NCBI GenBank assembly: GCA_037379345.1
Contig: CM074523.1
Location: forward strand, 12,716,551 to 12,780,550
DNA: 64,000 nucleotides
From: Perna viridis
Lineage: Eukaryota
Direction: 5' to 3'
In this document: positions 1 through 64,000 of the stretch, in pieces
Layout: every line of letters starts with the position of its first letter
How positions within the stretch are numbered: the stretch's first letter is position 1
Made by a program: the position numbers and the translations under genes
Notes under the pieces: generated by a model
The model's database searches: none
What the model saw: only the letters and a program-made list of their open reading frames with translations
Told to the model about the DNA's origin: nothing

Positions 1-620
1 CAAACACGATGACTTTTCATTCCGTATTGTCCAATTTCCTTTCTGCTGTGCCAACACCCCTTCAGCGGCGCCTGTTGATGGAGTTTTTTTTATGTCGATT
101 ACAACTCATGCATTATGCCAGTGCTTGCTATAACTATGCTGACTTATTGTACCCTGCTAGACGTTTTTACAGGGTTATGGTTGTGCAAAATTAAAAGTAG
201 TTATAATTACAGAAATTCTATAGTAATCATCATGAACACATAGATTATTACGGTGTATATATCTGCAACATGCCGCCGGTTTTGTTCAGTGTGCCATATT
301 AACCTTGGTCTTCTGCATCGAAGCTGGACGTGGCATAGCAAGTATTTATAGCGAAAAAAAAAAACAGAAAACGCTCCTGGTATTTACTTCCGTTTTTTTT
401 TTTTTTTTTTGTGGATACTGGATGTTTATTTACTTTTGTTTCTTTGTAAGTGTTAGTTTGCTTTTATCACGTTCCTTGATGTTTTTTTTTAATTTCCCGT
501 TTTGTCTTTATCCTTTTTATTCAGTATTTTGCAGGTACTTATTTGTCTGTATTTTCGATATATTTCGTTGATGTATTTTCTAAATCTAAATTTCAGTTAT
601 CTTTTCAATGTCAAATTAAT
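1..620 (+). mobile_element. Degenerate Penelope-like retroelement 3' fragment (RT thumb region plus 3' UTR)
   Basis: Decayed DDFSFRIV.FPF...NTP and KFY..HHE motifs, colinear with the better copy at 49255-50172, followed by a T-rich 3' UTR. Confidence 0.75.
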
Positions 621-1150
621 TATGACTGTGTCCTCGAACAATGATTTTTGGAAAGCTATGCTAATTTACCAAGTGAGCTTTCAAAATTAAGACAATAGGA
701 ACCGTGTTAAGGCACCTTCTTTTCACCTACATCATAGCTCAACACTACCCACGCCATAAAGAAATAGATTAAAAGACTGTCGGACCAGATTATTACTTGC
801 ATGAAAATGACATAGGATGTGTCCATGTTATCTACCTCTGGAATGCCGAACATTATTTCAAGAATAAGAATATCATCAGGTGCACAAACAAATATTCAAA
901 TAATTTGTAAATTGATTCATTTCTAGTACATCTCCTTTATATCTTCTCTGATAAACTGTAAACGTATTGACTTTTGGGGAAAGAAAACCGCTAGTATACG
1001 TAAAAATATTTAAACGCTATATGACGCTAATTAATTTTTAAAACCGCAAACATAGATACCTGCGATTATGTTCAAAATGAGTAAAAACTTAGCATCCCCA
1101 AAAAAGTATACGTTTGAAGGGACCTTTTTTCACTTTTGCAAATTTAGTGA

Positions 1151-1814
1151 TCAGTTATAAAAAATATACAAAAAATGTATTACATTTATGACAGAAATGA
1201 ATAAAATCTGTGTCCTGTAAAAAGATAGAGTGTAATTAATAGTGTTGCTTGTATTGTTAGTGTGAAATGGACCAATTGGACATTGTTTCTGAGAAAAAAA
1301 ATTGTGACATTGAAAATTAATGATAACGTGAAGTAGTTCTTGGTAAAATTGCTCCTGCCTTTTGTTGAATTGCTTACACGGATGTAGATTTCCATCATAC
1401 CGGCAGTCAGTTGGTTTCTTGCAAACATCCTTTTTCTTCTCTTCTTCTTTCTGTGTACAGATTACTCGGACCTGTCTTGGACCAGTTCCAGGGTTACCAC
1501 CTTCAAATAAATCGCAGTCACAATTTTCTATTAACATCTGCACAGGAATTTTTGCCGCGCTTATTACTCGCAATTGACGTTTTCGTCTTGATTGACAATC
1601 GCATTCGTTCGTCGGTTCATCCCAACAATAACCGCGTCGCGCCACACACTGTCGTTTACTATGAGTTTGCTGAGGTCTTCTTAATACTTCAAACGGACTT
1701 TGTCTGACACTAGTTTGGGTTCCTACTCTTTTACTGGTGCTTGTTGGTCGCCTCCCCCATGATTCGTCGTATGTTTTTTATATATAGTATACCCAGAAGG
1801 AATACTATCTTCAT
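1151..1814 (-). CDS. Cys-rich, probably secreted or membrane-anchored protein of about 220 aa, with an apparent 1-nt frameshift (assembly error or young pseudogene)
   Basis: Acceptor tttatttgcag lies just before the ATG at 1814, which opens a hydrophobic start MKIVFLLGILYI. Removing one base from the T6 run at 1774-1779 joins it to a stop-free frame running to 1151, with 12 Cys, dibasic sites (RR, KR, RRKR) and a hydrophobic C-terminus. Confidence 0.6.
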
Positions 1815-3067
1815 TCTGCAAATAAAACAAAAATTCTTAAAAATAGCAGTTAAAATTTTACAATTGATTCTATAAAACATATTTGATATATTTTCTATGT
1901 TTTCGAAAGACATTATATAATTACAGAAAAATATAAATTGTGTAGCTATTCCCATTATTTAGGCATTTCGTAAAATTCATTGATAGCCGATCTTGACAAA
2001 CAATACACTATTGTATTATTCAACATTTGGTGAGTACGGTTCTTGAATATGTTTCAGAATGCTTCAATATTTTATGAACACGGAATTGTCACATGAGATA
2101 TGGTGTTGTGGAAGAATCCATTATACGAAAGTATCATTTCATCGTTTGCTTAATTTCAACATCATGACAAGGTCGCCGAGGTGTATGTCTTAAGATGTTG
2201 AAATTAAACTACTAGAATTAATATTTTGCGATATTCTTCTTTTATTATAAAGCCTATTATCTCGGATCAAATCGAATCTTGATGAGCCAATTTAAGAATA
2301 AAACAGCTCTATAAATAGTCATATTTGATAAAAAATACTTTTATGTGACTTATTTTACAATTTGCCTGTTTTAGCAGTTTAAATTAGGTTTGACGAAATT
2401 GTACAAAACACTTTGAAAATAAATTCATTGAACCTGTAATTTACTGGAATCTTGAAAACGGGTTTGAATTTCTAACCAACAGAAATGCTTCTAACAAATG
2501 ATTCAATTAATCGCTTAAAACGCATATCTAAATCGGAAATGATGCACATTTCCTTTTTATTTTGCAAATAACAAATTCAAAGGCAAGAAGGAAACGCTGT
2601 CCCACTCCATACCACTCCTCATTTTCAAGCCATGGCTTTGAAATAGAAAGCATTCAAAGGACAGAAAACGATTCATGAATTTGGTTAAAAACTTTCTTAA
2701 AGTTATGAGGAAACATTGGACATTAAAGTCTGTAGACCATCATAAATAGCTAACGTAGTACTAATCTACTTCGTACCTCCTATTAAAGGTAAATTAACAA
2801 ACCACTATTTCTCCATTAGCTAGGGTAGTCGAATATATATGAACGGGTATTATGTCATGAGAGTAACGAGTTTCGATCGCAGTTTGTTCTTTCGTAAATC
2901 AAGAAATTACACGATAAACTAAAGTTAATGAGGAAACAGTACGAATATGAATGATACTGATAGCAAAAGATAAATCAAATTGAAACATATACTGCTTTTC
3001 ATATGTTCAAAATTAATTCGAAAACAATGAGTTTGTAGTCCTTCCGAAATTGACGACAATTGATGAA

Positions 3068-3945
3068 AGAGTAAGCAAGGAAACCAAGGTTATACCAGTA
3101 ATTTAAAGAATGTAATCCAGGAACAAAGACCAGACATGGAAAACAGACATAAACAACAAAGAACATAAAGTAATGAAATAATACATGCAAAGTAACAAAA
3201 GCAAATGAGCAACTCGGACTCCAATAAAAACTGGGAGAATAGACCAGGTGCACCGGTAGGGATAGCATCCCCTGCTTTTCTAGAAACATCAATCGAGTTG
3301 CTCATAAAAAAGTCAAGTCCGGGGTAGACGAAAGAGGAAAGAAAAACAATGACACATAGAACAAATCAGTTTTCATGGCGCAGATGGATACATGGTAACG
3401 ATCCACGAGTTCATGATGACGACCATAAAATTTCTGTGTTGATGAATTCAATCTTGTAGCAACATGACCTTGTTCCAGCAGCCTATTTGTTAGAACTCTA
3501 GTGCTATACAAAAAGTCTGCTTAGTTTCGGAAACTCTGGCATAACGTATGAGTTGTAATATATGACCACTACATACGCAGGTACAAAAGGAATGTTGCCA
3601 CAGATGAAAGGAAAGAATGAATGAAAAGTCATTACGTTTGTCGAAAAGTTTGGTCCATAGTTTTCCTTTACCATTGATTTCCGAGTGTAAGTCAAGATAT
3701 GAGACTGATTTAACAGTGTCTGTAGTAACCTTTATCTCAAGTTATTTGGGATAGATGCGATGTATCAAATCCCCAAAATTAGGATTGTCCAAAGAAAATA
3801 CATCTATATAGCGGAAAATCAGATTAAAGGATCTAGCTAAATATATTCTTTCTTCCGGATCAGACCAGCCATAACGCCAGCCTCATTAGAGTGAAGGAAT
3901 AGGTCAGCAAGTAGAGAAGCACAATTTGTTCCCATTGGATTGTGG
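3068..3945 (-). mobile_element. Penelope-like retroelement, 5'-truncated (RT palm/thumb plus 3' UTR)
   Basis: Frameshifted PMGTNCASLLADL, FRYID, FPFICGNIP..PAY and LLEQG..ATRL.SS.QKFYGRHHELVDRY motifs, then the shared 3' UTR. Confidence 0.9.
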
Positions 3946-4299
3946 ATGCATTAAAATCAAATATTTACATTTCAATTCAAACACAATTAAATGGCTTCTA
4001 CTTTGATTTTCAGTTTAATGAAATCCACATCTAATAATGCCTTTGCTAATATTTGCAAAATTGTAGACTTTCTAAGGTATGTTTTAAAGTATATATTGCT
4101 TTTATGCAACTTCGTTAGTTGCGCCTTGACGTTAAGCATCTATGTAGATATAATAACACAGCGGAAGCAATTGGGACGCTATTTGGGATCCTTGTGCTAC
4201 ATATTCCATATTGGCGTAACCTAATCAGAGTTGGCATTGATTCGGCAATATTTCATTATTTTGGTATTTTGTTGTTAGACTTTAAGATGTGTGTTATTT

Positions 4300-5420
4300 A
4301 AGAAGAAAATAAGGCAACAACAATTAAACATAATCCACGGACAAAAACTAGACAAAAGCAAAAAGACCCACACAAAAAATGTAAAAAAAAAATGAAATGA
4401 TAAGGCAGAACCTGAATTCTACCAAAAATGTAGTATAGACCAGAAAAAAGGTAGGCGTCCTCTGCTTTTCGAGAAACACAACAGAACGAACAAAGGGTTG
4501 ATGGTGAAGACCATGATACATTGATTATAGTGGCAACATAGCCTTGTTCTAGAAACCATATAATTAGCACGATATTGTCAAAATCACAAACCATTCTTTG
4601 AAGGACTTAAAAATCGCAATCGTCGCCATAGATTAGATATGAGTCTCCCTTTCCATTGATCTCTAAGAAAAAGTCAAGATGATTCGCTGGCTTTATACTG
4701 TTGCATTTTCTTTAATGCAAGTTCATTGGAGAAAAACAATGCATGAATCCCCATAGTCAAGGATAATTTAAAAATACAACTTAATCTATGTAACGGAAAC
4801 TGCGATCAATGGGTCTGGCTTAAAGATGTTCTTGTGTATACAATAAGTTAATAAATCGGCCCAATTAGGGTGTAGAAATAGATCACGAAGTAGTGGATTT
4901 AATAACGCATTTCTTTCAAAACACGTGCAAGAACATCATCTATTTTCGATTGAAACATTCAGCAATATTACAATATCTTTGTCGACATATTAAGGACTTA
5001 ACTTAGATATTTTTTTACAAAGTATGTAGAATTTCTGCGCAGTACTAAGTATTTTTCACCAGGTGTCCATCATTCTTGGAGTGACAAAATTATACAGTGC
5101 TAAGTAATATAATATAATAATTGAGTTGGGGTTTCAACTTGGCATACGAAACATCAGTACATTTGGTATAAAGAGTTAAAAAATGAAAGGTCATAAAGCA
5201 GTTATTTTCCGATAATAATCAATCTAGCATTTTTTATTTACAGGATCCAAATGAATAGATACGAGATTAGCACATTTCCTGGTAAGACCGGGCATACTCT
5301 TTGACACCTTTGAGTATGGAAATTTTATAGGAGGCTGTGGAAGTACAGTTTACTTGTCCAGCCATAAAACAATTGTTTCTATGAAATATAGCGAAGTTTA
5401 AGAATAGAATACATGGTCAG
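4300..5420 (-). mobile_element. Older, diverged Penelope-like RT fragment
   Basis: Decayed WIL.N, F.SLYT, FRYID and LEQGYVAT segments in the expected order, ending in the family 3' UTR. Confidence 0.75.
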
Positions 5421-5474
5421 ATAATAATAATCATCTTCTTTTGTAGAGAGACAGAAAGAGCATAGAGTAGACTT

Positions 5475-5680
5475 ATGAGGCAGCAGTAAAATGAAGCCTC
5501 AGTATAGTTATTCATAGGCCTAATATTTCCTACGTTACCCTGTAATTATCAGCATTGAATTACTACGCCCTGGATCGCACTTATAAGGTTGTAGTAATGA
5601 AGCCTCATTGTAGTTCTTAATACGGGTAATATTTCTTACGTTAACATCCGATTATCAGCATTGGATTACCACGTCTTGCG
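5475..5680. repeat. Diverged tandem duplication of about 110 bp
   Basis: Two copies of atgaagcctca...taatatt.c.tacgtt...attatcagcattg.attac.acg. Confidence 0.8.
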
Positions 5681-6999
5681 TCATAAAACAATGTTATTTT
5701 GAACTTTTATTGAAAGTCTTACAACATGCTTGACAACCAATTTCGACATTGCCTTGCTACGCGGTATTTGAAAAGTGCTGCACCATTTATGTAATTGGCA
5801 TACTTGAACATGCGTACATTTCAAAATTGAAAACATTTGTTCTAAATAGTTGTTATTCGATAAATCTTTAAAACGTTTGATGGTTACCTTTGTATATCTT
5901 ATAGTCTATTAATAAACGTTATATCCTTGTTTTTTTTATCAATATCATTATTTATATTTGATTCATACATATTAAGTGAAAAATAACATTTGTGCAGCAT
6001 ATCGAATAAGCATTGTTTATATGACTAGAATTTGTACTTGAAAACCATTTGTCATAGATCACTGCAACTCCTGGTAGATCACAGGTCCTGAAAGGCAGGC
6101 AACAGCCCACTAGTCGGACTTGTCTGATCCGAATAACACCACTCACGTTTTGAAATCGAAAATTGCATTAATAAAAACATTTTAAACCCTAAAATAACTG
6201 CATCGATTTCATTTGCTTTGATCACGGCGGAATGGTGAAAGCTTGGAAAGGGTCTCCTTTTTCGATATTTTTGGTTTTTTGTACTTCATAAAATAATATT
6301 TTTTTTCATTTCGATTTTCCTATATTTAGTTTTTTATGCTACTGATTACAGGTTGTCCACTGAAACTTGTTTACGAAATTCACAATATTTAAGATTGGTG
6401 TAATTTGTATTTATCCATAATTTATGACATTGCTCTTGTCATTTGACGTCCTTCCAATAGGTAGCATATCTCAGTGATGCAAGCATATGCAAATATGGTG
6501 TAAGATTGTATATTGTGCTGCTGATCTGTAAAGTGACCAAACGTACGATTCGAACCAAGATATGATAAAGAAAGAAGAAAGAAGAACTCACTACCATTCA
6601 ATGAAAAAGGTTTCTTTAACTTCTACAAAATCCGGTCTCAGCATTTGGAGGAGGGCCTTTCTTCGTAGTGTTGTCTTTTACCTAATGGATCTACCACAGC
6701 TTGTACTCTAGCATAGTGCAAAAAATATAAAAATCTTACAAGAATTTCTTCGTCGTTGTTCGGAAGCTTTATCCCACTCTATTCCGGTCGTTTTCGAAAA
6801 ATTCAAAATTGGTTACAAACATAGTCACTGCGGACAAATAAAAGTGCACTTCCAAAATTTATCGCATACCTCTTCGACATTGACTGAAAAATTCTAAATT
6901 ATTTACAAACATAGACACAAATAAAGCAGCCTTCTTCTATGTTTTCCGATATATTTGACTTAATTTTGAATATATGACAAACAGATTGTTACATAGTAT

Positions 7000-7146
7000 T
7001 CATCACGTGATTGCTCATTTGCTTCTTTTACTGTGTATGTATTATTTTAGTTATTTTATGTGTATGTCTGTTTTCCATGTCTGGTCAGTTTCCCTGGATT
7101 TCATTCTTTTGATTACCGCTGGAAACTTGGTTCCCTTGATAACTCT
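7000..7146 (+). mobile_element. Penelope-like element, 3' terminal fragment
   Basis: ttgctcatttgctt...cttggttcccttgataactct matches the family terminus. Confidence 0.85.
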
Positions 7147-7599
7147 CAAGATCATCAAATATATGACAAATAATTCAAAGGATAGTTTAACAAATTAACG
7201 AATTATCATTTAAATGCAGTCATATCAAGATTTGTAATAATTTGTAGTAATAATTAAATGTGAGGAAGAACCATTACCAAAATTCATATTTTTTTCCGAT
7301 TATCCGAGGCTCCAAGGCTAATTAGAAAAGCGGTAATACACAGTTGATTGTCATTGAATTTAACAGTTGACAGGATTAAAAACAAGTGACGAAAATTCCA
7401 TTCCAAAAAAACATTTTTAAAAGTGTTTTTAAATAAAAACCTTTAAATAATAATCGGCAATTTAACAAACTTAAAAATTATCTAGTTAAAAAATAAGTAG
7501 ATATTGAATCGATCCTGATAAAGAAAGGCGGAAAAGATTTAAAATAAAAATTATATGAATCAATAAAATCAGTGGTATAAAAAAAGTTTTCGTCTATCT

Positions 7600-8070
7600 A
7601 AAGTCAGTTTCCAGATTTTGGCACAAGTTTGAATCATTATTACTTCTTGGCAAGCTAGAAAATTTGACAGTTCTTAGAATTTGTCAGGTCATAAAGGTGT
7701 AGAAATTTCTCCGTAATTGTATGAAAAAAACTCGCATCTAATATCGTCATACAATGGACATTCGAGCAGGACGTAATCTCCGTTTTCAATATTATCGTTG
7801 CACACAAAGCAAGTACTTTCATTCGGTTGTAAACGTTCAAAACGTTCTTTTTCAATCCGCATTGGTGCAACCCTCATCTAAATTGTACATATGCTCTGCG
7901 TTGAGCAGGAGATGGTATAGCTTTGAGATAAATTTTGCATTCTATATCAGTTTTGAATGTTCTATATGTTTAAAGTTCAAAGTTCAAAGTTTATTACCAC
8001 CAGTAACACCACGTACTGAATTATCACGATTCATATCATTTATCATTTGTTTAAAAGTTAATTCTCTATT
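7600..8070 (-). mobile_element. Non-LTR retrotransposon (LINE) ORF2 C-terminal fragment
   Basis: GGNKL..., then VAPMRIEKERFE...CFVCNDNIENGDYVLLECPLYDDIR, a degenerate form of the LRIETGRY...CxxC...EDExHxLLxCPxYxxxR tail of invertebrate LINEs. Clade not assigned. Confidence 0.85.
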
Positions 8071-10684
8071 ACGGTAATAGCACTCAGATTATGAACATTA
8101 GTGCTATTGTACAAATTGCCGATGTTACATTGTCATACTTCTGGAGAAGTCTACAATTCGCGTTATTGCCTGTCTTGTGTCTCCTGAAGTTCGTGTTTGC
8201 CCAATCGTCGATTCTCAATACTATTTTTTTCAAAATAATATCTCTTGCAGAAATAAGACAAACCTATACGAGAACACTGAAGTGTAGAAAAATATTTGAA
8301 TATGTTGTTAAAAAGCGGAAGAAAATACTGAGAAGTTCTACTTACTGAGGAACGTATGTAATAAACAAAGTGAACACAAACACATTATTTTGATGTTGAA
8401 AGCTACCATGATTGTCTTTCTTTGGTCACAAAAAGTAAATTTTGTTGGTAAAGTTTGTTGGTATGTTTTGGAATATTAGGTCAATGAAAAAATAATTTTG
8501 TCGACCATTTTAATAAAAGAACAGATCATTTGTTGGCAGCTAAATCTTTACACAGTACAAAATCATTAATAGTTTATGAAGCATGCAAAAGCATACCCCA
8601 ACAAACATTAAATGAGAACTACTATGAAACAAAGAAAAACACATTTCGGACTGAACTCTTTTGTTATTATAATTTACAGTGCTGCAAGAAAACATTATAA
8701 AGATCATAACCCTTATTAGAAGCGTGAATCAAGACCCCAGGAAAACCTTATGCTGGCAGTCAAACCATTTTTAATATTGAACACGAATACTGTGATGCGT
8801 TGGCAATCTATGTGATACCAATGGAATCCCGCGGCCCATTTCCATTTATTCTAAAGCTTTTCAGTAATAATGTGAGAAAAATGCTTAGACGTAAAAGATT
8901 ATACTTGTCACTAATAGAAGTCTTATGAAAAAGGAAAATAAGGAAAAGTAAGTGTTCTTCAGCGTAAACAGAAATGTTTACAGTGAGCCATCCAAGTCGC
9001 ACGAAAAGTGTTATCAAAAGACGCCTACTATTCAGTTTAATCAAAAATAATTTTTAGTCAAACATAAAGATAAATTGATAAATTGCAACTTATAATAAGT
9101 GTCCGTAAAATATCAATAATTGTATCATATACACAATCAAAAAGATATAACCTACATGAAATTGATTAATTCCTGACAATAACATGTACATGAAAAATAA
9201 AATTATAGAAGATGCAAATGGGTGTTTTTCTCACTTTCCGATTGAATGAGATTCTATATCAACACAGAACAAAATTATCAAACACATTTGGATAGGTTTA
9301 TATAGTTCCTTATGCATCGGATAGCTCAACAAAAGAAAACTCAAGAAATAAGGTATTGTTTTCTCACTAACGAAACAGAAAATCTTATATTTAACTGTGC
9401 GATGTTTCCTTATCTCACACACGGTCGTGACAAAACACTTGTACTTTCCAAAACAATGGCACAATTGAATAAAAGATTATTAAACGATCCTGTCTTACCA
9501 TTACCGTATAGGTGTTTTATCGAGAATAACTGTTGATTGATTATTTCTAGCAGTTCGTTCATACTGTTTTGAAGTGATCTACATACACCTGGTCGTAAAG
9601 TATCACTGACTTGAAACGTTACAATCACCTGTTAAATGTAGGTCATTTCAGTTAAAACATTTAATCGGACATGTATGATTTGGAAATCTCGGGAAAACTG
9701 TAATGGTTTTCTCGGGCGTCTAAAATATACTTATCTTGCTCTTGTACCGATGTTAGATTCTCACCTAATGTATTGAGTTTTAGACATTAGTCAAAGTAGA
9801 TGATTTCGAAAATACACGGGATGAAAGCGCATAGTGTTTGCATTGTTCTGAATTAATTTAACAATAAATGAATGCAAAATATTTATAAACGACTGGCGCT
9901 GTTGTCATTCAAGATATATTGTAGATGATGGAAGGTTGTCTTTGGTTGATGCAGTGACCCAAATGTCTACTCTATCACATCGCTCATTTAAACAAGGTAT
10001 CGCTAAATTACATTTGTTTATTTCGGTTGATATTTAACCATTTCAACATTATTCACATAATTAGAAACTGTTTAGTTTTAATTAGAATTGAATATCGCTT
10101 AGTTAGGAATTGCATCTGGGGTTACTCCATTATAGTAAATGAGACCTCCTTTAGACTCATGAAGAGGAGCTTCGTTATTGCATCTTTACTATTATAAAAA
10201 AATGATACATTTGATTGTGACGAAGTCGTCCTCAATTTCAGACTTAGAGACGAGAAGGAAGTGTTTCAATTTTTCAATATATTTGCTTACATCTAACGGA
10301 CTAATCTGTGAGTACTAATGGAAAATGAAAATGAATTGGAAGCATGTTTTTAACAGAAAATGCAATGTCTCTATATTTTTCTATATTAACATTTTTGTTG
10401 TTATATTAATGTTTAAGTTATCTTTCTTTGACGATTGAAACCGTTCGTTTGTCATATGATTGTAATTCAGATTTAAATTTTACTGTTTGTATCTGTTTAT
10501 CATTGCATAAGGTACTATTACAGATTAGTTTATGAAAACCTAGAGATTGTTTTAATTGTAACTGATATCATTACTGATAAGTTTTCTAGTGATGAATGAA
10601 ATTTGATTTCAGGTATGCCCTATTTTATTTCATATATGAGACAGTAATTATAGTAATGGTAAAATTATCCTTTTTGAAACAAAG

Positions 10685-11140
10685 TGTGATGACTTACCCA
10701 TTTTGTATTCTATTCCCAAACTTCATAAGAATCCATACAAAGATAGGTATATAGCTTAATATTCCTCTTGCGTCTTGAAGAGGATGTCAATTCACCTTAG
10801 CAAGATATTGTCCGTAGTGGTCGATGGACAGCAATTTATTTGCAATACAACCTGTTCTCGTAGTATGTGAATATATATATATTAATCATAAGTGGATACT
10901 TAAAGTACTAAAGATTAACTTCAACACCTAAAATCCCGCAGTTTTCGGAAACTAGTTTTCTCCAAATTTTGATTTCTCAACTCTTTACATTAAAATGCAG
11001 AATGATATATTGAAACCTCGTTTGAAAAACGTTTTCTTAAATCTTTTGCTGATTCATAAAATTATGATGTTCTTGGTTACAAATCCACATATTTTTCTAA
11101 ACATCACAGAAGGGGCCTACACTGAAAACAGGTTTGCGAT
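10685..11140 (+). mobile_element. Penelope-like RT N-terminal fragment
   Basis: Translates as DLPILYSIPKLHKNPYKDRYIA, later WILK and FDFSTLY, with stops and frameshifts. Confidence 0.85.
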
Positions 11141-11594
11141 ATGCTATACAAGAAGCTATTTTCCATAAATGACCACTACATGATACTGTTCTCCTCTCCT
11201 AGCCGATTTGGCCGATATCATAAATTTTCTTTACCTGTGCAGCAATATACAGTCATCCCTTGTATATGGTGTTCACATTTCACAATTAATTCGCTACGCA
11301 AGTCTGACTTCCATGAATGCCATAAATATCTATCTGCGTGTCAGTCTCCTGACTCAGGGGTAAGAAAAAATGCGCCTCAAATGGTCTCTTACAAAATTTA
11401 TTTTAGATATCAGTCCATGGTTGAAAATACCCAGTTTCTTATAACAGAAAGAGTAATGGTTGTTATTTCATATTTTTTTTAAACATTTCTTTGTAATGAC
11501 GTGACCACTGATTAACCGTTTACGACGAAATATCATGCAAATATTATTGCTTCATCACTGGTATATTCACACTGCAATGGCAGAAGGAAGGTAA

Positions 11595-11770
11595 GTGCTC
11601 TAGAAATCCTAGATTTAAACCACCATTTTATTTGAAATGCCCGTACTTAGTCAGGACCATTGCGGAACTATATACTCCGGTGGTGTTATATCTATTTTAC
11701 CATAATTATCTAGGACTTGACTTGATCATGGTTCGGATTATTGTTCGGTAATTTTGTTGTGACCCTTATT
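11595..11770 (+). mobile_element. SINE remnant with a Meta-domain-like core
   Basis: tttaaaccaccatttt...aaatgcccgtacttagtcagga resembles the bivalve MetaSINE central region (recalled, not aligned). Confidence 0.45.
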
Positions 11771-12774
11771 TTTCACATTTTTTGTTTTGTTTTGTGTTGT
11801 CAAATTTTTGTTTTAACGTTTGATACATCCTGATGCTTAATCTGTAGAGGGGAATACATTAGGTAATTGCAGTAAACCCACACCTACCGCCATAACCGCT
11901 TTTTGTGGTAATATAAACGATCTTAGTGACATGATACATAATCACAGACCAAGTGGTACGTAATAAAACTATTCTTGAGACATGGGCAAACCATTAGAAC
12001 ATACAGGTTTAGACTTAAAAAATGTCAATGAGCGTCTACAGGCGACAGTTTGATTAAAATAACTACATAATGTCTTAAGGTCTTTAAATGGTAGAGACAT
12101 TTCAAGGATTGGCGATTCAACAACAAATTATCGTGAGATTTTCCTTTGATTTTACTTATTTTAACATAAAGGACTTGCACTATGCATTCTATTATAGGAT
12201 ATGACAATATATTACTGCATTGTTCCGACGATCAGATTTAACATAAACTACAATCGATGGTTACTGAATTCAAACGTAGAATATGACATACTTCGTGCTA
12301 ATTTTGTAAGGGGAAAATATGTTCCTTTTAAAAATTTCTGTATGATATTTGTTGAGGGCATTTCAAAGAATCTGAAGTCCTTTAAATAGTATGATATACG
12401 AATTAAACCAATGAACTTAGAATTACTAATGTTCTGATTTGAGGCAGAGATCTGCATCTACTGTGCACGTACGGCAGTTTAATAGATTGGACAAGTTTTC
12501 TCATATCTAGTAGCAAATTATCTATGATAAGTGACATAACCATCGTAAAGAATTCGATACCAGATAGCGTTGTTCTTCCGCTAATAACTCCCGCTTTCTA
12601 TCATTACTATCAAACGAACGTGTTAAAAAACAACATTAACATATAACTTAGAAATTTAACAACCAAAATACTATATCATTAAAGCTCAATTTCGTTAGAG
12701 TGATGATAAAATGTATTCATCTACACCATTAGAACAGATTTGTTCACAGTGTCATAGTTTTCGTAACTTCTTTC

Positions 12775-12980
12775 GTCTTACACGGAAATGACAGTTCATT
12801 GTGTTTTTTTAGAATAGCTTAGGACACTTACAATACCGGTGCGCCTTGTCAATGCTCCCAGCTAATGAATTGCCCGGGTGGCTCAATTAGTTATGATTTT
12901 TTGTGCATGCTATTTTAGTTATCAAATGTTCTTTTGATATATGTGTCTAGTTTTCCTACTATGATAATCTTGGTCCAATT
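12775..12980 (+). mobile_element. Degenerate Penelope-like 3' UTR
   Basis: ggacacttac..taccggtgcgcct...atgctcccag...aatcttggt motifs in family order. Confidence 0.7.
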
Positions 12981-13279
12981 CTACGAGGACAAGAACCGAT
13001 ACAAATTAGGAAGGAAAATGGCATGTTTGTTAACACTAAATTTATTGAAACTTTAGGTATTATACAGACAATAACACTACACTGATTTGACATACAACTG
13101 ATATACAGATGAGGCTTAGAACTGCGAAAAATGGGAGGCTGTGTCGAACATTTTCACCAGTACAAGCCGAATTTGTATATAAAAAATATTTGTCAGTGCA
13201 TTATCATTGTCATGATACTGCAATAGAAATCGAAGACAAATGCCGTATAAGCATTCTAAATGATCTTCCAAGTATTCCG

Positions 13280-14150
13280 GAAAAGAATTTTGATCGACCA
13301 CATATGTGTCCAGTGTAGTCCACGCGTTTTCCAACAAACGGTCGGTATTCCGGAACAAATTGTGCCCCTCTATTCCATAACATATTCCTTCACTCTTATC
13401 AATCTGACCGATCTAATCCAAAAAAAGGAACATCGTTTAGCCATATCCTATGATCTCAGTTTCCGCTGAACAGATCAAGTACTATCATTTAACAATCATA
13501 GTTTCGGAGATTTTATACATTGCATCTACCCCTAAAGAATTTGAGAAAGTGGATACTACATACACCTGTTGACCTACACTTATATATTGATGGTAAAGGA
13601 AAACTATGTGCAAAACTATACGAAAAACCCGATAACTTTCCATTTCGTACTGTCGACTTTCCTGTCATCCTCGGAAACACCCCTTCATCATCTGCGTATA
13701 GAGTTTATATATCACAACTCATACGTTATGCCAAAGCTTTCCGTATCTACGCGGAATAGTACCAAGCTAGACATCTTACATTCAGGCTTTTAAACTAAGA
13801 TTATGTTGGTACAAGTCATCACCACAGAAGATTTGTGGTCTTTATCATGAATACGTAGATCGTTACGGTGTATCCATCTGCACTGTGGGAACAGTTTTGT
13901 TCGACGTGCCATAGTTTTCCTATTCTCTTTCGTCTACCTGGGTGAGGACGCTTACCTTACCTGTGAATCTGGTCCATGCTCCCAGTTTTAGTAAGTTTCG
14001 AGTTGCTGATTTACTTTTGCTGCTTTGTACGTATTTTTTTTTGGTCATTTTATGTTATTTTATATGTGCGTCTGTTTTCACTTTCTGGACTTTGTCCCTT
14101 GATTACATTATCTTGATTTCCACTAGAATTTTGGTTCCTTTGATACCACT
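13280..14150 (+). mobile_element. Penelope-like retroelement, 5'-truncated
   Basis: RVFQQTVGIP and LYIDGKGKLCAKLYEKPDNFPFRTVDFP...AYRVYISQLIRYAKA, then the 3' UTR. Confidence 0.9.
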
Positions 14151-14494
14151 TTTATTACAAGCGGTTGACATCCTAGCATATTCTCAAAATTGTGGCGTTT
14201 TCGATGTCATAGCAGAGTAATATTCAGTCAGTGACCGAATATCACTTGTAAATATATGGTTAATTCATTTTGATTGCTCAAAAAGAACGGTTGCAGTAAA
14301 AACACATTTTTGTCTATTTCTCTCTTTTTGATTATAGTTTTGAAAAAGTTCAAAACTTCAAGTACGACGGTTAGATGAATATAATATAACTGCATCAGCG
14401 GTCTACATCTGTAATTATTGTCTCTTCTATATTTTTCGATTTATATATCGATTAAATAATTGTCTGTTTAACGTCCAGTATGAACAAGGAAATA

Positions 14495-14665
14495 TATTTG
14501 GCGTTTGTTTATGCTGTTTTGTTCACACGAAATGACCAATACATGTAGAAACCACATTAAATGCACAACTAGAACTCCACTTAAAACTGGGAGCATGGAC
14601 CAGATGCACCGGTAGGAAAGTGTCCTGTGCTTTTCTATAAACACACCGAGTTTCTTATAAAAAAA
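14495..14665 (-). mobile_element. Penelope-like 3' UTR fragment
   Basis: actccacttaaaactgggagcatggaccagatgcaccggtagg matches the family on the reverse strand. Confidence 0.85.
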
Positions 14666-14994
14666 ATTGAAACATTTCGAACTAAAGATGAAAAAAAAAT
14701 AAGGAAACCCTATCATTTCACATGTAATAATATTTTCATCAAAAGAAAATTCATGTTTTTAACGTTTTTTGTTTTTTTTGGCATGTTCAATTTTGATAAT
14801 ACAACAATTCCTCACACACTTCATCACGATGCTTTAGCTTCCTAAAGACTACATCATGCAAGAAAGCAAAACGGTTAAAATTGCGGAAAATGTATGTACA
14901 AACGAGACTATTGACATAAAATACTACTTACTAAGAACGAAGCAGTTAACATGGCGAGACTTATATGTACACCTAATATAAAACGAACGGCACT

Positions 14995-15075
14995 GACCTA
15001 ACAGATCAACTCAGGAACTATAAAAGGGTGAGCACTTCCCGCTCTCTGTAATACCAACACCGTGCTGCTCATTGC
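14995..15075 (-). mobile_element. 3' UTR fragment of a second, related Penelope-like family
   Basis: aactcagg...aagggtgagcacttcccgctc...caccgtgctgctcat has the same motif order as 28020-28070. Confidence 0.5.
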
Positions 15076-17074
15076 AATTCAACTGCAGTTAAAGTGAAAA
15101 CTTATATATTACAGATGTAGTTTTTTTAAAGTTAGTATAAACATACAAAGAGGCGCCAAAGATTACTTTTTGTTAATTCTCCCGAAAGAGAAATGAATAC
15201 AAACAATCAAAAGAATTAAAATCTACAGCTGAAATCATAAAACGTCAATCTATAAAAATACATCTATATGTCGTAGCTCGGCAACCAAATCATTTACCTC
15301 CATGATAGGAAGCAATTAGCTCAACCTGATTCCAAAGGGAGTTTAATGAAATCTCGGAGTAGACAGTTGTTAGTTGTTAGTAACAATAGTCTTAATCATT
15401 TGTTTAATTAAGAACAATAAAAAATGCTTAATTTACCTTTAATTAAATCAATGTATCAACCATTGATGTCTGGATCTTAATGAATTTACGTTCGTGCTTT
15501 ACATACACATGTGATCGTCGTAAGTAAGAAAAATAAGAAAACATGATTAATTAGGTTGCGGTAGATCAATCATGGAATAAAAGCCTAAAAATGGTTGTAT
15601 TGGATAGAAAATAATGGCATACAAATTTAAAGCTGAAATTCCAAAAAAAAAACTCAAAACATTAAACCAAAACATAACAGTCAAACATGCTATGATGTAT
15701 GTATTAACGTACTAGTCAGCATTAAAATTTACTTTCTCAGATTACATGTGATACATGTATGCATCCACATTTACTTCATACATCCATCTGCCAGATACCT
15801 TACCGGTGCAACTCGTTCAACTCGTTTCCACTAGGTGTTTGATTTCCGTGACTACCCTTCCATTATAATCACCCACATGTAACTAAACCAAGAACGATAA
15901 CTCATGCAAAGTGTTTATTGCATTTATATAATTTTTATCTCAAAAGTGCAATAACCAAACGAAGACTAGTTAAGTGATCAGAAGCTGTTTTTGAGCCAGA
16001 AATAAATTCTGAATTCGGTGGATTTCTGACAAGCATGAATCACCTTACCTTTTGTCAGATTTTTAGAAAGACTGCTACTTAAAATAAATTTAGCTACTTT
16101 ACCATTTCAAAAAGGAAAATAATGATGTAAAAAGAAGGGAAACGCATTTGCACGAAAAAGAGTTGTTTTTGTTGCATCATTTTGTTTTTGTTTTCTTTTT
16201 TTCTGGAGTAAATGCTTTGTCATACACACAAAAACCACTCTTCAGTATTATAATTTGTATATTTTTGTAATTTACGCCTCATAACACTCGGGGCAACTTG
16301 TATTCTTGAAAAAGAAGTCAGACCTGATATCTCAGTATCTAAATGACATCAAAAGTAGTAACAACCAGTATCCTTTTAGAAAAAAAAATATTGCATGACT
16401 GAAAAATCAAAATTCTCTAGATCTGTTTAAAGGGTTTTTGGAAAACACTCTTTTAAATCGAAATTTAAATTTTCCTTTTTAACGTTAAAAGGAAAAAAGT
16501 TAATCAAACACCTGAACCTGATATATCGATTAAGGAGAGCATGGAGATTGAGTTGTTTGTTTTTCTTGCGAAATAAAGTCTGTTAGACTGAAATTGCGAT
16601 CAAACAGATTTGAGAGTGGTGATTACTCTTCAAACGATTAGAAGTCATAAAATAGTAATTTTAAACAACAAATGGTATTTATACGACATTTTAAATGACA
16701 TCGTTCTAGTCTGCATGAAATGAAATCCGAATGAGACCGTTATAAAAAATCGTTGAACTTGTTTTCTAACATTTTTGTAACTACTACATTACCAAACATA
16801 AAACATAAATATATATGTATGATCAGCGGCGGGTATCGTTAAAACGAAATTTTGCATTCGGACGACTGATGGAGACCAAACAATTCGGGGTTTAAAATCA
16901 AACACATAGAACACTAAATGGAAAGTAGTCATCTGACGACGACGACGACTGGTAATTAGAAATCATGTGCGTCTGTAGTGAAAACGTTTATTCTTTGCTA
17001 AAATGCCAACGTTGTAAGTAAGTACATAAGCCAATCATTAAAAAAATACAAAATCACGTACAGCGTACATTTCA

Positions 17075-17222
17075 GGGGGCGATTTCATAAAAAAATCTCA
17101 AATTGAATTTTTCCTCATATCCTCCATCAACTTGATTTTCAACCAGTCTGATTGTTTAAAATTGAAGTTTTGAGGAAAACTCAAGGATTTGTGGAAAATC
17201 TCAATTTGAGAAACCGGGACCT
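17075..17222. mobile_element. Palindromic MITE
   Basis: gatttcataaaaaaatctcaaattga.ttttcc at the left is inverted as ggaaaatctcaatttgagaaacc at the right. Confidence 0.7.
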
Positions 17223-18144
17223 TCAAATTATCGAACTTTGTGTAAAACTAAATTATAACAAGATGTGAAAATTACACAAATGTATTACATTCCAGTAAAA
17301 TGGCAATTTGTTGATAGGTTGAATATCAATAATTGTAAATTAAAAAAAATCCAAGCGCTGTTATAATGTCTTGGGTAGATACTGCGGTATTTTACAGGAA
17401 TTGATAACAAAATATTTGGACATATACAAAATATATTCAACCTATTTCATATAACCAACTTCTGGCTTGTCGATCATAAACCCTGTTTAAAATTCCGACA
17501 GGATAGCGAAGATTATGTAGGATTCACATATTGTGTTTATACTACAAATATAGTATTGAATTTCTTCATCTGAAAGCACCGATCCTTATTTTAGTGTTGT
17601 TTTGAGTCCTTAGAGACACCAATGTGTCATTTACGCGTATCATTTAGTATTTTGGTTTTCTAGACAATAACAATTCGAACATAACCCAAGCGTTAAAAGG
17701 TTAAAATCATTATAGTTTGCTCAACAGGGAATTTTAGATAACTCACATATTGAAAAAGTGTACACGTAAAGTCAATTCATGATGTCAATGTCAACAGAGA
17801 AATATTTCAGCTAAAGTTATTGCATGTATTTTTGAGAAATTATCCATGTAGCCTATGCAGCTATAAATAGCATTTTGATGCTCGTGCAATTCAAATACTA
17901 GTAAACATTCATGGAGTTACGTTTCTTCAATGAACAAACATGCTCCATCATACTAGAAATTTGAAAATGACTATTTTGGTTCAATTCTTGCCTACTTGAG
18001 GTTAAATTTCACGTTTTAAATTCCAAATCAACTGAGGATTGACCTAAATCGAGATTAATAACTGATCAAAAGGCACAATTTTGCCGCTCTGCAAGATAGA
18101 CCTAATTGAGGTGATTGTACCGTGTATATGGTTATTGAGCAATC

Positions 18145-18560
18145 AAGCGGAGCGCAATTCTGACTTAAATCCTGGAATAACAACTCGACATGTAAGCGGA
18201 CATACAAAGCAAATATCATGAAATAACCTAAATACAACGTAGAAAGTAACAAATGGACATAAACAACTCGGTCTCCACTAAAAACTGGGAACATGGACTT
18301 GGTGCATCGGTACCTCTGCTTTTATATAAATTCCGGCGTAGTTAATCATTTAAAGTCAAGAGAGGGATAGATGAAAGAGGAAATATAAACTATGACACGG
18401 TGAACAAATCGGTTATCATAATGCAGATGGATACAACGTTACGATCCACGAATTCTTCATGATGACTATCAACATAATTTTGTTTCAAAAACCTATCTGT
18501 AAGACGTCTGGCGCGGTACAAACATTCGGCGTAGTTACGGCAAGTTCTAGCACATCTAGC
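18145..18560 (-). mobile_element. Penelope-like 3' fragment
   Basis: Thumb-coding remnant (HHE.FVDR) plus the family 3' UTR. Confidence 0.85.
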
Positions 18561-19639
18561 GATAGTTTTTTCCTAAATATATTTACTCAATAAAACACCA
18601 CTCTACGTAAAATTTCTTCTAAATCAACCTGATTCTTAGACAAAATGTATAAAAAGAACATGTTCATCAAAAACTGATCGCCTGCCGTGGCCTTTTGAGC
18701 CGTATCAACTTGCTGTAATGTCAGTAAATGTAATATGTTGTTATGTAACGTGTAATCACTTATAATTTCTTATCATTCATGCCATGACTTTAACAATCTG
18801 GGAAACATGTCAGGATTTTATTCCAATAAAGGCGCACTTATAATGCACTAGAATTGACAGTAATCGTAATTTATCAGTTCAAATAATACTCTTTTGGTAA
18901 ATTACAGGTTTATTGCGTTCATGATTTAAACATGAATTGGAATGCTGTTGTAATATATCTTCGCGGTGTCGGAAAATTATTGGTAATTCTATAAAGTAAT
19001 TATTTTAACCGTTTGCGTGCGTGGTTCGGTTTTGTAAATTGTTTTGTTCTGTAGTTTGTTTTCTGTTTGTTTGTGTGTGTGTGTTGCTTCTTTCTGTTAA
19101 TTATACCGAGCATCGTAAAGAAGGGGAAGCTAATGATATACATCCTCCAGCCAACCGGAATAGGTATCAGATAGGTCCGCAGAAATGGTCAGGGTAGTGA
19201 ATTCAAAGTGAAAGTAGCCTTTAAATTGATTTATTTATACACTTCGTCAACACAAGAAAACAAAATTAAAAATATTTTTACAGTGTCTTTATCTCGCATG
19301 CTTATTTTTATCTGGTACGCTTATATTTTTAATAGACAACCGTTTACCTATCATTTTTCTTAGAACTACTTAGTCTTGGGATATCATCCATTGGTGATCG
19401 TTCTAATTTCGATTCACTTTACCATTATAAGTTCATTTTGTACGTCCAATACACGGAATATTCAAAACAAAAGCAAAAGGTTTTTTAATGATAAAAAATG
19501 ACGAAGAGAGTTAACATGTCGAAATACACACGCAAATGTAATTTCCAGTGATCGTCTTCACTTATCAACAGCATTTAATAAATAATTATACATTCTCCTT
19601 CAAGAGACCGACATAGTATTCTGGCAACCAGTTCGATAA

Positions 19640-19863
19640 AAGACAATGAGGAGACATATCATGTTTAATGCCTTCGTTTTTTTTCCCCTTTTTTGTCTTG
19701 TCTAACCCGGACTTGACTATTCACTGAGCACCTGGTACTTTGTATGTATTGTTTTCTTGTTTTTATGTTCTTTTTTTTGTGTTTCTATTTTCCATGTCTG
19801 GTTTTTGTCCCTGAATTACATTTATTTGATTTCCTCTAGAATCTTGGTTTCCTTGATTACTCT
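19640..19863 (+). mobile_element. Penelope-like 3' UTR with an internal deletion
   Basis: Ends in aatcttggtttccttgattactct; most of the structured core is missing. Confidence 0.8.
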
Positions 19864-20474
19864 TTCTATTAAAATCCTACCTTAACCCTGCTCGACTAGC
19901 CTGTTCCAGACAATATTAAACATTTATCAGATCAGCATGACAATTAATCTTGCACAGTCCATCTGAATATTCCACGTACTTACTGGTATCAATACAGTTT
20001 TTCTATTGGAGCTGATGGTATGGTATTATTTATCTTCAGTAGACAGTAATTACAAGATAAACTGCACATAAAAGTTCCATTTGAGAATGTACAAAAATAT
20101 CATCACGAAACCACGACTGACATGACCTGTTTTATGATACGGGCTAATAAGTCACGATCTATCAGCTCTTCTTTTGTATTGCAGAGATGACGGACGAATT
20201 ATTTGGTATTATTACAATCAAATATAATCCAAAAACATGACACAAAAACCGTTATAGTATGGCCTAACATGGAACTCGATAATGGGATCAAGTTTACCTA
20301 TATTACAATTGATGAAATACTACTAACCTTCCCTGTAATATAGGCATCATTGATTCCATTCAATTCTCAATAGGACAACTGTCAGTATGATCTCTACAAA
20401 TAGGTGGTGAGTGAATGAGTGTGCTTTGTTTATAATTGCGATTGTGTGGTATTTAACTGGATTTTGATAAAAAA

Positions 20475-20567
20475 ATGAATTCAGGTGGCGTCACTAGTGG
20501 TGGCGGGAACAGTTGGCGCGCACCTTCAGAAGAGGTGTTAGCTGTTGGACAAAACAAGAAAAATAAG
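20475..20567 (+). CDS. Candidate alternative first coding exon (31 codons, phase 0)
   Basis: aaaaATG...AAG|gtaagt in a GC-rich island; MNSGGVTSGGGNSWRAPSEEVLAVGQNKKNK. Confidence 0.4.
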
Positions 20568-20664
20568 GTAAGTTCTTTGTTTGTACACAATAATTGGACA
20601 TGCATAATCGTTGTTTCCAAATACTATTTATATTCTGGAATAAATAACAAACAACATGTGGCCA

Positions 20665-20854
20665 CAGGGGCGTAGCTAGGCCTGTTTTATTTGTATGCAA
20701 AATTACGGCGAAGGGTCGTAGGGGGGTCGCTCAAGGTCCCCCGTGAGTCATTGTATAAAACCTTTATTTCACCTTTAAAATGTGTGTTTTTAATATTGTT
20801 ACTTTTTCCGAAAGTACGCAACGGCGTATTTGCGTATAGGCAACTACGCCCCTG
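20665..20854. mobile_element. MITE with 11-bp TIRs and a 5-bp target-site duplication
   Basis: TIRs CAGGGGCGTAG / CTACGCCCCTG, flanked by GGCCA at 20660-20664 and 20855-20859. Confidence 0.9.
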
Positions 20855-21829
20855 GGCCATATGTAAAATAGAGGATGTTCATAGTAATCATTATATTCAT
20901 TGCGAATCAATATTTGCTTTGATGTGAACAAAATGTAATACCAACATATACACTAAAATGATAAAAAAAAGAACACGACTTGCCTTCCCAATGACCAAAA
21001 ATAGACGGGGAAAAACCTAATAATATAGAAAAGGGTCATAAAGTCGACATACCTTGAGTCCGATAGTTAAAAAGGAACATACCTTTGTATTACACTAATT
21101 TATAAAAAAATCTTTTTTTTTTAAACATAAAACGACCTAGATTACATTTTGTTGAATTCATTTTCCTATGATCATATACGAAATATGAAAAAAAAATATA
21201 TTAAGTTGTTTTAAATGAGCATGCATTCACTAAAAAAGACGTGTTTGTTAGATTATGCAATCGATTCCCATCAGACCCATATGGGTTGTCTTAATTAAAT
21301 TCTAAATACCTAAATATAAAACTTTTAGCCCTAAGTGGCCTTAAAGGAACAGACCAAGGAACTTATCAAACCTGTATGTACATAAGGTGTACAGTTACTT
21401 CAGATCACCATTGACATAGTCTACCTTAAGGTATAATATTTTAAGTACATTATACTTAGTATCTTGCAAACGCCTTAAGATTAATTAAATATTCACAGTG
21501 GTAAATACTTTCTGATGGCAGTTTCTTGTGCACTTGTATATAGTCGCAGTGGCACATAATTACTAATATTAGTATGTTGTACACATATATTGAACAGTGG
21601 CACATTGTTTACAACAGTCAGTTTCATGCGCACTTATAAATAAATGCAGTGACTCCTAGTTGTGCACATATTTGTGACACGTTTAGGTAAATATTTAAGG
21701 TGTCTAAGACTGGATTAACCTATATGGAGTTTCTATTTCCAATCTTGAAAATGAGATATTTCTTTCGCATAAGTTGTTCTTCTTTCATTTCACCTTACTT
21801 TCAACGAACAGTGTTTGCCTTCCATACAG

Positions 21830-21967
21830 ATGTACCCGGTTCATGCTCCCAGTTTTTAGTGGCACCCTGGTTGCTTAATTATTTTTGTCTTTGTATGTTT
21901 CGGTTTCCTCTCATAGGAATATGTTCTTTTGATTTCCGCTCGAATCTTGATTACCTTGAATACTCTT
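21830..21967 (+). mobile_element. Penelope-like 3' UTR fragment
   Basis: catgctcccagtttttagtgg...ccttgaatactct. Confidence 0.8.
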
Positions 21968-23326
21968 ACATCATTCCACTCATTTTCAGGCTTTGTTCTG
22001 CTGGTTTCGGTATGTAATTTATTTTTGTTCGTTGTCGTTTTGGTAAAATCGGCTATGCTTTGGTAACAGATTACTCTTCCTCCAAACTTTCAGTTTTACT
22101 ACTTCGACCATATATGAAGGGCTATGTGATTTAACAATACCACATTAAGTATTCATATAGGATATTAGCACAAAATTGGACAGATTTCTGGAATATTCAA
22201 TTTAAGTCAAATACAATTCTACTGTACTGTAATTTATTATCAAAGCTTTGAACGTCATTTCAATGCCCATCATTCTTCCTGTCAAGATTACGTAACTCAC
22301 TTTCTGTAATTAGAAAAAGCAGCGGTTTATTTGGCATTTTGTGTATTGTGTCATTGGGAATTTTGACGCTAATCAGCTAAGTGTGATGAACAGACTGAAG
22401 TGTCTTCTAGTTCTGTCAAATTGTATGAGAGAAAATATTACTCAATCAGAATTACCAAATATAGAAAGTACAACAATGGTTTTATATTGTTTCCTGCAAT
22501 CAAAGTAAATCGCCAACGAACATCAAATTAAATCAAATTAAATCAAATTAACAAAAGCATTAATTTAAGTCTATGTAATGGTTCAGGGTTCAATCACTGA
22601 CTAAGATCTGCTTACTTCGTGAGTCAAATAATTAAATCAAGGGTAACCACAGTTAAACAGATCGAGGGTTTTATTTTATAAGGCATTCGATATATGTACA
22701 GGTACATGTATATGACCTTGAATGACCTACCAGATCTAGTCGATGAAGTATCCGAATACGTTGGTATTGCAAATTGTATGCACGTGTTTAGCAAAACGTA
22801 TTATTTTATGACATTCTGATATCAAACCCAGAGCATCTTTATTTTTTCCTGATTCCTAACATTGTATATAGTCAATTAACACTTCAAAACAGTGGCTTAT
22901 TTCATACTGTAATCAAGATTTTTGTTTATGAAGCTAGTATATGTTCTGGATTACATTATTTTGTTTCCTTTGATTACTTTTACTTATTGTCTTCTTTTTG
23001 GCAAACAATATTTAATGCATTGCACAAAGAAGCATTTATAAGAACCGATTGACCGGCAGTACATTATTTGGTTGATACTAAATCTTAGACGAAAACGTGT
23101 GCCTCAATGCTTAGTGTTATCATGTACGTATGTAAGTCAGAATTGCAAAGATTTGCTCTATTATCGCCCTACTTTAAAATGTAAGCGGGTATGGAATTCG
23201 GAGTATAAATATAATTTGTGACGTACCTTAGCTAACTGTAATTATAAATGATAAATATGCGAAAAAAAGAGAGGCCGACATTTTCTGGCTCATAGCATTC
23301 GTCATGGGCAAATACTACTACATAAG

Positions 23327-23543
23327 AATTTTACACCTGTAGGAGTACAAGATAGAGAAATCTCAGACAATCGGGAGTAAATTGTAATCGTTCTCTATCG
23401 AGGCTCCACCAAATATAATACCCAAGGGTGTCTGGTTTTTCCAAATTAGCGTTTGTTTGATTGTTTTCCAATAAGTTGACCTTCATGTAACCGCTGATTG
23501 TGACGTACCAAGCCATTACTACGTCACGACAAGGTGTAAAATT
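23327..23543. mobile_element. MITE-like element
   Basis: Terminal inverted repeats aattttacacct / aggtgtaaaatt. Confidence 0.55.
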
Positions 23544-24479
23544 TAAGTCACTTCAAATCTGCATGAACAAGCTGTAAAAAAAAAATACCGGTTATTCACG
23601 ATAAAATCATTGGAATATGCAGGGTATGATCGTTCATTAAGTCTTTATTCAATTGTGCCACTTTTTTTACTGGAAAGCGCACATGTTCTGTCTTAAGCAG
23701 TAGTTTAGATAGGGAAATCATGCACAACTAAAAAAAGGAATTTCCTTGTCTCTTTAGTCAGAAAGGTTTTTCCTTGGTCTTTTTTGGCAGTTTGTTTCTT
23801 CTGGTCACTGTGCCATTTGTAGCCAATTTATTTTTAAACCCAGTTTCCTATCTTTTTTTCTAGTTATCCTTGGTATAGTTATGAAGATGTATGCTTTCAA
23901 GTTTTACATTTTACTGCATTTCAAAATGAAAATCAAAGACTGCAAAATCTTGTTCCAAATAACAATAGCTCATTTTCAGAATCTTCATATTCTTAATCCG
24001 AACTTCGGTGGAGCATATTTTATAAAATACGCGGTCGACTGAGCAAAGTGTGGACACAGTTCTAATTTGACGGATCCAAACAATTGAATAATCGCTGTAA
24101 AGGATATACGATCATCTACCATACATCAATGGTGTGCACGTTTTGTTCAAATTGTTTAGTGAAAAATATTAAAAACGGGCAAACGGGGAAATGACATGTG
24201 TCAGACCTAAAATCCTATCCCAACGACATGGAACCCATACTAAATCTGCATACATAATTTCATATGATATGTAGTACCTGCGAAAATATTATAAAAATCT
24301 TCGTCATTTTACTATGTTGAAAATAAGTTGGCAAACGATAGATGTAAGTAGACATGCCGGACGTTGCCTTATGACCGGGGATTTTGGCATGACTGTCATT
24401 CTATGTTGGTTTGTTATCGTTGATTAAGTCTCTCTTTTTTTTTTTTTTTTTTTTTTTTGCTATTTATTGGGGAGGGGGT

Positions 24480-25540
24480 AGAGGATGAGGTTGGTAACGA
24501 ATCTCCTTTTAATTTTCTGCTCCATCCAATAAAAAGGATGGAAAATAAAGTCGTTAATTTAAATAATTCAATATTTTTTCTCAAAACAATTGGTAGGGGT
24601 TTACATATGAAAAGAGAGAAGGTTTACTTCGACAGATACTAAATGTGGCCTTGTCTTTGGATGCAGGTGTTTTAACACATGAAAGGGGGAAGGTTTACCC
24701 CGGATTTGAGGTGCATGTGTTTTTATTACACATAAAAAGGGAAAAGTTTACCCTGAATTCACTATCAAGTATTTTTATAACACGTAAAAGGGGGAAACTT
24801 TACCTGCGGACTTCGGCTGCAAGTGTTTTTACACATTAAAAAAGGAAAGGTTTACTTCCACACATTCTAAATGTGTGAAAATGTCATTTCCTGTTTGTTT
24901 GTCATTTATGATATAGTCGGTTTTTTTTGGGGGGGGGGAGGGGTGGGGTGGGAGAGAGTAATCAAGGGAACCAAGGTTATAGAAGTAATCAAAAGAATGT
25001 AATCCAGGGAGGGGGGAGGAGGAACACCTTTAATTTTCTAAAAATTTTGCTCACCCAGTTAAAAGGTGCAAAATAAATTATTAAATTACTCAAAACAATA
25101 GGTAGGGAGTTTACCAGTCATGCCAGTGTACACATAAAAAGGGGGATGTTTACAAAAAGAAGGGGAAGGTTTATTTCAACACGTTCTACGCTTTAACTTG
25201 TCTGGACAGTTTTGCACCCCCCCCCCCGAAAAATGGCGGATGTCGTTTAAGTAAGCAAACTAATTAACTTACAATACTCGTGTAACACATGTATATATGA
25301 TCCGGACAGTACGTCGACTGAGCATGTGCGAAAGCGTATTACAACAGACAGTCTTCGAATTGGGATATTTTTCCAAAAATTCGCGTTTCCCGTAGAAAAA
25401 AAAATGATTCTTTCAAAGACAAATTTAGGTAGTACAAAAAACTATATTTATCCCTCATATCACAAAAATATTCGACCTTGTATGGTTTCAGAGGAGTTGC
25501 GGCTCAAAGAAATCGGTCTCTTCCTTTAGTAGTATAGTAT
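24480..25540. repeat. Composite repeat with ~55-60 bp tandem subunits, possibly a non-autonomous Helitron/Helentron
   Basis: At least 7 copies of acacat.aaaagggg.aaggtttac. Block 24500-24640 recurs at 25020-25190, and a Penelope-like 3' terminus sits at 24954-25008. Confidence 0.55.
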
Positions 25541-26377
25541 TCGACGGGTTTTCAGGTATTCAAGAAAAGTGTTTCATACTTTTAGTGATTGATATCATCA
25601 ATAAATATACAGTTAATACACATTGGTTGCTGAAAAAGAGCGATTGCAGTATAAATTCTATTTCATTCATTCACAATATGAATAGACATATTTAATACTC
25701 TATCAAAACTTACAAAAACATCTGTGACGGTCAGATTTAGTTCGTCAATATTGTGCTGCGAATAACCTCTGTAGCAAATCGTATTAATAATAAATAACTA
25801 ACAAGCCTTATTCCGATACTAACAAATCAATGTTAAGGTTAGTTATGTTATCTAATGTAAAATTTATTTATCAGGTGCGTTTGTTTAAATTTTCTGAATG
25901 AATTAGCTTCTTTAATTCTTGTACCAAGCTCCACGCAGCGGCAGAGGTTCGCTCCTCTCTTTCTAACCTCTGCAGACATGTCTTTCGAAATTCTCGGATA
26001 TTATTCAGATCAAATGTTGTTTGACAATCGGATAAAATCGCGTAAAGTCATTGACTTTTTCCCAACTGTGCAAGTCTTGCATTTTGAGTGAAGGCTGGCT
26101 GCAGCGTCTAAAGTGAATTTCGAACGTGAGACGCTATTCGGAGCTCGATTTTTTACTTGTTGTTTGTTTTCCTTTAGTATTTGTCTATTTGGTTTTGTTT
26201 TAAAATTGTATTCAGTTTGAACGTATATTATGATCGATATTCTTGTTGATATTGCACTTGACAAAGGAAAATAAACAAACAATGGAAACGTTTGAAACTT
26301 TAAATTCATAACGAAATAGTCTAAAATATTGAAAAAAAAGATTTATTATTTTCAGGACACTTCAATGTCATTCGGAA

Positions 26378-26850
26378 GAGTAATTAAGGTAATCAAGATT
26401 CTGGTGAAAATTAAAAGAACGCAATCCAGGAAAAAAGGCCAGACAGGAGAAACAGACACAAATAACAAATAACATTATAACCAAAATAATATGTACAAAG
26501 AAACAAAAGTAACTGAGCAACTCGGACTCCCCGGAAGACTGGGAAAACTTTAGATGGACCAGGTGCACCTTTGAGGAAAACATCGTCTGCTTTCATAGAA
26601 ATACCCGCCGAGTTTTTCTCAGAAAAAGGTCAAGCTTGGAATATGACACGTTGAACAAAGTGGTAATCATGGTGCAGATTAATACACCGCAACGATCCAC
26701 AGTTTCACGATGACGACCATAAACATCATGTAGTATTGACTTCAATCTTGTTGCCACATATATGTAATGCTTTTCCAGAAGCCAAATTATACGAAAAGTC
26801 TAACGCGGTATAAAAAGTCTCCATAGTTATGCCAAGCTCTAGTATAAAGA
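26378..26850 (-). mobile_element. Penelope-like 3' fragment
   Basis: VATRLKS...YGRHRE remnant plus the complete family 3' UTR. Confidence 0.9.
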
Positions 26851-39675: not shown

Positions 39676-41910
39676 CTGTAAACAAACAAAGAGGTGTGAT
39701 GATAAATGCGAGCAGATAAATCAACCATTTTCAGTGCATATGGCTCAACAAGTTAAATTGAATGGGCCGCATTCCGTGTTTCAGTCACACATTCTGCTTT
39801 AATCTCAGCAGCGTTTTATATTATCATTTTGAAAGACATGGGGTGATGTTAACATTTGATATCTGTAAGTAGATTTCATCTGTAGTCACTACCAAAAACA
39901 TTTCCACTGGGCAGTAATAAGTAACTGAAAGTGTATTTAAATTGGTCAATCATAAGAATCTAAATCATCAAAAAATGCCAAAGAGAAAGTCGGGTAAAAA
40001 ATAAAGGAATTTCAAGAATGGGGATTATCGTTTTGCCTCCAACTTCTTGAAGCATTAGAAGTTTTGCTAATCGATGACCAAAGAAAAAGTGAAAAGTAAC
40101 TGCCCTTAGTCTCTACATTTGCATTCAGTATTCTCAATATTGACTTACTTCTTTGTTGCCAACAAAATAAATTTCCCTCTCCGATTATCCATTGTCGTCT
40201 TGCAAGGTTGGCTTTAATCTGTCCTTTGAGGTTAACAGAGACCCTACACCTTTTGCTCTAAATACCCAACGCGCAAACAAAATGCGAAATCCTTTAGCAG
40301 ACAAATAATATTTGATTCATATACGTATATTTGCCGTGTATATTAGGCATCATAATAGAGACATGTTAAGGTAGTAAGTTATCAGGATCATATGACAAAA
40401 AGTAATAAATATAGTATAAGTTCAGAATCATATTATCAAAAGAACTGTTTTATGAAGCAACTAATCTAAGTACTTGTACATATTATGAGAGCAACATGAC
40501 AAAACATACATGCCTTTTATGTAAAATAAAGGTCAGTTACTTGATTCATGTGATATCATCTGCAATATATGGAACATCCATGTGATTAACAATGATTGTA
40601 TTAAAATCAATAGAATTACATAACATTTGATTTGTATCATCAATGTGTTCCTCATTTTGTTTATGTCATCAAAAATTGATCAAATTTCACCTGTTGATTG
40701 CCATACAATTATAGTGTTTCCGACCATCAGAATGAATGTTGCAGGCAGATTTATTTTTAGTCTTGTGTGAAGTATAATAATCAATTTTCTAGAAAAATTC
40801 CAACCCAATTCTGTTAGGAATTTTAGATAATCTGCCTATACAAGCAATTATCTATTTTTTTTTACCAAAAGGATTCCTAATATCATATTTTTACCTCTAA
40901 GCTTTGACGATGTTAAGATGCTGTTAATCTTAATACATGTCTACAATCTATTAACATTTGTTTTGAAGGAAGAAAGGACTCCAGTTATATACAATGGTTT
41001 TATTTTTGTTTGAAGCAAAGTTGTTAGGAAAGATTTAAACTGATCCACTCATTTAAAGTATATCAAATGCTATATCGAGAAAAATAGAGATGCAGTATCA
41101 AATTACAATGTATTGGAATAATCAACAATAAATTTGAATTCAATGTTCCCTCCTCTTTTCAAGTATGACTTTGGGTAACACTTATTGTGCATGAATTACC
41201 TACCATGTGGTCTATCACGCACACTTTATAAACTGAACTATAGTAAAGAACAAAACTCGACAATGATTAATTCGTTAAAAAAGTAAAAAAAATGATAAAT
41301 TCATATATGATGTTATTATGATCCTTTTCTGAAACGTTTCTACTGTTGAATGTCAGTCGTAATCTATATCCCCTAGTACGGGGCATTACATTTACTTCAA
41401 TAAATTGTTGTATTGACATAAAACAAAAAATCACGTAATTCGTTGTTTTAAACCACAAAGCAATGAATAATTCATTATCATAGTCGTAAAATATCAAATT
41501 ATAGACATTTTTTTCTCTGGAATCCGTATCTGTATAGACAACACTGCTTATTTTGGCATATCAGTTCAATGAAAGATTAAAGAAGCACGAAATGTGTAGA
41601 CTTTTTTGGAATTCTTCTCTGAACAGCAACGTTAATCTAAATCAATACCTTAAAGAATAGTTTTCGAATATTACTTTATGATTAATAGTAGGCAGCACAT
41701 ATTCTCAATACTATACATGTTTAATGAAATAGTTTTGTGAAGGATAGTGCTATCAAAACTTTTCTCGACCTTTGCGGCCATTACGTAATTAGGATTTCGA
41801 TCGATACGTGTATTCAATATCTAAAATAAACTATTGCTTTGGACTGTAACCAATTCTAATAATAGGATTTGGACTTTTGACCGGATTGCGTATAGGCATG
41901 TATTTTGACA

Positions 41911-41982
41911 ATGGCATACCTGCCTGTAAATAGACACGCCTGGAAGGAACCGGATGATCCAGCCTCCAAACTAAAAGTAGAG
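41911..41982 (+). CDS. First coding mini-exon, paralog B (MAYLPVNRHAWKEPDDPASKLKVE)
   Basis: acaATGG start and phase-0 donor GAG|gtaatt. 13 of 24 residues identical to paralog A, 5 of them through synonymous codon changes. Confidence 0.7.
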
Positions 41983-44401
41983 GTAATTATTCTCTATTGG
42001 ATGTTGTTTATGTCACGTGATTTGTCCACAATAAAACTGATTTTTTTGTAAATGTTTACTGCTTATCAATTGAAAAACTTTTGTGAACTATTTTTGACCA
42101 TTAATAAACAATTAAAATATTCATATTCCTATGCACTTAAATTCATCCACTTGACAGAAGACTTGAATTTCCCATTCCCATAGCTCGTTAACATTGCGTT
42201 CAATTCGAATTCGTTTGTCCAAAGCTAATATATTTGCTATTCACTGTGATCTATCTACATATGGATGATTTCACAAATTGAATTTTAAGGATGTAAATTC
42301 TGATTTTATATTCTTATGCAATATTAAAGTGTACCTGTGCTTGCGATGCACATTCTAAAGCAAGACCTTGCTGGTATTCTAAACAGTAGTTTATCATGCA
42401 AGAACGACTGGATCAAGCATTTAGTAACAAATGATCTTCTTCTTATGCAATATGCCATGGAAGCGTTTTTTTTAAGACAATACAAAGCAATATGTGTTGT
42501 TGTATTATCCGCACTTCGTACAATATCATGGAATTCCTTGGTAGCTCCTACTTGTACCAAATTTAATTTGAAGATAAGAATATTTTGAGATGAATACATT
42601 AAGAGTGTATCATTATAGATATATATGAAGCATAATCTTATTCTACACTCCCTTTGAATTTGGAATGTGCTAATGGTGTGTGTTTGTCTGTTTAAATTAG
42701 AAACTCAAACCTGAGTAATTCGAATGAAAAATCTTTTGAATCATGTATAAGTTGAATCGCAGGCAGTGTAATAGAAAATGAGTCGTATTTCACTCAATAC
42801 CACACTGAAGCTGCACTCACTGTTTTATATCTGTCGCATTGACATTTATTAGAATAATGCAGAATGCTACATTGTCACATTTACGATCTTATATAAAACA
42901 CTCTAAAACCATCTGTGTTTGAATAGAGTAACAAAATATCAGCAGCAGCTAACATAAATAAAAACCCATATAGTCAACATCTAGACTGCTTCCCGATCGC
43001 AATATTCAGTATGTTACACATATAAAAGATAGTGTATTGCTATCATAATACGAATTTGAAGTGCTTCTTGTTCAGTGCAGACTGTCCCGAAATTATCTAT
43101 TTCAGCAATTTTTACGTAAAATTTTAATTTCAATTGTTACATGTATACATTCAAAATTTTCTTCTTTTTTTCACATCAAATTTACTGTCAACGTTAGATT
43201 AGTGTGTTGACTTCTTAGATTCTAGAGGTAAACAAGTAAATTACTTAAGTGTGTTTGTTTTGGGATATTACTTCACCGATATATAATATAACATAATTAT
43301 TTGATTTTAAGATAAGTAATCATTATCATTTTTAACGGGAAGACAAATGATGTTTATTGGTGTTTTCACTATGGTGTACATGTTTTTCTATGTATGATAA
43401 ACAATATAGTTCATTTAAAACAATGTTAGCGACTCAATGTCTAAATGATTTCTTTTGACGTTCAATTTATCAATGCTCTATATCATTTTTTATGGTCGAT
43501 ATGATTGGTCGAATTTTCGACGAAGTTAGTTTGTAATTTTGTTTAACCGTTTGAATATGAAAAATAACTTTCTTCAGAAATAGTAAGTGTACTTTAACTA
43601 AAGCGCTTTCGCTGGACTCTTTAAGAATAATATTGATTTCAAAGGGTTGTGCAATTTTATAAGGTCGTTTACGCTAGGACAATACAAGCGGATCAAGTCA
43701 ATGGGTCGGTATGCTAGTCTTGGAGGTATAAGCATTTGCAATTTTAGCGGGAAAAGGATTTATTTTAATTTTAATATGCTTTGCCTCTATCTATTAAAAT
43801 TCCCGTAGAAATAACAAGAAGTAATTACAAAATTCTCAATTATTCAAAATCAATTATTAAGAGATGATTAATGAAATCAGGAAAAAACGTTGGGGTCACT
43901 TGGTAAAAACTATTATTGATATGAAATGGATAAAGTCAGAGGATTTCGAAAATCCGACAATTGCTGAACACGAACAATGAACATCCTTAAGTAATGTAGA
44001 AAAGCTAGAGAAAAATGATTATTGTAATGATTATATAAAGAAGTTATGACATGAAAACAAAATACTATCGAAAATCACAATTGCTACATTTTATACACAC
44101 AAAAAAAACATGAAAAAAGATAGCTTGCGATTCTGAATAAAACTAAGGAAAAGGAATACTAAAAATATATTTTGTCTAAAATTGTCTTTCTTTTCATAGA
44201 TATTTATACGTTCTCTTGTTTGTTTTTATTACTTATGTTACATCATTTACCATTTAAAGGATCTACAATTAAATTCATTATAAACGTGTATATTTTGAAT
44301 TGTCTTTTCTTTTATACAGAACAACATTTTTCATAGTCGTGATTCCGTATAATGGATATAGATGAAGCTTTAATTCTCAGCCAAATCAGTCGGTATAGTA
44401 T

Positions 44402-44600
44402 CTTACCCTACCGGTGCACCTGGTCCATGCTCCCAGTTTTTAGTGGAGTTCAAGTTGCTCATTTGCTTTTGTGACTTTGTATGTATGATTTTAGTTACTC
44501 TATGTTCTTTGTCGTGTATGTCTGTTTTCCATGTCTGGTCTTTGTCCCTGGGTTGCATTCTTTTGATGACCGCTATAACCTTGGTTCCGTTGATTACTCT
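44402..44600 (+). mobile_element. Penelope-like 3' UTR, well preserved
   Basis: cttaccctaccggtgcacctggtccatgctcccagtttttagtggag...ttgattactct. Confidence 0.9.
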
Positions 44601-47360
44601 TGCAGTAGATTAAAATTCTTAAGTAGCACTCCAGCTAAGGATCAGGCAAAATGTGATTCATGGGTAAAAAGCCTACATATTTTTTAATTTTGATATTTTG
44701 TTTGAAATGCCATAGTAAACACAAATTAACATGTGGTTTTTCATATAACCCGTGACCTTAGGAGATAAAAATTGTATAGAATGCACTGTATATTTCAAAA
44801 TTAGGGGAGATAACTCTGTAAATGACACTCAAATACAATAGAATCTACTGGATTTTCAATGTTTATTATCTTCTAAGAGCAGGCAGTTTTGAATGAATAA
44901 TTACACATTTCATAGTATAGACCCATAAAACAACTTAATTACAAAAATAAAAATATGTAGCCTTTTTTCGGGTGTAACACATTTTTCAGATTTTGCATGA
45001 TTCTTCAAAGACAGCTACTTAATTCTTAACTTATATGGCCGTGGATTGCTTATGTTGTGACATTTGTTCTAATGACTCTTTGATAAAAATGGTTTTGCAT
45101 GCATAGAAAATATCTCACCATCATGATTGACAGTATTAATTCATTAAGTAAATCAATTTTGAACATTTTAGTTTATTTAAAATACTTCAAATACAATCAA
45201 ATACAACGCCATTGCAGACATGAATATTTCCCACGATCTAGATTTAAAAAAATATTTGATGAGCCTCATCATGTTAACCACTCTACGGAGAAAGTTATTA
45301 TTCATATAAATCATTTGTTTGAAGTAACAATCTTTATGTAAATCAGAGAATAAAAATGAAATGTAAAGAATATAAAGAATATTGGCCCAAATTTCTTGCC
45401 TTCTTTTCAATACTTTTTGCCTCTGACGGAGGCCGTAAGGTCGAATATTTTGGCCAATTTTCTTTAGATTTTCAATGTTTATTTTGTATATTACTTGTAT
45501 GTTGTTTTTTCACCTTTTAAACGTGGCTTTTGTTAATTTATTCATATATTCTAATATGCGCTTAATCTGAGCAACGTCTCAACATGTATCTTTTTATTTA
45601 ATGTAAATCAGACGATGTAACTTATGCATGTCAGAAACCCATCAAATTCACTTTTATTTCTTATCCAGAAACAATGAAAGACCATATAGCCTATGAAAGT
45701 TCAGGTTGTTGCACTTGTGAGATACATAAATTATGGATTATGTGTAAATTTGGCACTTTCCAAGAGTTATCTTTCTTGATTTGGTTAAGTGCAAGATTTG
45801 AATACAATGCGTAAATATACTGCATATAAATATTCATATTGATATTGCATTGTTTATTCGGTGGACCTTTTTATACTATGGATTTCTTCTACCAAAGGCA
45901 GTGTCTGAGTTTCATATGGATTGATTATTTAAGTACTTCTCTATCTAAGCATCAGGCATGAGATGTGGCCAATGAAGAAAAAAAACTGATTTAGATTTAT
46001 TGTATAATCCAAATATTTAACCTCAATACCTCAAGAAATAACCTTAACAGTTTTTGTAAAGTTTCCTGTTTAATATATTGTTTGCTCAAATTTTGATAGA
46101 ATGCAATTTTGATTTTTTTTCCCGCACTTATATATAAAATATCAACGGAAGCAATATATTTATGTCACAGATGCAAATTTAGATGTTTTTTAAGTTATTT
46201 CTAGATGTTTTGAATATATTTAAGGCAAAAATACTGAGTTAAAAAAATGATGTACTACCCAATATCTGATTCTTATGCACAATTGTACTAAATGCTCAAA
46301 TGTTTTATCGATTCACTGTCTTTTTCATTTTTCATTTAGTCAAATGTTATTGACTGCTTAGATGTGGTCAACTTCATTCATTAAGACAGTCTCTCAACTA
46401 AACTATTTTTGGACTAAAAAAAAATTCTAGTTAGGGTAGGCGTTCTGTTTACTTAGAATATCACATAATTTGAGATTGATATATAAAGAATACTTACAAT
46501 GTCATGTTATCGAACCACCCAAGGTTCAATTTATACATATTTTACTATACCAGATGTTGCTTCATGTGATTCGACAGGACTAAATGAGATAAAAAAAGTA
46601 TCGTATGAGAACAGAAAAAAAGGGTCAAGATAGTCTTTAAAGTTATTAATAAGGAGTTATGTTCTATGTATTACAACATTTTTGTCCAATTTTCTGTCAA
46701 ATAAACTATGCACTTTATATCCTTATGTACACGCTTTTATCTATTCGTTTAGTGAATTTATTAGAAACAAGTCACGAGGACGTATTTACTTCGTATCTTC
46801 TAAATACTTAATGCGTTTTAAAATTTCCCCAACGTCTTTCAAACAAAATAAAGTGCTTTATCCTTAAATGACGTACTGAAGTTTCCATTTCAGACGATGG
46901 AACAACGCCAGTACAAATACTGCAACAACAGGACTTTAAACAAATGTTGCATATAAAGCGTCTAAACGATATTGATTTAGTCAGCTTGAGTGCTCCAAAA
47001 TCTATAAAGACATTATGATATCCAAATAAATTTGTCTAATTCTATTTACCGAGCGAGGGTGTACATCCCAATAGAGGCAGTTGTCAAAATATTACATAAA
47101 GCTTAAATGATTTCTAGACATGTTGATGTTTGTAGACGTATGGTTTGTTTTGCTGGGTTTTATTTATGACTAACTTCCATTTACACCAAAGTGGAAGCTT
47201 TAGTCGTTAAGTTATATACGAATAGACTATTTATAGAAATTGTCATTTTGGTCATGGATATTTTAAATTTCAATGTTTTTTCAGTGCAAACAGACAACAA
47301 AAGTGAAAATGAACTATTGTAAGAACACTTGGGCATATTCTGCTGAAATTATGCTGAATG

Positions 47361-47557
47361 TGAAACCTGTCTAAAACAAATCCCTTTCGAACTGTTGAAT
47401 TCGGTTGGTAAAGACAGGTGTTTAGTTCATTCAGTTCCAAAATACATTTTGACTGACAAAATGGGACTTCAAATATGTATGTATAAAGCAGGTGTTCGGT
47501 TTATTCAAGGTTTGGTTTAGACAGAATTTCTATTTGGCTTAGATAAATTTCACTGTA
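47361..47557. mobile_element. Tc1/mariner(pogo)-like MITE; related copy at 48314-48474
   Basis: gtgaaacctgtctaaa...tttagacaga...tttcactgta; the related copy starts tacagtga. Confidence 0.6.
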
Positions 47558-49254
47558 TTTTGAGTAAAAGAAACTTTTGAAAAAAACGAACTTTGCAGTA
47601 ATGTGTGGTGACTTCTTTCAACTTTGAACCAAAATTTGTACAGGTAAAGTTAATAATTTCACCCTTTTATAATTTAAAAAAATATATGCTCTCTTACTTG
47701 TTAAGAAATGAAACAGAGACAAAAGAGGCTTTATCAACAAGGAACATCAAAGTTGATAAACAGGAAATATGCCAATAAAAAGTAGAGGTCGTTTGTCATA
47801 TTGTAAAACCGCACTTTAAGTCTAAAGCGATTGCACAATTGTACATTTTTTAAAGTTTCTTACAAACGTGTAACATGTTGTCCCTGTAGATTATTTGGAG
47901 AATTGCTATGTCGTATCTTTATATCAAATGCATTTCAAAATCTGTAATTTAGCTATGGGAACAATTTAGAAGCAGGATGTTACTACATTTGAAAGTATAC
48001 TTGATAGTGATGAGACGGATGATATTGGTTTCAATTAGCTGAGACAGTTGACGAAAATTTACCTTTATGACACTTTCATTATACAATTGCATTTTTTTTC
48101 TATGAAATTTGCTATAGAGTCTTTAATATCCTAATTATTGATCAATCCTTTATATTATTCTGAAATTCAATGTTTACGTTAATACATATATGTTCATCAG
48201 ATAACTAACTGGATTTGGCAGGTTTTATTCAAACTCATTCTCAATATGCTACCATTCAATTTTGTGTCTATACAGTAAAAAAGAAAGTAATAAAATTAAG
48301 AATATATACATTGTACAGTGAGGCATGAACTATCCAAAACCTGTCTAAACAAGACACTTTTTGAAGTCCTTTCTCATTTTATCAATATTTTTTAAACCTG
48401 GATAAACCGAACACTTGTACAAACTGTACAGATTCTAAGCTTCAAAAAGTGTGCAAGTCTTCATGTTTCACTGAATACGCACATGTGTGCGCTTTTTCGC
48501 AGGTTTAAGGCATTGTCTAGAAATTCATGGTTTAACACTGTTTCTGAAAGGACAGTTATTAATTAGTGGGTTTTCTTTGGAGAACAAAATTCAAATTATG
48601 GTATTCAAAGCGCCAGAAAGTGATAGCTTTGAAAGTACTAAGATCATGAATTTAGTCTTACAGGAAATTATGTATTGTGGAAATTTTCATACAGGGCAAG
48701 AGTATTACGTACCTTCTATACGAATTCATTTATCATATGGTTATTAATAATTACTTAACTTTAAAATGTTTGTCTTTAAAATGTTTCAAATATGCCATTA
48801 TAGTAGGTTTTCTGGGCATGGTTTAGCCAGAAAGTCCGATGTACGTACATTAAGAAATATTGGTCTCAAAAATTAGGGACAAGAAGTGTTAATTAGCGTC
48901 ATGAAGTAACAAGAGCCGTCAAGATTCTAAACAAGCTACAAGAGGAGGAAAAGCTACAAGAAGATTTCAAATACATCTATATATCTAACGCCCTCTTACA
49001 GGTTATAACTCTCTTATATTACACCAACTGACAAATGAAAAAGGCACATTGATAATTGTATAAAGTTGGAACGCCCTGCATGTTTGAGATAAAACTGAAA
49101 TGCTTATTTGTGCAATAGATGATTCCTGTACACAGTTAATCTAAAAAAAAATCAGGGACCTCTGTAAACCAACACTTTTAAAAATCCTTTATAGCCGTTC
49201 AAATATATCGTTAACCTTTGTCAATCAAATATCTCTCTAGACTGCACTTATTTA

Positions 49255-50172
49255 ATAGTATTCAAGAGAACCAAGGTTCTAGCGGAAATCAAAAGATTGT
49301 AATCTAGGGACAAAGAACAAACATGGAAACATACATACGCAACAAAGAACATTAAGTAACTAAAATAATAATAAAAAGTAACAAAAGCCAATGAGCAACT
49401 CGGACTACACTAAAAACTGGGAGCATGAAGCAGGTAAGTAAGCGTCCTCTGCTTTTCTAGAAACACCCGTCGAGTTGCTCCGGGATAAATGAAAGAGGAA
49501 AGGAAAACTATGACACGATGAACAAATCAGTTTTCATAGTGCGGATGGATACACCGTAACGATCCACGTGTTCATGATGGCGACCATAAAACTTCTGTAA
49601 TGATGACTTTAACCTTGTAGCAAAATACAAATGTTCCAGAAGCCAAACTGTAAGAAGTCTAGGGCGATACAAAAAGTCTGCGTAGTTACGGCAAGCTCTG
49701 GCATAACGTATAAGTTGTGATATGAAAACTCTATACGCAGGTGCTGAAGGGATGTTGCCAAGATGAAAGGAAAATTGACAATTCTGAATGAAGTGTCAAC
49801 ACGTGTATCGTAAAGTTTGGTCAATAGTGATCCTTTACCACCGATCACTAAATGTAGGTCAAGATATGAGGCTGACTTCACAGTGACTGTAGTATACCTT
49901 ATCTCAAGTTCTTTGGGGTAGATGCGACGTATCAAGTCCCTGAAACTAGGATTGTTTAACGATAGTACGTCATCTATATAGCGGAAACTGAGATTAAAGG
50001 ATTTAGCTAAATTATGTTCTTTCTTTCGGATTTGATCAGCTATAAAGTCAACTTTATAACATAAGAGTGCAGGAATAGGCCAGCAAGTAGAGGAGCACAA
50101 TTTGTTCCCATTGGAATGCCGACCGTTTGTTGAATAATGCGTCCACCACACTGGAAAAATATGTTGTCGATT
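49255..50172 (-). mobile_element. Best-preserved Penelope-like (Naiad/Chlamys-type) retroelement fragment
   Basis: GIPMGTNCAPLL, then SFRYIDDVLSLNNP...IYPKELEI..TT..VKSASYLDL...TKLYD...SFRIVNFPF and KFYGRHHEHVDRY. The ORF ends after the thumb with no C-terminal GIY-YIG domain. Confidence 0.92.
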
Positions 50173-52160
50173 AAAACTGTTTTGAAAATATTTTCTTATG
50201 TATATTTGGAAGATGATTTGGAATTTATTTTTTTTTATTTTTTCTAAAATTCCACATGTTGTTTTGTTAAGTGAGATTTCACTATATAAACTCATTAGTA
50301 AAACATTCGGGTTTTATTATATATCTTATTATAGTAGCAATTGTCCATACGCCTCATAGTTTTGGTTTTATTTAAAGACTTGTTATTACTATGCAATGGA
50401 CTTGTCTATAAAACTGCGAATTCAAAATGTTATTTGCTACCATTGTAGATGCGTTTCTATCCAACAGAACTTGAAAAAAATAAAAATGTATCTTTTTTGA
50501 ATAATAGAAATTTATTTTGAAACGAGTTCGTTTTGAAATTTCAGACAATACAAACCAGGTCAAATCTTTGTTTTTTTATGTTTTTATTCTTGTGTTGTTT
50601 GCTTTGATTTTATTTTTGATTATTTTTGACTAATGAAGGACACATTTTTTAACGGATCATGTGACTTTTATTGCCTAGACGAAGAATCATTGTTCTAATC
50701 GAAATGTTCTTTGATTGCATTTTCATAAGCACAATCTTGTGAAATTAATCTCGAATTTCTAAATAAATTTACGACACTGTAACGACTTAATATAAATATG
50801 TGACTACCGTGGAGGTTATTTATCTCCCCTACATTTGCAATCAATTTCGCAGACGACTAAATTATCTTTTGTCTAGCATACTTATACATTCTGTAATTGA
50901 ATACTTCTTTTTTTTTCTATTTCATCGATGAAAATAACATTCCATGCAGTGGAGGTCGCTTTGGAAAAAAATAAACTATTCCGTTGACATTTTTTTCTAT
51001 TAACCTCTTGAGGAGTTGAAAGTATTCCTCATGTCATTTGTCCGTAAGTCAGACTTTTGTTTGCAAAATGATTATTACAGAACCAGTCAACAAGAAATTG
51101 AATGCACTGCATCGAACCATAAAATACTAGTCATGTTAAAGTTTAATGAAGTTTGAACTAAATTTGTGCAGTTTAGCCCCCTTTGATCTCCATATTTGGT
51201 TTCTCTAATCGGTTTATAAACTTGTTGGAATGTTTCATTATTTGCTTTGTTAGACCTAAACATTTGTTTTTCATGTTTATCATGGTGGTCCTAATAATGT
51301 GAAAAACATACGAGAAACATGTTTTCAGGGATTTTCAAAACAAATGTTGCAATTTTTCTGTGTAATAAGTGGAATGTATGTATGTATGTTTATTACCGCT
51401 GTTGGGATTTGAATGTAAATTATAGGATTATATCATAACAGTATTTTGCGACATTGTTTTTTTTTTCTTTTCTATATTTGTAATGAGCGATTGTCTCTGA
51501 AGAACACCGGAGTTTCATGGGGCAAAAACAATTATATTGATAGAACGAAGAACCCATTTGAGTAATCGGCAATCAATTTAAGGAGGTAGACCTAAGATAA
51601 GGGACAAACCTCTTAATATCAGTGATATGTGTGTATCATATTCAATTTCACCCAAGCTTATCAAACTTTCATTTCCAAAATGGCATCATTAATTGTTTTG
51701 GGTTAGACCGTAATGCCACGTCGTCAAACCAACTATTTTATGTCACAAAGATACAACACTTGTATCGGGAAAGTTCCCATTTCATGGTATATTGAAGTAT
51801 GATGTTTTTGAATGGGACGGATGGTGAAAATATTTTTTTTTAAACTAATTACTGATATGATAAAAATGTATCAAATTTAACTAGACAAAATATTTAAATG
51901 TGGAAGAATTCAAAACATACAATTCAATTTGATAATGTTAATATTTCATAAAGAAGAATGAAATGGGAATTCAAAGGGGGATGGGGATTCTTCTATGGAG
52001 AGTGGGAAAATCTCAGTGGGGAATGGGGGTGTTGTAAATTGAACGTTAATTCTACTCAAGAGCTGATACACCTCCTACTTCTATTATTATCTTGAACAAA
52101 TGTCTTATATCAATGACAATTGGTTGAATACAAAATGTACCAGTCTTATACATTGTAAAT

Positions 52161-52220
52161 TTTGATATGCTGTACACGTGTTTCAAGGAATAACCTCTCA
52201 CCAGCAGCATTAAAATCAAA
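52161..52220 (-). ncRNA. Minimal type I hammerhead ribozyme fold with core variant CUGGUGA
   Basis: Reverse strand reads tttgat ttta atgctg CTGGTGA gagg ttatt cctt GAAA cacgtg TA cagcat atcaaa. Stems I and II pair and stem III is palindromic. Confidence 0.7.
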
Positions 52221-53180
52221 TATGCAGGAAGATCATTATCAAAATATTAGTTGTACACAAGCAGTCTTCAAAACCTAAATTATCGAAAGAGGAAGCCAAA
52301 TCCACCACCGAGAGGTTCTATCATATGCAATGAAAGGAATGAAATCTCAGTGTTTTACGTAATGTTCAATTTGGAATACTGCAAGTTATCATAAATAGGG
52401 TACATAAATATGATATAATTCGGCGTCACACAAGTCTGACTACTTGAAATAATGTATTAGGGTATCATTTTCGTACACCACTTATGAACGATTCTGTTGC
52501 CTATTTTAAGATGCCATTTAGTTTAACAAGATATGCCGTCCTTTGCCAACTGTGTATATAGTTTATATATTTCATAAACTTGGTGTATTATACTGGTATT
52601 TTCAAAATATTTTTTTATGTTCTTAATTGTCAATTGAGTTCTTACCACCTGATCTAGCCACGAAAAACAAATTCTTTATACTTTCAGTGTTATTACGCAT
52701 ATTTATCCTGGAAAAGGAAAAGAATAATAATAAATTGGGTCCTTATCAATAGGTACACTACGTGTATGGGAAATACTTCACATTTTATGATATATCGGGG
52801 GTTGGGAATTCGGATGAGGATTTAAATTTAGAAAATTTGGATTAATTACTTTAGTATTTATCTATATGATAGAAATGAATTAAATCTAATAAAAAAAAAC
52901 AGTTTAAATGTAAAAAAAAATAAAAATATTAAATATAATTTTATAATGTACATATCTGATACGAAATATTCAATGGGATTCTATGGAGATGGGGATTTTT
53001 ATGGGGAATTGGGATGGGGACAATGGGTAATGGTGAGTGGAGGTGGTGTATGGTATAAATGGAAAGTTACACCATTCAAGAGCTGTATGTTACCTAAAAT
53101 TCATCATGTATCTTGTGTCTTTCTTTTTCTTAGTTGACATCTTACGACTTGCCTGCTGACCAAGTTTCCTCATTTTTCCT

Positions 53181-53487
53181 CACAAGAAAAAGTGACACAT
53201 ATGTATTCATATGTTTTACAACTTATAAAAATATATGTTCAGGACCAATATTGACATTTGTTTTTTGTGCCTATGAATATACAAGGAAGCAATAGTTTTT
53301 TTTTCCAAATTACACGAAATCTATACCTTTTTCGTACATTTACCTATTTTTTTAGGAGTTAATCTGTTAGTCTTAAACATGTGTTTTTATACGTTTTTCT
53401 CGGTGGTCCTAATAATATGAAAAACATATGAGGAACATGTTTTGTTATAAAACATGTACAAAACATATCCTGCAGTTTTTTCCTGTG
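53181..53487. mobile_element. MITE with CAC...GTG termini
   Basis: cacaagaaaaagtg at the left, cagttttttcctgtg at the right, with internal inverted aggacca/tggtcct. Confidence 0.6.
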
Positions 53488-53682
53488 TAATAAGTTGAAT
53501 GTTTGTTTGTAATCGTGACTTAAATGTTTATAGTAACATTATATCATAACAGTATTTTGCGGCCATTTTTCTTTTCTATATTAATAATTAGCATTTAAAA
53601 AACATTGGTGTTTCATGCGGCAAAAAATTTGTTGAGCACGATAGAGCAAAGAGCCCAGTTAAGTAATCGGCAATCAATTTAA

Positions 53683-53894
53683 GGAGGTAGACCTAGGGTA
53701 AGTCACATAACTCTTACAAATCATTTGAAAGTTTGTATTCAGCATTTTACATCAATCTCATTTAAATATCAAGGTAACTTGGATTGTTTTCATTCCATCT
53801 CAAATGAAAGCTTGATAGGCTTTGGTGAAATTATATATGATACAAACATGTCACTAATTTCAACAGTTATGTCCCTCACCCGAGGTCGATCTCC
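53683..53894. mobile_element. MITE flanked by TTAA (Kolobok-like)
   Basis: TTAA|GGAGGTAGACCTAGGGT...ACCCGAGGTCGATCTCC|TTAA. Confidence 0.85.
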
Positions 53895-55053
53895 TTAAGT
53901 GAGTTTCCATTATCTACATTTTATTTCAACTTCAGAACATTCATGACCAAACAAATATGTTGTTCATTTATGTATTAAGTCGTCTTTGATATCTAAACAT
54001 TTTTGGCGTAATCAAGTAAAATATATCATGTATTGCATTAATCATTATCGTGAAACTAAAATTGTTATTTGATGTTTTATATTTCGCTAATAGTCTCATC
54101 ATAGTGTAGGTATACGATAGTCTGACACTATTGATTATGGTATGATTGGTCGTATCATTGCATGGCTGTCTGTCATACATTCTTGTAATACGCAAGATGA
54201 AAATACATAGTCTTATGCTTTATCCAATGAAAGGAATAAACAATTATAAAAAAATATCACAACTTTCACAAAGTTTAAATGTGTTTTACTGAGTTACCTA
54301 AAATAAATAAATAAGACGTTGACCGAATTTTATCTCAGTTATCATTAGGCGATACAAACACTCTTTTGTTCAAATGAATAACCTCGAGGATCCCTCCATT
54401 TATTCAGGAAACGCCAAAGATATAGGTTAGCAAAAACGTACTATTCTCAAAATTTATAAGTATTTTGTCATTCTGAACCATCTCAATGTACTTCATAGTC
54501 TTTCTCTCCATGACTGTTAATTTTTGACCGATTATTTTATATAGGATTTAACCTCTGTTCAGCGATTCTACCCGAGAACACATATTGTGTGATCAGCAAA
54601 TAAGTATCGGAGAAGGAAAAACCTAAAAACGTTTTAAATCAAGATCTATCTACGTTTTAGACGTAATGCTGCTGATGACGGGTTACTCTTACATCATACT
54701 GTAATGAACAGTTTTATATGAGTGGTATTCTTTTATTTACTATGTATCTATTTACTATATTATCTATCCATCCAATTATGACTCTCTTTCCTAAATACGA
54801 TTGCATATGAATTATTCAACAACAAATCAAAGGTATAAACAGATATTGATTTACAAAAATTCACAGTTCACAGTATTTCTAATGATAAACGATCACATAT
54901 ATGATAAAAAGTGGTCCATAGCATTCTTTATCATAAAAAATATAACTGTCTGCAAAGCATAAAGTGCCACATATTAGAATCATCTGGTTTACAACATATG
55001 ATTTTAATGTAAATCGAGCATGATGTGATAATCACATATTTCAGTAAATTGAT

Positions 55054-55187
55054 TATAATTAACATATGTCTCAAAGTATAATTAACATATGTCTCAAAGC
55101 TACGGTTAACATATGTCTCAAAGCTACAGTTAACGTATGTCTCAAAGCTACAGTTAACATATGTCTCAAAGCTATAATTAACATATG
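55054..55187. repeat. 24-bp minisatellite, about 5.5 copies
   Basis: Unit ta(c/t)a(g/a)ttaacatatgtctcaaagc. Confidence 0.9.
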
Positions 55188-56814
55188 AGAATCAGACAAT
55201 AATCAAAAGAGACTGTCATATAATCATAATAATTAAAGATATAGAATTCAATTTGTGTAATTGCACTTTTTCGTGTTTTATACCTTCTGTTTGTCTGTCC
55301 GTCTGTCTGTCTGCCCTTAACGTATTATAACTGCAAATCTTCTGTTTGAGGTGAATCAGATCGTGTGTGTACCTGGTAAATAAACGAATAAAAACCAAAT
55401 ATATGAATTATCGTACAATTTTCATTTGATTACTATATAATTTTATATAATTCGTCCACTTTCTGTCTATCATATGTGGCACTTTTGATTGTGTATAATG
55501 TATATTTCATTTGTAATTCAATGTGTTTTCCAATATCGTTCTTCCTTTAGTAAATTAATGACATAAAACAACCAATCAGTTTATAACATTCACATACAAA
55601 ACATGATTGTGATTACAAGTATACAGTATAGTACGTTCTGCAACGTTTTTGTACTGTTCGTGGGGGGACATATATTAGCTCAAAAGAAATCACCTTTTCA
55701 TTAGTAAATCAAACACAAAACGCCTTGTGTACATGTCTTACATCATGACGATTTCGTTGCAAGATTGCTTGATATTGTAGAAACAAAGAATCTTAGTACA
55801 AATATTGCGTAATCGTCCTTTAAATAACATGCCATCTGTTTTTCCTGCATCTGTTTTGTTTGATTGTATGTAGATCACGACAAGACCTATAGATAATAAC
55901 AATTGTTAATTGATCGCCTCCACAATTATAATTTTAAGAACTTAGCTAATTAACTTTAATAATTATTGCCTTTCCCATATCATTTTTCAAGACTTTTGGC
56001 AATCTTAACAAAATTGTCTAATTTCTTATTTGTTTGTTTTACCCACAGCAGTGCATATGCTATTAATTTTTAAATACTCTATGTTAGTGCAAGTTTGTGT
56101 AAGAATCAGGCAAAATGAGACAAACAGATACATGGATGTCAAAACCCAAACGGTCTGAAAACATGATTTCATTCAAGGGAGCTCCCTTTATTTTTTTATG
56201 GATTTGCTCAGGACTTTTTTTTTCAACAAATGAGGTTTTTGACAGAGTTATCTTACCTTGAAATGTTCCTTTTTAGTGAAATTCATTGAAAATATAGTTC
56301 ACTTTTTGTTTTTCCCCGATTCTGATTTTTTTAAAATATCATGTTTCACCAACTGCCTGAATCTTACAGATACTGACACATAAATATATATCGTGGTATC
56401 TTGAATTCGGGAAATAATATGGACACTATTTTTTTACTTATAAATTCAACTACTAAACACTGTTCATTTTGGAAGAAGTCTAAAATTCTTTATAAACATG
56501 AAAATAAAACTCCAGATTCAGAGTAAGTGTGTTTCTAATATAATTGATTCATATTTGGTTTAGAAAGTGATCATTTGTTATTTATTGGGATAAGATTGAA
56601 TTCATGCCTTAAACCCCTTCAAAATTATTTGCACAATTTATATATGTATATATTTGAGAAGTCTATTGGGATGTGATCAAAACCATCTTACTAGTTAGTG
56701 CATTACTATATAAACATATTGCTTGCAAGACTTGGATCAACATAGCATGTTGATACAAGGATGTATTTCTATATATACCTAATATACACCCAAACTCTGA
56801 AATTGATGCGAGGG

Positions 56815-56866
56815 TGCAAATTTCCGATGCAAATTTGGTCGCTCCCTCAGCTTCATTTGAACCCGT
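56815..56866 (-). mobile_element. B-box and downstream remnant of the tRNA-derived element
   Basis: Reverse strand gggttcaaat...gagggagcgaccaaatttgcatcggaaatttg matches 30468-30517. Confidence 0.7.
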
Positions 56867-57200
56867 TTTCTGCTCAATATATATATATATTTCTGAACAA
56901 AAAACAGAAGAAGTTAATGTATTTAATATCCTAAAAAAAGTTTGTCTAGCAAAATAATTATAGTTAAATATAAAATACTACAGAGAATAGATAACCGTTT
57001 AGCCTATGATACCATATAACTTGAATATATCATTCACATATCAGATTTTTTGTAAAGATTAAGATATATGTTTTATGCTTATAAGTTTCCCTATAACGTA
57101 GAAGCACTAATAACTATAGGGCTCATAGAGAACATACTGTAGCTATATGAAGATTGTAAACAGCAAAATGCAATACGGTGTTATGATGTGAACAAAAAGT

Positions 57201-59115
57201 CCAACGCTCTAGATCATTCGACCAACTAGGCTATAGACATCCAACGCTCTAGATCATTTGATCAACTAGGCTATAGACATCCAATGCTCTAGATCATTCG
57301 ACCAACTAGGCTATAGACATCCAACGCTCTAGATCATTTGATCAACTAGGCTATAGACATCCAACGCTCTAGATCATTCGACCAACTAGGCTATAGACAT
57401 CCAACGCTCTAGATCATTCGACCAACTAGGCTATAGACATCCAATGCTCTAGATCATTCGACCAACTAGGCTATAGACATCCAACGCTCTAGATCATTCG
57501 ACCAACTAGGCTATAGACATCCAACGCTCTAGATCATTCGACCAACTAGGCTATAGACATCCAACGCTCTAGATCATTTGATCAACTAGGCTATAGACAT
57601 CCAACGCTCTAGATCATTCGACCAACTAGGCTATAGACATCCAACGCTCTAGATCATTCGACCAACTAGGCTATAGACATCCAACGCTCTAGATCATTCG
57701 ACCAACTAGGCTATAGACATCCAACGCTCTAGATCATTCGACCAACTAGGCTATAGACATCCAACGCTCTAGATCATTCGACCAACTAGGCTATAGACAT
57801 CCAACGCTCTAGATCATTCGACCAACTAGGCTATAGACATCCAACGCTCTAGATCATTCGACCAACTAGGCTATAGACATCCAACGCTCTAGATCATTCG
57901 ACCAACTAGGCTATAGACATCCAACGCTCTAGATCATTCGACCAACTAGGCTATAGACATCCAATGCTCTAGATCATTCGACCAACTAGGCTATAGACAT
58001 CCAACGCTCTAGATCATTTGACCAACTAGGCTATAGACATCCAACGCTCTAGATCATTTGATCAACTAGGCTATAGACATCCAACGCTCTAGATCATTCG
58101 ACCAACTAGGCTATAGACATCCAACGCTCTAGATCATTCGACCAACTAGGCTATAGACATCCAACGCTCTAGATCATTCGACCAACTAGGCTATAGACAT
58201 CCAACGCTCTAGATCATTTGATCAACTAGGCTATAGACATCCAACGCTCTAGATCATTCGACCAACTAGGCTATAGACATCCAACGCTCTAGATCATTCG
58301 ACCAACTAGGCTATAGACATCCAATGCTCTAGATCATTCGACCAACTAGGCTATAGACATCCAACGCTCTAGATCATTCGACCAACTAGGCTATAGACAT
58401 CCAACGCTCTAGATCATTCGACCAACTAGGCTATAGACATCCAACGCTCTAGATCATTTGATCAACTAGGCTATAGACATCCAACGCTCTAGATCATTCG
58501 ACCAACTAGGCTATAGACATCCAACGCTCTAGATCATTCGACCAACTAGGCTATAGACATCCAACGCTCTAGATCATTCGACCAACTAGGCTATAGACAT
58601 CCAACGCTCTAGATCATTCGACCAACTAGGCTATAGACATCCAACGCTCTAGATCATTCGACCAACTAGGCTATAGACATCCAACGCTCTAGATCATTCG
58701 ACCAACTAGGCTATAGACATCCAACGCTCTAGATCATTCGACCAACTAGGCTATAGACATCCAACGCTCTAGATCATTCGACCAACTAGGCTATAGACAT
58801 CCAACGCTCTAGATCATTTGACCAACTAGGCTATAGACATCCAACGCTCTAGATCATTTGATCAACTAGGCTATAGACATCCAACGCTCTAGATCATTCG
58901 ACCAACTAGGCTATAGACATCCAACGCTCTAGATCATTCGACCAACTAGGCTATAGACATCCAACGCTCTAGATCATTCGACCAACTAGGCTATAGACAT
59001 CCAACGCTCTAGATCATTCGACCAACTAGGCTATAGACATCCAACGCTCTAGATCATTCGACCAACTAGGCTATAGACATCCAACGCTCTAGATCATTTG
59101 ATCAACTAGGCTATA
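57201..59115. repeat. 40-bp minisatellite, about 48 head-to-tail copies
   Basis: Unit ccaacgctctagatcattcgaccaactaggctatagacat with three C>T variant positions and no spacers. Confidence 0.98.
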
Positions 59116-60221
59116 TAAAATATAATGATAAACTAAACTAAGACTGTTAGTGTGGTTTCTCACAGATACTGATTTAGAAATAAAAAAAAAGATCGTTCGT
59201 TTTTTCTTACACGCATGAACCACTTCCTGTCTAATTTGTTTAATTTTGACTGTCATTAAAGACATTCTATTACGCAGAAAATAATACCATGATATTTTTC
59301 CATACTACTTTACAGATTTAAAGGGCACAAATATGTATCTCTTAAAAAAAACAACGTTGTCAATGAACTAGTCCATTACTTTTTTAAGTTACATTGAGTC
59401 TAGGAAACTTGTCTATACGTTTTTTTTTTTTATTATTTCCTGACACTTCTTACTATAATCACTATGCCATTGATTTGAATAACAGTATGATATTACATTC
59501 GCATGTACAATTATTTAACATGGCAGTACACCAAAACGTTAAGTAGATTAACAAAACAAGCATACACCTTGGTTTTACCATTTACTATCTAATACTATCA
59601 GGGTAAAATAAATATTCAATTTATAATTCCAGGAATAACGAGATGATTGTAGTAACAATATTACCGCCATTATACCTCTCGGTCATATTATAAATAATTT
59701 ATACCTTAGCAGCTTTTAAATGGCCGAGTAAGAGTTTATGACGGCTTGCTCTGTTGATTATAGAATTCAAGGAAAAATTGACGATTGAATTTGTATTGAA
59801 TATACTAGATGTTGCGTTCCGAACATTAATAGTTGGTTATGAATTTAGTATCGCGTTTCAATTTATCTGGGCTTTTTATATGTAGTATTGTATTGTTCTT
59901 TTTTCCGCAGTGAACTTGAATAGGATGCCTCAATAAATGCTGCGGTGATAAAGGTTTAATTGATGTTAGTGAAATACTTTAATTGATGAAATGCAATGTT
60001 AGGAGTGTGTTGATTGTTTTTCTAAGGAGTTGTTCAACAAGTTTTAAAAATATAAATAAACGATTAAGTGCTTTAAACTTTTTTTTGGTTTATTTAATGA
60101 AAAAAAAGTTTTTCGCTTTTTTGCGGTATTTGTGTAGACTAAATCCGGGATGTTAAAAAACGGGTAGACAAGTTCAGAAATTATATTCAACTTAAACATA
60201 GTAAGACAATAGTCCAAAAGT

Positions 60222-60314
60222 ATGAATTCTGCATCTACTGTTACCGTTAAAAACAGTTCTTCGGAGAGGAAAACTAGCAAGCAACAGAAACCTGGACAAC
60301 CAGTCGATCTAGAG
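60222..60314 (+). CDS. Candidate alternative first coding exon (31 codons, phase 0)
   Basis: ATG...GAG|gtaaga; MNSASTVTVKNSSSERKTSKQQKPGQPVDLE. Confidence 0.4.
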
Positions 60315-61474
60315 GTAAGACAAATTTTAATTTTGAAAAAATACATCACAATGAATACCGCATCTGAATTTTTCAACAATATAAAGGTATTTAAAATCAA
60401 AGTTTTCACACTAAATTCTTTATAGTATGTGTGGTGTGTTTACTCTAGTATAAAAAAGGAGGCTGTTAATGTAAAAATCCGGTTGATCCTATGACATGGT
60501 TGGCACAGGGTAAATTTTATCCCGCTAAATGTGTTGTTCCAATATAATATTTATATCATATGAATATGTCAATAGAGTATATAAGTCTCGTTCTAGATTC
60601 ATTTTTTACCGGAATTTCCGGGTACTCGAAACGCTGTATAACAATGCAAAATCTTCTAGTTCATGATTGTCATACTATATTTATTATGTAGAAATAGTTA
60701 TTTGTCATTTTTATCGGTATTTTTTTACACAGAAAGATTTTTTCCCTTAACACTGAACTCAACGCTTTCTAAATGACAAATATCTATGTTTTTGAATCGT
60801 AGACTAGGACCAATTCTCGTGAAATCACGGGGTCACATGACGAGACTTACATGCCTTATAGTAAAAAGACTTTTTAAAGGACAATGGATGACTCGTAAAA
60901 AATTTTAAAGTTCCCTAACAATGCAACCAAATTTTGCTAAAAACAAATTAATGAGTTATCTCCCTTGTCAGTGGATTTCAATGGTTTCGGTGTATATTTT
61001 TTTCTCTTTAACCTTTGTATTTCATAAAACAAAACAAACAAAAAACTTTGAGAAAGGATGCATTTTAATCTGAAATGGATAAAAATACATAGAAAACAAA
61101 ATTTGTTTTGTGCCTCCCACTGCCTGTGTTTTGTATGGACATCCTCTTAAATTGCAACCAATATTGTTTTGCTATTCATTGTCAATAAAAATTGTTGTAC
61201 CACACTAATGTTTGCTTTTGTTCTGGATACATCCGGATACTCACAATATTAAATGATAAACCATGTGTGCCATTCAAATAAAAACACTTTATAAGTACAT
61301 CGTAGGAACGATATGTTTTAATTAATATCTTACATTTTCTGTAATAAAATTTCAAGTCGAATATAGAGTTTAAAAAAGTCTTCCCGTGCGATCAAATTAA
61401 TCTTTCTCTATGTAATAGCACTGATTCTTGCTCTTGTGCAAGAATTTGGCAACTAATACTTGACTTTTTTTACA

Positions 61475-61955
61475 CTCGGCGGGTGTTTCTGTAAACGGAG
61501 AGGATGTTACCGGTGCAACTGGTCCATGCTCCCAATGTTTTAGGTGAACCAATGTGCAGGAAAACACACTAAACTAATATCGATGTTCGATTTATTAGCA
61601 TGTACTTATTTAACGATAGTCATTTCTGTATTCGTCATCATGACCTCGTGGATTGTTAGTGTATATCCATCTGCTCCATGAAAACTGATTTGTTTAAATG
61701 GTCATAGTTTTCCTTTCCTCTTTCGTCTACCCTGAACTTGACTTTTATGAGCATCTCAGGGTACTTTTAGAAAAGCAGAGGACACTTACTTTACCGGTGC
61801 ACCTGGTCCATACTCCCAGTTTTAGTGGCATCCGAGTTGCTGATTTACTTTTTGTTACTTTGTATGTATTATTTTGGCAATTTCATGTTCTTTGTTGTGT
61901 ATGATAGTTTTTCCAAGTCTGGTATTTGTCTCAGGGTTGCATCCTTTTGATTCTT
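61475..61955 (+). mobile_element. Two adjacent Penelope-like 3' fragments
   Basis: Partial UTR at 61475-61545, then HHDLVD remnant plus UTR at 61630-61955. Confidence 0.85.
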
Positions 61956-62620
61956 TCAGATCTGTATGTTTTAGTAAACCACATATTAATACCAATGAAC
62001 TCAATCAAATCAAGAATTATAACTTTTTCAAAATACCACTTTTATTTGCAATCTGTACGTTCTTATCTCAAAAATGCAACAGCCAATGTTCAAGCTAACC
62101 CTGGTTATATTGTCTGTAACGGTTTCTCACTTAGAAAAAATGGAGGCGTATGGGCATTAAGATATGAATATTTCCTACAATATCAACTTCGTTGTAATAA
62201 TATAAAATTTGTTCATAACATTATTACTCTTATTATAAGATTCTTCATGTTTATAGCCGTTTTTGATTGGTCTTTGCCAGAAAGTTCATACTTGAATGAA
62301 CTTCGCGAGATCGCTCGTATATGCATGAATGCCAGTCAACTTGAAACCAATATGGCGGCCGTGTAGTTCAAAAGAGTGTGGTAACGACCCAAACGGCATA
62401 ATTTAACCGTAAGAATAGTTTATTTAATCCACATTGATTTTACCAGCACAGTTTGTTTACAGAGAGTAATTTTCAGCTCGGGGAAAGAAACTTAAAAATA
62501 CTTAAAATCTAACTACAAGTAAATTTGCCTCACAATTAAATTGTCCCTGAATTAGATTCTATAAATACATTTACCGGTTCAACACATTCAAACAAAAATT
62601 CCCAAAGGTCGGAATAGAGT

Positions 62621-62764
62621 TATAAGGATTAAACAGATATTTTTAGTTCTTTTATGAATGTATGAACGGATCTCTCCACACCTGCCGTTCATTGAGTTTC
62701 GGAGCTCCGAGATCCGTCCGTTCATACATGCATGAACGACCGAAAATAGCTATTTAATCCTATA
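62621..62764. mobile_element. Palindromic MITE
   Basis: About 50-bp inverted arms ggattaaa.ag.tattt...atgtatgaacgga / tccgttcatacat...aaatagctatttaatcc. Confidence 0.85.
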
Positions 62765-63724
62765 GTAAAATATTTAAATGTGAGGAAAATGATACTAAAT
62801 TGCATTATTTCATTGTATAGACCTCATAATGACGCTACAATTTTACACCATTTAAAAAAACTGCTGAGAATTGTAAATTTTGTCGTTTTGTTTTTCAGAC
62901 ATTATTACATCTAGAAAAAAAACATGTCCAAACTCAAGAAACAACTTCATATTTGGACATATATTAAACTATGTAATAATGAGTATATTTACTAAATATG
63001 TCATATTGAAGTTGTTTCTTTGTTGTGGACGACATTTCCTAGTCAAAAATATGACCCGATATTGACCAAAAAGTACGAAATTTTACAGAATATCTGAATG
63101 TTGGAATATTGGTAAACGTAAAGCTATCTTTCTGTCAATTCAATGCAAAAAATTATCAGTAATTTTTTATGTTGTTTCATTTCTGATGAATTCAAGTCTG
63201 CAATGTCACAATTAAATCATTCAACAATTTATGATTAATTTTCAGTTGTATTTTAGGGCTAATAAGACACGTTATCGTCAATTCTCTTTTGGTGGGTTTT
63301 TGACATGAATCAGCTCCTGTCTGATTGTTGTTAATACTGCCTCTTAAGCTTTCTTGAGCTTTTACAGTAGCACTCAAATTTGTAGTTTATAAATTGTCTT
63401 TGTACCATTAGCAAGTAATTAGTGCTATCAATAAAATGCGATAATCTAATTGGATGATCGGCTTTACACATGATGGTTCATGAGCCGATGAAACGCCTCA
63501 TAATAATATGTATAGGTCACGCCCACAAGTACACATGAACAGAGTGGTCTACTTTAACAGATCACCTTGTATTGCCTTTTTTTCTTTGTATACTTTAAAT
63601 AAAACGGATGTAGAATTTTAGAAACATGAAATTAATCAAAATAATTGAATATTTTGACCAATCGAAAAGAAAAAGTTTGTTTTCGTGTGCGAGCAGATTC
63701 TGCTGTAAATGAGTTAAAGCAAGA

Positions 63725-63925
63725 AAAGCGTAACCAAGGCAACCACAATTCTATCGGTAATAAGAAAAAAACGTAAACCAGGGACAAATACAAGGCATGG
63801 AAAACAGAAAAACACCTGAAAGAACATAACGAAATTAAAATAATACATCCAACGTAACAAAAATAAATGCGAAATTCGACTCCACTAAAAACTTAGAGCA
63901 GGTGCACCGGTAGGGTAAGCGTCCA
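63725..63925 (-). mobile_element. Penelope-like 3' UTR fragment
   Basis: gactccactaaaaact...caggtgcaccggtagggtaagcgtcc. Confidence 0.85.
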
Positions 63926-64000
63926 AAAGCGCTTTGGGTCGACAGGAGATTTTCTTTTGCCATCCAAGAATTGTTAAATGACAGAGAATATTTTTACTGA

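Follow-up and report, generated by a model that had tools for sequence, protein, structure and literature searches.

The minisatellite at positions 57200-59115 of the window (the whole 64,000-nt stretch of Perna viridis DNA analysed here) derives, almost beyond doubt, from the A-box head of a tRNA-derived element, and its growth was very probably recent and took place at the DNA level. With 48 copies it is the longest of the 17 head-to-tail duplications of this head that we found. Judging from these sequences, we think it probable that the array was seeded when a reverse transcriptase restarted in the head during insertion of an element copy, that growth at the DNA level followed, and that the array has no function. 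The locus is laid out as follows.

57200..59115, minus strand: minisatellite of 48 units of 40 bp (tandem-repeat detection and subfamily alignment).
59116..59124, minus strand: parent sequence upstream of the first head (ATA/T-run junction), the 5' end of the host copy (alignment).
57197..57199, minus strand: 3 nt more of the last head (parent positions 37-39), shared with the poly(A) tail of the LINE.
56881..57198, plus strand: 5'-truncated 3' end of an L1/Tx1-type LINE, with the end of ORF2, the 3' UTR and poly(A) at 57194-57198.
56877..56889, no strand: (TA)n run where the LINE fragment meets the B-box piece.
56639..56875, minus strand: body of the host copy, positions 68-309 of the 465-bp subfamily (alignment).
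56853..56863, minus strand: degenerate B box with three mismatches to the parent B box, inside 56639-56875.

Tandem-repeat detection in the window put the period of the array at 40, with 47.9 copies and 97% matches, in agreement with the first-pass annotation, which had described a minisatellite of about 1.9 kb and 48 copies built from the A-box head of a tRNA-derived element. Read on the minus strand, the unit consists of positions 1-36 of the head (A box) of a 465-bp subfamily of this element followed by four nucleotides, TGTC; 32 of the 36 head nucleotides equal the subfamily consensus, and one mismatch lies at a family-variable site. The majority unit carries three fixed changes relative to the parent consensus, one of them in the GG of the A box. 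In local alignment the unit scored 52 against the 465-bp subfamily and 42 against its 410-bp sister, as compared to maxima of 25 and 23 among dinucleotide shuffles, none of 1000 of which reached the observed score for either subfamily. The derivation from a head thus stands, and the reverse complement of the unit does match heads at 30333-30356 and 30403-30433, as had been noted; the 30.4-kb copy that these belong to was mistaken for the parent, since it is of the lower-scoring 410-bp subfamily. It was the five single heads closest to the array that led to the 465-bp subfamily (78% identical to the 410-bp one over aligned bases), which is, on sequence grounds, the parent of the array.

Each unit holds A-box-like words in two registers: at positions 3-14 it agrees perfectly with a 12-nt A-box pattern, and overlapping this word, at positions 12-22, lies a changed copy of the A box of the parent. 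Two overlapping A-box-like words per head, judged by the same consensus, are also present in both parent consensus sequences. As for the four additional nucleotides, GA followed by TGTC occurs at parent positions 61-66, within a stretch missing from the host copy (a coincidence with a chance of about 3%), so the filler TGTC may have been templated from parent positions 63-66 via a 2-nt match.

The units are strikingly uniform. There are four types, represented by 34, 7, 4 and 2 units, plus one terminal unit (48 in total), which differ at three polymorphic sites, and the mean pairwise identity is 98.2%. Among the 47 full units there is not one singleton mutation, as compared to about 320 expected had they decayed like the host body, and a 15-unit block with three variant units is repeated 22 units on, a match reached by 13 of 10000 shuffles. 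Taken together, the lack of singletons, the block duplication and the fixed changes argue that insertion did not itself produce the 48 copies. The phrase "caught at birth" in the first-pass annotation consequently applies only loosely, as the host copy is old (83% identical to consensus) and the array grew long after that copy was inserted. When three array units were searched in the 723-Mb genome, at least 28 matches were returned, at least 23 inside the array and at least five elsewhere, each to one isolated head of 33-41 bp; the matches listed include no second array of the 40-bp unit. The array is interstitial, lying at 12.8 Mb on a 36.6-Mb contig with unique flanks in a 46-contig assembly.

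The edges of the array place it inside a copy of its own parent. At the right it runs on for 9 nt into parent sequence, to 59124, as the annotation had stated. At the left, where "ggactttt" had been read as parent sequence, only the 3 nt at 57197-57199 are parental and the T-run is mostly the poly(A) tail of a LINE. A B-box remnant in the same orientation had also been seen, and it proves to sit at 56853-56863 in a piece of parent body with 192 of 232 aligned bases identical to the consensus, terminating at an internal TATA; the mismatches of this B box include its last conserved C. Parent positions 40-67 (28 bp) are absent at the LINE insertion. Because head (positions 1-39) and body (68-309) are collinear, the simplest history is that one old copy was split by the LINE with the loss of 28 bp, and the proposal that the array grew in place within an element copy holds.

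The LINE fragment, about 80% identical to its relatives, sits within the host copy and parts its A boxes from its B box, so that the B box stands 350 bp from the nearest A box at the array as compared to 57 in the parent. The distance of about 330 bp given in the first-pass annotation is the truncated L1-type insertion. The stretch of about 320 bp concerned is repeated in the genome (50 matches) and terminates in poly(A). The LINE that it comes from encodes a zinc-knuckle ORF1, an AP endonuclease, a reverse transcriptase and a zf-RVT domain, of which the window piece retains the end of ORF2. That this spacer is unique DNA, or belongs to the parent, is ruled out, as it is the 3' end of a LINE; insertion of the parent into a longer LINE is likewise ruled out, as the LINE does not resume left of the B-box piece. 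A Pfam scan for a host gene gave no hits in the 29 frames scanned of the 70 in the window of at least 75 aa.

The sister subfamily is represented in the window by the following two features.

30403..31014, plus strand: copy of the 410-bp subfamily, 1.5 units head to tail, with heads at 30403 and 30804.
30333..30404, minus strand: 72-bp piece in inverted orientation, made up of tail, junction and the start of a head, at the 5' end of the 30403 copy.

Directly after this copy comes (TG)n(TA)n at 31021-31081. A search with the 30.4-kb element gave 923 first-look candidates, 40 of which were scored; the copies have sequence in common ahead of the tRNA-like head and are joined head to tail at intervals of about 410 bp. 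Genome-wide, a 19-nt pattern spanning the end of the tail finds 2466 exact matches and none when read backwards, and there are at least 2466 junction copies. An alignment of 11 junction stretches, three of whose rows lack the junction, does not enter the counts given here. From a sample of 62 loci (three duplicates dropped) we assembled 70 composite insertions, half of which (35) are longer than one unit, while 30 carry both orientations and 17 mix both subfamilies. The mixed insertions give the impression of an enzyme that switched to another RNA midway through a single insertion. Subfamily switches, some within shared sequence, are seen for instance at L062, L067, L068, L069, L077, L078 and L088, among others. 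At all 55 assignable unit junctions (65 were examined and 10 were unassignable) tail and head are of the same subfamily. TA runs accompany 56 of 90 outer 3' ends versus 12 of 50 outer 5' ends, in a test window that takes in 6 element nucleotides, often TATA, and the 3' ends tend to fall at the same few TATA sites inside the element.

The parent had been called a SINE. A canonical SINE starts at its head and has a single fixed tail; in this element the sequence upstream of the head is conserved, there are several 3' end sites, and half of the composite insertions exceed one unit. We conclude from its sequence that the parent is a circularly permuted, tandem, (TA)n-associated tRNA-derived element and not a plain SINE. 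In the parent the A and B boxes lie at tRNA-like spacing (gap 57). ARAGORN found no tRNA gene in the window; Rfam found no tRNA or other family there, with no hits at gathering score on the window, four chance-level hits on six loci and no ribozyme. No exact hammerhead core was present on the four strands searched, and one candidate with a single mismatch lacked a second stem. Resemblances to HDV, twister and pistol ribozymes, judged by eye against their motifs, were dropped as they are not conserved between the subfamilies.

The consensus RNAs of the 410- and 465-bp subfamilies fold more stably than 30 shuffles (z of -5.5 and -5.7; antisense -3.8 and -2.5), and the predicted fold pairs head with tail, that is, the 5' and 3' ends. 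Among 62 pairs shared between the subfamilies there are three double-sided and four one-sided changes. A perfect short AT-rich hairpin occupies the unit junction. Inside the 410-bp subfamily, at position 149, stand five consecutive T, at which Pol III might stop early. In run X11, which bears a second organism label, 0.37 of the sampled 410-bp subfamily words (window 30330-31015) were present, and the element may accordingly be common to a relative.

A search of the genome for other arrays had been suggested by the first-pass annotation; none of this unit emerged among the matches listed, and what did emerge were 16 other, independent head duplications of the element. A pattern of two heads in tandem with a period of 28-58 matched 10 times at eight loci besides the array, and with a period of 59-89 it matched 23 times, adding eight events once three pairs with identical flanks were merged. 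This makes 17 head-to-tail duplications including the array; the other 16 have periods of 28-83 bp and 2-24 copies. Since these pattern searches take exact matches only, older duplications escape and the counts are lower bounds. At periods of 28-58, to which the control motifs are confined, a mid-body 16-mer was duplicated at two loci and a B-box 16-mer at none, as compared to eight loci and the array for the head. The excess has P of about 0.001 with the array and 0.003 without it, the denominators (53, 48 and 64 occurrences of the head, mid-body and B-box motifs) coming from the 62-locus sample, which is biased.

The duplications share one breakpoint. In 16 of the 17 the repeat restarts at most 9 nt upstream of the TAGCC of the head, where uniform breakpoints would lead one to expect 5.5 (P 4e-8), and the point of re-entry varies across events from 24 to about 78. 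The exception is L113, which restarts 29 nt upstream, in the tail, and is the only one of the 17 to include tail sequence. At L111 (G000:C2:22.15 Mb, about 1370-1620) five heads form a nested ladder with periods of 49, 49, 62 and 83, with extra A/TA letters at each joint and an inverted piece adjoining the ladder; the periods of the ladder at L117 are 53, 53 and 62. In both ladders the re-entry points differ and the restart is fixed. Other head minisatellites of the 410-bp subfamily are found at L193 2481-4100 (G000:C2:8.376 Mb; 24 units of 64-71 bp), L195 (C9:40.15 Mb; 11 of 54 bp) and L196 (C13:6.546 Mb; 5 of 67 bp). In addition, 10 of 29 copies of the sister subfamily (two from one locus) have their 5' end at the head, versus 16% expected (P 0.012).

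From one fixed restart, varied re-entry and nested ladders we infer that the RNA has its 5' end at the head start and that the enzyme, once it has run off this end, sometimes re-primes inside the head. The predicted 5' end of a Pol III transcript would coincide with the head start, immediately behind a T-run at the unit junction that could terminate the preceding transcript. The element RNA would fold with its two ends paired. An enzyme running off the 5' end might either stop or continue into the tail, the latter giving permuted tandems. Occasionally it might instead re-prime 28-83 nt inside the head, using a short TA-type microhomology or added bases, and so produce dimers and ladders; a head dimer would then be a substrate for ordinary minisatellite growth by slippage or unequal exchange. 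The reverse transcriptase of R2 does add extra bases on running off its RNA, according to two reports (PMC3774820; PMC2718515). By the anatomy of the insertions the mobilising enzyme would be Penelope-like. We tentatively go one step further and suggest that a tRNA-headed, ribozyme-less Pol III RNA might serve as template for a Penelope-type, telomerase-related reverse transcriptase prone to stuttering at the 5' end, and that these stutters would found minisatellites.

Several observations count against the restart seed. The repeats restart at the base of the AT-rich DNA hairpin, in many cases right beside (TA)n, which could favour breaks at the DNA level; homogenisation has erased the array's own seed, and the array abuts a LINE insertion. 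To these come the exception L113, the five-T run inside the 410-bp subfamily, and the RNA and Naiad results given below. Because of the hairpin at the restart site, a seed formed purely at the DNA level keeps some plausibility, although we regard it as rather unlikely. The AT-rich junction palindrome or the TA runs might stall or break the DNA, and repair by microhomology would then duplicate the neighbouring sequence. The perfect hairpin foot at the restart point would suit such a process, as would microhomologies of 1-5 nt at several joints, the duplication across the junction at L113 and the clear DNA-level homogenisation of the large arrays (the window array, L193 and L195). The 3' UTR of the neighbouring LINE has also made 59-bp arrays at two loci, and unequal recombination has been proposed as the seed of reptile SINE satellites (PMC10702118). 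The LINE 3' UTR minisatellites are L109 (G000:C4:2164300-2165700), with about 13 units, and L110 (G000:C3:59255000-59256200), with about eight. However, five of the events (L029, L117, L155, L193 and L197) are 5'-truncated at the head and so have no upstream hairpin arm, the L111 ladder with its varied re-entry and added bases fits repeated restarts in one event, and the duplications run only into the head, tail being included in just the one case of 17.

Alternatively, the LINE insertion itself might have seeded the array, if repair at the poly(A) joint deleted positions 40-67, duplicated the adjacent head and patched in TGTC. The array does end at most 3 nt from the poly(A) tail, and the GA+TGTC match falls in the missing stretch. 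We nevertheless consider this improbable, since in the 16 other events the last head continues into element body or flank and not into a LINE tail, and since L117 and L196 re-enter near the same GATGTC stretch without any LINE.

It is still less probable that the array is functional, that is, that the 48 A boxes, with a B box downstream of them, bind TFIIIC or yield small RNAs, as the first-pass annotation had wondered. Each unit does offer a perfect match to the A-box pattern at positions 3-14. The B box dominates TFIIIC binding, and here that box has three mismatches and stands 350 bp away instead of 57. The units, moreover, share three fixed changes, one of them in the A-box GG, the array is young and confined to a single locus, and Rfam and tRNA searches of the window gave no match. 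In favour, yeast SNR6 works although its boxes lie 202 bp apart (PMC9136082). Most likely the array is neutral, and it could serve as a length-polymorphic marker. That an assembler inflated or invented the array is hardly credible: the units are 98% alike and the array structure is known here from assembly sequence alone, yet four unit types stand in non-random order with a duplicated block, the flanks are unique on a 36.6-Mb contig of a 46-contig assembly, and 16 sister events are of like type.

To return to the restart seed, the enzyme that it would call for was sought among Penelope-like elements. The most abundant family here is a Naiad, with an 870-aa frame on C12 that has an N-terminal GIY-YIG-like motif, CxC and DKA (motifs as given in PMC8557442) and a Pfam reverse transcriptase match below cut-off; there are 43003 first-look candidates genome-wide. 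Its candidacy as partner of the element is not supported: the two have no DNA in common and none of 27 Naiad 3' ends lies at (TA)n. A search with the 110 N-terminal residues returned only that Naiad family. Naiad 3' fragments occur in the window at 3066-3942, 13296-14144, 26378-26847, 44402-44599, 49257-50233, 61632-61952 and 63724-63924, and the family is also represented at L198 2618-5230. Matches to the Naiad endonuclease are regularly spaced in two places (four at about 5.1 kb spacing at G000:C6:47.136-47.152 Mb; eight, mostly at 3.4 kb spacing, at C3:46.033-46.061 Mb), which would represent long tandem arrays containing Naiad.

We also looked for RNA of the element in two raw runs, of which 19% and 24% were read and which placed 2688 and 3275 reads on a copy of the 410-bp subfamily. 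The reads lie in both orientations and 68% and 61% of them run on into unlike sequence, with the lowest depth over junction and head. They represent passive transcription and bear no sign of the inferred discrete RNA; shared 5' or 3' ends were absent from both runs on this copy, though such libraries may lose an RNA of this kind. Reads do cross the permuted wrap of the element, which circular RNA and genomic tandems would both predict. At L006 1420-1950, run X22 has linked variants in one read orientation only (e.g., 77/433 versus 0/148), which suggests one strongly transcribed copy in the sense of the element, provided that the library is of the usual stranded kind.

Satellites derived from SINEs are already known (PMC10702118), and the new part here would be the 5'-anchored series of seeds. 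The sSats of squamate reptiles described there resemble our array in that tandem units come from part of a tRNA-derived element, the terminal unit continues into the element, and short, variable loci are numerous while long, homogeneous ones are few; a variant from a gecko corresponds to the tRNA portion. In contrast, the squamate units come from many parts of the SINE and have spread to many, subtelomeric loci, whereas here the units are each confined to a single locus, measure 28-83 bp, and start in 16 of 17 cases at the 5' end of the head. The window array thus has the homology of unit to element, the terminal continuation and the higher identity of units (98.2% versus 83% for the body) that mark a SINE-derived satellite; dispersal of the unit to many or subtelomeric loci is missing, as it is interstitial at one locus.

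Further minisatellites from transposable elements include Alu minisatellites and mouse B1 VNTRs, and the salamander Hy/Pol III and frog Xenopus satellite 1 repeats come from tRNA-related regions (PMC9659126); the limpet PcH-Sat comes from the Nin-SINE (PMC11121367). These share a SINE-like birth with our array, some of them from the tRNA-related region, and in the available parts of these two sources neither a 5'-anchored seed series nor nested ladders are described.

The parent has its own analogues. Sm-alpha SINE-like elements and non-LTR retrozymes (PMC6765202, PMC7229834) are, like it, tandems of the 150-450-bp class with highly self-paired RNA; their internal Pol III promoter needs tandem context, and they coexist with Penelope-like elements. 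They differ in carrying a hammerhead ribozyme, whereas the parent has neither an exact core nor an Rfam ribozyme. Naiad and Chlamys Penelope-like elements and their non-autonomous partners (PMC8557442, PMC11167929) share with the parent partial tandems, inverted 5' pieces, a (TA)n bias and the lack of a hammerhead, and their reverse transcription starts inside the RNA; unlike them, the parent is headed by a tRNA-type sequence and lacks a coding frame. The 3' ends of the parent lie at internal TATA beside TA runs, and an anole element primes without homology (PMC11167929). Naiads have a reported (TA)n bias (PMC8557442), whereas the abundant Naiad here lacks TA at its 3' ends. In the part of a survey of mollusc SINEs that we could draw on (PMC4758252), nothing resembles the permuted form of the parent. 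Within our literature coverage, which was partial with Repbase outside it, no paper dealt with SINE 5'-end minisatellites seeded by enzyme restarts, or with tRNA-headed passengers of Penelope-like elements. Penelope-type enzymes may carry the parent as a SINE-like passenger.

The first duplication of a minisatellite is usually ascribed to chance recombination. If the restart seed is correct, the birth of minisatellites would instead be programmed by a step of retrotransposition, and this genome would hold the resulting series from 2 to 48 copies. In any case one element family offers 17 independent births here that share a breakpoint and vary in size, which opens the seed step to counting. Two small minisatellites lie elsewhere in the window, one of 5.4 copies of 24 bp at 55059-55187 and one of 3.5 copies of 52 bp at 24673-24855.
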